Shown here: positions 1 to 64,000 of the stretch, one piece after another
How the letters are laid out: each line of letters begins with the position of its first letter
Numbering within the stretch: the stretch's first letter is position 1
Assembly (NCBI RefSeq): GCF_009914755.1
Contig: NC_060936.1
DNA from: the human T2T-CHM13v2.0 reference genome, Homo sapiens
Direction: 5' to 3' (one strand)
Length of the DNA stretch: 64,000 nucleotides
Position numbers and translations under genes: made by a program
The notes under the pieces: model-generated
The model's database searches: none
What the model saw: the letters and a program-made list of their open reading frames with translations, nothing else
Told to the model about the DNA's origin: nothing

Positions 1-24
1 TTCCAAAAGAAGACATGCAAGACT

Positions 25-153
25 ACTAGGTGTGTGATAGGCTATCCCATCTAGGTTTGTATAAGTACACTCTGTGATGTTCACATAATGATGAAATTAC
101 CTAAGGACGGATTTCTCAGAATGTATCCCCACCATTAAGCAATACATGGCCGT
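25..153. mobile_element. Tigger3/GOLEM-like DNA transposon terminal fragment
   Basis: catctaggtttgtataagtacactct...atttctcagaatgtatcccc...ttaagcaatacatggccgta matches recalled Tigger3 end; ends at TA. Confidence 0.7.
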
Positions 154-218
154 ATATGAAAAAATGGTCAACATCACTAATCATCAGGGAAATACAAATC
201 AAAACCACAATGAGATCT

Positions 219-894
219 TGTGTCCGGAATTGGTTCTTTCTGGTAGGTTCTTGGTCCTGCTGACTTCAAGAATGAAGCCGCGGACCCTCGTGGTGAGTAT
301 TACAGTTCTTAAAGATGGTGTGTCTGGAGTTTGTTCCTTCAGATACTCAGATGTGTCCGGAGTTTCTTCCTTCCCGTGGGTTTGTGGTCTCGCTTGACTT
401 CAGGAATGAAGCCGCAGACCTTTGCAGTGAGTGTTACAGCTCTTAAGGGTGGCGCATCTGGAGTTGTTTGTTCCTCTGGGTGGGTTCGTGGTCTTGCTGA
501 CTTCAGGAGTGAAGCTGCAGACCTTCGCAGCTCATAAAGGTAGTGCGGGCCCAAAGAGTGAGCAGCAGCAAGATTTATTGTGAAGAGCGAAAGAACAAAG
601 CTTCCACAGGGTGGAAGGGGACCAGAGGGTGTTGCCACTGCTGGCTTTGGTGGCCAGCTTTTATTCCCTTATTTGGCCCCGCCACGTCCTGCTGATTGGT
701 CCATTTTACAGAGCGCTGATTGGTCCATTTTACAGAGTGCTGATTGGTCCATTTTTACAGAGTGCTGACTGGTGCGTTTACAAACCTTTAGCTAGACACA
801 GAGTGCTGATTTGTGTGTTTACAATCCTTTAGCTAGACAGAAAAGTTCTCCAAGTCCCAACCTGACCCAGAAGCCCAGCTGGCTTCACGTCTCA
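219..894 (-). mobile_element. LTR12-family (ERV9) solo LTR
   Basis: TG...CA termini, 4-bp TSD ATCT (215-218, 895-898), U5 repeats gacttcaggaatgaagccgcagacc, tandem ~23-bp gctgattggtccattttacaga repeats. Confidence 0.93.
691..830 (-). promoter_or_regulatory. LTR12 CCAAT (NF-Y) box array of ERV9 promoter/enhancer
   Basis: Three intact CTGATTGG copies plus two degenerate copies; AATAAAAG TATA-like element on minus strand near 658-666. Confidence 0.6.
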
Positions 895-1560
895 ATCTTA
901 TCCTACTACTGTTAGAATAGATATAATAAAAAGAGGTATATGTTGGTGAAGGTGTGGAGAAAGGGAACTTTTACACACTGTTGGTCGGAATGTAAATTAG
1001 TACAGCCATTATGGAAAACAGTATGGATGTTCCTCAAAAAATGAAAAATAGAGCTTCCATATGAATTCAGCGATCCCAGTGAATTTGGGTATATATCCAA
1101 AAGAAATAAAATTAGTATGCAGAAGTGATATCTGCACTTCCATGTTTATTACAGCAATATTCACAATAGCCAAGACACGGAACCATGGGGGGATGTCAGG
1201 ACCAAACCAACCTGTATGTCCATCAATGGGTGAATGGATAAATAAAATGTGTTACATATACACAATAGAATACAATTCAGCCACAAAAAAGAACAAAATT
1301 CTGTCATTTGGGACAACATGGATGAACCTGGAGAATATTATGTTAAGTGTAATAAGCCAGGCATAGAAAGACACTACAACATGACTATATGTGGAATCTA
1401 AAAATGCTGTTCTCATAGAAGGACAAGTATTTGGGTGGTGAGTGGGACCCCCTCCCTAACCATCCAAGCCTCTGGTATGGGAAGGTTCCCCATCCATGTG
1501 GATGGGGAGATATTGGTCAAGGGATATATTTATAGGGAGACATTTATAGTTAGACAGGAG

Positions 1561-1836
1561 GAAAAAATATTCAGAATAGACAATATATAGAGACAGAAAG
1601 TTAGTCAGTGATTGCCTGGGGCTGGGAGAGGGAGGGAGAGGATAGCTAAGGCAGGGAGAGAAATTGGGAGTGACTGCTAATGGTTATGGAGTGTCTTTCT
1701 CAGGTGATGAAAATGCTCTAAAATTGATGTTTGCGAAACTCTGCAAATATCCTAAAAACCATTGGATTGTACACTTTTAATGGGTGAATTGTATAGTATG
1801 TGAATTATATCTTACCAAAGCTGTCTTTAAAAAAAA
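1561..1836 (+). mobile_element. L1MB-type 3' UTR fragment
   Basis: gtgactgctaatgg...gatgaaaatgctctaaaattg...gggtgaattgtatagtatgtgaattatatct followed by A-run. Confidence 0.8.
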
Positions 1837-2674
1837 TTCCTGTAGGTTACCTAAAGGCCACCTTCCCAGTGGTGGGGGAGCCGAACCAAAGCCTCTCTGT
1901 CTTCAGCACCTGTGCTTTTCACCCTATCACTGCTTCATGTTCCTGTTCTTCCACTCTGGAAGTGCAGCAGGTTCTATAGACAAAGGCAAAATGGGGGCAG
2001 GTTTTTACTGTTTTTTAAACAGAAGCTCCTAGCCAGCTGACATATGTATTGCAAGCATTCCCAAATCTGTAAGAGGTTGGGGTGCTTAGGATTTGTTCTC
2101 AAGCTTGAGTAAGAGATATGCAGGCACCATCCCTGCTGCTTTCTGATTTGTGGCTTAACAGTCTCTCCCTCCTCATACAGCGCCCCCTTCCCAAAAGCTC
2201 GTTGCTGGAGAAGGCTCAGGGCTGGGGGAGAGTGCAGAGGGTGAGGCCGTGGGAGTGGCAGGAAATGGGAGCGAAAGAAAGGGACTTCACTCTCTCTCCA
2301 TTCCCAGGGATTTAGATGCTTAGATGCCTTTCACACTCATCTCTGGAAATCCTAACACTCACTTAGGAGAGAAGACTGGAACCTGATTGTTACACCTGGG
2401 TGAGGTGTGAAGGCACAGGCTGAATGATGCCTTAGCAGATAAGAAGGTGAACCAAGGGGGTGGGAGGCTCCAGTGCTCTGGCTCAGTGTCTCCTTGTTTA
2501 GAATTATTTCTCTGAGACATGATATATAATCTCCAGGCTGTATTCATCTGTCAGCTTGAGATGAGGGAAAATGCTCATGTTTTATGTGCTGATTTAATTG
2601 TATCCTTCTCTGATGCCCTTGTTTGGGATGTGCTGGTTGAGAGGGGAGTGGCCTGCGCAGTGGCGTTTGCCAGG

Positions 2675-2865
2675 GAATTACTGTGTGCCAGGCACCAAGC
2701 ACATCATTTTTGTGCATCGCCTTCTTTGCTTCTCATCACAGTTACTATGATTATGCCCAAGTGTGCCTAAGGAAAAGTGAGATATAGGGAGGCTAATGTC
2801 ACATGGTACAAATGTGGCAAGGCCAAGATTTGAACCCAAGATTGTCTGATTCTGGAACTCACAGG
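2675..2865 (-). mobile_element. MIR fragment
   Basis: ctgtgtgccaggcac...ggccaagatttgaacccaag MIR core-like. Confidence 0.55.
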
Positions 2866-3849
2866 CTGACCCACGGGTTTATGTAGGCTCATTCCAGTAT
2901 AGAAGCAGCAGGTTGGTGCAGTACAGGAGTCAGCACCTTCTGTTTGATGGTGGCTCGGCCAAAGAGAGCTGTGGGATCATTGGTAAGGTTGTGATCACTC
3001 CAGGACTCATATTTTTCAACTGTAAGTTGATTGTTGGTCTAGATATTCTCCAAGGTACCATCTAGACAAGAGGGTTGGTGATTCTACGCTGATGTCTACA
3101 AACAAGAGCTGGAAGAAATGATGATCTTTTTTTTTTTTTTAAATGGACTTTGCTCTTAGAAGGAGGCATTGGCTTTGAGATTAGGACTCTAATCTCATTT
3201 AGGAGGCTAATTTTCAGCATGGAGTTGTACAGGTTTTGGGGCCTTTGGAACAGAGTTCAAATCCTGGCTCCACCATATGTTTTCTGCAAGTCACTCAATC
3301 TCTCTGATCTTTAGCTTCCTGGTTGGTAAGATGAGGACAATAAAACCTTCCCTACTGAGGATGCATGAATATCTCAGCTATATTCATTGTATTGTGTTCT
3401 CCTTGAGGGTGGGGTCATGCCTTATGTATTTCTGGCAGGCATGGGGTTGAGTTGAATTGATTTTAAGAGGGAATAAAAAGCAAGTCTGCTCTCTATAGAC
3501 AAACCAGGCGTGTCTCTCCTTTGTTCAATGTGCCAGGGGGCAGGGACTCATTTCCCAGCCCCAGTATCTCCCACTGGCCAGGTTTTTGTCCTGTCCTGAG
3601 ATCTCCCATGCAGTTCCAGGGAACTGTCATTTTCCACTACACCAGCTGGATAATACTCAAGCAAAGGTGTATGGGCATATGGTGTCTCTGGCTTTGGGCA
3701 TGGAAGAAGGATTTGTGATGGGCTAGTTTTTCTTCTTTGGCCTCCTTGCTTCTACCCATTCCCCCTTCCACATAGGCATGTACACACTGGCTTACCTAGG
3801 TGGGTTTTTATCTCTGGATTTCCCATGTTGAGATGTCGTTTTGGGAGAC

Positions 3850-4020
3850 AGCCGGCTCTGAAGTCAGACACACCATGGTTGGATCCTGGCAATTCCTGAC
3901 ATGCCTCTATGAGCCTCGGTTTCCTCGACCATGAAAGGAGATAGTAATAGCACTTGCTTCCCTGGGCTGTTGTGAAGATTAAATGAAGTTCAGCACAAGG
4001 CAAGGACTCCATAAGTGATA
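3850..4020 (+). mobile_element. MIR fragment
   Basis: gagcctcggtttcctc...gggctgttgtgaagattaaatga MIR core. Confidence 0.65.
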
Positions 4021-4059
4021 CCAGTTTTACTTTTGTTTTGGCTCCACTCTGCCTGTCCT

Positions 4060-4077
4060 TAGCGCCCCCTGGCCACT
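4060..4077 (-). promoter_or_regulatory. CTCF-like motif
   Basis: Minus strand AGTGGCCAGGGGGCGCTA: exact CCAGGGGGCGCTA 3' core, mismatches in the 5' CC positions. Confidence 0.4.
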
Positions 4078-4329
4078 AAACACAGAGTGATGGGGAGAAA
4101 AGGAATCAGAGCCCTACACTTCCTTCGGCTGTGCCAGTTATTCCGGCCTATGCTGCTGAATTTGAAGCTAAACTCAGAAATCTGCACTCTGTAAACATAT
4201 CTATGACTTTAACTAGAACCACTGGTGTTTCGGACCAGAAATGGACTTAGTGATCCTAGATTCTGATCTCCTCCATTTGGAGTTGGTGGAAAATGAGTGA
4301 GAGAACATCCCTGCTTCCCTGCCAAAACC

Positions 4330-4825
4330 AGTGGTTTAAATAAGGTACAAGTTTATTTTTTCATATAAACATTGGTAGCCTAGGGCTGAAGTGATGGACC
4401 CATGATCAGCAATGAACGAAGGCTCTATCCATTTTGTTGCCCTGTCCTCCTTAATCCAAGAGTTCTACTTTGTGGTCCAGGGTGGCGGCTCTAGCTCCAG
4501 CCATCATAACTTCAGTCCAGCTCACAGGAAAGAGAAAAAGAAAAGAAATTGGAAGAAGCATTGCATTTAAGAATACATCATGAAAGTTACACAAGCCATA
4601 TCATAAGTACATAAGGATTTACACACCTAAGGATGACACAAGTCATATCCTTTTATATTCTATTGGTTAGAACTTTGTTATATACATCCATAGTTAACAG
4701 CGAGGGAACTCAGGGAATGTAGTATTTATTCTGGTGGCTATGTGCCCAATCAAGATTTGGAGGTTCTATTATGGAGGAATGAAGGGAAAATGCATCTAAG
4801 GAGACCATCAAAAGGCTCTGCCACA
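4330..4825 (-). mobile_element. MLT1J-like MaLR LTR (degenerate)
   Basis: tctagctccagccatcat, tctattggttagaact, gggaatgtagt, ends ctctgccaca. Confidence 0.6.
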
Positions 4826-4905
4826 CAGGTGACACAACTGCTTTACCCCCTCAATCTGTGTTCTTTCTATAGCATTCGCAAGGTTTTTTTAAAAATTAAA
4901 AAAAT

Positions 4906-5167
4906 GTTTTTTAAGATGAAGTCCTGTTATATATCGCCAAGTTGCTCTTCAACTCCTGGGCTCAAGCAATCCTCCTACTTCAACCTCCTGAGTACTGGGA
5001 CTACAGGTGCGCTACTGTGCCCAGCTACTTTTATTCATTTTTTGTTTTTTTAGAGACAGGGTTTCACTATGTTGCCCAGGTTGGCCTTGAACTCCTGGCC
5101 TCAAGCATTCCTCCTCCCTCAGTCTCCCAAGTAGCTGCGACTACAGGTGCATGCCACTGAGTCCAAC
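4906..5167 (-). mobile_element. Two tandem FLAM_A-like Alu monomers (or very old AluJ)
   Basis: Two units each reading aactcctgg(g/c)ctcaagca..cctcct...gactacaggtgc with T-rich tails. Confidence 0.7.
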
Positions 5168-5724
5168 TGCATTGCAAGTCTAGATTAAATTTCCCTTAGG
5201 TTCTTAATAAAATTTCTTGAAAATTCTGATCACAAAGATGGCACCTGGCAAGTTCCCGACCCAGGCAAGTTGGCTGGAGCACAGGCAGAGAGCTTGCGGG
5301 AATACAGTGGGGAGAGCACCCAGGCCACACTGATGCCTCTGTCAGACTGGGCCCCTTATGTTAAGGAAGACTGTGTCGATCCTTGGAGGGCAGAGAAACC
5401 ATACTGTCCACCACTGAGGCAACAGGGAGAAATGAGATTGAGCTGTGCTAAGAGAAAAGAACGAGAGCTTCTGGGAAAACTCAGACACTTGTAAAAATTC
5501 CACCTAACCTGGGATGTAAGGTGATGTGCTGCTAAGATGGGTGAGTAGCTCAAGCTTCAGCAGGCAGCCAAAGCAGTCCTAGTCCCCTAAAACAGTGCCC
5601 CAGAACTCTGGGCAAAGCCATCGGAAGAGGGCCTGAACCCAGAATTAATAAAGCAGAGGGATACGGAGACTTCAGTGTGTTTCAGGCTCTGAGACTTGGT
5701 AAGAACACATGACAGAGAGGTGGG

Positions 5725-5900
5725 TGTGAGAGAGAAAAGGAGAAAGAGAGGAGAGAGAGAGAGAGAGAAAAAAAAAAAGAGGAAAGACAGAGGAGAGACA
5801 AGGAGAGACAGACAGTGGCAGGGGTGGGGTGAAGGGAGCGGGAGGGGAGACATAGTAAGGAAAGATAGAAGAGGAGAAAAAAAAAGAAGAAATAGGAGAG
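5725..5900. repeat. GA-rich low-complexity tract
   Basis: Almost entirely purines on + strand. Confidence 0.9.
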
Positions 5901-6302
5901 AGATATGGTATAATCAGGCTGCTTTCAATTGCAAGTGACAGTAAGCAACTAAAACTGGTTTAAGAAAAAAAAATTAACAGAAAGAATAGAAGCAGCAAAA
6001 AGGCTGCCAGCAACTCCAGACGTATTCCTATTTTCTCAGGATCCCTGAAGGACAGGTGCTTTTCGTTTTTCCTTTTTCTAATAGTTACAACCAAAGTTTT
6101 GGACTTGGATTTCATTGACACAGATTGGCCAACTTTGAGTGTCCTGACCAGGATAGGGGGATGTCAGGACCAGCCAAACCAGATGGATTAAGAAAGGAGG
6201 AGATTGGTTTCCCAAGGAAAATCAGTATGCTGTTACTAAAAGAAAGTGGAGTAGATACTGGGCAGGTGAAAACAACAGATCTCTACTATACATGATGAGG
6301 AA

Positions 6303-6628
6303 ATCAGAGAGAGAGAGAGGGAGAGACAGAGAGAGAGAGAGGGAGAGACAGAGAGAGAGAGAGGTGGGAAGAGAGAGACATGAGAGAGATTAGAGATGAA
6401 GATGGGAAAGTTATTATAAAAGAGGAGAGAATGAAAGATGAAAGAAAAAAGCATTTGAGAGAAAGTAGAAAAGAAAGAAAGGCAGAAAAATAGAGAAAGA
6501 GGGAGAAAGGAAGGGAGAAGGAAAGGAAGGAAAGAATAAAAGGAAAACGGGAAGAAGAAAGAGGGAAAAAGAAGGAAGAAGAGAATGGAGAAATAATGGA
6601 AGGAAGAAAGAAGAAAGGGAGGGAGAGG
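6303..6628. repeat. (GA)n / GA-rich polypurine tract
   Basis: gagagagagagggagagaca repeats followed by GAAA/GGAA-rich sequence. Confidence 0.9.
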
Positions 6629-8359
6629 TGTGTTTACCTGCATGTGTGCATGAGAAACACAGATGAGTAACACAAGGTGTGGCAAGCCTCTGCTACAACT
6701 TAATATCATGACCCAGGATCTCCAAACAGACCAGATTCTAGGAAGAGATGAGGTCTTACTGAAGTTCCTACTCCCTTCCCTCTCTCCTGAGTGTGGTCCC
6801 AGCCTACATCATCCTTATCTCACCTATTTCCACCCCAGTGGTATCCTGGAGCCTCTGGATTCTCTTGGGAAATTGTAGAATTGTCTCCCCAGTGTCATTG
6901 CCATGCTTTGGTCCAGGAGCCCAGGGGCTTCAGTCTGCCATGTGTTTTCAGCGTATGGCTGCCTGAAAACACATCTGTCAACCTTAGCATTGGAGAACAA
7001 AAGCTTGGGTTTGACATGAAAAGGACAGCAGAGAAGCAGCCTTGACCTAACTGCCATGTGGCATTCCTAAGTGCGCAGAGCCTCAGCCTGGAAGATATGC
7101 ACAATACTTGAAAGAAGCCTTTTATCCAGGCAAGAGGGGATAAACACATCTGTATGGCATTGATTTCCCCCTCCTCCTTTCTTTCTGGGATTTGGAGCGG
7201 GGTTAGGGGGAGGAACAATGAAAACATTTGAAACATCTGACACTGAGTTGGGGTTGTGGATAGGCAGCATTTGGGGGGAAATGAAAGGTGAAATGCCAAA
7301 TTTAGTTTGGCTCTTCTTTCTTTCTGGCGCCGTTTTTTTCCTCTTACATTCAACCCATATTTTCCTTTTAGCACCAGTGGGGGTGGTGGATCATGTAACA
7401 TTCCTATTTAGCACACACATAGCTTGCCTTGTCTTGAAAGCGAAGCATACACTGACAACGGAAACCTCACAACCTCCTGAGTGGGAGACAACCTTAGGAT
7501 TCTGGCTTCCAGGATATTTATGTTGGTTACTGTTTAGTGTGCTGAACACCAGCCGGGATCCCTTGACTCACATCTGAAACGGGATCGGAATCTGAAGGCA
7601 TAATTCCTCTGCTGGAAACACAAAGGTTGTAGGTATACAAGAACACACAATTATATTGAAGAAGAAATAAGCCATTTATACAAGAGGGGACCAAGTATAC
7701 CCATGTGTCAGGGAGAAAGGGTTTGATACGTTATGTTCTGGAATGGATTGGGCCGTTTTTCCTGAAGCTCACCACACAACCCACTAGGACAGTTTGGGCT
7801 CTGCTATGGTCTCCCAGATATCCCAGGGAAAGGCTCAGTGAAGCTGCAGGCCAAAACCAGGTAAGAGAAATCATAAAATGAATCACCCAAGACTCATGAT
7901 ACCTGATACCGTTTATTTGGTTACATGGTGTGGCAGACCTTGGTTCAAACTCCAGATGTTTTATCTAGTAGCAAGATGGTCTTTGGAAATTCAACCAACC
8001 TTTCTGAGTTTCAAATTTTTAGTTTTCAAAAATGAGGATGTTGTGAGATTTAAAATACAATAATATATAGGTAAAAGGCTTGATATGGTAGAAACGTAGC
8101 AAATTCTAAGTAACCTATATTATTTCCTGCCAGTGTGTTCCCAACTAGGGTGTAAGCTTCCAGAGTGCATATATACTAATTTTTTGGATTTCTATAATAC
8201 TTTAACTTTAATGCTTTGTAAGCTTACATGGAATTTTTTTAATCAAATGTACATTGGTTTATTATAAAATTTTTTCCCTACTAAGATGGATTTTAGAGTA
8301 CCTTTTTGAGGAACTCTGCCTTGAACCCTGACCTTGAACCGAGGTCAAGAGTTTTTTAA

Positions 8360-8600
8360 GAAACCGTTTGATTAAGATATAAATCACATACTATAAAGTT
8401 CAGCCTTTAAAAGTGTACATTTCAGTGGTTTTTAGAATATTCTTAGAGGTGTGCATCCATCACCACTATCTAAATCCAGATAATTTTCATTAACCCAAAT
8501 AGAAACCCTATACCCATATACCTATTGGCAATTTCTCCATTCTCCCTTTCTCCCCTTGGAGGTGAGGCAACCACTGTTATATTGTCTGTCTCACCATGTC
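8360..8600 (-). mobile_element. L1M-type 3' fragment
   Basis: ctttaaaagtgtacatttcagtggtttttagaatatt...caccactatctaaatccaga. Confidence 0.7.
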
Positions 8601-8789
8601 TATAGCTATATAATGACCTATGGATCTGAAATGGTGTCGACTCCCTCCAAAATGCATATGAGTTAAGCGGAGGACAGATGACACAGGAGAGGAAAATCAG
8701 GATAACATTTAAGGAAAAAGAGCTGAAATGGACACTGGGTGCCCAGAAAGACAGATACTTTACTTCTTCTCCATGTAATGATTCTCCCA

Positions 8790-9115
8790 CAAACATCTTT
8801 GAGGTTTATGTTGCCCAGCAGATAGCCACTAATGATAATGTGGGTATGGAGCAGCTGAAATGGGACTACTCCAAATTGAGTCCAAATACACATTGAATTT
8901 TGAAGACTTATTATGAAAAAAGGGATGTAAAATACCTCATTAATACTTTTCTTATAGTAATTGCATGTTAAAATAATATTTTCAATGTACTGTATTGGGT
9001 TAAATAAAATATATTCTTCAGTGAAATTCACCTATCTCTTTTTATTTTTTGTAATGTGGCTACTAGAAAATTTAAAGTTACATTTGTGGTTCACATTATA
9101 TTTCTGTTGGATAGT
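8790..9115 (-). mobile_element. MER33-like hAT-Charlie DNA transposon
   Basis: tgtattgggttaaataaaatatatt...gtggctactagaaaatttaaagttacatttgtggttcacattatatttctgttgga. Confidence 0.75.
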
Positions 9116-9751
9116 GATGCTCTAGATGCTTCTAGATTTGTTTTTCAACTGCCTGTCTCTTGAGATCAGGGGCTGTACATTATTTATTATTTTTTTCTTT
9201 AGTACAGGGCCTTGTACATGCTATGCACTTAACACATATTGTTGAATGAATATTGTCTGCCCTTAATGATTCCTCATTTCAAGTAAGATGAAAGCAAACT
9301 TCCTTGACAATCTGACTCCAACATTGTATTTCAAACTTCTATCCAAAAGGAGGTTGGACCATATCTCCTGGGCTATGTTTTGCTCAAAGAGGCCTCTATA
9401 CTCCTCCTTCCCAGTCCAGGCTGCAGAGACCATGGAGCCCAGGGTACAGGAGGGAGAGGTGAGTGAAAGTGTGTGTGGATGAGACATGCTGTTTTGTGAA
9501 GAGTTGTTCATCTCTTGATGTTTAAGACCATAGCTTAGAGAACTTTCATTCTCTAAAGCTCTCTAGATTTTTAAGAAATTACTGAAGCATTTCCCTTACT
9601 AAATCCACTCATTTGCTACATGCAACTTGGACTTTCTGGAAACTTCTGAAGATTCACAGAGTCCATAAATGTCCTTGTCCTCCCTTTGGCTTAAATTAGT
9701 TCATCTATGTTTTGGTCACTTTCAGCAAGATGAGTTACAAGAACCCAGTCA

Positions 9752-10210
<459 letters not shown>

Positions 10211-12281
10211 TCAGTGCTCTTTCTTCTTATGCCATGCTCGGCCATGAGGAGAAATCCTGAAGTTCTGCACATTCTTTGAAAAAACACAGTGATGGAAGTG
10301 AGACAGATTGTGGGCACAGGGCCATAGTCCTGTTGAATCTGCACTTGTTCCACAAGGTTTGAGTTGTTCCCTCAGACTTTCAGAAAATCATTGTTGTGCT
10401 AATGTTTCTTCTTGCTTTCTTTTAAGGAAAAGTGTTTGAGAAGAGTACAGCACAGCCACCACCATTTTTTCCTAGGTCAACAAGCATGCCTGTGTTCTGA
10501 TAATTAAGAGTCCTAATGATACACATCTAATGGTAAAAAGTTCAGGGTTACTGACTTTAGTCATGGCTGGATCCAGGTGTTTAACATGATTTTATCAGGA
10601 AGTTGCTTCTCTCTCTGCCTCTGCCTTCCTTGGCATTGAATTCATTTTTAGGATGTGTGGGGGTTTACTGTTGAGGTGGTCACTGGCAGCTCTAGGTTTA
10701 TGTTCTCACAAATGAATGACTCTTTCTTGATCACACCAGCAGTACTTCTAGGATTATCTCTTATTGGACCAATTTATGTCCCATTTCTACTGCTGAGCCA
10801 TTTCATCAGTTCATTGTTAAACCATTCAGACAAAATACATTGACTGCTTTCCATGTTCCAGCAGCCACACACTTTTTATGAGGAGCCTTCAAATATTAAA
10901 ATAAAGGAATACTAGCAGTATTTTTTAGGAATAATGTGTTTTTCAAGTTCAATGCTATATTACATTAAGCACTGTGAAGCCAGGCTGTGGGAACAATAAA
11001 GCTTTTTTTGATGAACCTCAAAATTGCAAATTGAGGTGGTGAATGACAGTCATCTCCTTTTCTCTGAGGAACCCAAATGTCAGAATGCACCCATGTCTGA
11101 GGTCATCCTTCCTTTGAAATACCTGCCACGATGACTGCAGCTCCTGCAGGTTTCCCTCCCCAGGTGAGTCTGGGCATCCCTGTGGGAATCCTTGCCCATT
11201 CCACACACCCATCTAGTTGCTGCCTGCCTCTGCTGGCTCCAGGACTGCTGCTGTCTTCTTTCCATGTGCTGCTGCTTGCCCCTGGTTGACTTTCAGCTGA
11301 CACAGGAAAGCTCTTTTTGAAGCTGCTGCCATTCCTTCCTGTATAGAATCCAGGACTGTCCTGTTTCCTATAGTAATGGCAAAGATTGGGCTGAGTCTTT
11401 TGACAGGGTTCTACTGGATATTTTGGGAGAGAACTACAAGGATGAGAGAAACCTACACTTACTACCAGATAGAATTGGGCTCAGAGGTTCCTTTCCTGGG
11501 GCTCTCTGAAGGGTTCTCTCTTACTCTTGTCCATCTCATCTGCTCCAACAGAAGTGTCCTCTAGTGTGTCTGTGTCTCTATGTCCAGGTTCCAGTGAGCG
11601 CAGGGCTCAGAGACATGAAGGAGTAAGTCATGCCTCACTCATCCCGGGCTAAGGCTTTAATTTCCTATCTCAGCACCTACTTCGTCCCAGCATAGTTAAA
11701 AATACGAATATTCATTCCCTTCAGGGAAGACCTGCTTCTTGTCGCTACACAGAACTTTACTCTTTAGCCTTCAGTAGATCAAGGTCACTAATACGTAAGT
11801 CACAAGGTCACTAATACATAATATATAAGTCCATATAGCAATCCATTTCCCAAAATGTGTGTTTTTCAGTCTTAAATAACAGCACAGTGGTATAGCAGCA
11901 ACAGGTCCATGCTGAGATGCACCAAACGCAGTCCTGCTTCTCTTCCTTGTCTCGTCCTCTGTGAGGGGAACAGATGGGGACCTTTAACATTTCCTTCCAA
12001 GCACCTGTCTATTTGATTTCTGATCCTCCTGCAAACTATCTTTTGAAATGGAACATACCCAACTCTGAAAGAATAAAAAAATGTTTAGCTATGGTAGTCG
12101 ATGAAATCCTCACAGAAAAGAAACTTTTTTACCCCCAAAGGCAATAGTGTTCACAGAGACATAGCTTTAGGAGGCTCTGAGCATAACCAAACAGGTATTG
12201 AGCTTGTTTGTCTAAATTAGATGTATTTAATCTATCGGATTCCTGACTTTCTCCAGATGTTCTTGCTTTACTTTTGCATAT

Positions 12282-12344
12282 TGTACTAGTTAGTGTTCTC
12301 CAGAGAAACAGAATCAATAGATTTACTTACTGATTGATTTTATT
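12282..12344 (-). mobile_element. MLT2 (ERVL) LTR, left part, split by L1 insertion
   Basis: tgtactagttagtgttctccagagaaacagaatcaatag is the MLT2 terminus; continues at 19591. Confidence 0.8.
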
Positions 12345-12705
12345 TTATTTTTTTCTTGAATAAAGCATGGTATAGTCATTAGTTACAACCCTTAGAACAG
12401 TCATTAGGCCAGTCATGCCATAAGACAAGCCCTCAACTCCATCTGTGGCAAGGGGATTTGTTTGCCTGGACTTTTGGAAAATACTAGGATTCTAATTACA
12501 CCCCAAATTCAAATTGTGTGGGTGTTGCTTTCTTTTCCTGAATCAGATAATACAAGCTGATATAAAGCAGATAATAAAAACGTCATACTTCAAAGGCCTT
12601 GTGAACCAACATCCTTTCACAATTTTTAGATGAGATTTTGAATGTATAAACTTTCCCTGCAAACATGTTCTAGGGATGACTCAGTTTCTTTTAAAATCTG
12701 TGTAA

Positions 12706-13004
12706 GGCTGGGCGTGGCAGCTCAAGCCTGTAAATCCCAGTACTTTGAGAGGCCAAGGAGGAAGGATGGCTTGAGGCCAGGAATTCGAGACCAACCTGGA
12801 CACCATAGTGAGACCCCCGTCTCTACAAAATTTTTTAAAAATTTGCCAGATGTAGTGCTCTGTGCCTGTAGTTCTAGTTGCTTGAGAGGCGGAGGCGAGA
12901 GGATTGCTGGAGCCCCAGAGTTCAAGGTTTCAGTGAGCTGTAATTGTGCTACTGCACTCCAGCTTAGGCAACAAAGCCAGACCTCATCTCTTAAAGAAAA
13001 AAAA
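12706..13004 (+). mobile_element. AluJ within transduced segment
   Basis: Diverged dimer, ggatggcttgaggccaggaattcgagacc (J-type), A tail. Confidence 0.85.
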
Positions 13005-13237
13005 CTTCATAAACAGCTCAATGTTAGTGAATTTTCACTGACTATATTAGAAGACACTGAAAATAATTCTGCCAAGAAATTCTCTGCAGAAACTTAGACA
13101 ATTTCTGAACCACCTTTAAATCCTCCTATTGACGGAGGCTTGGAGGGCATTGTGTTAGAGGGGCACGTGCCACTGGTTGGCTACTCTGAGGCAGACTCTG
13201 CACCCAGCAGTGAATATTTGTGTGGTTTTCTCCACAG

Positions 13238-13357
13238 GTCCCGTGGGAAGATCTCCGTTATCTCTTTGATGAGATCATGTATGGAGGCCACATCACAGAT
13301 GACAGGGATTGCAAACTGTGTCGGGTGTATTTAGAAGAATTCATGAATCCATCTCTG
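13238..13357 (+). pseudogene. DNAH11: Orphan single-exon copy of axonemal dynein heavy chain (DNAH11-like), 120 nt
   Basis: ttttctccacag|GTC...CTG|gtaag; translates [40 protein letters not shown] versus recalled DNAH11 [40 protein letters not shown] (37/40); no neighbouring dynein exons seen in window. Confidence 0.85.
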
Positions 13358-13660
13358 GTAAGACATTTGTAAATTAATTAACTTGTAATTTCACTGAGGA
13401 AAAAATTCTGGTAAGAATTTTATAAACTAATTATACTATGGGTAATTCTTTTTTTTATTCTTATACTTTAAGTTTTAGGGTACATGTGCACAACTTGCAG
13501 GTTTGTTACATAAGTATACATGTGCCATGTTCGTGTGCTGCACCCATTAACTCGTCATTTAACATTAGGTATATCTCCTAATGCTATCCCTCCCCCCTCC
13601 CCCCACCCCACAACAGGCCTGGGTGATGTTCTCCTTCCTGTGTCCATGTGTTTTCATTGT

Positions 13661-17486
<3,826 letters not shown>

Positions 17487-17549
17487 TATGATGTTAGCTG
17501 GTTATTTTGCTCGTTAGTTGATGCAGTTTCTTCCTAGCCTCGATGGTCT

Positions 17550-18566
17550 TTACAATTTGGCATGTTTTTGCAGTGGCTGGTACCAGTTGTTCCTTTCTAT
17601 GTTTAGCACTTCCTTCAGGAGCTCTTTTAGGGCAGGCCTGGTGGTGACAAAATCTCTCAGCATTTGCTTGTCTGTAAAGTATTATATTTCTCCTTCACTT
17701 ATGAAGCTTAGTTTGGCTGGATATGAAGTTCTGGGTTGAAAATTCTTTGCTTTAACAGTGTTGAATATTGGCCCCCACTGTCTTCTGGCTTGTAGAGTTT
17801 CTGCCAAGAGATCATCTGTTAGTCTGATGAGCTTCCCTTTGTGGGTAACCCAACCTTTCTCTCTGGCTTCCCTTAACAGTTTTTCCTTCATTTCAACTTT
17901 GGTAAATCTGACAATTATGTGTCTTAGAGTTGCTCTTCTTGAGGAGTATCTTTGTGGTGTTCTCTGTATTTCCTGAATCTGAACGTTGGCCTGCCTTGCT
18001 AGATTGGGGAAGTTCTCCTGGATAATATCCTGCAGAGTGTTTTCCAGCTTGGTTCCATTCTCCCCGTCACTTTCAGGTACACCAGTCAGATGTAGATTTG
18101 GTCTTTTCACATAGTCCCATATTTCTTGGAGGCTTTGTTCATTTCTTTTTATTCTTTTTTCTCCAAACTTCTCTTCTCGTTTCATTTCATTTATTTGATC
18201 TTCCATCACTGATACCCTTTCTTCTAGTTGGTCGAATTGGCTGCTGAGGCTTGTGCATTCTTCACGTAGTTCTCGTGCCTTGGTTTTCAGCTCCATCAGG
18301 TCCTTTGAGGACTTCTCTGCATTGGTTATTCTAGTTATCCATTCGTCTCATCTTTTTTCAAGGTTTTTAACTTCTTTGCCATGGGTTCGAACTTCCTCCT
18401 TTAGCTCGGAGTAGTTTGATCATCTGAAGCTTTCTTCTCTCAACTCGTCAAAGTCATTCTCCGTCCAGCTTTGTTCTGTTGCTGGTGAGGAGCTGCGTTC
18501 CTTTGGAGGAGGAGAGGTGCTCTGATTTTGAGAATTTTCAGTTTTTCTGCTATGTTTTTTCCCCAT
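17550..18566 (-). pseudogene. L1 ORF1, disrupted
   Basis: ATGGGGAAAAAACATAGCAG start; premature TGA near 18420; ORF 17682..18296 is ORF1p-like. Confidence 0.92.
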
Positions 18567-19141
18567 CTTTGTGGTTTTATCTACCTTTGGTCTTTGATGA
18601 TGGTGACGTACAGATGGGTTTTTGGTGTGGATGTCCTTTCTGTTTGTTAGTTTTCCTTCTAACAGTCAGGATCCTCAGCTGCAGGTCTGTTGGGGTTTGC
18701 TGGAGGTCCACTCCAGACCCTGTTTGCCTGGGTATCAGCAGCAGAGGCTGCAGAACAGCAGATATTGGTGAACAGCAGATGTTGCTGCCTGATCGTTTCT
18801 CTGGAGGTTTTGTCTCAGAGGAGTACCCGGCCATGTGAGGTGTCAGTCTGCCCCTACTAGGGGGTGCCTCCCAGTTAGGCTACTCCGGGGTCAGGGACCC
18901 ACTTGAGGAGGCAGTCTGTCCATTCTTAGATCTCCAGCTGCATGCTTGGAGAACCACTACTGTCTTCCAAGCTGTCAGACAGGGACATTTAAGTCTGCAG
19001 AGGTTTCTGCTGCCTTTTGTTTGGCTATGACCTGTCCCCAGAGGTGAAGTCTACAGAGGCAGGCAGGCCTCCTTGAGCTGCGGTGGGCTCCACCCAGTTT
19101 GGGCTTCCCAGCCACTTTGTTTACCTACTCAAGCCTCGGCA

Positions 19142-19324
19142 ATGGCGGGCGCCCCTCCCCCAGCCTCACTGCCGCCTTGCAGTTTGATCGCAGACTGCTG
19201 TGCTAGCAATGAGCGAGGCTCCGTGGGCACAGGACGCTCTGAGGCAGGTGCAGGATACAATCTCCTGGTGTGCCATTTGCTAAGACCATCAGAAAAGCAC
19301 AGTGTTAGGGTGGGAGTGGCCTGA
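19142..19324 (+). other. L1 antisense ORF0, truncated to 60 aa
   Basis: MAGAPPPASLPPCSLIADCCASN... matches primate ORF0 N-terminus; ends early at TGA. Confidence 0.75.
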
Positions 19325-19590
19325 TTTTCCAGGTGACGTCTGTCACTCCTTTCCTTGGCTAGGAAAGGGAATTCCCTGACCCCTTGTGCTTCCTGGGTGA
19401 GGCGATGCCTTGCCCTGCTTTGGCTCACACTTGGTGCACTGCATCCACTGTCCTGCACCCACTGTCTGACAATCTCCAGTGAGATGAACCCGGTACCTCA
19501 GTTGGAAATGCAGAAATCTTTCATCTTCTGCGTCGCTCATGCTGGGAGCTGTAGACTGGAGCTGTTCCTATTCGGCCATCTTGGCTCCAC

Positions 19591-20127
19591 CTGATTGATT
19601 TTATTAATTATGGGAATTGGTTCACATGGTTATGAAGGCTGAGAAGTTCCACCGTATGATATTTGCAAGCTGGAGATCCAGGAAAACTAGTGGGGTAATT
19701 CAATCCAAGTTTGAAGGCCTGAGAACTTAGAGGGTAGGAGGGTGTGTTGATATAAGTCCTGGACTCTGAAGGCCAAAGAGCTTGGTGTGAGAAAGCAGGA
19801 GAAGATAGATGTCCCTGTTAAAGGAGAGAGAGAATTTGCTCATCCCTGATCTCTTTGTCCTATTCAGGCCTTCTACAGATTGGATGATGCCCGGCCACAC
19901 TGGGGAGGGCAGATCTGCTTTACCAATCCAAATATGAACTGGATATTCTGCCAATCCAAATATGCCAATCCAAATACGAACCTCTTCCTGAAACACCGTC
20001 ACAGGCACATAGAAATAACGCTTAACTAATAATGTTAAAATTTAGTATTAAATAATAATGTTTAAAATAATGTTTATAGGGGCACCTCATGACCCAGTCA
20101 GGTTGACACATAAAATTAACTTTTACA
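19591..20127 (-). mobile_element. MLT2 LTR, right part
   Basis: ggaattggttcacatggttatgaaggctgagaagttcc...ccagtcaggttgacacataaaattaac. Confidence 0.85.
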
Positions 20128-22247
20128 TGTAGCTAAAAAATCATTGATATGGTTTTCTTGAAGAAAGAAAGAAGGAAAGAAAGAAAACCTGAAAAATGGT
20201 TTGGCTTATCCCAAAGGTGAGATCAGGTTTTGGTCAGGTTCCTAGCTGGCACACTCAAGAATCTTCCATGCACAATCCTACCTTAACTCTCATATTTTTA
20301 TCCTCTACTACTAGCCAGTGTGTCATTGGCTTCAGCTAGAACAAGACCTTCACTCTCCCTTGTAGGTTCTGTGCCAATTCAGCCTCCACACTTTTATTTA
20401 TGTTGTGATACCACTGGGTTCCCTCTCAAATTCTGTCCAAATCCCATCTATCCTTCAAGGGCCTAAAGTCAACCTTGTCTAGGAAATCCTCCCCAACTAG
20501 CACGCTGAATTTCCATCATGTTTTATTTCTCTCAACAATTTGGACTTATTTAAGTTGCAGATAGGAAAAATGAGGTGAAAGGTCTATTATCTAACTTCAT
20601 TATTTTAAAAGAGGGAACAGCTTTGACTAAACACACCTTGATTTGTCCATTGAGGGTACAAGAAAACTCAAAAGGCATGGGTTTTGGTGGGCTCAGAGGA
20701 ACAAAGGGAGATGGTTCAGTTGCTCCGACTGAGGGAAAAAAGAATCATTGGTTATCTGCCTCTGGTGGGGGAGTAGTGGGGAGAAGAGAAAAGAAGAGAG
20801 GTGATGAGGAGGAGTTGTGGGGAGGAGAAGGAAGAACCAGTGAGATCAGCTGAGGTGGGGCTTCTGAGAGCTGAAGAGCAAATTCCCCATGGCGAAGGGC
20901 CTTTACAAGGGGGAGTGTCTGATATTCATTGTGAAGTTGTCTTGTGCTTTGTTGATGTCATTCCTTTTCTCTGCTTCCCCCACACCTCAAGGAAAGTCTG
21001 ACACTCTCACAAGAGCCTTGAGCTGGCAGGTTTTTTGCAGGGAATTGAAGAATGAGCTGGGTTTTATAGCTGGGTTGACAGAGTGTGAATATGAAAGCAT
21101 GGGCGAAGAAAAGCAAGAGGCTGGACATAATGACTGCACCCAGACTTTGGCGAAATCTTTGGGAAGAATCTTTGAGGAGTTCTAGTTGATTGTAACCATA
21201 TCTCAGGGGCTCACAATGGGGCTTCTCTGATTATAGTCCCAAGGTCCCACTCCTCCAGAAAGCTACTTCTCATTCTTTCTTTGTTCTTTCTTCTTCATTC
21301 TTTCTCACTTTCTATGATGTCTCCTCCCTATTCCTTTCCCGCTCTTGTTTTATCCTGTCTTATTTACAGCAATTTGGCTTCTCTCATCCTTTTATCATCC
21401 TTCTCTGTAAGCACGATAAAGACCTGGTAATGAACCAAATGATCAAGAGATACTTCCTTTTGGAATAATGGGAGGTAGAATGCAGAGGAGGTAGACTGCA
21501 AATCTTTATAGTTTAATATATTTTTGTATCCATCTTACACTCATCTGTACAAACACATGTATACATATAGGTCTTATTAGAACCCTCAATTTTTAAGTTC
21601 TATGACAGTAGGGACCATGGCTTTTTCATAAGTACCCTTTCTGTCCCCTCACAACAATCCAGCGTGGAACCAACCATATAGCCCTTAATCAATGAATTAT
21701 AGAGGACCTTTAGTGAGTTACATGACATCTTGGGAGGAGGGAGGAGATAGAATGGAGAAGGGGATGGGATTGAAATTTATAGAGCCTCTGTTGCATGCCA
21801 GGCAGAGTACAAGGCACTTTACATGTAACATCTACAGTATACTTAATGCCCACTATGCATCCAGCATGCTATGCAAGTTCTTATTTAATTCTTACTGCTG
21901 GACCATGTTACTCAATTTCAGGAGTTGTGCAATATGGCGCCCATGTTCATAACCATCATGTAACACAGATATCATGAGTACTATTGTACAGGTGAGGAGT
22001 GTGGGCTTCCAAGAAGCATTAACTCTGTCAAGTTTCCATAGCTAGATTTGCAGAAACGTAATATTTGCCCTGGTCTTTTTGACTCCATGGCCGTGGTCTT
22101 TTTTTCTCACTTTACCACAAAACAAATCTATTTCAAATATTTGATGATAAGATATGTAGAAGCCAGGAATGAGGAAGCCGGTGCTCATACCCAATATGGT
22201 ATGGAGTAAGAAAGGAATGGGTGGACACAGGATGACACATTCCACTC

Positions 22248-22455
22248 CAGTTGCGCTTCTCAAGGGAGATACTATTGACATACTTCTCCTGGACAATTTT
22301 TTTTATCATGTGGGAATGTTCTGTGCATGACAGGATATTTTGTATCCTTAGTTTTTGCCCAGTAAATGCCAGGAGTGCTCTTTCTCTTCTTGACACCCCC
22401 AAAGTAAATACTCTCAGACATTTCCAAATTTCCCTAGAGGAATAATACCACTATA
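22248..22455. mobile_element. MER20-like hAT DNA transposon
   Basis: actattgacat...tgtgcatgacaggata...cccagtaaatgccag...cagacatttccaaatttcccta. Confidence 0.55.
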
Positions 22456-23329
22456 GATCAAATTGCCTCCTTGAGTGATTTCCTAAACCCCCTTTAGGTT
22501 TAGTTGTCAATAATTCTGTGTAGAAATGAATGAATGGATGAATGGTCAGGACTAATTGCAGGCACAGACTGCTTTTGTAAAGGCAGGTTTAGATGGGATA
22601 TTCCTGTGGCCTTGGATTACTTAGATCACTGGGGACTTAGGACAATGCCCAAATAGAAGTGTGATGACCCAGATGTGAGACAAAGGACCCAGAAGGCAAA
22701 CATCATCTGCTCTTCAGTTTACCTCTAACCAGACCCTTTCCTGGTGCTTTCAAGGCTGCGAAATGAAGATTCTGCCTGCTCAATGACAGCCCCAAGTGGG
22801 AACAGAGGGAGGGAGGGAGGGAGGGAGGGGCAGCAGCCTCACTGTAGTAAAGTGGAATGCCATCGCCCTCCACGCTAATGCAAACCAGCTGCCGGCCGGC
22901 CCCAGCTTGCGATAGAACAGGCGGAATTCTTGGACACTGAGTTATTCTTAGAAGCATGTGCGCAGTCCCCTGGCAGGGCTCACTGTGAACCGGCCATTGC
23001 CAGCCCCCTGTCAGGATGCTGTGCCAGTAGACTCAAGAGTGATTGTTCTCGCTTATGAAAAATAACTTTGGGATTTTAATTTCAAATTACCCACAGAGAT
23101 GGGGCTGGATATGGAGAATATGGTGCTAAGGGCAGAGAGGAGAGTGAGACAAAGGACAGGGAGGACAGGGAACATCACCCATTCATTCGCAAATACATAT
23201 TAAGTATCTGCTGTGTGCAGATACTGGGGTTCTCATCACACCCAGACTTCCATTTGAACTGGGTGGACACAGGTGAACAGTTGTCTAGACCCTGAGAGTG
23301 AACACTCCCACGTGCTTTTAGATTCTGTT

Positions 23330-23520
23330 GATTGAGTGCTTTTTGTGTGCCAGGCTCTTTACATCAGGGATCTCACTTAGTCTTCACAGTAGCACTGTGA
23401 AGTGAGCAGCATTGCTCCTGTTTTACAGGAAACTGAGTGTTGGAGAAAGAATCTGCCTAAGGCTTCACAGCTATCAAGTGGCAGAGCCAGGATTTGAACT
23501 CTGGCCAGCAGGCTTCTGCC
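23330..23520 (-). mobile_element. MIR fragment
   Basis: ttttacaggaaactgag...gtggcagagccaggatttgaac. Confidence 0.65.
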
Positions 23521-24319
23521 TTCACGCCTGTGTTGAGCACCAACTGTATGCCAAGGTCGAGTTAGACATTGAGATTGTGAAGCCAAATAAAGGGGCTGAA
23601 TCTTAGCCCTTAAGTCTCTCTGTTGAACTGTCTATGGGAGCGACAGGCATATGACAAGGAATTATAATAACGGGGTTTGTAAAGCAGGAGATCAGAACTA
23701 TGGATAAGCTCCACTGGAATGTGGCAGGGCCAGCAATCAAAGAGGAGGGAATAGTTGGGTGTTATGTAGGGAAGGCAATGGAAAAAGGGCACTTCAAGCA
23801 GAGAAGCAGCATGGGCGATGGTCTGTGGGCCAGCAGGTGCAATGGGCTTAGTGGAGCTGCAGCACAGGATACACTGAGGGGATAGGAGATGAGATGACTG
23901 GAAAGGCGAGCAGGACCTGACGGTAAAGAGCCTCGTGGGACAGACCTAAGAGCTGGAACTTTGTCCTGGAGGAACTGAAGACTCCTCTGTCCAATCGTTT
24001 AGCCACTTGCTCATTTAGTGTATATTTATTGAGCACTCACAGTATGCCAGGCATTCTACATGTAAATAATTTTAAGCAGGAAACAGGTGCATGAGTTTTA
24101 CTTTAGAAAAAAAAATTCCTATGTGGAAAGTCATTAAGGGGCCTCCATGGTGGCCCAGGTAAAAGATGATCCAGGAATGACCAGTGATAGCAGCTGGGAG
24201 TTTAGAGACATACATGAGATGTCCACTTGACACACATAGGGGATGAAGTGAAGCTTATTTCCTCTGCAAAGCTCATTGATGAATGCATGCTCGCATTATG
24301 GGGAGTATCTGCAAATGAG

Positions 24320-24860
24320 GGTTAGTATCTAGCAAACCTATATATGTCTGGTCCTGTCAGCAGAATTGCATGTCCATTAAGGAGCATTTGTGTTTGGTTC
24401 CAAGCCCATTTATGTCATTCTTAGTTATTAATTACTTAATCCAGTATTAACCCCAAAATAAAATAAATTGTGCCAAAAAAAGGGAACTGTTTCTATCAAT
24501 GCTGAGTTGAAAGCTTTGTAAAGGCAGACTAAGAACTGCTAAAACTTACTATGGAATTGGGTGTGGATGAGACAATGAAAGGATTGGGAAAATCATAAAA
24601 TTCTAGCAAGATTCTTTACTCAGATTGCTTTACAAGGGTCTTTAAGGTCTCTCTCAACTTCAAAGAAACTGATGCTGGAAATTGTAGATGATGCATTAAA
24701 GGGTGTGGTGTATGTAAGAAAGATGACAAGGAGCTGCAGTCAGCAGACCCATTCTCAAAGAAAAGCCTTGGCTCCACATCAAAAGAGTGGTGAATGAATG
24801 TGCATTTATATGTTTTAAGTTAAAATTAAACAGGTTTGGCGTATGTACGTATCATTTTTT
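24320..24860 (+). mobile_element. Tigger-family (TcMar) DNA transposon fossil with degenerate transposase N-terminus
   Basis: Frame-broken coding remnants ELGVDET, LEIVDDAL, RPILKEK typical of CENP-B-type HTH of Tigger transposases. Confidence 0.6.
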
Positions 24861-27551
24861 AGCTTTAAGTAAAGTTTTTATTGAAGTATAACATACATTG
24901 AAAAAAGCTCACAGATCTAAGATTATAGTGGGATATGTTTTTGTAAAGTGAACACCCAGCATAACCAGCAACCAGATCAAGGACCAGAACTTTGCCAGCA
25001 CCCCCAAATCTTTCCTCATGCCTTATTCCAAGCATTACACACTCCCATCTCAAATGTAGCCACTACTCTGACTTTTATCAGCATTAATGAATTTCACCTA
25101 TTCACCTATTAAATAAATCAGAATTTTTTTTTTTTTTTTTGCTTGGAGCTTAACTTGTTTTGCTTGGCATTATGTTTGTAAAAGCCCTCCATGTTGTTTA
25201 GTGTTGCAATAATTTGCTCAACCTCGTTGTATAGTATTCTTTGAGCTATGTGTTGGTACACAGTAAGCACTCAGTAAATGATAGTCAAATAGAGATGTGA
25301 GTGACCTTTAGTAAGACAACACCTGGACAGCTGTCCACCATCTGAATTTGAATGGTGCTCTGGAAGTGTTGAATACCCCCAGTTTATCTATTCAGTCTAC
25401 CCTGAAGAATATATATGTTGTTCCTAGTGACTAGCTATTATGAATAGTGCTACTATAGACACTTTTATACAGATCTTTTGATGAACACACGCAGGCATTT
25501 CTTTTGAGTATATATCTAAGAGAAAAATTGCCAGGTCCTAAGTTGTACATATATTCAGGTTTAATAGATACTGAGGAAGAGTTTTTCAAAGTGGTTGTGT
25601 CCATTCTGCTTCTGTTTGTGGAGTAAGAAAGTTCTAATGGCTTCCGCATTCTTGCCAACACTTGATATTGTCTATGTTATTGTTTCTAATTATAGCTGTT
25701 CTTGTGGGGGTAAAGTGATATCTAATATTTTTGTTTGCTTTTAATAAATCTTTTATTATAGGATAATTTTAGATTTACAGGAAAGTTGCAAAGACAATGC
25801 GAAGAGTTCCTGTATAGCCCTCACTCAATTTTCCCCATTTGTGAACATCTTCCATTACTGTAGCATCTTTGTCAAAGTGAAGAAACTGATATTGGTAGGT
25901 TGCTATTAAGTAAACTCCAGATTTTATTTAGATTTCATCAGTTTTTTCCAGTTTTATCCTCTTTCTGTTATAGCAACCCTTCTTCCAGGGTACCACATTG
26001 CATTCGGTTGTCATGCCTCCCTAGTGTCTTCTGGTCTGTGATAGTATCTCAGTCTTTCCTTTGTTTTTTATGACCTTGATAGTCTTGAGTGATACTGGCA
26101 AGCCCTCCTATAGCAAGTCCCCCATTCTGGGTCTGTTTGATGTTTTTCTTATGGCCAGAATGGAAGTAAGAGTTTTTGGAAATAATGTTACAGAGGTAAA
26201 GTGTTTTTCTCATTACACCAAAATTAAAGAGTACATGACAGCCACATGGGATCATTGATGATGTTAACTCTCATCACTTGATGAAGGTAATGTTCTCCCC
26301 AGATTTCTCCACTGTGAAGTCACTATTTCTCCTTTTCTCAATCCTATATTTTGGCAGTGAATCACTATGCCTAGCCCACCTCAAGTTGGGAGGAGAGGGA
26401 GACTTAAGTTCTACCTTTTGGAAGGTGGAATATCTAGGTATATTATTTGGATTTTTTCTGCAAGGAAGATTTGTTTAATCTCATTCGTTCATATCCGTAA
26501 GAACTCATGTTAATTAATGTTAATTAACATGAGTTAATTATAATCTTTGGGTTGTAATCTAATACTACATTATTTATTTGTTGCTCACATTTTTTCATCT
26601 CTGGCAATTGGGAGCTCTTTCAGGGTGACTCCTATGTTCCTTTAATGTGCCATCCCCACAATCCTTTTGCTTTTAAAGTACTTTCTTACTTTCTGGTACT
26701 ACAAGATACTCCAGGTTTATATTACATTTTCCCTGCCCCAGCCTCACCCATTTCTTTAAGAAGCCCTGATTTCTTTTATTGGAGAATAGGATTTAGAAAT
26801 CAAGATCTCAGTGCGTGGTGTCTCATTGTGGCTTTCATTTGCATTTTCCATGAAGAGTGTCACCTTTCCAAATGTTTATTGGGCATTTTTATATTTCTTT
26901 TAGCAAGGTGTTTATTCAAGTCATTTGCCTATTTTTTTTACTGGAATGTCTATATTGTTTACTTATTAATTCAGACATTATTTCCTTTTTTATGTATTCT
27001 GGATTTTAGTTCCTTCATTAAATATATGCATTATAAATATCTTCTTCCACCCTGTGGCTTGTCTTTTCATTCTAATACTAGTGTCTTTGAAAAGGACATT
27101 CTTCATATTATCACGGTACAATTAGTCACTTTTTCCTTTTATGATTCTGTTAATAATTATTAGAATGTTTTCCTATGTTATCTTCTAAAAGTTGTATTGT
27201 TTTATGTTTAGATAATAAAATACACCTGGAATTGATTATTGTGTGTAGTGTAGGGAGGGGTTAAGATGAGGTTTTTTTTTCCATATCCAACTGACTGCTC
27301 CCGTTTATTGAAAAGACCATCCCATCTTCACTGCAGGCATTTTCATCTTTGTTTCTGAACTCTGTTCAGTTCTGTAGGTCTATTTGTCTATCCTTTCACC
27401 AATACTACACTATTTTAATTACTGTAGTTTTATAAAAGTTTTAATATCTGGTAGTATAAATTCTCAGTTTTTAAAGTTCTTCAATATTATTTTGGGCATC
27501 CTTGGCACTTCTCATTTTTATATAAATGTTAAAACAGGTGAATTTTCTCTG

Positions 27552-27552
<1 letters not shown>

Positions 27553-27585
<33 letters not shown>

Positions 27586-27589
27586 ACAC
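27553..27589. repeat. (CA)n microsatellite
   Basis: Direct reading. Confidence 0.95.
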
Positions 27590-27908
27590 CCTACCTACTA
27601 GGAATTTTATTGAGATTTCATTGAATTTATAGATCAATTTTGGGAGAACTGACACCTTTAAATGATCAAGTCGTCTTCTCCATGAAAATATAGCAAATTC
27701 CTCCACTTATTCAGGCGTTTTAAAATTTATCCGAAGAATGCTTTTCAGTTTTTAGGATAAAAGTCTTATTTATATTTTGTTTTCATTTTAAGTATTGACA
27801 TTTTAATGTTATTTTTTGACGTAGCTTTACATTTTTCACTTGTAATTGTTTATTGACAGTGTATTTAAAATATTATTTAAAAATATATTGATGTTAGCTT
27901 CCCTTCTT

Positions 27909-28188
27909 TTTTTTTTTTTTTTTTTTTTGTCACCCAGGCTGGAGTGCAGTTGTGTGATCTCAGCTCACTGAAATCTCCACTTCCTGGGTTCAAGCGATTC
28001 TCCTGCCTCAGCCTCCTGAGTAGCTGGGATTACAGGTGCAGCCACTACGCACGGCTAATTTGTGTATTTTTAGTAGAGACGGGGTTTCACCGTTTTGGAC
28101 ACGCTGGTCTCGAACTCCTGACCTTGTGATCTGCCCGCCTCAGCCTCCCAAAGTGCTGAGATTACAGGCGTGAGCCACCGTGCCTGGC
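27909..28188 (-). mobile_element. AluS
   Basis: Poly-T plus dimer; TSD AGCTTCCCTTCTT at 27896-27908 and 28189-28201. Confidence 0.93.
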
Positions 28189-31100
28189 AGCTTCCCTTCT
28201 TAATTTAATTATTTGTCTGTAGAATCTTTTGGCTTTTCTATGTTCTTTTTTTCCTCTTTTTCAATCTATCTACCTTTTTATTTTTTCTTTTCTTATTACA
28301 CTGGTTATGACCAGTGCAATTTTGACTAAAGTACTGTTAGTAGATACTTTTGTCTCATTTCTGATCTCAGATGAAAAGCTATCAAGATTCCATTATTAAA
28401 TATTAATGTTTTCTATAGTTTTTAAATATATATATATACTCTTACAGATTTTAAAACTTCTATTCTAGGCCTACTTTGCTATTATTTTTAAAAATCATGA
28501 ATGGATGTTGGCTTTATAAATGCTTTTGAACTTACTGAACTGATCTTATGATTTTGCTCCCATATTGTATTAATGAGGTGAATTATATTGATTGATTAAT
28601 TTTGAATGTAAAATGCAATTCTGCATTATTGGAAAAAACCCAACTTGGTTGTCATATATTATTCTTTTTATATATGGTTAGATAATATTTGGTTATAATG
28701 TTTTCATATAGGTTTATGAGAGACATGACTAATAATTTTCAATTCTTATGTTCTCATCAGGCTTTGTTTTCAAAGCAATGCTGGACATTATAGATAAATT
28801 GGGAAGTTTGCAGTATTTTTTTTACTTTTATTTAGAGGAAATTGTTTAAGCTTAGTGCTACTTCATCTTTAAATATTTAGAGGATTTCACCTGGGAAGCC
28901 ATCTGGACCTGAAGATTTCTTTGTGGAGGCATTTAATTACAAATTCAATTTTTAAATTAGAGGACTTTTTCTTTTTTTAAAAATCCTGTGCCAGTTTTTC
29001 AAAGTTTTGCTTCTTCTCTTTTCTCCTTTTCTTTTCTTTTTTAAAGGAATTTCTCCATTTCTTCTAAATTTTCAGGAAAAACTCTAGGATTCTTTGATGT
29101 TCCTAAAAATACATGGTTAAGCCAAAAGGTGGTAAAGAAGTCAAGATCAAAGCATAGTGTCCAGGTCCTCTCTGGCCCAGTGGTTAAAAATGTGAACTCT
29201 GGCACTTTTCTACTCTTTAGTCTTTTTAAAGATAAATTTTAAATGCAAACAAACAAACAAACAATCAAACAAAAAAACTTGTTTATTCAGCTGCAGCATT
29301 GGAACCCTAAACAGTCACTAGACAAGGAATTCCAAGGTGAGAGTTTTCAGCACATTTCTGCTTGGTCTCTTATCCTTCTGCTCTGAGGGAAAAAGAGGGT
29401 TGGGCTCAGTCCTCTATGCCTCTCTTCTCTCAAGAATCTTGGTCCCTCAATTCCTGGCTGCCCTGAAAGCTCTGAACTATAATTTTTATGTCCCCAACTC
29501 TCCAAGATCATTGCAGTTTTTGCTGACATCTTGGCTCTTAACAGTTGTCCTCTGTCTGGATTCTTTGAAAATGCCACTAGAGGAAAATGGCTCACCTCTG
29601 TGGTTCTCTTCTCTCCAGGATCTTGACTTCTCAAGTATTGGATGCTTTAGCAACTCTCTGATGCCTTCAAATAGACATATTTTTGTATTTTAGTCGGCTT
29701 TTCTGCTTTTTTCTTGGCATAAACATTGGTCTGCTGTAAGTTACTCAATATAGGTAGTAGATATCTGAATATATCTTTTTTATTAACTTCTCACTTGAAC
29801 TGAATTTTTGAATTAACCCATTGACTAAGAGTCTTGGTTGACAAGAGATAAGACATCTGCTACCATGATGATCATATTAATAGTAAGTAGCAGCTAAACA
29901 TCCATTGATAAGTCATGAGGTACCAGATTCTCTGTTAAATTATTTATATGTATTGTTTCATTTATCCTTCTAAGAACCCGGGAGGTAGGTACTACTATCT
30001 TCATTCTTTAGATGAGAAACTGAATTCATAGTAACCTGCTCATATTCACAGAGCTAATTGATGACCATAATAAAATATGAGACAAAGCTGCCTGATACCA
30101 GAGGCCACACACACAATATTCAAAAGGTATTTAGACTACATTTATCATTGTAGTTGATGTCATTGGGCTAGAAGAACAAGGAGGGCTAAAACTGTTGGCA
30201 GGGGAAACTCTTTGGAGATTTAGTATGGGATGCAGGACAGCCAGACTAGTCGAGTGAAGGGGTAGACTCCCGCCATGCAGGAGATTGACCTCTTGCCTAA
30301 ATAGAAGAGATATGTTATTTATAGTTCATAAATATCATACATTCCAAATCTGGAAGTCAGTTTTCTTACTTTTGTGTTTTAAAAAAAGGGCTGCATCTTA
30401 CAATAGATGTCAAAAGAAACTCATCAGCTGCCTAGCACCAGAGTCAACTGCAGCAAAGTTGTCATGGCCAGCACATGTGCGACCTTCCTCTCTGCATCTG
30501 ATGGCCATTTCAGTTGATTTATTTGATTTGGTAGCACCTTACAGGGTTGATTATAACTTATTGCTGCCCCTACATAACACTTCTTTAAAAAAGTTACACT
30601 AGGATTTAGCACTGAAATAAGAACTTGAATTCATTGGTTTTCCATCCTGAAGGAAATACCATCAATGCAGTTGAAATTGTCAATTTATTTTGGAATACAG
30701 CATAGACTTTTTGAAGCCAACAGTAGCTGATGTGACCGATTCCTGTATCATGAAGGACATCAAGCACCCAACATCTAAATGTCAAAAGCTTCTGGCTGAC
30801 TTTTAAGAGAAGCTATTTAACTTCCAGGAATGTATATTTCAATAAAGGGAAAACAGAACAATGAATTTAACCAAGTCGAAAATTCAAATGAACTCCAGCA
30901 TTCTTTGACATGCCTGGAAATAACGCTGTTAGGCAAAAGGTTCCAAAAGAGTCAAAATCAATTATTTGATCCTGAGAAGAACTATAGCCTATTTGTTCAA
31001 ATGCAGATTTAGCACCATGCTGCGTGGGTTTAAACCTTTGCTTTGATGCTCAATTGCTTGGGAATCTTGGGCACCCCTCTCTACCTTAACGTCCTCATGT

Positions 31101-31276
31101 GTACATGGGGATAATAATAGCATCTACCTAATGGAGGTTTCATGAGGATTAAATGAGTCAGTACAGGTAAACACTAAGAAATACTTGGCAAAGGATGAGT
31201 GCTCAATAAAGGTTAGATATCAGGACAAGCAGCACAGTGCTTTCGATATTACGCCTAATGTTTTGTCTGATGGTCT

Positions 31277-31695
31277 ATATTAGTTCATTCTCATATTGCT
31301 ATAAATAAATCCCTGAGCCTGAGTAATTTATAAAGAAAGGTTTAATTGGCTCCTGGTTCTGCAGGCTGTATAGGAAGCATGGTGCTGGCATCTGCTCAGC
31401 TTCTGGGGAGGCCTCAGGAAACTTACAATCATGGTGGAAGGTGAAGGGGGAGCAGGCATATCACATGGCCAGAGTATGAGCAAGAGAGAGAGAGAGATGC
31501 CACACACTTTTAAATGACCAGATCTCATGAAAACTTACTCACTATTGTGAGGATAGTACCAATGGGATGGTACTAAACCATTCATGAGAAACCTGCTCCT
31601 ATGATCTAGTCACCTCCCACCAGGCCCCACTGCCAACATTGGGAATTACATTTCAACATGAGATTTGGGTAAGGACAGTATCCAAACTATATCAC
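31277..31695 (-). mobile_element. MSTA-like MaLR solo LTR
   Basis: ggttctgcaggctgtataggaagcatggtgctggcatctgctcagcttctggggaggcctcagg...atccaaactatatca. Confidence 0.88.
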
Positions 31696-32300
31696 TGTCC
31701 ATGGCCAAAAGTGATTAAAATAATTTTACATTCTGAATTTAAAGATGCTTTAGGGGTTAATGTTAAACACGGTATTGATGAAACAAGGTGTATTTAAGCA
31801 TATGAATAAATGAGTGCTATTGTTAGCCAATGAAGTTTTTATTTGTTGCTACTGTTTTCTACTGACATTTAATGCAGTGGGGTTTTTTTTCTCACCAGAA
31901 CTGGTGTTAAATTACATTTTTAATAACTGAACTCTGTAAAGCCTTTTCCATCAGCAGCCCTGCAGTCCATTGCCTGGGCTACTGCAGTTGACTCATAGCT
32001 GGTTTCCGCATGTATTGCTTTGCTTTTTTGCAATTGTAGCCATACACAAGTGACAGATATCTTTAACAGATGCAGATTGAATTATGTTGCTCTCTGCTGA
32101 AAAGACTCTAAAAGTTCCCCACTGTCCTCAGAATAAGACCCCAAATACATAACATTGTCTGACTCTTCCCTGTTGTGCCTCCTTTCTGGCCTCATGGTAT
32201 ACCATTGTCCCTCATTCTGTCTGTCAGTCCCTCTTGAGGCCAAGCCCATTCTTCTCAGGACCTTTGCTCTTCGCCTTTCTCTGTCTGAAGGTTCACTGAC

Positions 32301-33119
<819 letters not shown>

Positions 33120-33374
33120 TCAACTAACTCCTGCCCACTCTGAGGAAATGTCATTCCTCAAAGAAAGCCTTTTCTGATGTTAGGTCAAAATCAAACTCAT
33201 ATTACTAGCTTTCCCACTTTCTTCTTACAGCACATTCCATGGTTTGTTATTCTTTATTCTTTTGGGTGACTGTTTACTTAATGTTATTCCCTCCACTAGC
33301 TCATAAGTTCCATGAGGGCATGAATTGTGCATTTTTAAGGTGTTAAATTCCTAGTGCTTGGCATACACATATAT

Positions 33375-33375
33375 C

Positions 33376-33445
<70 letters not shown>
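33375..33445. repeat. Compound (CT)n(AT)n microsatellite
   Basis: Direct reading. Confidence 0.95.
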
Positions 33446-33448
<3 letters not shown>

Positions 33449-33567
33449 TTGGCTCACACAATTATAAAGACATGCATACACACACATATATAGATACACA
33501 TAGGTAGAAAAATGGATATACTATATATATGTATATCTTATTAAAATACAATATATGTAAAGCACAC

Positions 33568-35836
33568 TATATTAGTCTGTTCTGAAACTGCTATAAAGAT
33601 ACTACCTGAAACTGGGTAATTTATAAAGGAAAGAGGTTTAATTGATTCACAGTTTCTCATGGATTGGGAGGCCTCAGGAAACTTACAATCATGGCAGAAA
33701 GGGAAGCAGGCACATCTTACATGGCAGCAGGTGAGAGAGAATGTGTGTGACTGCAGGAACAACTACCATTTATAAAACCATCAGATCCTGTGAGAATTCA
33801 CTCACTACCATGAGAACAGAATGTGGGAACCACGCCCATAATCCAATCACTTCCCTCCCTCAACACATGGAGATTACAGATTCCTCCCTTGACACACGTG
33901 GATTGAAATTCAAGATGAGATTTGGGTGGGGACACAGAGCCTAACCATATTATTTCGCCCTGGCCCTTCCCAAATCTCATGTCTTTTATACATCTCAAAA
34001 CCAATCATGCCTTCCCAACAAATTCCCAAAGTCCTAACTCATTTCAGCATTAACTTAAAAGCCCAAGTCCAAAGTCTCTTCTGAGACAAGTGAAGTCCCT
34101 TCTGCCTAAGAGCCTGCAAAACCAAAAGCAAGTTAGTTACTTCCAAGATATAATGGAGATGCAGGCATTGCGTAAATGCTCCCATTCCAAATGGGAGAAA
34201 TTGGCCAAAACAAAGGGGATAAAGGCCCCATGCAAGTCCAAAACCCAGCAGGGCAGTTATTAAGTCTTAAAGCTCCAAAATAATCTCCTTTGACTCCATA
34301 TCTCACATTCAGGTCTCACTGATGCAAGAGGTGGGCTCCCACAGTCTTGGGCAGCTCTACTCCTGTGGCTTTGTAGGGTACAGCTCCCCTCCTGGCTACT
34401 TTCACTGGCTGGCCTTGAGTGTCTGTGGCTTTGTTCCAGGCACACAATGCAAGCTATCATTGGCTCTCATTCTGGGGTCTAGAGGACAGTGGCCCTCTTC
34501 TCACAGTTCTACTAGGCAGTATCCTAGTAGGGACTCTGTGTGGGGGCTCCAGCTCCACATTTCCCATCTGCATTGCCTTAGCAGAGGTTCTCCATGAGGG
34601 CTCCACCCAAGCAGCAAACTTCTGCCTGTACATTCAGGCATTTCCTTACATCCTCTGAAATCTGGGTGGAGGTTCCCAAACCTCAGTTCTTGACTTCTGT
34701 GTACTCACAGGCCCAATACCACATGGAAGCCACCAAGGCTTGGGGCTTGCACCCTCTGAAGCAACGGCCCGAGCTGTACCTTGGCCACTTTTAGCCATAG
34801 CTGGACACAGGGTACTAAGTCCTAAGACTGCACACAGGAGCCAGCTGGCCCGTGAAACCATTTTTGACTCCTAGGCCTCTGGGCCTGTGGGAGCAGCTGC
34901 TGCCAAAATCTCTGACATACCCTGGAAACATTTTCCCCATTGTCTTGGTGATTAACATGTGGCTCCTTGTTATTTATGCAAATTTCTGCAGAAGGCTTGA
35001 ATTTCTCCCCAGAAAATGGATTTTTCTTTTCTATTGCATCATCAGGCTGCAAATTTTCCAAACTTGAATGGTCTGCTTTTCTTTTAAACATAAGTTCCAA
35101 TTTCAGATAATTTCTCTCAAGTTCAAAGTTCCACAGATCTCTAGAGCAGGGACAAAATGCTGCCAGTCTCTTTGCTAAAGCATAGCAAGAGTCACCTTTA
35201 CTCCAGTTCCCAAGAAGTTCCTCACCTCCATCTGAGACCACCACAGCTGGAACTTCATTGCCCATATCCCTATCAGCATTTTGGTTTAACCCATTCAACA
35301 AGTCTCTAGGAAGTTTCAAACTTTCCTACATTGTCCTGTCTTCTCCTGAGCCCTCCAAACAGTTCCAACCTCTGCCTATTACCCAGTTCCAAGGTCACTT
35401 TCAGTTTTCAGGTATCTTTATAGCAGTACCCTACTCTCTGCAGTACCAATATACTGTATTAGTTCTCACACTGCTATAAAGATACTACCCCAAACTGAGT
35501 AATTTATAAAGGAAAGAGGTTTAATTGACTCACAGTTCTGCATGGCCAGGGAGTCCTCAGGAAACTTACAATCATGGTGGAAGGGGAAGCAGGCACGTTT
35601 TACATGGTGGCAGGTGAGATAGAGCGTGTGTGAGAGCGCATGAAAAACTACCATTTATAAAACCATGAGATCTTGTAAGAACTCACTCACTATTACAAGA
35701 ACAGCATGTGGGAAACCGCCCCCATAATCCAGTCACTTCTCTCCCTTGACACGTGGGGATTACAGGTCCCTCCCTTGACACATGGGGGTACAATTCAAGA
35801 TGAGATTTGGGGGGGACACAGAGCCAAACCATATCA
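33568..35836 (-). mobile_element. Full-length THE1D-type MaLR provirus (LTR 33568-33952, internal 33953-35454, LTR 35455-35836)
   Basis: Two ~385-bp direct LTRs, ~1.5-kb THE1-int (ORF 34822..35319 has the MaLR LWNFELER motif), 5-bp TSD CACAC (33563-33567, 35837-35841). Confidence 0.93.
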
Positions 35837-35841
35837 CACAC

Positions 35842-36300
35842 AAAATATTTAGCTGGATAACTTTTTTAGAGATGAAAATTTCCATGTTACAAACACCCAA
35901 ATCAAGAAAGAGATAAGAACACTCAGAAGCCTCTCTTGTTCTAGTCATTCCCAAAAGGCAAAAATTGTTTGGATTTTTCCCATCTGAGATTAATTTTGGT
36001 TGTTCTGGAGCTTTCTATAAATGAAATTGTAGACACGTACTCTCCTGTCTAGCTTCTTTTTGCTCAACATTATGTGTGAGATCTATCCATTTTGTGCATG
36101 TCCTGATAGTTTTGTTTTCATTGCTATATTGCAGTCTATTGTCTGAATGTACCACAATTTATTTATCTTTGTACTATTGATAGAAAGCTGGGTTATTTTC
36201 AGTTTTGAGTTATAACATATATTGTTGCTATGAACATTCTTTTGCATGTCATACACACTGATTTCTCCTGGGTTTATAACCAGGACCGCAATTGCTGCAA
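35842..36300 (-). mobile_element. Old L1ME-type 3' fragment
   Basis: cttcttttgctcaacattatgtgtgagatctatccat...ctattgtctgaatgtaccacaatttattta. Confidence 0.65.
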
Positions 36301-38169
36301 AGCTGCATCATATGTTTTGTCAAATACATAGTTGCCAAATTAGAAAAAATGCAAAATTTCATGTAGTATGGGGGAACCTTTCCCTCCATTTTGGATGAGG
36401 AGTTCCTCAGAGTTCTGGACTTCATCTTAGTCTTTTTTTCACAAAGTGTTTATGGGCCATGAAGATTCTCAAAAATAGGTGGAATCAAATTGGCTGTCAT
36501 AATACATGGAAAGAATTTATAGGGACAGGGGTATCTGGAGGTGTGAGGTCTCTTTTGTGGTGCCTGCTGAGATGTTCTGATCTCAGCCCTGGAGAGTCTT
36601 CCAGGCTGGGATCCAGTTAGGCTTGTTCTACCTGTCCACTCCCTTTCTTCCTCCTTCTTGGCTTTGCACTTTTTCATAATTTCTTACTTCCAGACGAATG
36701 GGTTTCAGGGATGAGTTTACAAACATATCAATCATTTGCTTCCTGGAACTAAAAGTTCCCCACAGGCCCCTACTGCACTTGAATCAGTAAGGTCAGCAAG
36801 TGATCAACCCATTTGCAAGGGGCTATTTGTTACCTACGACTGGGGGCTAGGAGCTAAGCCTGGGCTGATGTAGCATTTGGGTAGTGGCAGAAAGAGCTCT
36901 CCACTGAAGCTCACTCCCCCTTTGGTGTGACAGTGACAAACTCCACGATGACTTCTCTTTGGCTAATCAGGATCCTTTCCAGTAGAAGCCTTGACATCTC
37001 ATTTAACCCCAGATGTAAAGACACCTCCATTCCAGAGCACATGGATCTTAACTGCTCAGAACACACTCAGAGTCCAGAGGAAACTGCAAGTGTTTCCTTT
37101 CCTTCTCAGAAGATTTTTCACACAATGCTGAATCTCTCTTTCCTGGATTTCTGGAGTCCTTTCTCCTTCAGTTTTACTCTTCCCTCCATATTCCCTCCAC
37201 CTTCTCCTGGGTTCCTGTCTTTATCTTGTACATCTCAGGCTGGAAGTAATATTTCCAGTGTCCTCCTGCTTCTCCCCTACCCCTCATGTTGATAAGTATC
37301 ATTGCTGGAGAGTCTCATCTACTTCTGAGAAGGGCAACCACAAGATAAAGACTGGTGGAGCTTTGGGGAAGACAGAATGGTGCCCCTAAAGCACCACTTT
37401 GATGCATGGTTTTTCTAAAATATTCCTCACCACCACAGTTAAGGGTTGGTTGGAGTGGGCAGAAAAGTCACGGAACAAATGGAAACTTCTTTTTCTAAAA
37501 AAAAAATTATTTTTTAAGTCAGATTTATTGAGGAATGTTTTATACATCATGAAATTCATCTTTTTTTTTTGGACCTACAGTGCAATGAATTATGAGAGGT
37601 GTATACAATTGTGTAACCACCACCATAACTGAGATACAGAACATTTCCATCTCTCTAAAAAGTGCCCTGGGGCCTTAGCACAGCCAGTGCCTCCCACCAG
37701 TCCCAAGAGGGGATCTTTTACAGTGCAAATGCCCCCTAAGGAGGCCACATTAGTCAGTCTGGAATGGATGGCTGAGGATAGGTCTTTGTTTCCTCTAGAT
37801 GGGAGGAATTAGGGCTGTGTGAACTGAAGATGGAGTGGCTTGTGCTGAATCCAACTTAGCCCCAGGGACAAGGTTCTGGATGAAGTGTCAGGGGATTGAG
37901 ACCTGGGTCTGGTGGGGAAACTGGGGGGAAGCATCAACCCCAGGGGGGAAACTGCAGCTGGATGTGGACTGGGGGTTGAAAGGAGGAGCAAAACCAGAAA
38001 CCAAGAGGCAGCAACTCAGCATCCCACATGGAGTCCTTTGGTTCTTTGGACTATGTCCTCAATAGTCTTAAAAGTGTCAGAACTCTCATAAGGAATATGG
38101 GCTGGGATCAAGGAAGAGTGGGCAAAAGGGGGTGGTCTGGGTGGCACTAAAGACTTGCTGGTTTCAGGT

Positions 38170-38331
38170 TGTGTCTGTGTGTGTATGCATGGGTGTGAGG
38201 ATGCATGTGTGCATATGTGTATGTGTGTGTATGTATGTGTGCATGTGTGTATAAGTGTGTGTGTGTATGAGTGTGTGTGCACATGTATACATGTGTGTCA
38301 GTGTGCATGCATGTGTGTGTGTGCCTGTGTA
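38170..38331. repeat. Degenerate (TG)n/(CATG)n low-complexity tract
   Basis: Alternating purine-pyrimidine sequence. Confidence 0.9.
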
Positions 38332-38407
38332 TTCAGAGACCATGGCAAGACACTGGGTCATCTCAAGACATCCCAGCTGACCCATATTCTCAGCTGGGTA
38401 GGGAAGC

Positions 38408-38475
38408 TTGGGGCAAGGCCAGCCAAGCCTGGTTGGGGCAAGGCCAGCCAAGCCTGGTTGGGGCAAGGCCAACCA
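38408..38475. repeat. 25-bp tandem repeat, ~2.7 copies
   Basis: TTGGGGCAAGGCCAGCCAAGCCTGG at 38408, 38433 and partial at 38458. Confidence 0.9.
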
Positions 38476-39163
38476 GGGGGCTCCAGTGCAATGAAGGAGC
38501 CTCTTCCCTTTGTGCACTGGAGCCCCCAGTGCTGCTTCATCAACAAGCCCGTGCTGGAGCTGAGCAGAGCAGCATGTGCTGGGGGCTGACATCCCAGCTG
38601 CATGCTCACGCGCCGTCACCCCCAGCTGGAGCAACCGCACATTCTTAGACGCTCTATGTCATGGAAAGAAAGGTGAAGTGCTCCATCTGCTCTGCTCTGC
38701 TCTCTCCAAACGTTACCACTCTGGCAACAAAACGGAGGGCACCGTGGCTAGAGACTATTTGTTCTCTTGGACGGTGGAGAGATTCTTTTAAATCCTGGAG
38801 TCCTTGATGGTATTAAGTTTGAGGAATTTTTCAAACCATCATCAGGGAGAAGCATCTGCTAACAACCCCTTTCTGCACATAGTACTCATGGAGATTTGGT
38901 CTGAGGAGAATGACTCGGCAGGTTGTGTTTTTGTGGAATTATGCACCAGAGGAGATAAGAACATGCTTTCTTTCCCATAGCTGTTTGCTTTAATTGATGA
39001 ATATGTTTAATTATTGAGCCCCTACTATGTGCAAGATGATAGAAAGCCAGAGGTAAACCAGCCAGGTAAGGTCTCTGCCCTCATGAGCTGATGGTCTGGT
39101 GGAGGTGAGCATCTGCCCAGAGCAAGGCCCTGTAGGAGGCTCTCCGATGGGTTCCAAAGTGGT

Positions 39164-39655
39164 TGTGACTGATTGATTGCTTCCACAGTTGTAATTAATA
39201 TGCCCTTTACACAAAGACTTTGCAGCTCCTTCCATCGAGAGGTGGAGCCTGTTTGCCTGTCCTTGAATCTGGGCTCAACTGTGACTTGATTTGGCCAGTA
39301 GAAGGTGAGGAAGTGGGACAGTACCAATTGTGAACCTAGGCCTCAGGAGATTGGGTGCATATCTTCTCTTTCCTAGAACTTTGCTTCTGTTGGGTAAATA
39401 GGCTTGGACTAGTGAGCCAGAGAATGTGAGAGCCTGTGGAGAAGAGCTCATTTGTTCAACTTGAAACCATGTAAGATCAGTTGACAGTTAGCTGATTCCA
39501 AAACAGATGAGAGAGTCCAGCTTGGAATAACAGAGCTGCTTTTTCTACTCGCAGCGACCACAGACACATGACTATGCCCAGCTAAGAGCAGCAGGGCTGC
39601 CCAGCCAACCTGCAGACATGTGAGCATAATAAACCTTGGTTTCTCACTGAGCAAG
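39164..39655 (+). mobile_element. MLT1F/G/H-like MaLR LTR
   Basis: gactttgcagctccttccatcgagaggtggag...cttgaatctgggct...gtgacttgatttggcca. Confidence 0.65.
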
Positions 39656-40149
39656 GCTGTCTGCATTCACTAATGGCTGTGCAAGGCTCTGACTTTCTGG
39701 AGACTCAAGAAGTGCCCAGTGTCCCAAAGAGCCCCTTTGAAACAGCTCCTCTTCTCTTCTTTCACCCTTCCATCCCCAGCTTTAAACCATCGCTTGTTTG
39801 AGGCAGCAAGAACCATTGCTATATGTTTATAGCATTTCACAAATCATTTCATGGGAGGAGAGCAACACAGCAAAATTGGTACGATGGATATTTATTTTCC
39901 TAATGCCACTTATCCGGTGTTGGTTGTGAAAATAACCTGTCTGCTGGACTCCTCTACAGCTGGTGGAAAGGGTGGGAAAGCCAAGAGGAACATAAAGAAG
40001 AGAGAGAAGCAAGGCACTACTTTATTTTTGTAGAAGGAAAAAATACTATAGGTTTGTCCACATGGGATTTGGTGGAATGGTTCAGAAATTAGTTTGTCTG
40101 AACACTCATTTCTCCATTCATCCACTTAACACGGTTTACTTTTAATGAC

Positions 40150-41685
40150 TTTTTAAAATAAAAATCGTGTACATTTAAGGTATACAACATGATGTTTTGA
40201 TATATGTATACTTAGTGCAATGATTATTATCGTCAAGTAAATTAACATATCCTTTTCTTCACATAGTTAAATTTTGTTTCTTTTTTGTAGTGACAGCATC
40301 TGAAGTCTATTCTTTTAGCACATTTCTGGTATACAGTATAGTATTTGATATGGTTTGGCTCTGTGTCCCCACCCAAATCTTATTTTGAATTGTAATCCTC
40401 ATAATCCTCATGCGTCTTGGCGGGACCTGGTGGGAGGTGATTGGATCATGGGGGCAGTTTCCCTCATGTTGTTCGTGTTATAGTGAGTTCTCACAAGATC
40501 TAATGGTTTTATAAGTGTTTGACAGTTCCTCCTACTCACACTCTTTCTCTCTTCTGTCGCCATGTAATATGTGCCTGCTTCCCCTTTGGCCATGATTGTG
40601 TTTCCAGAGGCCTCACCAGCCATGTGGAACTGTGAGCCAATTAAACCTCTTTCCTTTATAAATTACCCAATCTCGGGTATTTCTTTATAGCAGTGTGAAA
40701 TGAACTCATACAGAGTTATTACTTAAAGTCCTCATGCTGTGCATTGGAGCTCTAGATTTATTCATCTTACATAGCTGTGACTTTGTACCTTTTGGCCAAC
40801 ATCTCCTTCTATATTCCCCACCATTCTACTCTCTGCTTCCATGAGTTTGATTTTTTTAGATTCCACATATAAGTAAGATGCTGCAGGATTTTCTTTATGT
40901 GTCTGGCTCATTTCACTTGGCAAAATGTCCTCTGGGTTCATCTATGTTATCACAAGTGGCAGAATTTTCTTTTTCAAAGCTGAATAATATTCCATCACAT
41001 GTATTTGTATATGTGTATATATATATATATATAAAATATATATTTCTCACAATTTCTTTATCCATTCATCTGTGAGTGGACACTTAGGTTGTTTCCTTAT
41101 CTCCGCTATTGTGAATAATACTGCAATGAACATGGAAGTGCAGGTATCAGTTCGAGATACTGGTTTCATTTCCTTTGGATATATACCCAGAAGTGGGATT
41201 GGATTGCTGGATCTTACACTAGCTCTAGGTTTAATTTTTGGAGGTATCTCCATACTGTTTTCCACAGTGGTTGTACCAATTTACATTCCTATCAATAGTA
41301 TACAAGGGTTCCCTTTTTTTCACACCTCTCCAACACTTGTTATCTTTTGTCTTTTTGATAATGGCCATCCTAATTGATGTGAAGTGATAGCTCCTTGTGA
41401 TTTTGATTTCCATTTCCCTGATGATAGTGATTTAAGCATTTCTTTTTCATATACCTGTTGGCCATTTGTATGTCTTCTTTGTAAAAATGGCTACTCAAGT
41501 CCTTTGCTCATTTTTCAATAGAGTTATGTGTTTTTTTCTATTAAGTTGTGTGAGTGCTCTATATACTTGGGATGTTAACCTCTTGTCAGATATGTGGTTT
41601 GCAAATATTTTCTCCCAACCCGTAGGTCACTCATTCATTTTGTTGATTGTTTTCTTTGCTGTGGAGAAGCCTTTTCATTTGATGT
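40150..41685 (-). mobile_element. L1MA-type 3' fragment interrupted by THE1 LTR
   Basis: catttaaggtatacaacatgatgttttga...ttagattccacatataagt...cctttggatatatacccagaagtgggattg. Confidence 0.85.
40346..40712 (+). mobile_element. THE1D-like solo LTR
   Basis: tgatatggtttggctctgtgtccccacccaaatct...tctttatagcagtgtgaaatgaactcataca. Confidence 0.9.
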
Positions 41686-42576
41686 GACATAGATTTCTTG
41701 AGCACTTTCTATCTACTGGGCAGGTGTTAAGCCTGTGAAGAAGGTGAACATCATTTCTGTCCTCCTGAAGCTTATGTTTCAGACAGGTGGACATCACTGT
41801 GTAAAAACAAACATGGCAAAAACTTGCAGAGAGACATCTGGAAGGCTGCTGGACTGGATGAGTTCCAGGGAACAGGGGAATGCGGGGATGCAGGCATGTG
41901 AGGATGCAGGGATGGAGGCCAGGCTTCAGTGGTGACCACTGATGGCTGCTCAGCACCTTCCCCCCATTTTGCAGCTCTAATATCCTGATTTCCTTTAGGG
42001 AAAGAATCTCTTCCCTCTTTTGTGCAGTCATGATTGGTTAAATACAAGTGCCTGCTTCTCCTTAGCCTCAGAACGTCAGATCCTCTCTTTCTTGGGACTT
42101 TGAATTTTGAACCCAGTGATGCAAAAAATATAACCCAGAATTAAGGTGCAGTCATTCCAGTGACAGAGTCCTGCTGCAGCTCTTAGTCACTTCTGCTATT
42201 TACACCCCCAGAACTCTCTTTGTCTCTGTCCTGTCCTGAGAATAAGTCACTGGTCTTTTCTTTGATTCCACAAATTATCTGATAAGCTTCAGATATATTT
42301 CTTTCCTGGGTAAACTAGTCAGAATCAACTTCTGTTGTTTGCTACCGAAGAAATCTAGCTGGTTCAGTTGCCTTCATGGGCCCTGCTTAGCTGTGTCATA
42401 TACTCTCTTATGTCAATGTTAGTGGCTCTTTCGGTGCTGGCCCAGAGTAGGGCCTTGAAACATTCTTATTACTTCTCTCTGTGTGTGCTTTCAAAAGCCA
42501 ATATACTCCTCATAGAATCATTTTATGAATTGTGCTTTAGTGCAGAAGTTAGCAAACTTTTTCTGTAAAGGGCCAG

Positions 42577-43000
42577 CAGCTTGAAACAACATCCATTTAT
42601 TGGTTTCAGTTGACCAGGGAGTAGACATGACTTAGCTGGGTACCCTGGTCAGAGTCTCATAAAGTTGCTATCAAGTGGGTGGCTGGGCTGCATTCTTATC
42701 TGGAGGCTTGAGTTGGGAAGAAGTCCTATCCAAGTTCATATGGTTGTTGGCAGAATTAAGCTCCTTGAGACTGTAGAATTGAGGTCTTCAGTTCCTAGAG
42801 GCCACCCACAGTTCCCTGCCCTGTGGCCCTCCCTATTGGGAGTTCACATAATAACAGCTTGCTTTTTCAAGGCTATCAGAAGAGTCTCTCTCTTCAGTCT
42901 GCTAAGACAGAGTCCCACACAAAGTAGCATAATCAAGGCAGTGATATTCAATCATCTTTGCTGTATAACATAATCCAATTCAATCTCTTAGCCTGCACCA
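42577..43000 (-). mobile_element. MLT1D/E-like LTR
   Basis: catgacttagctggg...ggttgttggcagaattaagctccttgagactgtag. Confidence 0.65.
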
Positions 43001-43352
43001 AGAGATTTTTATAAGGATGTTACTTATGATCTCACTTTACATACTCTTTATGCTAAATCTTGGAATTTTTTTTTCTGGTAGCTGTGTTTTTCTTGAGCAG
43101 CTGGCTGGTTTTAATCTCATGAACATTATAATATTTAAAAAATAAATTTATCGAAGAAAAATATATTTCAATATATACAAGTTAAAAAAAACAAACAAAA
43201 AAGATGCTGAACACTGATTTTTGAATTTGATTGGGTTTCTGTCTTCACTTTGTCTGCTGGGGAGCTCAGGGCTGCCAAAGTAGAGCCATCCATACTAAGT
43301 GTGAAGGACTCCATGGTATATATTTCCAGTATTTGCCTTGTTCTTGGCTCCA

Positions 43353-43712
43353 TGTATTAGTCAGTTTTCACACTGCTGATAAAGGCATACCCAAGACTGG
43401 GCAATTGACAAAAGAAAGAGGCTTAATGGACTTACAGCTCCACGTGGCTGGGGAGGCCTTACAATCATGGTAGAAGGTGAAAGGCATGTATCACATGGCA
43501 AGCAGACAAGAGAAGAGAGCTTGTGCAGGGAAACTCCCCTTTTTAAAACCATCAGATCTTGTGAGACTTATTCACTATCACAAGATAAGCATGGGAAAAA
43601 CCTATCCCCATGATTCAATTATCTCCCACCAGGTCCCTCCCACAATAGAAAGGAATTATGGGAGCTACAATTCAAGATGAGATTTGGGTGAGGACACAGC
43701 CAAATCATATCA
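43353..43712 (-). mobile_element. THE1B solo LTR
   Basis: tgtattagtcagttttcacactgctgataaag...caaatcatatca; 5-bp TSD CTCCA (43348-43352, 43713-43717). Confidence 0.93.
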
Positions 43713-44734
43713 CTCCATTTAATGTTCCAGTACTGATTTCTCTTCTTTCTCTCCAACATAATTCATGTGATCTTCCTGCTTTGTGTGTATCTAAATCTTA
43801 AATCCTCTCTAAATAAGGTGGGGAAAATGTTTGATAAAAGAATAAAGTATGGTCCTTTAGTACGTGTGGTGCATTGGAATGTGAACAACACCTATACTTA
43901 AACTAGAACAAATAGTAATTCAGTGGAAGGACCTTTAAGTTCTTCTCTTATGATTTTAAGCATGAGAAGAGAGTTGAAAAATTTGCCCATGGCAAATATT
44001 GCTGGTTTCTTCTTCTGGATTCCCAAGTCTAGGTTTGGGGAAGAGGATTAATCCCAGCTCATGGGCATTGCAAGCTACACTGTGCTATGTCTAGGTGGGG
44101 TTGGGCTGGGGCAGGGATCATGGCTCAGTATTTTGAACCCATGAAATCACAAGCTACATCTTACAAGGGTGCCATTGTGCCTGGTACCTCAGTGGTGATA
44201 TCACTGCTGGGCTGTCTCCCTCCAAGCGTTCTCATAGCCTGGGCAAGGCAGCTGTAGAATGGTTCTCCAGTGAAATCATCTGGCCCAAATCATGGCTGCC
44301 AGCCTCACCCTGCACACCCAGGCCCCATCCTAATCTCCCAGCAGGAGGTGCTTGGGGCAAGCTGGCTGCCTTAGACACAGTGATGCTGGGCCTGCTGGCC
44401 TGAGGGAGCTTAGCTCAGGTAGCCTCCCCAGAGAGACCTGGCCCTTCCCAAGGAGCTGGATCTTGAGGCCAGCTTTCCAAGGCCAAGGGTTGCCATCGGC
44501 TGCCGTTCCCTTTCCAAGCCATGGATGCTCTGGAACATTGTAAGTTTCCTTCAGTGCAATGTGGATTATAGATGTGTGTATAACTGAAATGATATCTCAA
44601 GTGTCTAGCATAGTGCTTGGCGTATAGTATGAATGAACTAAAAACAAGCTCATTTATGGAAACATATATTAACACATGGCTCCTAACAAATGGAAGTTTC
44701 TATTATCTAGCAAATATATACTGATTTGCTTAGA

Positions 44735-44895
44735 GAGGCAGTATCACAGGATGGTTAAGAGCAATAGCTCTAGAGACAGGCTGCCTGGTTCAAACCTTGC
44801 CTCTGATGCTAACTAGCTGTGTGATCCTGAGCACATTACCTGTGTTCCTCTCTTCTCTGTGTTTCCTTGTGTATGAAATGGGACTAAAATAGATA
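44735..44895 (+). mobile_element. MIR
   Basis: gaggcagtatcacaggatggttaagagc...gctgcctggttcaaacc...actagctgtgtgatcctgagca. Confidence 0.7.
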
Positions 44896-44924
44896 CTGAA
44901 TCTCTGTTATGTCCTTGCTTTTTT

Positions 44925-45247
44925 TCTTGGTTCGCTCTCCCTTTGGAGAAGCTAGCTGCCCTGTCAGGAACACATGCATGTGGTGAAAAACCGAGACTTC
45001 CAGCCAACAGCCATGTGAGCGAGCCATCTTGGAAGTGGATCCTCCAGCCCCAGTCAAGCCTTCAGATGACTGCAGCTTTGGCCAACATCTTGACTGCAAC
45101 TTCCTGAGAGACCCTGAGCAAGAATCACACCATGAAGATGTTCCTAGTTTTCTGATTCTCAGAAACTGGGTGAGATAATACATGTTTGCTGGTTTAAGCC
45201 ACTAAGTTTTGGGATAATTTGTTATGCAGCAATAGATAACTAATACA

Positions 45248-45248
<1 letters not shown>
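44925..45248 (+). mobile_element. MLT1F-like LTR 3' part
   Basis: gagccatcttggaagtggatcctccagccccagtcaagccttcagatgactgcagc...ttgttatgcagcaatagataactaataca. Confidence 0.8.

Positions 45249-45251
<3 letters not shown>

Positions 45252-45291
<40 letters not shown>
45252..45291. repeat. (TG)n microsatellite
   Basis: Direct reading, ~20 units. Confidence 0.95.
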
Positions 45292-45293
<2 letters not shown>

Positions 45294-45500
45294 AAGATGA
45301 ATATGGCTTCTGCAATCATGGAGATTGAATTCTAGTGGAGCATAGGAAGGAGTCAGCTGACAATACCAATACAGTGTGGAAAGTGCTATGGGAAAGCACA
45401 GGGTGCCATGGGAGAACATAGAAGGGGCTCTGGGTATAACTCGAAAGAGGTGATGGTCAGAGGAGGCTTCCTGTACTCAGTTACATCTAAGGTGCATCTT

Positions 45501-45790
<290 letters not shown>

Positions 45791-47259
45791 AGTTGCATCT
45801 TGAATGGTGAGCAGAGCTGGTCAAGCAGGCAAGTGGGTGAGGGGAATGAGGAAGGGCATTTCAGGAGAAGGAACAGCATGTGTGAAGGCCTGGAAGTGAG
45901 ACAGATGGCAAGCAAAGGTGAGGGTGGGAAAGGGGCCAGATGATATTGAGCTTCAGGCTCCATGATAAAGGAGTTTGGATTTTGAGGGGTTTTGGGCAGG
46001 TTAAGATTGTGTTTTAGAAATATCAATCTGACTGTGGCATGGAGAATAGAGTGGAACTAGAAAAAAATGGGAACCTAACAATTATTTCCATTTATATGTT
46101 CTACGATGATATTATATTATCTGATATACATAGATTTATTTTTTTAAGTAGAGTTCACTCCTAACATATGAAAATACTTGCTTTATTTAAAATAATTTTA
46201 AGTGAGGATTTTCTCATGTTATTGTTAGCAAATGAAGTCTAATATGATGACACATGATGTAATTGAACATACCGCAGTAAATTTAACCAATCCCCTGTTG
46301 ATATTTTTATCTTTCACTGTTATAACAACACTGGGATTGACATGAAAAGGGTCTCCCAGAATCTTGCACAGTGGGTTTTATTGTTTGGTGTATTCTAGTA
46401 GGGAGTTGAGGGTCTGTAGTGGCAGGATTATGTAGAGGAGGTGGCAGATTGAGCCCTAACTACCCAGTATATTGGTGACATCATCTCTGGTATTTTCTGA
46501 GACATTCCTAATTTGGAACATTTCACCTCATTGGGGTCATATATCCTGAGTTTTTGTTTGGAAAATATTCTCCCCTCTCCATGCCATGAACTTCACGCTT
46601 CAGCAGTACTGACTTGCTTTTCATGTCTCATACCTGCTATGCTGTTCTTACATCCTGCCTTTGCCCACACTGACCTGTTACTGGAATGCACCCCCTCCTC
46701 TTTGTCTGTCTACCTCCTTTCCATCATTTCTTTAAGACTCTTCTGAGACATCTCCAAGAGGGCTTTCCTGATCTTGCTGCACCTCTCCAACCCAGTGCCC
46801 TGGACTTACTTCTATTCCTGAACTTAGCACAATATATCAAAATGATCATTTTGTGGCTCTCCCCAACTCAACCATGAACTCCTCAATGGTAAATGATCAT
46901 GAGTTAAAGAACAAAACAAAACTGCTCTATTACTTTATATAATGACTGGAATACTTTGGGCATTGAGCAAAATTTTACTGAAAGGATAAGTGAGTCAATG
47001 AGCCCTGATGGAAAAGGTGAGTAGTTGGATTGTCCAAGGCCTGGGGTTTTGCTGGATAAAGCTAGCCCAGTTAGGCCAGGAAATTGAAATTGCTAAGAGG
47101 GATAAAGTGATGGACCATGGTGTCTTTGTTGGACAGGAAGAAAGTGAAGCGAGGAGGAGCTGGTAGAGAGGAAGCAGAGGAGTCAAGGACGTGAGGGTTC
47201 TGTGCATTTGAGGGACAGGCGTGGTGAGGGTAACACCCCACCTGGCTGAACTGACAGAT

Positions 47260-47420
47260 GGTAGTTCTCAAACTCAACCAGGCATAAGCATCATCTAGGG
47301 GCTTGCTAACAAGGCATATTTCTGAGTATCTCTTTAGTGAGTCTAACTCAGTAAGTCTGAGGTGGGGTCTAGGATAGGCATATTTAAGGAACACCCCAGG
47401 AAGTTATCATTCAAGGGGTC
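47260..47420. mobile_element. MER5-like hAT element
   Basis: gtagttctcaaactc...cagtaagtctgaggtggggtctagg. Confidence 0.55.
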
Positions 47421-48962
47421 TCTGCCCCACTTATGAATACCTTCTGAAATGTGAGGCTTTGGGGAAAAAGTAAGATGTCTGATTTTAAGACTTCAGAGGT
47501 GGAGATGTGCTTCCTGAAGTCAGGTCCAGGAGTGGCCACAGGAATGCATGATTGGGACAGGAATGCATGGAGGTAAAGACCAAGGTCAAAAGGTGTAGTG
47601 GTTTATCCTCGTGCATGTAATAGTCACCTAGGATGGTGGCAACACTTAGGGGAGGAAGGACTCAGCACCATGTGCCAAATCTTCCATGAACCAGAGGGCT
47701 GTAGGATGATCTCCCTGATAGGGTGGAAACTTTACAAACTAATAACTACGGTTCTTGTGTGTGAATGCCTAACCGTACTGTGGGAGGAGCCTGTATGTGG
47801 CTGAGAAGAAGAAAGCGGGATCTGCTGGAACCTTTTTCTTCCCAGCATTTCTAAGGCTGTAAGCTTGCAGGGGAGGGGCAAGCAAGTGACTGCAAGTGGT
47901 GCAAAAGGCTGACAGAGCGTAATCATGACCATAGATGAAAAAGGCCCACTTGGAAAGCCACTTGGAGTTGAGACTAGAGAAGAGGCTCAAGAAGTGTTGA
48001 TGCATCCCACCACACAAACAGTGGTGTCAACAGAAACTATCCTTGGTCAATAATCCAAGTATCTCAGGTGTGACATCATTGAGATTTGAGGTGCCACAGG
48101 TGCCAGTTGATCATACTTCTTTCTTCCAATTGAGTCTAATCAATCTGAGAAATAGAAATGAGTGATAAATAAGGGTTCAGATTCCACATTTATTACCCAG
48201 AGTTGGACTGGAGAATAGGGCTTAAAACAGAAGCTCAAATTGGACTTTCTACTTCTGCTCCTCCAAATCTAGTGCCTAGATTCATCCCTTATGAGGTGAG
48301 TTAAATCTGCAAAGCCAGTCTTGCCCCATCAGCAGCATCCTGGAGGAAACTGCCCTGCCCCACGCCTCATCCATTGCAGGGGAGTGGTGGCCTCCAGGCC
48401 TGCCTCTTCATGCGGAGATCCACCCCTGGTTAATGCAGCTCAGTGGATGAAAGGCTCTGCCCGGATCACCATGGCATTAGGTCACCACTCCTGCCCTGAG
48501 GAGGCACAAGAGAGGAGGTGAAGAGAATGGCTGTCTGAGTGACCCACAGTGTTTGAGGCAGTTCCCACTTTATGGACCAAGCTGTGAGAGAAGAACAAAA
48601 GCTCCTTGTAAACTCTGAAAGTGTAGGAGAGAAGCCACTGTAGAGAGGGAGTTGGGCCCTCAAGAGAAGGGTCTTAGAGGATGGGAACATGGTGCGATGT
48701 CTGGCATTTTACAGCTCCCTAACACTGTTATCTACGGGATGATTTCTTCAATTTTTTTTGAACCAGTAAAGTCCTCGGTTTTGGATGCAGCAAGCATGAC
48801 ATCAATGAGAATGCTCCTCACAGATCCCTGATTGCATAGTGTGTCATTGACTGAGGGCTCTGCTGCTGGGCTCTGAAATTCGTCATAGTTTTTGTGCCAA
48901 AGTTGTGCCTCACAAAAACAGCTTCCAGCCAGTGCCTGAGTCCAGTGATGGACCATGGGGTC

Positions 48963-49339
48963 TGATATGGTTTGGCTATGTCCCCACCCAAATCTCATCT
49001 TGAATTGTAGTTCCCAGAATCCCCACGTGTTGTTGGAGGGACCAGGTGGAGATAATTGAATCATGGGGGTGGTTTCCCCCATCCTGTTCTCGTGATAGTG
49101 AGTTGGTTCTCATGAGATCTGATGTTTTTACAAGGGGCTTCCCCATTCACTGGATATTCATTCTTCTTTTCCCAGCTGCCATGTGAAGAAGGACATGTTT
49201 GCTTCCACTTCTGCCACGATTGTAAGTTTCCTAAGGCCTCCCCAGCCATGTGCAACTGTAAGTCAATTCAATCTCTTTCCTTTATAAATTACCCAATCTC
49301 TGGTTTGTCCTTATAGCAGTGTGAGAATGGACTAATACA
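48963..49339 (+). mobile_element. THE1C-like solo LTR
   Basis: tgatatggtttggctatgtccccacc...gaatggactaataca; 5-bp TSD GGGTC (48958-48962, 49340-49344). Confidence 0.92.
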
Positions 49340-49409
49340 GGGTCTGTGTTGGACAGGAAGGACATGAAGAGAGGAAGGGCTGGTGGAGAGAATGCAGAGT
49401 AGTCATAAG

Positions 49410-49678
49410 ACACGAGCCTCCTCTGATGGTCGACTTTGCCTTGAGAACTCAGATGACCTTGCCAGAATCTTCTTAGATAGCTTGGAACTCTAGAACATTT
49501 CTACTCACCCTTCTTCCTTCTCCCATTCACTCAAGGCCAGACCTGCAATGTGATCTGACAACTCCCAGCCTTACAAGGTTCTCTTCCAATTTTCTCTCAC
49601 AGGGATTTTCCCTAATAAAATCATCACACATTTAATCCTGCCTTAATGACTGCTTCTTGGAGGACCCAGACTAACACA
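49410..49678 (+). mobile_element. LTR16A-like ERVL LTR 3' part
   Basis: ccctaataaa...tttaatcctgcctt...ctgcttcttggaggacccagactaacaca. Confidence 0.55.
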
Positions 49679-50369
49679 GCAAGTCAAGTGGGAGGGATGT
49701 GGTGGCTAGGACACTTATCGTACTGAGCAAAACCTGCCTCAGGGAGTGGCAGCTCTGAGAAAATGCAGGAAAGCAAACCAAACCACTGGTTACTAAGAGC
49801 AAAGATGTGAGATGTTGTGAGAGTTTACACAGCAATAATGATGTGCTGGGTGGGATCCGTTCATTACCTCTGGAGGTCCCTGCTTTATAGATCGGAACCT
49901 GGGGCTCAGTGAAATTAAGCACCTGGACGACAATCCTGTAGCTGCCAGGTGAGGAGTCCTCAGGTGAAAACTCAGGACCCTCTGGGCTCCAACTTTTTGC
50001 TCTTTCTGTTGTATCAGTGGCAGAAAGAGCTGCCCTCAGCGGGACAGGCTTCTCAGTATGAAGAGGCAACCAGGAGTCTTGACTGGCACCTGTCGAGTGG
50101 CATTTAGGTGCACTGGTGTCCATAAATATCTCCAGATATAAGTAGTTACCCTTTATGCCACTCCTGCTAAAGTGACCACTGAGCACTTAAAACTGGTTTT
50201 ACTAAGGCCCTTAACTCAGGTCAAGATCAGAGTTAACAGATGCTGTCATGGGCCAGATCAAAGTCTTGATCAAATGGCTGATTGGTAGAAACATTAAGGC
50301 CTACTGCCAGTGAAAGATTATCTTTCTCTCTTTAATCTCATTCAACTAGGCAAGTCAGCTCAACTTGGA

Positions 50370-51085
50370 ACATATATCCAGAATCTGCCTGCTTCTATCT
50401 GTTGCCATTGTCCATGTCACCATCTCCTCTTGCCTGCAGTGAGACCAGTTAGTGGCCTTCTAACTGGTCTCTCTGCTTCTGTTCAGCCTCTTCCAGCTGA
50501 TTCTCCACATACAACCAAAGTGATTGCCCTAAAAGTAAAATCAGATCACATTCCTTCCCTACTTTAAACCTTCAAGTGGCTTCTCATTACTCCTGGAAGA
50601 GATTCATGCTCCTTCTCGTAGCTCATGTGAATTTCTTTGACCAGGCTTCTGCCCCTCACTTTTCAGCCCGCCCAGCCGAATCTCCTCCTCTGCTCTGGCC
50701 ACCTGGATGTCTGTATGTTTCTGGAAAGGCCAGGTTCTTCTCCACTCTGCACTCTTTGCACTGGCCATTCTGCTTACCTGGAATATTCTTTCCCACCTTT
50801 GCCTGCCTTGTCTCTCCCATTATTCAGTGTCTCCATGACCACACAATCTGAAGCTGATTCCCCTCTTACCCACAGTGCTTTCACACAATCCTGCTTTATT
50901 TGCTTTAGAGCAAAGTAAGAAGTTACATGATCTCCTTCTTCACGTGCTTTTTGTCTGTCTCTTCCCATTAGAACATCACTTTCATGGGAGTGGCCTGCTA
51001 TCTGCCTTATTTGATTCTGTATCTTGGCACTGACAACAGTACTGGGCACATAGTAGGTGCTCAAAAAAGATTTGCTGGCTGGATA
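50370..51085 (+). mobile_element. L2 3' fragment
   Basis: aaatcagatcacattccttccctactttaaaccttcaagtggcttctcatt...acagtactgggcacatagtaggtgctcaa. Confidence 0.75.
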
Positions 51086-52789
51086 CAGATCAATCAGCAA
51101 TGAAAGTAGAGCATGTCTGAATGAATATGGAAGTCAATGGAGAAAAGATGATCCAAGCACTTATGTTACATGCAATGACATATTTTAAATCTACTTACTC
51201 TTAGAAGAAATCTACTTTCTCTTTCCATAAATTTGAGCTTGAGGAAGCAATTCATTAAAAATATGTGAAGGGTTGATTTAAGGTTGGGAGGACTTGTTGG
51301 ATATGTCTGCAGTCAGGTTTATATCAGGAAAAACAGAAGGGAAAGGAAGTAACATTTAGTAGAGACCTACCAGACCCTGGGACTGGGGTGGGGTCATAAA
51401 CACAAAAACAAATGATACTTATTGTTGGCTTACTTGGTGGTACTGTACCTGCTACACATGTGACATTCCTTATGTCAACTGATCTTCACAATGATTCTAC
51501 AAAGTTGGCACTGTCATGGGCCACATTGTCCAGAAAAGGAATTGAGTCCCCTTTTGTAAGAACTTGCTTCAAGGAACCACAGCTAGTAATGACTGGAGCT
51601 GGGGTTTGAACCCTGGTCTCTGATTTCAAAGCTCCCCATCATATAACCTTATATAAAATGTGCACAGCTACCACTCACTGTGGGTTTACAGGGCCAGGGC
51701 CAGGCCCAATACTAAGGCTTTAGGTAAAGGTATGTTCATCAAACCAGGATTAAAACCCCAAAGCCTGTGCTTCTTACCTCAGGCCACTCCATCTGTTGAA
51801 TAGCTTTGACCATTCTTTGCCTTTGGTTTCTGGTTTGCACTCCTGGCAGCAGATGCCAATGCAATTGTGTGACTGCCTTATCTGCTGCCAACAAACCAAA
51901 GGCCTGGGAAGGTTTTTGCCAATTCATGTGGGTGTGAAATTTGTTGCTCAGCATTGGAATAATACCTGCCATTTGCAAGGATACCTTAGATGTTTATTGC
52001 CAGCCCACTCACTTTCTGATGTTTGCAGCAGAGTACAAGGGTTGTGTTGTGGGTCTTGAAGTAAGACCATTCTTAACATACAACTAGGTTCAAATCCTGG
52101 CTCTATCACTCATCAGCTGTGTTACAAGGACTATAGAAGGCTTTGTTTCCGTATCTGTGTGTGCAGAAAACAGCAGTTGCCTACCTCATAGCTTGCGATT
52201 TATTGTAATAATATATTCCACACGTGCCTGTACCTGCCTCTCAGAAAGCATTAGTTACTGGTGATCTTTTTTTATTATTACTGTATTGAACTTAAGGACT
52301 GTCCTGAGCCAGACTGTCAGAGAGGACTGAGGTATCTGGGGAGGTATCTGGGGAGGTATCTGTAGTCTGACTACATGGGGCAGCTTCAGATTAATAAGAA
52401 CAAGATTCTGCCTGCTAACAATTTCTACATCTATTAAGAGCAGTAATAAACCTCTTTTGTGGGTATAAAATTTGCATGAAAACACCTATAAGGATAATGA
52501 TAATAAAGGCTAATATTGAACAGTTAATATGTTCTAGGTAATATCCTAAGAATTTAACATTCATTAACTCAATAAGCCCACGTGGCAACACTCTGAAATG
52601 GGTGTTGTAATGATCTTCATTTTAAAGATGGGTGCCTGGAGGCAAGAGTGTGTTGGGGATATCACATGGATTAATTAAATATTTATTAGATGCTGAGATC
52701 TTTCAGGGGAAGGAATTTTTTATTATCTCCAGGGCCCAGTACACAATAGGTGCTCCATAGTTATTTTCATGTTGAATAAGTGATATAGA

Positions 52790-53010
52790 TCAAAGGTTGG
52801 CAAACTTTTTCTGTAAGAGGCCAGGTAGCAAGTATGTTAGGCTGTGGGCTCCATGAGGTCCCTGTTGCAGCTTCTCAACTCTGCCGTTGTAGTGCAAAAA
52901 TGGCCAGAGACAATGTGGAAATCAGTGAGCATGGCCGTGTTCTGATAAAATGATTTCTAAAGACAGGTGGCAGGACAGATGTGGCTGCAGGCTGCAGCTT
53001 CCCCTGATCT
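52790..53010. mobile_element. MER58A-like hAT element
   Basis: ggttggcaaactttttctgtaagaggccaggtagcaagtatgttaggc...ctcaactctgccgttgtagtgcaaaa. Confidence 0.8.
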
Positions 53011-53241
53011 AGGTGATACTGATTCTGATGCTGTTAAACAGTACCATTTGCTAAGTGCCTACTCTGTGCGAGGCACTATTATAAGTACTTTCATGCATTG
53101 TCTCATGAGATACAGATGAAGAAAGTAGGCTTATGGGGTTTAAGTAACTTGTCCAGATCTGTGAGACTACAGAGCCCAGACAAAGGAGACAGTGTTACAG
53201 ATTTTGAACATTATTCAGGTGAAAGTATAAGTGGATTCTAG

Positions 53242-53410
53242 ATCCTTACTACTCAAAGTCTCGTCCATGGACTGGCAGCACTGGCATCACCTGAGGGCTT
53301 GTGAGGAATGCGGACTGTTGGGCCCCTCACTAAGAAATCTTGAATTAGAATCTACGTGGTCACAGGATTCCCAGGGATTTCCATATATGTTAAAATTTGA
53401 GGAGCAGATG
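53242..53410. mobile_element. MER5A-like hAT element
   Basis: tactcaaagt...ggcagcactggcatcacctgagggcttgtgaggaatgc...ttaaaatttgaggagc. Confidence 0.7.
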
Positions 53411-55980
53411 AAGGTTCTAGATCATTCACATTTAAAGACAAACACTGTCCAGATGTCTGGGTTTTGTGAATAACATGGGATTTCATTCATCTTGTGAGGG
53501 TAAATCTACTGTCAGCCCAGCCCGTTTCTAGAACAACAGAGCTATGAACATCAATGAGGAAAGGTAAGTTTAGACGCCTAATAGAAACTGAATTGTTTAA
53601 CAACTTTTGGAGGAAACTTGGAAAATGTAACCGATGATTTAATGATCTTTAACTTAAAGCGATTAGAAATATGCAGGGTGAGGCGGTCAGTTTCACCAAA
53701 TGGGGTTAGAACTTAGTTTTCTATGCAAAGATGGACACTCAGGTTGAAATTTCTCAAAAGTTCCGAGTTTGTGTCAAGCATATTGACGATCCAGTGGCTT
53801 CTTTCTTGTGACTGGGACAGACCTGGGAGGTGCAACACAGCTCTCCTTGCTGCTGCTCCATCTAATTTACAATGAGATCAGCATACAAAGGGGAGTGAGG
53901 AATCACTCTGCTAACAAGCTCCCTTCCCTCTTGTCTCTGGAAGAATGTTGGCTGACAGGGACACAATTAAAAAGGGATTGATTTATTGAGCTGGAATGCT
54001 CTAGCCCCCCTAATCTCAGAATCTCTCTGCTTCATGCAATCACCATTTCCAAACAAGAGTCAGCCTACACGAATGAAACTTTTCGTGATCACCAGGGAGC
54101 CAAAGACGTAGTTTACCAAAGGTAGCTCAGCCCTTGAAGCCCATTAAAAAAAACAAAAACCCACATAAAAGAAGCCCTTTCCTGCATGAGGGCCTGGATA
54201 AGGATCTGGAATTCAATAGGAAAGGATGACCTAAACAAAAAGTAAGCAGTACTCATGAAAACTGCTAACCTTGGCTCCAGGGAGGGGCACAGGTCAAGAA
54301 GAGTAAGTGGGCAAGGAGCCCTTTTTTTGTCTTTTACATAATGAAACTATAAATTTCTGTTAGAAATCACAGGATCATCAAGCATTTGGAATGTTTATGA
54401 GGATCCTGGTGGGATTCAAGAGAAGAAAAAAAAATCTGTGGATTTGAATTCAATTCTTCCTTTGAACTGTCTCATTGAACCCAGGTGGTCAAATCTCTGC
54501 TGTTTGTATGCATGTCATTATTTACAATTGTTGGGATTTGAGAGGGTACCCAATAAATAGCACCTATTTTTTTTCACTAGAATTCTGAACTGTTCGTAAA
54601 GTAAAACAAAAGACTTGGCAGATGGAGACGGAAATGGAGCATCCGTTTTGTTACTGATAAAGTGGGTGCTGGAAAATGGAGCTTATATCTGTGCATTGGT
54701 AGATTTCTTGATATCGAATACCCAACCTAAAAATATTACCTCCCAATCACAGCAGCTCTGGACAGGCCTTTGTGGGACGTGTATGGAGGGGCAGCAGAAC
54801 GTACTCCTTGATAGCAGCCTCACTCCCAAGGGAAAGAGAAAAGACGCGGCTGGGCTGCACATACCCAGTTTCTCCTTCCAGATTTATCAGAATAAGAAAA
54901 CCACTTCTTCCCTGGGGGGAGTAAGTCAGGGGACAGAGAGAAACCAGGAGTGAAGTGGGACCTCTCCCACATAGAAGAAATCGTCATGAGTGGGGAAGAA
55001 GCATCCTCTACCTTCACACTTTTGAAAATTAATGATAATATTACTAATAATAACAGTAATGACAACAATAAGAACAAAAGTGATCATTTACAAAGTATTT
55101 ACTTGCTCAGGTTCTGAGCAGAATCCCCTACCTCATTTAATCTTCACAACAACACATTGAGATAATTTTATGATTGTGTCTCTGCAACAGGTGAGAAAAC
55201 TGAGACACAGAGGTTGCGTAATTGTCCAAGGACACACAGCTAGGAAGTGGTACAGCTACAGTGCAAACACAGCTTTGCCTGACTCCAGAGCCTGAGTTGT
55301 GCAGCAGACTCTGCTCTATTTGTTGAATGAATAATGAAGTAAATGAATAAATGAATAAATGAATGAGGTGAACTAGAGGATAATGTGTCTAGAAGTCTGG
55401 CCGCATGGGGGAAATCTGTGTGCAGGATTGCTAGGTTTGGCAGCCGGCCCATCTTTCCCTCAGTTCAGAGGCTGACCCTGAGGATTTTTCCCTAGAATGT
55501 TCTGCCCTGCCCGGCTGGGCCAGGCCAAGCAGTGCTCCAGCAGGTGGACCTTGGAGCTAGTCTTGCTCTCCCAGGAGCCCAGCGTCAGGGCTTGCTGGGG
55601 GCAAGAGCCAGGGGGCTGCTTGTCCACAACCATCCCCTTTGCTTGGTCTCTGATTTGCATTCTAGATTTCTCAGTGGCCTCAAGGCTCTGAATGCTTCCC
55701 AGATGGCCACTGGCCTAAACACAGGTGGCCAGGGGAGCACTTAGACAACCCACTCCATGGGAGAGGGATCAACCCGTCTCTGCCTGAGCTAGAAATCTGA
55801 CTCACAGATTAGGGGTCAGGGAAGAGCGCAGCGACTGAAGCTGTCTTCAGCTCCCCGTCTCCCTGTGGGAATGTCCCCATCTCCCGTGCATCTGGCCACC
55901 ATATTTCCAGGCATCTCTCTCACCACCAGGCATTACACAAAAATCAGAGCCTCTGAGATGCCCTTTTCCCTTACTTGCTC

Positions 55981-56278
55981 TTTTTTTTTTTTTTTTTTGA
56001 GACAGGGTCTCACTCTGTCACCCAGGCTGGAGTGCAGTAGCATGATCTTGGCTCACCACAACCTCCACCTCCCGGGTTCAAGCAATTCTCATGCCTCAGC
56101 CTCCCAAGTAGCTGGGATTATGGGTGCCCACCACCATGCCTGGCTAATTTTTGTATTTTTAGTAGAGATGGAGTTTCACCGTATTGCCCAGGTTGGTCTC
56201 GAACTCCTGACCTCAAGTGATCTGCACACCTCGGCCTCCCAAAATGCCGGGATTACAGGCATGAGCCACCACGTGGCC
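55981..56278 (-). mobile_element. AluSx-like
   Basis: Poly-T plus full dimer; flanking TTGCTCT duplication. Confidence 0.93.
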
Positions 56279-57254
56279 TCATTTGCTCTCTACACCAACC
56301 TGCAATTTACGTTTGAACCCCTGGAGTGGCAGCATAATCTTTATCAGACTTCCCTCCCTCCAGGTCAGGACCCCTTCCCTTCTCCAGGTACCCGCTTCCT
56401 ACTCCCCACATGCCACCTCGGCTTCCCCACCTCTCCCTTGCCCCTGTGTCCCACCCACTCCTGTACAGAATTCTGCTATCTTAATCTCTTTCTTTGGAAA
56501 CTCCTGTCATTTGTAATTATCCCCCATTTCCTTCCTCTACCTCAGCCTTTTTTTCCCAGGCCACCTTCGCCTTCTCAGCTTTCTTTTCAAAGATGCTGCA
56601 TTTTTTTTCCTCCTTATTTGGACCAACATGACCTGACAGGGTGGCTGAAACGGCATACTGGGGATAGAAATATGTGCCAGTTCCCTCCATAGGTTTTTGT
56701 GTTTTTTTGAATGGGGCATTTGCAATCAATTTATGGAGTTTAGCTGAAAGGTTAAGGAGTTTTCACTTAAAAATCAACCTCCCCAAAGGAAAATATTTGG
56801 TACATCTTTTCTTTCATTGTAATTGAGGTCTCCACATGCGCCTATGCTTAGGATCTATTCTGGAAAAGGCTCCCAGAGAAAAACCTGTCTAGTCCATTCA
56901 ACTTCTACTCCAGTCTTATGAAAATGGATTTCATAAACAGTAGAGAACATATTTGTCCTTTTATCTTCTTCAGGATTATCTCTCAGAGAAGTGATGTCAA
57001 AAGGAGGTGCTTCTAATGATGCCAAAGGTGGGGATGAGACTAAGCGCGTCAGTTCAAGGGTCCACGTGTATTTGAGTGCATCCAGGAGAGGTCTCTATGG
57101 ACATAAATGTCTATGGAACAAAACAAGACAAAGCAACCTTGAATTATTAGCTGAGACCTAACTCCAAACCGTCCTGCAAACTACAGCACATCCAGGCTCT
57201 ATCTCACGGAGATTTCCTTTTCTTAAGCTAAGTGGCCCTGAAGGAGTCTGGGGA

Positions 57255-57718
57255 GGATGCTGGTGACATCCCCACCCAGACCCTGTTACTGGGCCGGTGC
57301 CCCCACACTCCTGCTGCTCTGAGTGGGGCCTACTAAAAACTCACAGCTCCTGCCTTCTCTAGAGATTTCACCCACAGGACTTCTTCAGCAATAGGAGACA
57401 CTTCACTGGAAACATACATGCCCCTCACAACTGTCCCCTGCAGCCTGCATCCAATGACTAACCAATAGGAGATATGAGAGGACACCCCTTGTTTCAAAGT
57501 CAGACCAACTTTGCCATGTCATATAAGCCATGCAAACCAGACCATACAAGCCATGCCCCGGAGCTCCCTGTGGGATAAGGCTTAAGCTGGATCCCAGCTG
57601 GGACCACATTTTGGCCTAGTTCCTCCCTTTCCTGTCCTGCTTTCCTCACTTCCACAATAAATCATGCATACCCACATCCTTGTCTCAGGCTCTGCATTCA
57701 GGGAACCAGATCTAAACC
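57255..57718 (+). mobile_element. LTR16C-like ERVL LTR
   Basis: gagctccctgtgggataaggct...gaccacattttggcctag...aataaatcatgca...tctcaggctctgcattcagggaacc. Confidence 0.65.
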
Positions 57719-58630
57719 GGACTCCAATGCCAAGTCAGCCAAGGGATCTGCCCATCAATGTCCAGACCTCAGTCTCAGGTCTTGCCACTGCAGGGTGAGG
57801 AAAGATCCCATGCACTGAGAGAAGCAGGAGAGACTACAGCAGCAGACGCTTGCCACAGTGCTGTTCTATACTACTTGATCCAGATTTGCTGGAGCTCCTC
57901 TGGTGGAGAGAGTCACAGGCTTGTGCCTCTTGGCAGGCTCAAGAAAAAAAGTATATCAAAATGGGATGGAGAGTGTCAAACAGAAAGAAAGATGACCTTC
58001 TCTGATGGAGCTGGGCTCCAGGTTCATAAGAAAACCAATAGCCCAGAGATGCAGGAGAGCATGTCTTTAGGCCCCAGCAACTATGGAAGCAAGAGAGTTG
58101 AAGAGACATGCATTATTTATTCCTGGCCTTTTAGACATGCCCAGTGAATGCTCCATCTCATCTATCATAAGCGTTTCTCCCCTTTGTGGGTGGAATAGGG
58201 TGGATGAGAAGGGATTGAGTGCAGTCTTGGTAGGGAATGGATAGAGAAAAGGAGAAGTGAAGTGGTGCTCTCCTCCCAGAGGCCACCTTTACTCTACCTC
58301 TCACTTCTTGGCTATCAAATTCTTCCTACCCCTCCTCTCTGGGAAGTCTTAGCCCACAGTTGTCTTTTGCTTCTATCAGCTTCTCTTCCACTTTCCTGCC
58401 TGACCCAACTCCTTGTCATTCATTCAACAAATATTTCCTAAATGCCCACTGGTCTCTCCTGCTTCTCTCAGCACGTGGGACTTTTTTTCTCACCCTGAAT
58501 TGGCACGACCTGAGATTGAGGTCTGGACATTGATGGGGCAGATCCCTTGGCTGACTTGGCATTGGAGTCTGGTTTAGATCTGGTTGCCTGGATGCAGAGC
58601 CTGAGACAAGGATTTGGGTATGCATGATTT
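57659..58630. repeat. Inverted repeat: arms 57659-57834 and 58452-58630, 617-bp spacer
   Basis: Manual alignment gives about 16 differences in ~179 columns (~91% identity). Confidence 0.93.
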
Positions 58631-60829
58631 TTAGGGGTTGGGTACTTTTCCGGACATTGGGGATTTATTAGCAAATAGCTGCCATTTGTTCCCAATGGGG
58701 AAAGACACAATAAACATACAAACAGCTAAATTGGGCACATTAGGCTAGTGATAGGTGATATGAAGAAAATAAAACAAGAGAATCATGTACTTATCATGCT
58801 AGTGTTTGTTTCTGTGAGTCTCATCTGCCCTGTGAAGTTGCAAGTGCTTCGTGGGCAGAGATCTCCACTAATACTTCTTTGCTTCTTCCAAGGAGCCTGG
58901 TCCAGAGCCTTATCTAAGCATCATAAGAAATCAACACAAACTTCATGATTTCTGGACAGCAATTACACTCAGGATTTTCAACTCTGGACCAGCCTCAGGT
59001 TTCACTCCTTTTGCCCTTGGACTTCACCCATTGTGTGCTTTGTGTGCAGTGGTGTGAATGCGGTCTCCCAGGGCCTGCGTTTGAGCTGGCTGCTGCTTGC
59101 TGGTGTGTGACCTACGCTGAGTCTCGACTTTCATAGTCTCACCTCCCTTCCGGGAAAGGCAAGGAAGGTGAGAATGCCCACTCCAAAGGGTTGTGGAGGA
59201 CAGAATGGGATGATCCATCTTCTATGACAAGAGGGTGATGGACTAAGTACTGATTAGTGAGAAAGCCAGGATCAGCCTCAGGGGATCCACAAGGCGCATT
59301 GGACCCATGGCCCTGGCCACCTGGTCAGCTTCAAGGGAGTCTTGGCCACTGGTTTTGGTCTTGATCAAGGTCCTGAGCATAGGCCTTTAGGAGACAGCAG
59401 AGGATGTGGGAGAAAGGTTCTCTCCAGCCTTCCTACTGCCACAGATCAGGATTCATCTTTTCTCTCCTCAAACTGATACCTTCCCAATGTCCGCATTTCT
59501 CTCCCTACTTAGGCTTGAAACCCCAGGTTTGCCTTTGCTTTTCCTTTTTCTTATCCTATTCCTCTACTCAGAAGCCAGGTCTCCCAGGTCCTGTGTTTTG
59601 TTTTCTCCAACTCCCATCATTTTCTTTCCTTTACTCCTGCCCCGCTTCCAGTTCTAGGTCCTTACTTTGCATTTTGGGGTGGTTGGTGTAACTTCCTCAT
59701 CGGTATCTCTGACTCCTGCTTCTCCTCTTCACACTCCATCTGGCATACTCAGAGATCCAGCTGAAAAATAGAAGGACTCTAGGAGAAAATAGTGCGGACC
59801 CCTTTTGCTGGCATTTTGAGCTCTCTGCTACTGGCCCTCTCTACCTTCGTAGCTTCCATCTGCCAGGCAGCAGCCAGCTTGTCCACTCACTGCTCCCTGA
59901 ACGTATCTGGTGTCTCCCTGCCTCTGAGCTTTTGCTCATGCTGTTCCTGCTGTTGAGGATGCTGGATTTGCCCTGCTCTTCAACACCCAGTTAAGAGGTA
60001 GTCCCTGATGCCACAATCAGCTGGGAACTCGATATCACCTCTGCAATTTGTACCCCTGATCTTACACCTTTTGCATGATACTTACATTCAGATTGATACT
60101 CTAGGAGTTCTTGATTTTTTTTGTGATATTACTGAGGGAGCTTTACTTTTTTAGACCCTGACATGAGAATGTCAGCCATGTTTGTCGAGAATGTGAGTTC
60201 TCTCCAGCAGCAGATGCTGAGTCCGGTAGAGCTGAGATGAGGACACCTGACACAACCCAAGTGGGTGTCTGTGGTTGCACTTGAGTGGCAGGGGATGGAG
60301 GAGCAACCAGGGAGATGGCAAAATATGATGTGTCCCGCTTAATGTTCCTTCTTCCTGGGATTCTCCAAATCTTCAGTAAAGATAAAATTCTTGAAGCAAG
60401 AAGAATTTCTGTAGAACCAGAGAAAGCATTGACTCATGGGTCGGTGGCATCCCAGGTGACCTAGGAGTGGGTGGGCCAAAGAAACATGAAGAGCCCACCT
60501 GTCAGCTGCCTGCAGGGACTGTGGAGATGCCTTGGTTCCCATGAAAGGTGACGAGTGTAGTTTCTGATGAGTTCAATGCCATTTCTTTTGCAGAGTGGCT
60601 TGGGGGAACCCAGATGGCATCTGGGATAGATTTCTCATCCTGTCTGAGAGATTCTTGGGGAAGAATGCTAAAATCCTTCCTTTTAGTTCCTCTGGTTCGA
60701 TGCCTAGCACAGCAATTGTTGATTTAAATAGAGATACTGAGGCAGGTGGTGATTTCTTTGCAGGGGAGTACGTGCTACCAGACAGTTTGTTTCTCCTACT
60801 TAGTATTACATAACGTGCTCTTTCTCCCA

Positions 60830-61010
60830 TTTTTATATATGATCCTCACAGTGAGCATGGATGAGAGACTTTGTATACAGAGAAAGAAAATGGGACTCAC
60901 AGAGGGTGAATGACTTCCTGAAGATCGCACAGTTAGAAAGTGGCAGAGCTGGGACTTAAATCCAGAGTTCCTGGCTGCAAATCTAGTGCTTGGTCAGTCT
61001 TCCATACCAG
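60830..61010 (-). mobile_element. MIR
   Basis: cacagagggtgaatgacttcctgaagatcgcacagttagaaagtggcagagctgggactt. Confidence 0.7.
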
Positions 61011-62929
61011 GCAGACTCCTGAGTTCTTATACATCAAGTAAGGCTGAACTGGGAGAATCTGGGAAGCTGGATTGCAGTGCCCTCTCTATTAACTCCCAAA
61101 GGAAAATGATATAATTTGAGAGTATGAGCTGATGCTAGGACTCTCTCTTCTTTCTTACATTATCTTCATGGAACATTTTGGTCATGTACAGATACGAAAG
61201 AGTCCCCAGAATGTCTTCCAAAGGAATTTCAGGACCCTAAAGCCTGGAAGCATCAGAAAACATTAGTCATCTGGATCACTGAACCAGAGCACTGCTTTGA
61301 AATGTAAAGGATTCCTGCATGGATGTCCACTCCACCCAGAAGACCGTCATTGTTGCTGGTAGGGTGTAATCTACAATTTGTGGCCTTCACCATTGTGTCA
61401 TGCATTGATTCCTACATCAAGAGCCACGTGGGGTACATGTCATTTTCCTTCTCTTTACAAATGAGAAAATGAGGCTCAGATTAAATTACTTGCCCACGTT
61501 CATGCAGCTAGTAATGGAGAGATGTGGAATACAAAGCCATATTATTTCTTAATTCAAATGCTGTGTTCTCAGCCACGATGCTATCATGCCTGCAAGTAGA
61601 CATTTGCTGATTGAATGGAGTTGAATCACACTACAGGAGTGAGTGTGGATAAGAGCCAAGTGTCTAGTACAGACAGAAATGTGCAGGAGTAGAGAGAAGG
61701 GTGGATTGCCGGGAGAAAGTGTGGCACTGCCATCAGACTGTAGGTGGCCTCGCCATTGGGTCAAGCAAGTATTTGGTGCTGGGGAGTATGGAGGGGGCAC
61801 ACGGGCCTTCTCAGGCAGCCCAAGAAGGACGAGGCCTTATAGGAAAACTGACTTAAGATGAACCCTGCCAGAAAGGGCCACTCCGTCACCAGCCTTGTCT
61901 GAGGTCATATTTCAAAGACTGGCTCAGGGCCACTGGCTGGGGTGCAGGGCTGTGAGATCATGGCTGAGCAATCTGACTTTTAAAAAATATAAGGACCAAC
62001 TTGGGAGTTTTATCGCAGTTCTGCGTTCTGCCGCCCAGGCATGAAGTCAGCTGGCCTGCTTGTGACAGGGAGCATTTCACTTGTAATTAGCTGGTTTTTT
62101 TTTTTTTTTTTTTTTTAATATTCTGCCTAAACTGCGGTGTGGTGTGAGTGAGCCCGCTCCCTTGGAGCTGCCCCACAGCGGTAGCGGAGGTGAGTCATGG
62201 CCATAAAATCTGGAAAGCTCGTAGGGGGATGGAGGGCGGTGGAGAAATATAAATTATTGTGATCGTCTTTCAGGAGCGCTCGAGTTAATTATTGTACTTT
62301 CGCCAGCTGCGTTGTGCCTTCATCAATGCCGAGCCAGAAGTGATGGTTTTAGTGGGGAAAGAGTCGTTCTTTAATGGGGCAGAGGCCCACGAAGCCCTGT
62401 GTTCTTTTGAGGGAGGTTGGGTGCATGAAATTCCCAGCACCAGCTGGAACCTGTGCGGATTTGCTCTGAGACACTTGGGTGTGAGCAGCGTCACGTTTTC
62501 TTTATTTTTCTAAAACAAATAAATCTGGCTTCGTTCTCCACCTGCCAGGGCTGGCAGGCAACCCATTCTTAGTTATGTCTTTTTTGATGGGGCAGGGGGG
62601 GCAGTGAGGGGTTCTTTCTTTCTTTTTTGGGGGCATAAGGAAGCCCTGGGAATTAGGTAATTCAGCAAGACCTAAAGGCACCTTCCTGGCCTTGGGTCCA
62701 CTATGAAGAAATAATTGCTCATTGCCTGCAAAGTACCATTTTGAAGGGGCTCCTCATCTTCCTCTATCCCAACCCTGGGCCAGGGGGTCTGGGAAGAGGC
62801 TCCCACAGCTTGTGACCTTGTGTTATCCCTAGGCCCAAGCTTCATTATCCACTATCTGGTGCCGTAGGTCTCCACTATCAGAGACTTTTAAACCACGGTT
62901 TCTTCCCCAATCTCAAGGAAAACACATAA

Positions 62930-63436
<507 letters not shown>

Positions 63437-63504
63437 TGACTTTTTAATTCTTTATATCTCCTCTGGCAAGAAGAGGTCGAACCACTTCTCCATAAGTTTA
63501 TCAT

Positions 63505-63650
63505 CACTCCAGCTGCGTGACCTTGAGCAAATTACTGACACACTCTGAGGCTCAGTTTCTCACTGGAATATTTTAAGGATTAAGTGATATGTCCCATGTC
63601 AGGCACTTAGCATGGAGCCCGACCTGGAGTTGGCTCTCAAAACATGGCTA
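63505..63650 (+). mobile_element. MIR
   Basis: agctgcgtgaccttgagcaaattact...ctcagtttctca...aggattaagtga. Confidence 0.65.
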
Positions 63651-64000
63651 TTTGTGGAGGACTGTGAGCTCTGTGAAGTTGCCTATAGCTTCTCCACCCT
63701 TGAGGACAGGGGCTGTAGTTTGCTTATCTCTGTATCCTCAGCAACTGGGCACCCAGTAGGCATCCAAAAATACTTGGTTAACTGGATAGTTGTAAAAGGC
63801 GGAGATTTCAGAGAGGCTGAGAAGACCAAGCTTCCTTTACCAGCCCAGGCCAACTGGCCTTCACGTTGCATGTCCATAGTAGACCCATGCATGCATCTTG
63901 GGCATGTGCAGTGTGTGACTCAGTGGTGTCAAGATGTAACCAGGAGGACTGCAGATTTGGTATTGCTCACTCTGGATACCAAAATCTTGACTATAATAGA

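What the first reader, a model, noticed from the sequence alone, without database searches (positions are those of the whole stretch)
12330..19605. Full-length L1 with a ~1.1-kb 3' transduction, bracketed by one 15-bp TSD inside an MLT2 LTR
Seen: the L1's own poly(A) (13449-13456) has no copy of the 5' flank beside it. The 5' flank CTGATTGATTTTATT (19591-19605) reappears exactly at 12330-12344, next to a second T-run. Removing 12345-19605 rejoins the two halves of one MLT2 LTR, and the site reads TT/AATAAA on the minus strand, close to the L1 endonuclease consensus TT/AAAA. Established: L1 read-through mobilises 3' flanking DNA. Inference: 12355-13448 is a tag from the donor locus, identifying the parent element. 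No canonical AATAAA is visible just before the distal tail.
Basis: partly seen in the sequence, partly recalled or inferred. Interest (0 to 1): 0.88.

Follow-up and report, generated by a model that had tools for sequence, protein, structure and literature searches.

The report
L1 transduction carrying a dynein exon
An old, dead L1 jumping gene on human chromosome 12 dragged along 1.1 kb of chromosome 7, including one complete exon of a dynein motor gene that is now annotated as an exon of a non-coding RNA: a clear example of a well-known process.

Summary
The 15-mer occurs exactly twice in the window, at 12330-12344 and 19591-19605. It brackets a broken, essentially full-length minus-strand L1 (13449-19590) plus 1.1 kb of non-L1 DNA (12352-13448) that ends in a second short A-tail. 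The two outer flanks are neighbouring parts of one interspersed repeat in 13 of 18 other copies.

The tag has exactly one other copy in the assembly, chr7:22019693-22020796, 96% identical. That copy lies in a plus-strand dynein heavy-chain gene, taken to be DNAH11 from its place and paralogy.

- No L1 lies at or within 10 kb of the chr7 source. The breakpoint there reads TT/AAGAAT on the L1-sense strand, so the parent was probably an insertion that was never fixed. No sibling carries the tag.
- The tag holds a complete 120-nt dynein exon with both splice sites, antisense to the L1. It coincides exactly with exon 13238-13357 of the predicted lncRNA LOC105369958.
- Tag-source divergence (K2P 0.032-0.037) suggests roughly 12-18 My.

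This is a new member of a known kind, of modest interest.

The parts
12279..12329 (+). Left part of the interrupted interspersed repeat (LTR-like; 'MLT2' by recall only), up to the target-site duplication
   Evidence: Other genomic copies match window ~12279-12321. In 13 of 18 fetched copies this part lies directly upstream of the right part, in the same orientation.
12330..12344 (.). Target-site duplication, copy next to the distal A-tail
   Evidence: Exact 15-mer with only two copies in the window; 0 of 100 shuffles gave two. Longest shared word is 15 against a random maximum of 11 in 296 pairs.
12345..12351 (-). Untemplated distal tail (AAAATAA on the L1-sense strand); 12352-12354 are A on that strand too but are templated by chr7
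   Evidence: Alignment of the window with the chr7 source: homology starts at tttcttgaataaa (blastn limits).
12352..13448 (-). 3' transduced tag copied from chr7:22019693-22020796 (a dynein heavy-chain gene intron-exon-intron stretch, read antisense by the L1 transcript)
   Evidence: 96.0% identity over 1104 columns to one other locus only. The Alu-free halves hit only self and chr7. 39 mismatches and 5 indel columns in 1099 aligned positions.
12705..13005 (+). Alu element inside the tag, also present in the chr7 source, so older than the transduction
   Evidence: 47 of the 49 matches cover only query ~335-661. The chr7 alignment runs through it, with 15 mismatches in 301 nt. The subfamily (J-type) is recalled, not tested.
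13238..13357 (+). Complete dynein heavy-chain exon (40 codons, AAA-lid domain) with AG acceptor and GT donor. It coincides exactly with exon 3 of the predicted lncRNA LOC105369958.
   Evidence: Translation. PF18198 at 48.3 bits. Best solved relatives are DNAH17 and DNAH9. Splice-site flanks are identical to chr7, and the exon differs at 5 nt, giving 4 amino-acid changes. The lncRNA exon coordinates come from the hub's annotation.
13449..13456 (-). The L1's own short A-tail, now internal, directly after its AATAAA
   Evidence: Read directly. The chr7 homology ends at 13450.
13457..19590 (-). Essentially full-length L1 body with all reading frames broken. ORF1 piece at 17682-18296, endonuclease piece at 17142-17486, reverse-transcriptase pieces at 15221-16191.
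   Evidence: Pfam: Transposase_22 189.9 bits, Tnp_22_trimer, Tnp_22_dsRBD, Exo_endo_phos 42.4 bits, RVT_1 97.6 and 29.2 bits. The largest open piece is 284 aa. The 5' end starts within ~5 nt of that of two other full-length copies. The nearest 5'UTR relatives are 90-92% identical.
19591..19605 (.). Target-site duplication, copy at the L1 5' end
19606..20127 (+). Right part of the interrupted interspersed repeat
   Evidence: 39 non-self matches at 68-83% identity, 35 of them starting at query position 1-3, that is, exactly at the insertion point. The end near 20127 was read and judged by recall of the family's terminus.

Best explanation
This is a single L1 retrotransposition event with a 3' transduction. 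An active L1 once sat, antisense, in an intron of a plus-strand dynein heavy-chain gene on chromosome 7 (taken to be DNAH11), about 93 nt downstream of one of its exons. Transcription from that L1 ran through its own AATAAA and short A-tail. It continued for 1.1 kb across the downstream intron remnant, the exon (antisense), an old Alu and more intron, and the transcript received a poly(A) tail at a site with no canonical signal. The L1 machinery nicked chromosome 12 at TT/AATAAA inside an old LTR-type repeat and copied the whole RNA from that tail to within a few bases of the L1 5' end, producing a 15-bp target-site duplication. The parent L1 on chromosome 7 is absent from this assembly. Most likely it was a polymorphic insertion that was lost by drift or selection, while its one detectable offspring became fixed. 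Because the exon travelled antisense to the L1 RNA, it was not spliced out and arrived with both splice sites. On chromosome 12 it lies on the + strand, and a predicted lncRNA now uses it as an exon.

Shown here: the duplication, the two tails, the single source copy, the empty source site with an endonuclease-like motif, and the exon with its splice sites. Inferred: the lost parent, the date, the gene name and real use of the exon.
For: - The 15-bp duplication brackets L1 plus tag and nothing else pairs.
- The tag is 96% identical to one other locus. The Alu-free halves hit only self and chr7; the right half also hit two ~75-nt paralogous exon matches on C17.
- At the distal end, homology to chr7 stops and about 7 untemplated A follow, directly against the duplication.
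- At the proximal end, chr7 reads ...GGGCAATTCTT|AATG..., which is CATT/AAGAATTGCCC on the L1-sense strand. That is the cut site and duplication start expected for a parent L1 there. A TTAA core occurs at only 31 of 4099 positions of that locus, and a 1-mismatch or better match to TTAAAA at 17 of 4099.
- The chr12 target reads TT/AATAAA.
- The flanks rejoin one repeat: 13 of 18 other copies carry both halves in the same order and orientation.
- The chr7 locus is a real multi-exon gene. Three co-linear ORFs match PF18198 profile positions 1-55, 53-92 and 98-140. Its exon is intact and scores higher against DNAH17 and DNAH9 (66.9 and 66.6 bits) than the chr12 copy does (52.9 and 52.5 bits). The chr12 copy is therefore the derived, decaying one.
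- Read-through of the weak L1 signal and mobilisation of 3' flanks is established (passages of PMC9311842, whose reference list names Moran 1999, Goodier 2000 and Pickeral 2000).
Against: - No L1 lies beside the source. The 1.5-kb right flank of the chr7 copy has no L1 3' end, and megablast of the whole window L1 against chr7:22010701-22030700 gave no hit at E<=1e-5. The parent is therefore inferred, not seen.
- No AATAAA or ATTAAA precedes the distal tail in either copy. Only AAGAAA sits at the cleavage site itself.
- The distal tail is very short (7-10 nt) and interrupted by a T.
- No sibling carries the tag.
- No outgroup genome could be examined, so neither the empty chr12 site nor the date is confirmed.
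Confidence: 0.87

Rival explanations
1. Template-switch chimera. Reverse transcription at the chr12 nick began on a polyadenylated antisense transcript from the dynein gene intron, reached its 5' end, then jumped to the A-tail of a separate L1 RNA and copied it to its 5' end. No L1 need ever have sat on chromosome 7.
For: The chr7 source has no L1 at or within 10 kb. There is one duplication and one terminal tail, as in the chimeric retrocopies described by Buzdin and colleagues (recalled; not read here). Only a short A-run (8 nt) separates the two parts.
Against: It gives no reason why the 5' end of the chr7-derived part falls exactly on TT/AAGAAT on the L1-sense strand. That class of site is found at 0.4-0.8% of positions in that locus. 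It needs a polyadenylated 1.1-kb antisense intronic RNA ending at a site without a signal, and it needs that RNA to be used in trans. The L1 part includes its complete 3' end with AATAAA and tail, as a read-through transcript would.
Confidence: 0.07
2. Two separate insertions that happen to abut: a retrocopy of the chr7 fragment and an L1, one landing beside or inside the other.
For: Nested insertions are common in this kind of DNA. The tag ends in its own short A-rich tail.
Against: Neither part has its own duplication. The best shared words are 7 nt for L1 alone and 7 nt for the tag alone, within the random range (88 of 296 random pairs reach 7), against 15 for the whole unit. The join would have to fall exactly at the end of the L1 tail.
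Confidence: 0.03
3. DNA-level duplication of the chr7 segment (segmental duplication or repair-mediated capture) next to a pre-existing L1.
For: It is a 1.1-kb two-copy segment at 96% identity.
Against: The segment ends in an untemplated A-tail directly against a target-site duplication that also encloses the L1. Homology to chr7 stops precisely at the L1 tail. No further chr7 homology appears in window 11500-14500.
Confidence: 0.02

Closest known systems
L1 3' transduction (Moran 1999; Goodier 2000; Pickeral 2000; named in the reference list of PMC9311842)
   Same: An L1 with an internal A-tail, extra downstream DNA, a second tail, one target-site duplication around the whole unit, an endonuclease-type target, and a unique source locus elsewhere.
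   Different: The parent element is missing from the source locus. No canonical polyadenylation hexamer precedes the distal tail. The cargo includes a complete coding exon.
Exon shuffling by L1 retrotransposition (shown in cultured cells by Moran et al. 1999; cited as ref. 4 in PMC9311842)
   Same: A whole exon with both splice sites was moved to another chromosome by L1 read-through, and it is annotated as an exon of a new transcript.
   Different: Here the exon travelled antisense to the L1. The recipient is a predicted non-coding RNA, not a protein-coding gene. Its use rests on a predicted RefSeq model only.
L1 transduction families traced to a lineage progenitor (PMC6425141, passages read)
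   Same: The transduced tag serves as a barcode for the source locus.
   Different: That family has 14 members and a surviving progenitor. Here there is one offspring and an empty source site.
Chimeric retrocopies made by template switching of the L1 reverse transcriptase (Buzdin and colleagues; recalled, not read here)
   Same: Two unrelated RNA-derived parts lie inside one duplication with one terminal tail.
   Different: The junction on the source chromosome sits on an L1 endonuclease-type site, which that mechanism does not predict.

Membership tests
L1 3' transduction event | One target-site duplication encloses the L1 plus extra 3' DNA, and none encloses the L1 alone | tested here: met
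   A 15-nt exact pair occurs only at 12330-12344 and 19591-19605. The L1-only and tag-only junction pairs share at most 7 nt, and the random maximum was 11 in 296 pairs.
L1 3' transduction event | The L1's own polyadenylation signal and A-tail are internal, followed by non-L1 DNA that ends in a second, untemplated A-tail | tested here: met
   AATAAA plus 8 A lie at 13449-13462 on the sense strand. About 7 untemplated nt (AAAATAA) lie at 12345-12351.
L1 3' transduction event | The extra DNA has a high-identity copy at another locus | tested here: met
   chr7:22019693-22020796, 96.0% over 1104 columns. It is the only other copy.
L1 3' transduction event | The source copy lies directly 3' of an L1 in the same orientation | tested here: not met
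   No L1 lies in the 1.5-kb flank or in chr7:22010701-22030700 (megablast at E<=1e-5). The breakpoint is TT/AAGAAT on the L1-sense strand, a site class seen at 17-31 of 4099 positions. This fits an insertion allele that was lost. Source loci that lack the parent element in the reference genome are, to my recollection, already on record; I read no paper on this point here.
L1 3' transduction event | A downstream polyadenylation signal lies 10-35 nt before the distal tail | tested here: not met
   No AATAAA or ATTAAA lies on the sense strand anywhere in the tag in either copy. Of 16 hexamer variants, only AAGAAA was found, at the cleavage site itself.
L1 3' transduction event | The target site resembles the L1 endonuclease consensus TT/AAAA | tested here: met
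   The minus strand reads ...ATAATT/AATAAAATC. The consensus itself is recalled.
L1 3' transduction event | An empty pre-integration site with one copy of the duplicated word in species that predate the event | not testable with these tools
   No primate genome other than the window's own assembly is held.
LINE-1 | ORF1 (trimerisation, RBD-like and dsRBD-like domains), ORF2 endonuclease and reverse transcriptase in order on one strand; 5'UTR and 3' AATAAA with tail | tested here: met
   Pfam hits lie in the expected order on the minus strand. The 5' 691 nt matches many other copies end to end at 90-92%. All frames are broken. The subfamily (L1PA3-5 expected from the date) was not tested.
MLT2 (ERVL-type solitary LTR) | The flanks match the family and are adjacent in it | tested here: inconclusive
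The flanks belong to one interspersed repeat (1684 first-look candidates) and are adjacent in 13 of 18 other copies.
Dynein heavy chain, AAA-lid domain (PF18198); gene DNAH11 | The exon matches the domain; the source locus carries the neighbouring exons; the gene lies at 7p15.3 | tested here: met
   PF18198 at 48.3 bits for the chr12 copy. Three co-linear exons on chr7, the third below the curated cut-off at 20.2 bits. The closest solved paralogues, DNAH17 and DNAH9, are not identical. DNAH11 is at 7p15.3 (passage of PMC8919259). That 22.0 Mb of chr7 lies in this band and in this gene is recalled, not tested.

The most novel reading that the evidence does not exclude
This is a fixed, natural germline case of exon shuffling by L1. 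A complete coding exon of DNAH11, carried antisense and so protected from splicing in the L1 RNA, was planted on chromosome 12 about 12-18 My ago. It is genuinely spliced into an ape-specific lncRNA (LOC105369958), whose exon 3 would then owe its splice sites wholly to a dynein gene. The parent L1, 93 nt from a DNAH11 splice donor, was lost, perhaps because it harmed that gene.
Probability: 0.45. Interest if true: 0.5.

Novelty: new member of a known kind. Interest (0 to 1): 0.35.

Why it matters
3' transduction is textbook, and a single old example changes nothing about the mechanism. This one is unusually clean, and it shows three consequences in one locus:
- a source locus that can be identified although its L1 has vanished;
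- polyadenylation of a read-through transcript at a site with no recognisable signal;
- the transfer of an intact exon with working-looking splice sites to another chromosome, where an annotated transcript picks it up.

Fixed germline examples of exon shuffling by L1, proposed from cell-culture work, are seldom documented at base resolution. Practically, the 96%-identical copy of a DNAH11 exon on chromosome 12 could mislead short-read mapping or primer design for that exon of a primary ciliary dyskinesia gene.

Tried and rejected
- **Sibling L1s with the same tag.** Searches with the whole tag and with its two Alu-free halves found only the window itself and chr7, plus two ~75-nt paralogous exon matches on C17. 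Very short partial tags could be missed.
- **A parent L1 near the source.** None was found in 20 kb.
- **A closer L1 relative through the 5'UTR.** The 39 scored non-self hits are 90-92% identical, so no near-identical sibling or parent was seen. Only 40 of 6593 candidates were scored.
- **Separate duplications for the L1 alone or the tag alone.** Rejected.
- **A polyadenylation hexamer before the distal tail.** None was found.
- **Literature.**
  - 'DNAH11' + 'transduction' + 'LINE-1' gave 2 papers, both cancer studies by title and abstract.
  - 'LOC105369958' gave 0 papers.
  - 'transduced sequence'/'L1PA'/'exonization'/'lncRNA' gave 35 papers, of which 10 were listed and none was about this locus by title.
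  - I therefore found no printed description of this locus. Subscription papers and the supplementary tables of transduction catalogues (for example those of PMC9311842 and the T2T repeat papers) were not examined and may list it.
- **L1 subfamily and LTR family names.** Not obtainable, because no repeat library is available.
Full report
**1. Observation**

The window was read at both claimed boundaries.
- The 15-mer CTGATTGATTTTATT occurs exactly twice in the 64 kb, even allowing one mismatch, at 12330-12344 and 19591-19605. None of 100 dinucleotide-preserving shuffles gave two matches.
- Between the two copies lies a minus-strand L1. Its 5' end (GTGGAGCCAAGATGG... on the sense strand) abuts the right 15-mer at 19590. 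Its 3' end (...AAGAATAAAAAAAA) lies at 13449-13462.
- Then follow 1.1 kb that are not L1, and a T-rich run at 12345-12354 that abuts the left 15-mer.
- I looked for rival duplications. The longest word shared by the L1's own 3' junction and the 5' flank is 7 nt, and likewise for the tag's two ends. Of 296 random pairs of stretches of the same size, 88 share 7 nt or more and the maximum is 11. The bracketing pair shares 15 (repeat finder showed nothing else relevant).
- On the L1-sense strand the target reads TT/AATAAAATCAATCAG.

**2. The L1**

The eight minus-strand open pieces of 80 aa or more are at most 284 aa long. They carry, in the expected order:
- the three L1 ORF1 domains (17682-18296);
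- an endonuclease piece (17142-17486);
- reverse-transcriptase pieces (15221-16191).

The element is therefore dead. Its first base lies within about 5 nt of the 5' ends of two other full-length copies, which carry a few more G. It is essentially full length, 6142 nt with the tail. Its 5' 691 nt match 39 other scored copies at 90-92% identity and none more closely. Only 40 of 6593 candidates were scored.

**3. The flanks**

- The right flank (19606-19990) matched 39 other loci at 68-83% identity. In 35 of them the match starts at query position 1-3, that is, at the insertion point.
- The left flank matched 39 other loci over window ~12279-12321.
- I aligned both halves separately to 18 fetched copies. 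Thirteen carry both halves in the same order and orientation: L016-L020 with gaps of 12-63 nt, and L026-L031, L033 and L034. In L026 and L029 the two halves lie about 0.8-1.4 kb apart. Five copies carry only one half: L021-L024 and L032.

So the insertion split one interspersed repeat. The name MLT2 fits my memory of that LTR family but could not be tested.

**4. The tag and its source**

- Searching the window's own assembly with 12355-13448 gave, besides itself, one full-length match: chr7:22019696-22020794 at 96%. The other 47 matches cover only the Alu inside the tag.
- The two Alu-free halves hit only the window and chr7. The right half also gave two ~75-nt matches on C17 at 82-86%, within the exon.
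- A local blastn fixes the homology at window 12352-13450 against chr7:22019693-22020796. There are 39 mismatches and 5 indel columns in 1099 aligned positions, 8 of the mismatches in CpG context and 6 in one cluster at 13380-13385.

**5. The source is a dynein gene, and the tag holds one of its exons**

- Window 13238-13357 (+) translates without a stop to 40 residues. These match the dynein heavy-chain AAA-lid domain PF18198 at 48.3 bits, and among solved structures they match DNAH17 and DNAH9 best.
- On chr7, among the 104 plus-strand ORFs of 42 aa or more in chr7:22010701-22030700, three match PF18198. They are co-linear: profile positions 1-55, 53-92 (the transduced exon) and 98-140. The last is below the curated cut-off. 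The other 101 match nothing at E<=0.01. Chr7 therefore holds the real multi-exon gene.
- Its exon is intact and scores 66.9 and 66.6 bits against DNAH17 and DNAH9 without being identical to either.
- The chr12 copy differs at 5 nt, giving 4 amino-acid changes. Three of these hit residues that chr7, DNAH17 and DNAH9 share, so the chr12 copy is the one that drifted.
- I call the gene DNAH11 for two reasons. It is a third paralogue of the DNAH9/DNAH17 group, and DNAH11 lies at 7p15.3 (passage of PMC8919259). That 22.0 Mb of chr7 falls in that band and gene is my recollection.
- The acceptor (…CTCCACAG|) and donor (|GTAAGA…) flanks are identical in both copies.
- The exon coincides base for base with exon 13238-13357 of the predicted lncRNA LOC105369958 in the hub's annotation.

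**6. The junctions**

*Distal.* The window and chr7 agree up to ...CAAGAAA on the L1-sense strand. Then chr7 continues TCACTG..., while the window has AAAATAA followed by the duplication. This is an untemplated, short and decayed A-tail. No AATAAA or ATTAAA lies on the sense strand anywhere in the tag in either copy, and of 16 hexamer variants only AAGAAA occurs, at the cleavage site itself.

*Proximal.* Chr7 reads GGGCAATTCTT|AATGTTATT. On the L1-sense strand this is CATT/AAGAATTGCCC, exactly what a pre-integration site of an antisense L1 should look like, with the duplication starting AAGAATT. A TTAA core occurs at 31 of 4099 positions of that locus, and a 1-mismatch or better match to TTAAAA at 17 of 4099. 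Yet there is no L1. The flank beyond the breakpoint has no L1 3' end, and the whole window L1 has no megablast hit at E<=1e-5 in the 20 kb around the source.

**7. Mechanism**

The simplest account is a classical 3' transduction from a parent L1 inserted antisense about 93 nt downstream of that dynein exon.
- The parent's transcript read through its own signal.
- It was polyadenylated 1.1 kb on, at an unmarked site.
- It was inserted by target-primed reverse transcription at TT/AATAAA on chr12.

The parent allele is not in this assembly. Given the date below, it was most likely a polymorphic insertion that was never fixed. Its position close to a splice donor of an essential ciliary gene might have counted against it, but that is speculation. 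Read-through of the weak L1 signal is established knowledge (passages of PMC9311842). Tags as barcodes of progenitors are illustrated by PMC6425141.

Because the exon lay antisense in the L1 RNA, its splice sites were not recognisable in that RNA. This explains why exon and intron flanks arrived unspliced.

Rivals:
- A template switch from an antisense intronic RNA to an L1 RNA explains the missing parent, but not the endonuclease-type site at the chr7 breakpoint.
- Two abutting insertions lack their own duplications.
- DNA-level duplication is contradicted by the untemplated tail.

**8. Date**

The K2P distance between tag and source is 0.0365. It is 0.0317 with the six-column cluster counted once, and 0.0241 also without CpG-context changes. 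With a recalled neutral rate of 1.0-1.3e-9 per site per year, the first two values give 12-18 My. That is after the split from Old World monkeys and around the origin of the great apes. It agrees loosely with the 8-10% pairwise distance of the CpG-rich 5'UTR to its nearest relatives. The date is an inference, since no outgroup genome was available.

**9. Comparison with what is known, and novelty**

This works like, and is, an L1 3' transduction. Of the defining features tested, two are not met: an L1 at the source and a signal before the distal tail. To my recollection, offspring whose parent is missing from the reference genome are already on record.

I found no printed mention of this locus. 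Subscription papers and the supplementary tables of transduction catalogues were not seen.

It is a new member of a known kind. What lifts it slightly above routine is the intact, exonised dynein exon, a natural counterpart of the cell-culture 'exon shuffling' experiment.

**Verdict:** the finding is real and correctly interpreted, and of modest interest.

Noticed in passing
window 13238-13357: The third exon of the predicted lncRNA LOC105369958 is, base for base, the transduced dynein exon. With only 5 differences in 120 nt from the chr7 gene, RNA-seq support for this lncRNA exon could in part be mis-mapped DNAH11 reads, and the reverse is also possible.
   Followed up: partly
window 16748-16801: An exact 24-nt word occurs twice, 30 nt apart, inside the L1 ORF2 region. 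This is a small tandem duplication private to this copy or its lineage.
   Followed up: no
window 13354-13380 and 13407-13433: The exon's donor site with its first intron bases (TCTGGTAAGA...) is repeated 53 nt downstream at 85% identity. The second copy (13407-13433) is seen in chr7 as well; the first was not displayed for chr7 beyond 13375, so the repeat is probably but not demonstrably older than the transduction. It could act as an alternative donor.
   Followed up: no
window 13380-13385: Six consecutive mismatches and one indel against chr7, in an otherwise 97% identical stretch. This looks like one complex mutation rather than six substitutions.
   Followed up: no
L011 (G000:C17:79322731-79322808) and L012 (G000:C17:11841851-11841924): Two ~75-nt DNA matches at 86% and 82% to the exon part of the tag. 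They are presumably the paralogous exons of DNAH17 and DNAH9, the best solved relatives. Their chromosome-17 location is recalled, not checked.
   Followed up: no
window 19925-19985 and 20160-20195: Inside and just after the right half of the LTR there are three to four copies of a ~13-nt unit (ccaatccaaata...) and a (GAAA)n-type microsatellite.
   Followed up: no
L031 (G000:C21), locus positions 1490-1543 and 2523-2586: This copy of the repeat family has two matches to the left half about 1 kb apart. Only the second is followed by the right half, so this may be a rearranged or nested element.
   Followed up: no

What the first reader, a model, noticed from the sequence alone, without database searches (positions are those of the whole stretch)
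12330..19605. Full-length L1 with a ~1.1-kb 3' transduction, bracketed by one 15-bp TSD inside an MLT2 LTR
Seen: the L1's own poly(A) (13449-13456) has no copy of the 5' flank beside it. The 5' flank CTGATTGATTTTATT (19591-19605) reappears exactly at 12330-12344, next to a second T-run. Removing 12345-19605 rejoins the two halves of one MLT2 LTR, and the site reads TT/AATAAA on the minus strand, close to the L1 endonuclease consensus TT/AAAA. Established: L1 read-through mobilises 3' flanking DNA. Inference: 12355-13448 is a tag from the donor locus, identifying the parent element. No canonical AATAAA is visible just before the distal tail.
Basis: partly seen in the sequence, partly recalled or inferred. 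Interest (0 to 1): 0.88.

Follow-up and report, generated by a model that had tools for sequence, protein, structure and literature searches.

The report
Dead L1 carrying a dynein exon
An old, inactive L1 jumping gene on chromosome 12 brought about 1.1 kb of the DNAH11 gene from chromosome 7 with it, including one whole exon: a well-known kind of event, and a clean natural example of it.

Summary
The 15-mer occurs exactly twice in the window, at 12330-12344 and 19591-19605. It brackets a 6134-nt minus-strand L1, the L1's own A-run, 1.1 kb of non-L1 DNA and a 10-nt A-tail. The L1 alone has no target-site duplication (TSD).

The 1.1 kb has one other copy in the genome, chr7:22019693-22020796 inside DNAH11. 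It is 96% identical and antisense to the gene.

Three things are new:
- The donor site holds no L1 in this assembly. It reads as an empty TT/AAGA site 94 nt past an exon, so the tag names the parent locus, not a surviving parent.
- The tag carries a complete DNAH11 exon with both splice sites. RefSeq's Gnomon model uses it as an exon of lncRNA LOC105369958.
- Neither the tag nor the donor has a poly(A) signal before the distal tail.

Age is roughly 10-18 Myr (3.55% divergence). The L1 keeps the ~129-nt 5'UTR segment that L1PA3 and younger families lost, so it is L1PA4-like. Both reading frames are broken.

The flanks are adjacent parts of one old LTR-like repeat. The name MLT2 could not be tested. 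This is a known mechanism and a new example.

The parts
12282..12344 (+). Left (5') part of the interrupted old LTR-like repeat. Its last 15 nt are the TSD copy.
   Evidence: Window 12279-12321 matches 38 other genomic places at 84-97% identity. In 18 of 29 family copies found with the right flank, this piece lies directly upstream on the same strand. It starts with TGT.
12330..12344 (.). TSD copy next to the distal A-tail.
   Evidence: Exact 15-mer, one of only two in the window.
12345..12354 (-). Distal A-tail of the composite: 10 nt, A7-T-A-A in L1 sense.
   Evidence: Read directly. The three innermost A could be templated by the donor, because the chr7 alignment reaches 12352.
12355..13448 (-). 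Transduced tag: a copy of DNAH11 intron-exon-intron DNA from chr7:22019693-22020796, antisense to DNAH11.
   Evidence: One alignment block, window 12352-13450. 39 mismatches in 1099 aligned positions (3.55%) and 5 gap columns. Only two genomic copies. The donor lies inside DNAH11.
12706..13005 (+). Alu inside the tag, also present at the donor, so older than the event.
   Evidence: Recognised as Alu by reading and from recall. Aligned through in the chr7 copy. Masked as repeat in RefSeq.
13238..13357 (+). Copy of one whole DNAH11 coding exon (40 codons, dynein AAA-lid region) with its acceptor AG and donor GT. Annotated as an exon of lncRNA LOC105369958.
   Evidence: Pfam AAA_lid_11, E = 1.6e-12. 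The donor exon matches DNAH17 residues 4077-4113 and DNAH9 residues 4100-4138 in solved structures. 36 of 40 residues are identical to the donor exon. Paralogue hits in DNAH17 and DNAH9. The exon bounds equal those of Gnomon model XR_007082997.1.
13449..13456 (-). The L1's own A-run (8 nt), with AATAAA formed at the junction of L1 end and A-run.
   Evidence: The two outermost A are shared with the donor sequence.
13457..19590 (-). Full-length L1 body, 6134 nt, L1PA4-like. Both reading frames are broken, so the element is dead.
   Evidence: Open pieces on the minus strand hit the three L1 ORF1 domains, Exo_endo_phos and RVT_1, in that order. Lower bounds on interruptions: 8 in the long frame (3 stops and 5 frameshifts on one least-cost path) and 4 in the short frame (3 stops and 1 frameshift), with approximate bounds. 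The first 900 nt match 39 other copies at 91-92%.
18694..18819 (-). 5'UTR segment of about 126 nt that young L1 5'UTRs lack. It matches in size the 129-bp segment reported as deleted in L1PA3 and later families.
   Evidence: 3 of 3 young 5'UTRs run straight from element position 771 to 898. The deletion is described in passages of PMC7110667.
19591..19605 (.). TSD copy at the L1 5' end.
19606..20127 (+). Right (3') part of the interrupted old LTR-like repeat, ending in ACA.
   Evidence: 38 other copies at 68-83% identity, nearly all starting at window 19607, out of 1684 first-look candidates. Matches reach 20116-20127 in 15 of 29 loci. Sequence.

Best explanation
This is one L1 retrotransposition event with a 3' transduction.

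The inferred sequence of events:
1. An L1 once sat in a late intron of DNAH11 on chr7. It was antisense to the gene and 94 nt beyond an exon, at a TT/AAGA site.
2. Its transcript ran past the L1's own weak poly(A) signal. It continued for about 1.1 kb through the exon (read backwards), intron DNA and an Alu.
3. The RNA ended at a site with no recognisable poly(A) signal and received a short A-tail.
4. This RNA was reverse-transcribed at a TT/AATAAA nick in an old solo LTR on chr12. That produced the 15-bp TSD around the whole 7.2-kb composite.
5. The parent L1 was never fixed, or was otherwise lost. The chr7 site is empty in this assembly.

The event is roughly 10-18 Myr old. The L1 is of a pre-deletion, L1PA4-like family and is now dead.

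As a by-product, a complete DNAH11 exon with both splice sites was delivered to chr12 on the strand opposite the L1. A predicted lncRNA uses it there as an exon.

Shown: the anatomy, the TSD, the target site, the donor locus, the divergence and the absence of an L1 at the donor. Inferred: the former presence of the parent L1, the read-through transcript and the real use of the exon.
For: - TSD: the 15-mer occurs only twice in the window. It brackets L1 plus tag, while the L1 alone and the tag alone share only chance-level 7-mers with their flanks.
- Target site: TT/AATAAA.
- L1 3' end: it carries AATAAA and an 8-nt A-run, followed directly by non-L1 DNA and a second A-tail.
- Donor: the tag has exactly one other genomic copy, inside DNAH11. 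It aligns as one collinear block at 96%.
- Direction: chr7 is the original. The sequence there is continuous with the gene, its exon is shared with DNAH9 and DNAH17, and homology stops at the two A-runs on chr12.
- Orientation: the A-tail is on the DNAH11-antisense end and the exon is unspliced, as expected for read-through from an antisense L1.
- Donor breakpoint: it reads TT/AAGA in L1 sense. A 5-of-6 or better match to TTAAAA occurs at 1.5% of positions in that locus.
- Precedent: published catalogues accept donors that are absent from the reference (PMC9311842 passages).
Against: - No L1 lies next to the donor sequence, nor within 7.6 kb on the side where the parent L1 would lie or 1.2 kb on the other, in this assembly. 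The parent is therefore inferred, not seen.
- None of 16 recalled poly(A)-signal hexamers lies in the last 60 nt of the tag, in either copy, or in the next 63 nt of the donor.
- The distal tail is only 10 nt, and 3 of those could be templated.
- No sibling insertion shares the tag.
- The TT/AAGA match at the donor has a chance probability of a few per cent once the 0-2 nt ambiguity of the junction is allowed for.
Confidence: 0.85

Rival explanations
1. A chimeric retrocopy made by template switching. The L1 reverse transcriptase began on a separate polyadenylated RNA antisense to DNAH11. At that RNA's 5' end it jumped onto the poly(A) end of an L1 RNA and copied that in full. No L1 ever sat in DNAH11.
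For: It would explain the empty donor site in this assembly and the absence of siblings. It also gives one TSD around both parts. That such chimeras exist is recalled (Buzdin and colleagues, 2002-2003), not read here.
Against: It needs an independent antisense RNA whose 5' end happens to fall at a TT/AAGA site, which only about 1.5% of positions match that well. It also needs a jump onto the very end of a full L1 RNA, including its A-run. The poly(A)-signal problem at the distal end remains the same. A read-through transcript from an antisense L1 supplies promoter, orientation and junction in one step.
Confidence: 0.09
2. Two separate events, or a DNA-level duplication. Either the DNAH11 fragment reached chr12 first and an L1 later landed at its edge (or the reverse), or a block of L1 plus flank was copied as DNA.
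For: Nothing specific. It is considered only because the donor lacks an L1.
Against: Neither the L1 alone nor the tag alone has a TSD; the longest shared words are 7, the 95th percentile of random pairs. The composite has an exact 15-bp TSD, an endonuclease-type target and an A-tail at exactly the right end. Homology with chr7 stops at the A-runs.
Confidence: 0.03

Closest known systems
L1 3' transduction (Moran 1999; Goodier 2000; Pickeral 2000, seen only as reference-list entries in PMC4859970; mechanism as described in PMC9311842 passages)
   Same: The L1 with its own 3' end and A-run is followed by unique flanking DNA and a second A-tail. One TSD surrounds both. The target is of the endonuclease type. 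The tag maps to one other locus on another chromosome.
   Different: The donor L1 is absent from the assembly. There is no poly(A) signal before the distal tail. The event is old (about 10-18 Myr) rather than one of the recent or polymorphic events that catalogues cover. The tag holds a complete coding exon.
Exon shuffling by L1 retrotransposition (Moran et al. 1999, recalled; natural cases recalled are the dispersed CFTR exon 9 copies and the SVA-borne AMAC1 copies)
   Same: A host exon with intact splice sites was moved to a new locus by an L1 transcript, and there it lies inside another transcription unit.
   Different: The exon is antisense to the carrier L1. The recipient is a predicted lncRNA, not a protein-coding gene. 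The exon copy has drifted (4 of 40 codons changed), so no protein function is implied.
Orphan or non-reference-donor transductions (PMC4859970 table rows and PMC9311842 passages)
   Same: The source element is not in the reference at the donor locus.
   Different: In orphan transductions the L1 body is missing from the new insert. Here the L1 body is complete and it is the donor copy that is missing.
L1PA4 / early L1PA3 families (PMC7110667, PMC7449397 and PMC4083085 passages)
   Same: The element keeps the 5'UTR segment whose 129-bp deletion was fixed in L1PA3 and later lineages. Its age estimate falls inside the printed 30-10 Myr window for L1Pa7-L1Pa3. It fits the published L1PA4/L1PA5 primer pair best, with 1 mismatch in 41 nt.
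   Different: The subfamily was not assigned against a labelled consensus library. The L1PA2/L1PA3 primer pair also fits with only 2 mismatches in 38 nt.

Membership tests
L1 3' transduction | L1 3' end with its own A-run, then non-L1 DNA, then a second A-tail | tested here: met
   A-run at 13449-13456, tag at 12355-13448, tail at 12345-12354.
L1 3' transduction | One TSD brackets L1 plus tag; none brackets the L1 alone | tested here: met
   (exact 15-mer, two copies). (L1 alone 7, tag alone 7, null maximum 10 in 1992 pairs).
L1 3' transduction | Endonuclease-type target site (TT/AAAA-like) | tested here: met
   TT/AATAAA, 5 of 6; background 1.1% of positions. The consensus itself is recalled.
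L1 3' transduction | Tag maps to a second locus, collinear and at high identity | tested here: met
   chr7:22019693-22020796, 39 mismatches in 1099 positions, the only other copy.
L1 3' transduction | An L1 sits immediately upstream of the tag at the donor. This corroborates the call but does not define it, since catalogues accept non-reference donors (PMC9311842). | tested here: not met
   A single alignment block between window 11500-20500 and chr7:22018500-22028400. The donor reads as an empty site.
L1 3' transduction | Poly(A) signal 10-40 nt before the distal tail (usual but not universal; one of seven donors in PMC9311842 Table 5 also lacked one) | tested here: not met
   0 of 16 recalled hexamers in the last 60 nt, in both copies.
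L1 (LINE-1), primate L1PA lineage | ORF1 domains, endonuclease and reverse transcriptase in that order on one strand, plus an L1PA-type 5'UTR | tested here: met
   Pfam Transposase_22 (9.3e-57), Tnp_22_trimer, Tnp_22_dsRBD, Exo_endo_phos and RVT_1 (2.5e-28). 5'UTR is 91-92% identical to 39 other copies, out of 7184 first-look candidates.
L1PA4-like (pre-deletion) subfamily | Keeps the 129-bp 5'UTR segment lost in L1PA3 and later | tested here: met
   3 of 3 young 5'UTRs lack element positions 772-897. All 39 nearest kin span it. The deletion is described in PMC7110667.
L1PA4-like (pre-deletion) subfamily | Diagnostic positions against a labelled consensus library (RepeatMasker/Dfam) | not testable with these tools
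   No repeat library is available. As a proxy, mismatches to published primer pairs (forward + reverse): L1HS/PA2 2+2, PA2/PA3 1+1, PA4/PA5 1+0, PA2-6 1+1. This leans towards L1PA4/5 but does not decide.
MLT2 (ERV-L solo LTR) | Both flanks are adjacent parts of one interspersed repeat unit | tested here: met
   17 of 29 loci and 18 of 29 loci hold both parts, same strand and right order. In 12 of the 18, the spacing is 19-41 nt, against 21-39 nt in the window once the insert is disregarded.
MLT2 (ERV-L solo LTR) | TG...CA termini and a short TSD of its own | tested here: inconclusive
   It starts TGT at 12282 and ends ACA at 20127. The 5 nt outside each end differ, which is uninformative at about 70% family identity and with bounds good to a few nt.
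MLT2 (ERV-L solo LTR) | Match to the MLT2 consensus in a labelled library | not testable with these tools
No repeat library. Naming through inner genes was not attempted.

The most novel reading that the evidence does not exclude
This would be a fixed, natural case of L1-mediated exon shuffling. A complete DNAH11 coding exon, carried backwards behind an L1, would really be spliced into a chr12 lncRNA in living cells. The parent L1 would have been lost from the population because it sat 94 nt from that same exon in an essential ciliary dynein gene. The locus would then show both the birth of a new exon and the loss of a harmful parent insertion.
Probability: 0.4. Interest if true: 0.55.

Novelty: new member of a known kind. 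Interest (0 to 1): 0.4.

Why it matters
L1 3' transduction has been known since 1999 and is common, so the mechanism is not new. This locus has three useful features:
- It is an unusually clean old example. Every junction is still readable: an exact 15-bp TSD, two A-runs, and endonuclease-type sites at both the target and the donor.
- It moved a whole coding exon, with its splice sites, into another transcription unit. That is the outcome predicted by the exon-shuffling model, and few natural examples are known.
- Its donor site is empty, so the tag preserves a record of an L1 allele in DNAH11 that no longer exists in this genome.

For annotation, the chr12 exon copy is 96% identical to the DNAH11 exon and could attract mis-mapped DNAH11 reads or variant calls.

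Tried and rejected
Sibling insertions with the same tag: none. Each non-Alu part of the tag found only chr12 and chr7; the proximal part also found exon paralogues in DNAH17 and DNAH9. Matches in closed regions are not shown.

Parent L1 at the donor: none within chr7:22018500-22028400.

TSD around the L1 alone or the tag alone: none above chance.

Poly(A) signal before the distal tail: none of 16 recalled hexamers, in either copy. Loss of a signal by mutation on chr12 is therefore rejected.

Subfamily typing with published primers: leans to L1PA4/5 but is not decisive. In the 29 nearest kin only the primers near the 5' end fall inside the stored loci.

Three-point branch lengths on the 5'UTR:
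- This element's terminal branch is 4.4% over all columns and 2.6% over non-CpG columns.
- The kin have medians of 4.1% and 2.0%.
- The non-CpG value is larger than half the non-CpG tag divergence (about 1.5%). The branch also includes differences between source lineages, so I did not use it for dating.

Papers:
- Jacobs 2014 (PMC4268317) and Khan 2006 (PMC1356131) are not held. The place of the 129-bp deletion and the per-subfamily ages are therefore taken from passages of other papers or from recall.
- Searches for this event in print found nothing on it. 'DNAH11, transduction, LINE-1, exon shuffling' gave 119 papers with at least 3 of the 4 terms, and none of the 15 listed holds DNAH11. 'LOC105369958' gave 0 papers. 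'DNAH11, transduced, retrotransposon' gave 1 unrelated paper.
Supplementary Table 1 of PMC12432230 (primer targets) and Tables S2/S3 of PMC9311842 (transduction lists) could bear on the typing and on prior listing. I did not see them.

Naming the LTR: no labelled repeat library is available. I did not try inner genes.
Full report
1. THE OBSERVATION

The 15-mer CTGATTGATTTTATT lies at 12330-12344 and 19591-19605. It occurs nowhere else in the 64-kb window, even with one mismatch allowed. Shuffles expect 0.02 matches, and 0 of 100 gave two or more. Between the two copies, read on the minus strand, lie four parts:
- an L1 body, 19590 down to 13457 (6134 nt);
- the L1's own 8-nt A-run, 13456-13449;
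- 1094 nt of non-L1 DNA, 13448-12355;
- a 10-nt tail reading A7-T-A-A, 12354-12345.

I compared 50-nt stretches at the possible junctions. The whole composite shares the 15-mer. The L1 alone shares only a 7-mer with its flank, and so does the tag alone. In 1992 random pairs of 50-mers from the window, the 95th percentile is 7 and the maximum is 10. There is therefore one target-site duplication (TSD), and it belongs to L1 plus tag together.

In L1 sense the target reads TT/AATAAA, a 5-of-6 match to the recalled TT/AAAA consensus. Matches that good occur at 1.1% of window positions.

2. THE L1

Open pieces on the minus strand hit these Pfam families, in this order:
- the three L1 ORF1 domains (Transposase_22 at 9.3e-57, the trimerisation domain and the dsRBD-like domain);
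- Exo_endo_phos;
- RVT_1 (2.5e-28).

Both frames are broken. The long frame falls into at least seven open pieces. A least-cost count gives at least 8 interruptions, 3 stops and 5 frameshifts on one such path. The short frame has at least 4, 3 stops and 1 frameshift. These are lower bounds, and the bounds of the short frame are approximate. The element is dead. I give no places.

The first 900 nt match 39 other genomic copies over their full length at 91-92%. These were the 40 scored out of 7184 first-look candidates.

I tested one character described in print. Passages of PMC7110667 say that a 129-bp 5'UTR deletion arose and was fixed in L1PA3 and later lineages, in the human-orangutan ancestor. 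They also say that gibbon L1PA4 lacks the deletion and that L1PA5 was active in the human-rhesus ancestor. I found young copies with a published L1HS 5'UTR primer, which has 333 exact matches in the genome and 0 for its reversed control. I fetched three of their 5'UTRs. All 3 of 3 run straight from this element's position 771 to position 898. The element therefore keeps a segment of about 126-128 nt that the young copies lack. That the segment is the same as the published one rests on its size and on its being in the 5'UTR; the original paper is not held.

Mismatches to the published primer pairs, forward + reverse:
- L1HS/L1PA2 pair: 2+2;
- L1PA2/L1PA3 pair: 1+1;
- L1PA4/L1PA5 pair: 1+0;
- L1PA2-6 pair: 1+1.

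In the 29 nearest kin, the L1PA4 forward primer fits with 0-1 mismatch in 26 of 29. The L1HS forward primer has 2 or more mismatches in all 29. My name for the element is therefore L1PA4-like. An early, pre-deletion L1PA3 or an L1PA5 is not excluded.

3. THE TAG AND ITS DONOR

The two non-Alu parts of the tag each have exactly one other copy in the genome, at one place on chr7. The whole tag, window 12352-13450, aligns to chr7:22019693-22020796 as one block, + to +:
- 39 mismatches in 1099 aligned positions (3.55%; 3.64% after Jukes-Cantor correction), with 5 gap columns;
- 31 mismatches in 1067 non-CpG positions (2.9%).

The site lies inside DNAH11, which is on the + strand. The L1 is on the window's minus strand, so the L1 and its A-tail are antisense to DNAH11.

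The tag holds an Alu that is also present at the donor. It also holds a 120-nt stretch, 13238-13357, flanked by AG and GT. That stretch translates into 40 residues of the dynein AAA-lid domain (Pfam AAA_lid_11, 1.6e-12). The donor version matches DNAH17 residues 4077-4113 and DNAH9 residues 4100-4138 in solved structures. The same stretch found the DNAH17 and DNAH9 genes in the DNA search. It is therefore a real, conserved coding exon near the 3' end of DNAH11.

The chr12 copy differs at 5 of 120 nt and 4 of 40 residues. Three of the four changed residues are identical between DNAH11 and DNAH17. The changes are therefore on the chr12 side, as expected for a copy under no constraint.

Chr7 is the original. 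Its sequence is continuous gene sequence, while homology on chr12 stops at the two A-runs.

4. WHAT IS NOT THERE

No L1 lies beside the donor sequence. The comparison of window 11500-20500 with chr7:22018500-22028400 gave a single block, the tag. The donor runs on without any A-run or L1 remnant.

In L1 sense the breakpoint reads CATT/AAGAATTG, that is TT/AAGA, 94 nt past the exon. A 5-of-6 or better match to TTAAAA occurs at 147 of 9896 positions of that locus, or 1.5%. The junction is ambiguous by 0-2 nt because two A are shared, so the chance is a few per cent.

This is what an empty allele looks like at the place where a parent L1 once inserted. The tag therefore names the parent locus, not a surviving parent. 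Published catalogues also list donors that are absent from the reference (PMC9311842 passages).

I add that none of 16 recalled signal hexamers lies in the last 60 nt of the tag. That holds for both the chr12 copy and the donor, and for the next 63 nt of the donor. The signal was therefore not lost by later mutation. Of the 10-nt tail, 3 nt could be templated. How the RNA got its 3' end remains open.

No sibling insertion carries the tag. Closed regions are not shown.

5. THE TARGET

The left flank, window 12279-12321, matches 38 other places at 84-97%. The right flank matches 38 other places at 68-83%, nearly all starting at window 19607. These were scored out of 1684 first-look candidates.

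I searched the two pieces apart:
- 17 of 29 loci found with the left piece also hold the right piece downstream on the same strand.
- 18 of 29 loci found with the right piece hold the left piece directly upstream. In 12 of those the gap is 19-41 nt, against 21-39 nt in the window when the insert and one TSD copy are disregarded.
- The other 12 and 11 loci showed only one piece at the thresholds used.

The flanks are thus adjacent parts of one old repeat unit. It spans about 12282-12344 plus 19606-20127, starts TGT and ends ACA. The L1 landed about 63 nt from its 5' end.

Pairwise identity of about 70% indicates a very old family, far older than the L1. No labelled library is on hand, and I did not go to inner genes.

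6. AGE

Both copies of the tag have drifted since the event, so each lineage carries about 1.8%. With recalled neutral rates of 0.10-0.17% per Myr per lineage, that gives about 10-18 Myr.

Three printed time frames fit:
- L1Pa7-L1Pa3 emerged 30-10 Myr ago, with L1Pa5 peaking at about 25 Myr (PMC7449397 passages).
- The KAP1-bound L1 lineages, which that paper identifies as L1PA6 to L1PA3, entered the genome 26.8-7.6 Myr ago (PMC4083085 passages).
- The 129-bp deletion was fixed in the human-orangutan ancestor (PMC7110667 passages).

The exact 15/15 TSD is unremarkable at this divergence: by my own arithmetic the chance of no change is about 0.58.

I expect the insert in great apes, perhaps in gibbon, and not in Old World monkeys. 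This could not be tested here.

7. MECHANISM AND RIVALS

The best reading is a single retrotransposition of a read-through transcript from a now-lost L1 that sat antisense in DNAH11 (confidence 0.85).

The main rival is a template-switch chimera between a separate DNAH11-antisense RNA and an L1 RNA (0.09). It explains the empty donor. It needs an RNA 5' end that happens to lie at an endonuclease-type site, and a jump onto the very end of a complete L1 RNA.

Two separate insertions or a DNA-level copy (0.03) are contradicted by the single TSD and by the absence of any TSD around either part alone.

8. THE EXON ON CHR12

RefSeq's only transcript of LOC105369958 is the Gnomon model XR_007082997.1. 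It uses 13238-13357 as an internal exon, with exactly the bounds of the DNAH11 exon. The L1 lies in the following intron.

If the model reflects real RNA, an exon moved by L1 transduction, antisense to the L1, is being spliced into a new transcript. The evidence here is one computational model, and I could not see its read support.

I found nothing in print on this event or on this lncRNA.

9. VERDICT

The mechanism is well known, so this is a new member of a known kind.

What lifts it above routine is the captured, possibly exonised DNAH11 exon and the vanished parent. What remains unexplained is the 3' end of the read-through RNA.

Interest: 0.4.

Noticed in passing
window 19949-19976, 20054-20076 and about 20020-20078: The right part of the LTR holds two small tandem duplications (14 nt x2 and 12 nt x1.9). 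It also holds an AT-rich stretch that most family copies skip; their matches jump from about 19923-20029 to about 20118.
   Followed up: partly
window 20161-20186: An (AAGA)n microsatellite, 6.5 copies, lies just past the LTR's 3' end.
   Followed up: no
window 13238-13357 versus L007 2084-2203 (chr7): The chr12 exon copy is 96% identical to the DNAH11 exon (5 of 120 nt differ). It could attract mis-mapped DNAH11 reads, or the reverse. 4 of 40 codons are changed, 3 of them at residues identical between DNAH11 and DNAH17.
   Followed up: partly
window 3910-4204 and 61298-62077: RefSeq lists two enhancer elements in the window: a HepG2 tiled region and an hESC H3K27ac-H3K4me1 element.
   Followed up: no
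window 12282-12344 and 19613-20127: RefSeq's soft-masking covers the L1 and the Alu but not the old LTR flanks. Scans that rely on masking would see the LTR as unique DNA.
   Followed up: no
window 12544-12578: A 12-nt unit is repeated 2.9 times inside the tag. The chr12 and chr7 copies differ by a 2-nt gap just after it.
   Followed up: no

What the first reader, a model, noticed from the sequence alone, without database searches (positions are those of the whole stretch)
13238..13357. Orphan dynein heavy-chain (DNAH11-like) exon with both splice sites, carried by the L1 transduction
Seen: a 120-nt, stop-free, phase 0-0 exon with a pyrimidine tract/CAG acceptor and a GTAAG donor, encoding [40 protein letters not shown]. 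The ORF track misses it because it has no start codon in this frame at the required length. Established (from recall): the [11 protein letters not shown] motif is conserved in axonemal dyneins, and [20 protein letters not shown] fits DNAH11 better than DNAH9 or DNAH17. Three changes hit conserved residues (G>D, W>R, R>C), suggesting neutral decay. Inference: a snapshot of L1-mediated exon shuffling; introns were kept because the exon was copied antisense. It remains a frame-preserving cassette available to any plus-strand transcript.
Basis: partly seen in the sequence, partly recalled or inferred. Interest (0 to 1): 0.9.

Follow-up and report, generated by a model that had tools for sequence, protein, structure and literature searches.

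The report
Dynein exon copied by L1 element
A 1.1-kb piece of the ciliary dynein gene DNAH11, holding one complete exon with its splice sites, was carried from chromosome 7 to chromosome 12 on the tail of a jumping L1 element and is now annotated as an exon of a non-coding RNA; this is a clean natural example of a known mechanism.

Summary

The parent is on chr7 at 22,020,583-22,020,702. Exon and flanking introns match at 96-97%, and orthologues of the parent exon are named DNAH11. DNAH17 and DNAH9 match only within the exon, at 86% and 82%.

The copied block is window 12352-13450 (39 mismatches in 1098 aligned bases). It abuts the 3' end of a full-length, dead, minus-strand L1 at 13451-19591 and ends in a short A-tail. 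The whole composite is flanked by an exact 14-bp target-site duplication (12331-12344 and 19592-19605).

The best reading is an L1 3' transduction that carried the exon antisense. The main weakness is that chr7 has no L1 at the junction today, although that junction is an endonuclease-type site (TCTT/AA).

G>D, W>R and R>C are copy-specific changes at invariant residues. The copy's Met is probably ancestral. This is a new member of a known kind, of moderate interest.

The parts
12331..12344 (.). Target-site duplication, left copy (TGATTGATTTTATT). In L1 sense it follows the terminal A-tail.
   Evidence: exactly 2 matches in the 64-kb window, at 12331-12344 and 19592-19605. Expected 0.09 by chance; 0 of 100 shuffles reach 2. 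A preceding C (12330 and 19591) is also shared and may belong to the duplication or to the L1.
12345..12354 (-). Terminal A-tail of the retrotransposed RNA, seen as TTATTTTTTT on the + strand. It is 7-10 nt long, and the last 3 T are also present in chr7.
   Evidence: chr12 has this run where the chr7 homology stops; chr7 reads ...GTGATTTCTTGAAT.
12352..13450 (-). Block copied from a DNAH11 intron-exon-intron stretch (chr7:22,019,693-22,020,796), carried 3' of the L1 and therefore transcribed on the minus strand. The DNAH11 sense is +.
   Evidence: 1098 aligned positions, 39 mismatches (3.55%, K2P 3.65%), 4 gap events; only chr12 and chr7 hold it in the whole genome.
12706..13004 (+). Alu inside the copied block. 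It is present at the same place in the chr7 intron, so it is older than the copying event.
   Evidence: One search counted 16 mismatches in 299 for the slightly different slice 12700-12998.
13238..13357 (+). DNAH11-derived exon of 120 nt (40 codons, phase 0-0, AAA_lid_11 fragment). It is listed as an exon of the predicted lncRNA LOC105369958 in the table supplied with the finding.
   Evidence: The 66 intron bases before the exon and the 22 after it are identical to the parent.
13451..19591 (-). Full-length (about 6.14 kb) L1 with broken reading frames. Its AATAAA signal is at 13454-13459, read on the minus strand.
   Evidence: One search shows the 3' end; 26 of 39 non-self genome hits to the 5' end begin at query 100-101, which is window 19591/19592; the longest minus-strand ORFs are 284, 219, 204 and 203 aa; the best other copies are 94-95% identical over the 3' 600 nt (40 scored of 5651 candidates).
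19592..19605 (.). Target-site duplication, right copy. It is followed by AATTATGG, so the inferred nick on the + strand is TATT/AA.

Best explanation
This is a fixed L1 3' transduction. An L1 once sat, antisense to DNAH11, in the intron 94 nt downstream of this exon on chr7. Its transcript ran past the L1's own poly(A) signal. It then crossed 93 nt of intron, the exon (antisense, so not spliced), about 890 nt of upstream intron including an Alu, and ended there.

The L1 machinery inserted the whole RNA by target-primed reverse transcription at a TATT/AA site on chr12, creating a 14-15 bp target-site duplication. Since then the copy has drifted neutrally. Its splice sites are unchanged from the working DNAH11 exon, and the exon is now annotated as part of a spliced lncRNA.

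Shown here:
- the parent locus and the extent of the copy;
- L1 adjacency and orientation;
- the A-tail, the target-site duplication and the endonuclease-type sites;
- the copy-specific substitutions and phase 0-0.

Inferred:
- that a source L1 existed at chr7 and was later lost or never fixed;
- the read-through transcription;
- an age of roughly 10-20 million years;
- real use of the exon in RNA.
For: 1. Parent. Window 13000-13440 matches chr7:22,020,345-22,020,786 at 96% over all 441 nt, whereas the chr17 paralogues match only inside the exon at 86% and 82%. Window 12353-12700 matches only chr7, at 97%.

2. Boundaries. Homology runs from 12352/12355 to 13450. On the left it stops at a T-run, which is an A-tail on the minus strand. 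On the right it stops where the L1 3' end begins.

3. One event. The exact 14-bp duplication lies at 12331-12344 and 19592-19605, outside both the block and the L1. It has 2 matches in the window and 0 of 100 shuffles reach 2.

4. The L1 is full length (26 of 39 hits start at its first base) and dead.

5. Endonuclease-type sites occur at both places: chr12 TATT/AA, and the chr7 junction TCTT/AA. YYYY/RR occurs at 2.1% of positions and TT/AA at 0.5-0.7%.

6. These features match the hallmarks listed in the review PMC4859970 (passages read): read-through of the L1 signal, target-site duplication, an endonuclease site, and the source's flank carried as the transduced sequence.

7. Neutral drift. 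The exon has 5 differences in 120 bases, against 39 in 1098 for the whole block. G, W and R are invariant in 10 of 10 DNAH11-type rows but changed in the copy.
Against: - No L1 lies at chr7:22,020,796/7 in this assembly. The site looks empty, so the defining source element is missing.
- The A-run between L1 and block is only 8 A. Three belong to AATAAA and two may be chr7's own, so the source's tail would have been 3-5 nt. The review expects two clear homopolymer stretches.
- No AATAAA or ATTAAA lies on the minus strand within about 70 nt upstream of the terminal tail (read).
- The terminal tail is only 7-10 nt, so internal priming on the A-rich AAGAAA is possible.
- Use of the exon in RNA rests on a predicted model in the supplied table, not on any call of mine.
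Confidence: 0.83

Rival explanations
1. Template switching, or 'trans mobilisation'. L1 reverse transcriptase began on a separate polyadenylated antisense RNA from the DNAH11 intron. At that RNA's 5' end it jumped to the 3' end of an L1 RNA, making the same L1-plus-block product without any L1 ever sitting in DNAH11.
For: - The chr7 site has no L1.
- The A-run at the L1/block junction is very short.
- A precedent of this kind is attributed to Ejima and Yang 2003 for CFTR exon 9. [quoted passage not shown] The details of that case are recalled.
Against: - The block's L1-proximal end falls on an endonuclease-type site in chr7, TCTT/AA. Such a site is expected at about 2% of positions for YYYY/RR. 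A source L1 insertion explains it; an arbitrary RNA 5' end does not.
- The L1 3' end is complete up to and including its AATAAA. A jump would have had to land at the very start of the L1's tail.
Confidence: 0.1
2. Two separate events. An L1 inserted at chr12 first. Later, a retrocopy of an antisense DNAH11 intronic RNA landed inside the L1's A-tail.
For: A-runs lie on both sides of the block. They could be read as an A-rich target-site duplication within an older tail.
Against: - It needs an independent unspliced antisense transcript and a hit on a target of a few dozen bases.
- The only clear duplication brackets the whole composite.
- There is no separate duplication around the block beyond the A-runs.
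Confidence: 0.04
3. A DNA-level duplication, or filler DNA captured at a break, unrelated to reverse transcription.
For: Introns and an Alu are retained, as in a genomic copy.
Against: - The block ends in an A-tail absent from chr7, exactly abuts an L1 3' end, and shares the L1's target-site duplication.
- Intron retention is expected anyway for an antisense transcript.
Confidence: 0.02

Closest known systems
L1 3' transduction and exon shuffling by L1 (Moran et al. 1999; Goodier et al. 2000; Pickeral et al. 2000). I saw these as described in passages of the reviews PMC4859970 and PMC2836002; the primary papers were not read.
   Same: The layout is L1, then unique flank from another locus, then an A-tail, all inside one target-site duplication at an endonuclease-type site. 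The cargo is an exon.
   Different: - The source L1 is absent from the parent locus.
- The internal A-run is very short.
- No canonical downstream poly(A) hexamer is present.
- The exon travelled antisense with its introns. The cell-culture design, as I recall it, had a sense-oriented spliced reporter exon.
CFTR exon 9 copies spread with L1 (Rozmahel et al. 1997; Ejima and Yang 2003). I saw these only as reference-list entries; the content is recalled.
   Same: A single exon with flanking intron from a large gene is copied elsewhere in the primate genome in association with L1, and the donor locus lacks an L1.
   Different: - There is a single copy here, not many.
- The L1 is full length and a clean target-site duplication is present.
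- The mechanism proposed there was trans mobilisation. Here the endonuclease-type site at the chr7 junction favours classical read-through.
DNAH11 itself, the outer-arm beta-type axonemal dynein heavy chain of the DNAH9/DNAH11/DNAH17 group
   Same: The copy is 115 of 120 bases and 36 of 40 residues identical to the human parent exon. It has the same splice sites and the same phase.
   Different: It is one exon out of a very large gene, on another chromosome. Three invariant residues are changed (G>D, W>R, R>C), so it cannot encode a dynein.

Membership tests
L1 3' transduction | An L1 with its own 3' end and poly(A) signal lies immediately 5' of the non-L1 cargo. | tested here: met
   On the minus strand the L1 ends ...GAATAAAAAAAA and the chr7-derived sequence follows directly. 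The L1 is full length.
L1 3' transduction | The cargo is unique sequence that matches one other locus, the source flank. | tested here: met
   only chr7:22,019,693-22,020,796 matches, at 96-97%.
L1 3' transduction | A second A-tail lies at the end of the cargo. | tested here: met
   7-10 nt of A-rich tail absent from chr7. It is short.
L1 3' transduction | The target-site duplication brackets L1 plus cargo, at an endonuclease-type site. | tested here: met
   exact 14 bp, 0 of 100 shuffles reach 2 matches. TATT/AA.
L1 3' transduction | A source L1 is present at the parent locus next to the cargo. | tested here: not met
   there is no L1 at the chr7 site in this assembly, only an endonuclease-type sequence (TCTT/AA). 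A lost or never-fixed source would explain this, but it is not shown.
L1 3' transduction | A downstream poly(A) signal was used in place of the L1's own. | tested here: inconclusive
   No AATAAA or ATTAAA lies on the minus strand in roughly the last 70 nt of the cargo. A non-canonical signal or internal priming is possible.
Dynein heavy chain, DNAH11 exon | The protein fragment matches the dynein AAA lid domain. | tested here: met
   PF18198, E 1.6e-12, above the cut-off; dynein heavy chains only at the top of the list.
Dynein heavy chain, DNAH11 exon | It is closest to DNAH11 rather than DNAH9 or DNAH17, with the introns matching as well. | tested here: met
   chr7 at 96% over exon and introns, against 86% and 82% within the exon only on chr17; among the 120 best rows listed (1581 proteins at E<=0.001), 12 mammalian rows are named 'dynein (axonemal) heavy chain 11', none is named DNAH9 or DNAH17, and a human cDNA protein is 100% identical. 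That the chr7 position is the DNAH11 gene is also my recollection of the gene's map position.
Functional protein-coding exon | Residues conserved in the family are kept. | tested here: not met
   G11, W23 and R25 are invariant in 10 of 10 rows but are D, R and C in the copy.

The most novel reading that the evidence does not exclude
The transduced exon may not be only a fossil. It keeps the native DNAH11 splice sites and is annotated in a spliced transcript. In the six annotated exons that lie in the window, the longest ORF has 102 codons. It starts at the ATG at 11131, reads the exon in the original dynein frame, and stops at 45105-45107. If that ORF is translated, this would be a natural, ape-specific case of L1-mediated exon shuffling giving a chimeric peptide that contains a dynein lid fragment.
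Probability: 0.04. Interest if true: 0.7.

Novelty: new member of a known kind. Interest (0 to 1): 0.4.

Why it matters
Exon shuffling by L1 read-through was shown in cultured cells, but well-resolved germline examples with an identifiable exon remain few. My basis for that is the reviews read, plus recollection.

This locus shows every step except the source element: the parent exon with its introns, the full-length carrier L1, the tail and the target-site duplication. According to the supplied annotation, the exon was later recruited through its original splice sites into a new transcript.

The copy also acts as a dated snapshot of DNAH11. It keeps a Met where human DNAH11 now has Val.

There is a practical point too. 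A 96%-identical copy of a DNAH11 exon on chr12 could attract or donate misaligned reads in ciliary dyskinesia testing, and its differences would look like missense variants.

Tried and rejected
- Sister insertions carrying the same tag. None was found: one search gave 4 places (self, chr7 and two paralogue exons) and one search gave 2 places (self, chr7).
- An L1 at the chr7 site. There is none. The only L1-like match within 40 kb is a 67% match 4.7 kb away.
- Other lncRNA exons (9350-9458 and 11069-11163) as further DNAH11 pieces. They have no chr7 homology.
- The idea that the copy's Met arose by CpG decay of the parent's GTG. I rejected it after seeing Met in 5 of 10 DNAH11-type rows and Val only in the human one.
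- Literature. LOC105369958 gave 0 papers. 'DNAH11 pseudogene', DNAH11P1 and DNAH11P gave 0 papers. DNAH11 with LINE-1 and transduction gave 2 papers; by title and abstract (cancer gene-expression and proteomic studies) neither concerns L1 transduction of DNAH11, and their text was not opened. 'Transduced exon' and similar phrases gave 1 unrelated plant paper. PMC9311842 does not mention DNAH11.
- Pickeral 2000 and Xing 2006 are not held, so their lists were not checked.
- No RepeatMasker-type subfamily call was possible, and I built no L1 consensus.

Full report
**Observation.** Window 13238-13357 is preceded by a pyrimidine-rich tract ending in CAG and followed by GTAAGA. The peptide matches Pfam AAA_lid_11, the dynein heavy-chain AAA lid, at E 1.6e-12 (48.3 bits, cut-off 31). 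Among solved structures, the top sequences are DNAH17 (E 1.3e-13) and DNAH9 (E 1.8e-13), followed by outer-arm beta and gamma chains of protists. There were 72 matches at E<=10, of which 60 were shown, and no chain named DNAH11 is among those 60.

**Parent locus.** The window's own genome is held, and the window is chr12:105,462,001-105,526,000.
- A 441-nt query around the exon (13000-13440) found four places.
  - Itself.
  - chr7:22,020,345-22,020,786, at 96% over the whole query including both introns.
  - Two chr17 places that match only inside the exon, at 86% and 82%.
- The solved DNAH17 and DNAH9 proteins differ from the copy in the way the chr17 hits predict.
- The translated chr7 exon was searched against the large protein collection. 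It gave 1581 proteins at E<=0.001 among 1585 candidates, of which 120 were listed.
  - A human cDNA-derived protein is 100% identical.
  - Twelve mammalian rows are named dynein (axonemal) heavy chain 11, at 90-98% identity.
- So the parent is the DNAH11 member of the group. That the chr7 position is the DNAH11 gene also agrees with my recollection of its map position.

**Extent of the copy.** BLAST of window 1-30000 against chr7:22,000,001-22,040,000 gives one non-repeat homology, window 12352-13459. A global alignment refines it to 12352/12355-13450, equal to chr7:22,019,693-22,020,796. Across 1098 aligned positions there are 39 mismatches (3.55%, K2P 3.65%; 25 transitions, 14 transversions, 8 in CpG context) and 4 gap events.

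| Slice | Mismatches |
|---|---|
| Left unique part | 7 of 347 |
| Alu (slice 12700-12998) | 16 of 299 |
| Upstream intron | 3 of 239 |
| Exon | 5 of 120 |
| Downstream intron | 8 of 93 |

- Most of the downstream-intron differences come from one small rearranged cluster.
- The Alu, at about 12706-13004, is present in both loci, so it predates the copy.
- The left unique part has only two places in the genome, chr12 and chr7.

**The carrier L1.**
- Immediately right of 13450, the + strand reads the reverse complement of an L1 3' end. On the minus strand this is ...AAGTATAAGAATAAAAAAAAGAATTACCC.
- The L1 runs to 19591.
- A 300-nt query across its 5' end found 39 other L1 copies. Twenty-six of them begin to match at query 100-101, which is window 19591/19592. 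This is therefore the family's normal full-length start.
- The element is about 6.14 kb long and its frames are broken into pieces of at most 284 aa.
- Its 3' 600 nt is 94-95% identical to the best 39 other copies (40 scored of 5651 candidates).

**One insertion event.** TGATTGATTTTATT occurs exactly twice in the window, at 12331-12344 and 19592-19605. These positions lie just outside the A-tail of the block and just outside the L1 5' end. The expected count is 0.09, and 0 of 100 shuffles reach 2.
- Between the left copy and the start of chr7 homology lies TTATTTTTTT (12345-12354). On the minus strand this is a 7-10 nt A-rich tail that chr7 lacks.
- The inferred empty site reads ...TGATTGATTTTATT/AATTATGG. 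That is TATT/AA on the nicked strand, an L1 endonuclease-type site.
- The review PMC4859970 gives the consensus as TTTT/AA, generalised to YYYY/RR (passages read).

**The chr7 end.** Homology stops in chr7 at ...GGGCAATTCTT/AATGTTATTG. This is TCTT/AA, again an endonuclease-type site in the orientation needed for a minus-strand L1.
- YYYY/RR occurs at 2.1% of positions, and TT/AA at 0.67% in the chr7 40 kb and 0.51% in the window.
- Even allowing 2-3 positions of junction ambiguity, this is unlikely by chance. It is what a former L1 insertion at that spot predicts.
- However, chr7 carries no L1 there now.
- The A-run between L1 and block is 8 A. Three are the end of AATAAA and two may be chr7's own.
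- I also find no AATAAA or ATTAAA on the minus strand in roughly the last 70 nt of the block.
- These three points keep a template-switch origin, and less plausibly a nested second insertion, alive.

**The exon compared with its parent.** The parent exon is chr7:22,020,583-22,020,702 and encodes [40 protein letters not shown].
- The copy has five base differences.

| Window position | Effect |
|---|---|
| 13243 | synonymous |
| 13269 | G>D |
| 13304 | W>R |
| 13310 | R>C |
| 13343 | Val in the parent, Met in the copy |

- I pulled 14 named DNAH11-type rows. Ten contained the exact motif I used to locate the region. Four rodent rows did not and were dropped from the comparison.
- In all 10 rows G, W and R are kept, so those three changes belong to the copy.
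- At the last position the rows have Met in 5 of 10, Leu in 2, Ile in 2, and Val only in the human row. The copy's Met is therefore most simply the state of DNAH11 at the time of copying, and the parent changed later.
- An exon divergence equal to the intron divergence, with radical changes at invariant residues, fits neutral drift. The numbers are too small for a formal dN/dS.

**Phase and splice sites.**
- tblastn of the human cDNA-derived protein on chr7 places residues 177-244 at chr7:22,016,981-22,017,184, residues 243-284 across the exon, and residues 284-331 at chr7:22,028,737-22,028,880.
- The one-residue overlaps are read-through into the AG and GT signals. Both junctions therefore fall between codons, which is phase 0-0.
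- The 66 intron bases before the exon and the 22 after it are identical in copy and parent. The splice signals are those of a working exon.

**Present use.** The gene table supplied with the finding lists 13238-13357 as an exon of the predicted lncRNA LOC105369958. I checked only that all six in-window exons have AG before them and that the five internal ones have GT after them.
- In the spliced in-window exons the longest ORF is 102 codons.
  - It starts with MTAAPAGFPPQ from the ATG at 11131.
  - It continues through the 40 dynein codons in their original frame.
  - It then reads 51 codons of the next exon, to the stop at 45105-45107.
- The first exon lies outside the window and was not examined.
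- An ORF of this size is not unusual in a transcript of about 1 kb, and NCBI models the transcript as non-coding.

**Age (inference, with rates recalled).** A paralogue divergence of 3.55%, or about 2.9% without the Alu (23 of 799, from the slices), lies near the human-orangutan level and well below the human-macaque level. I therefore place the event roughly 10-20 million years ago. I expect the composite in great apes and not in Old World monkeys. The 5-6% distance of the L1 from its nearest relatives is compatible with this. No subfamily call was possible.

**Comparison with what is known.** The mechanism is established.
- Read-through of the weak L1 signal, carriage of the 3' flank and the potential to move exons are described in PMC4859970.
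- PMC2836002 states that such events occur in about 15% of human L1 inserts. [quoted passage not shown]
- I saw that paper and Rozmahel 1997 only as reference entries.
- I found nothing in print on this locus. There were 0 papers for LOC105369958 and 0 for DNAH11 pseudogene names. DNAH11 with LINE-1 and transduction gave only 2 papers which, by title and abstract, do not concern this locus. PMC9311842 does not mention DNAH11.
- Older catalogues (Pickeral 2000, Xing 2006) are not held and may list it. Supplements were not consulted.

**Verdict.** It is a tidy, apparently undescribed member of a known kind: an exon moved by L1 and then picked up by a new transcript. I give 0.83 to classical 3' transduction, 0.10 to template switching, and the rest to the other rivals. 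Interest is moderate.

Noticed in passing
window 11131-11163, 13238-13357 and 44952-45107: In the annotated lncRNA splice pattern, a 102-codon ORF starts at the ATG at 11131. It reads the dynein exon in its original frame and stops in the next exon. It is the longest ORF in the six in-window exons.
   Followed up: partly
L007:583-702 (chr7:22,020,583-22,020,702), codon 36 of the exon: Human DNAH11 has Val where the chr12 copy and 5 of 10 DNAH11-type rows have Met; the others have Leu or Ile. The copy seems to preserve the older state, and the parent changed afterwards, creating a CpG.
   Followed up: partly
window 13379-13388 against chr7:22,020,724-22,020,733: A small rearranged cluster in the intron just downstream of the exon (TAATTAACTTGT in the copy, TAATTTGTAAATA in chr7). 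It accounts for most of the raised divergence of that slice and looks like one indel or short duplication event.
   Followed up: no
window 19232-19345: The supplied repeat mask has a gap here, but the stretch lies inside the L1 5' untranslated region as bounded by the target-site duplication and by the genome hits to 19392-19591. The L1 is continuous, not two repeats.
   Followed up: partly
window 13238-13357: A 96%-identical copy of a DNAH11 coding exon on another chromosome could cause misplaced short reads in DNAH11 testing. Its four residue differences would read as missense variants.
   Followed up: no
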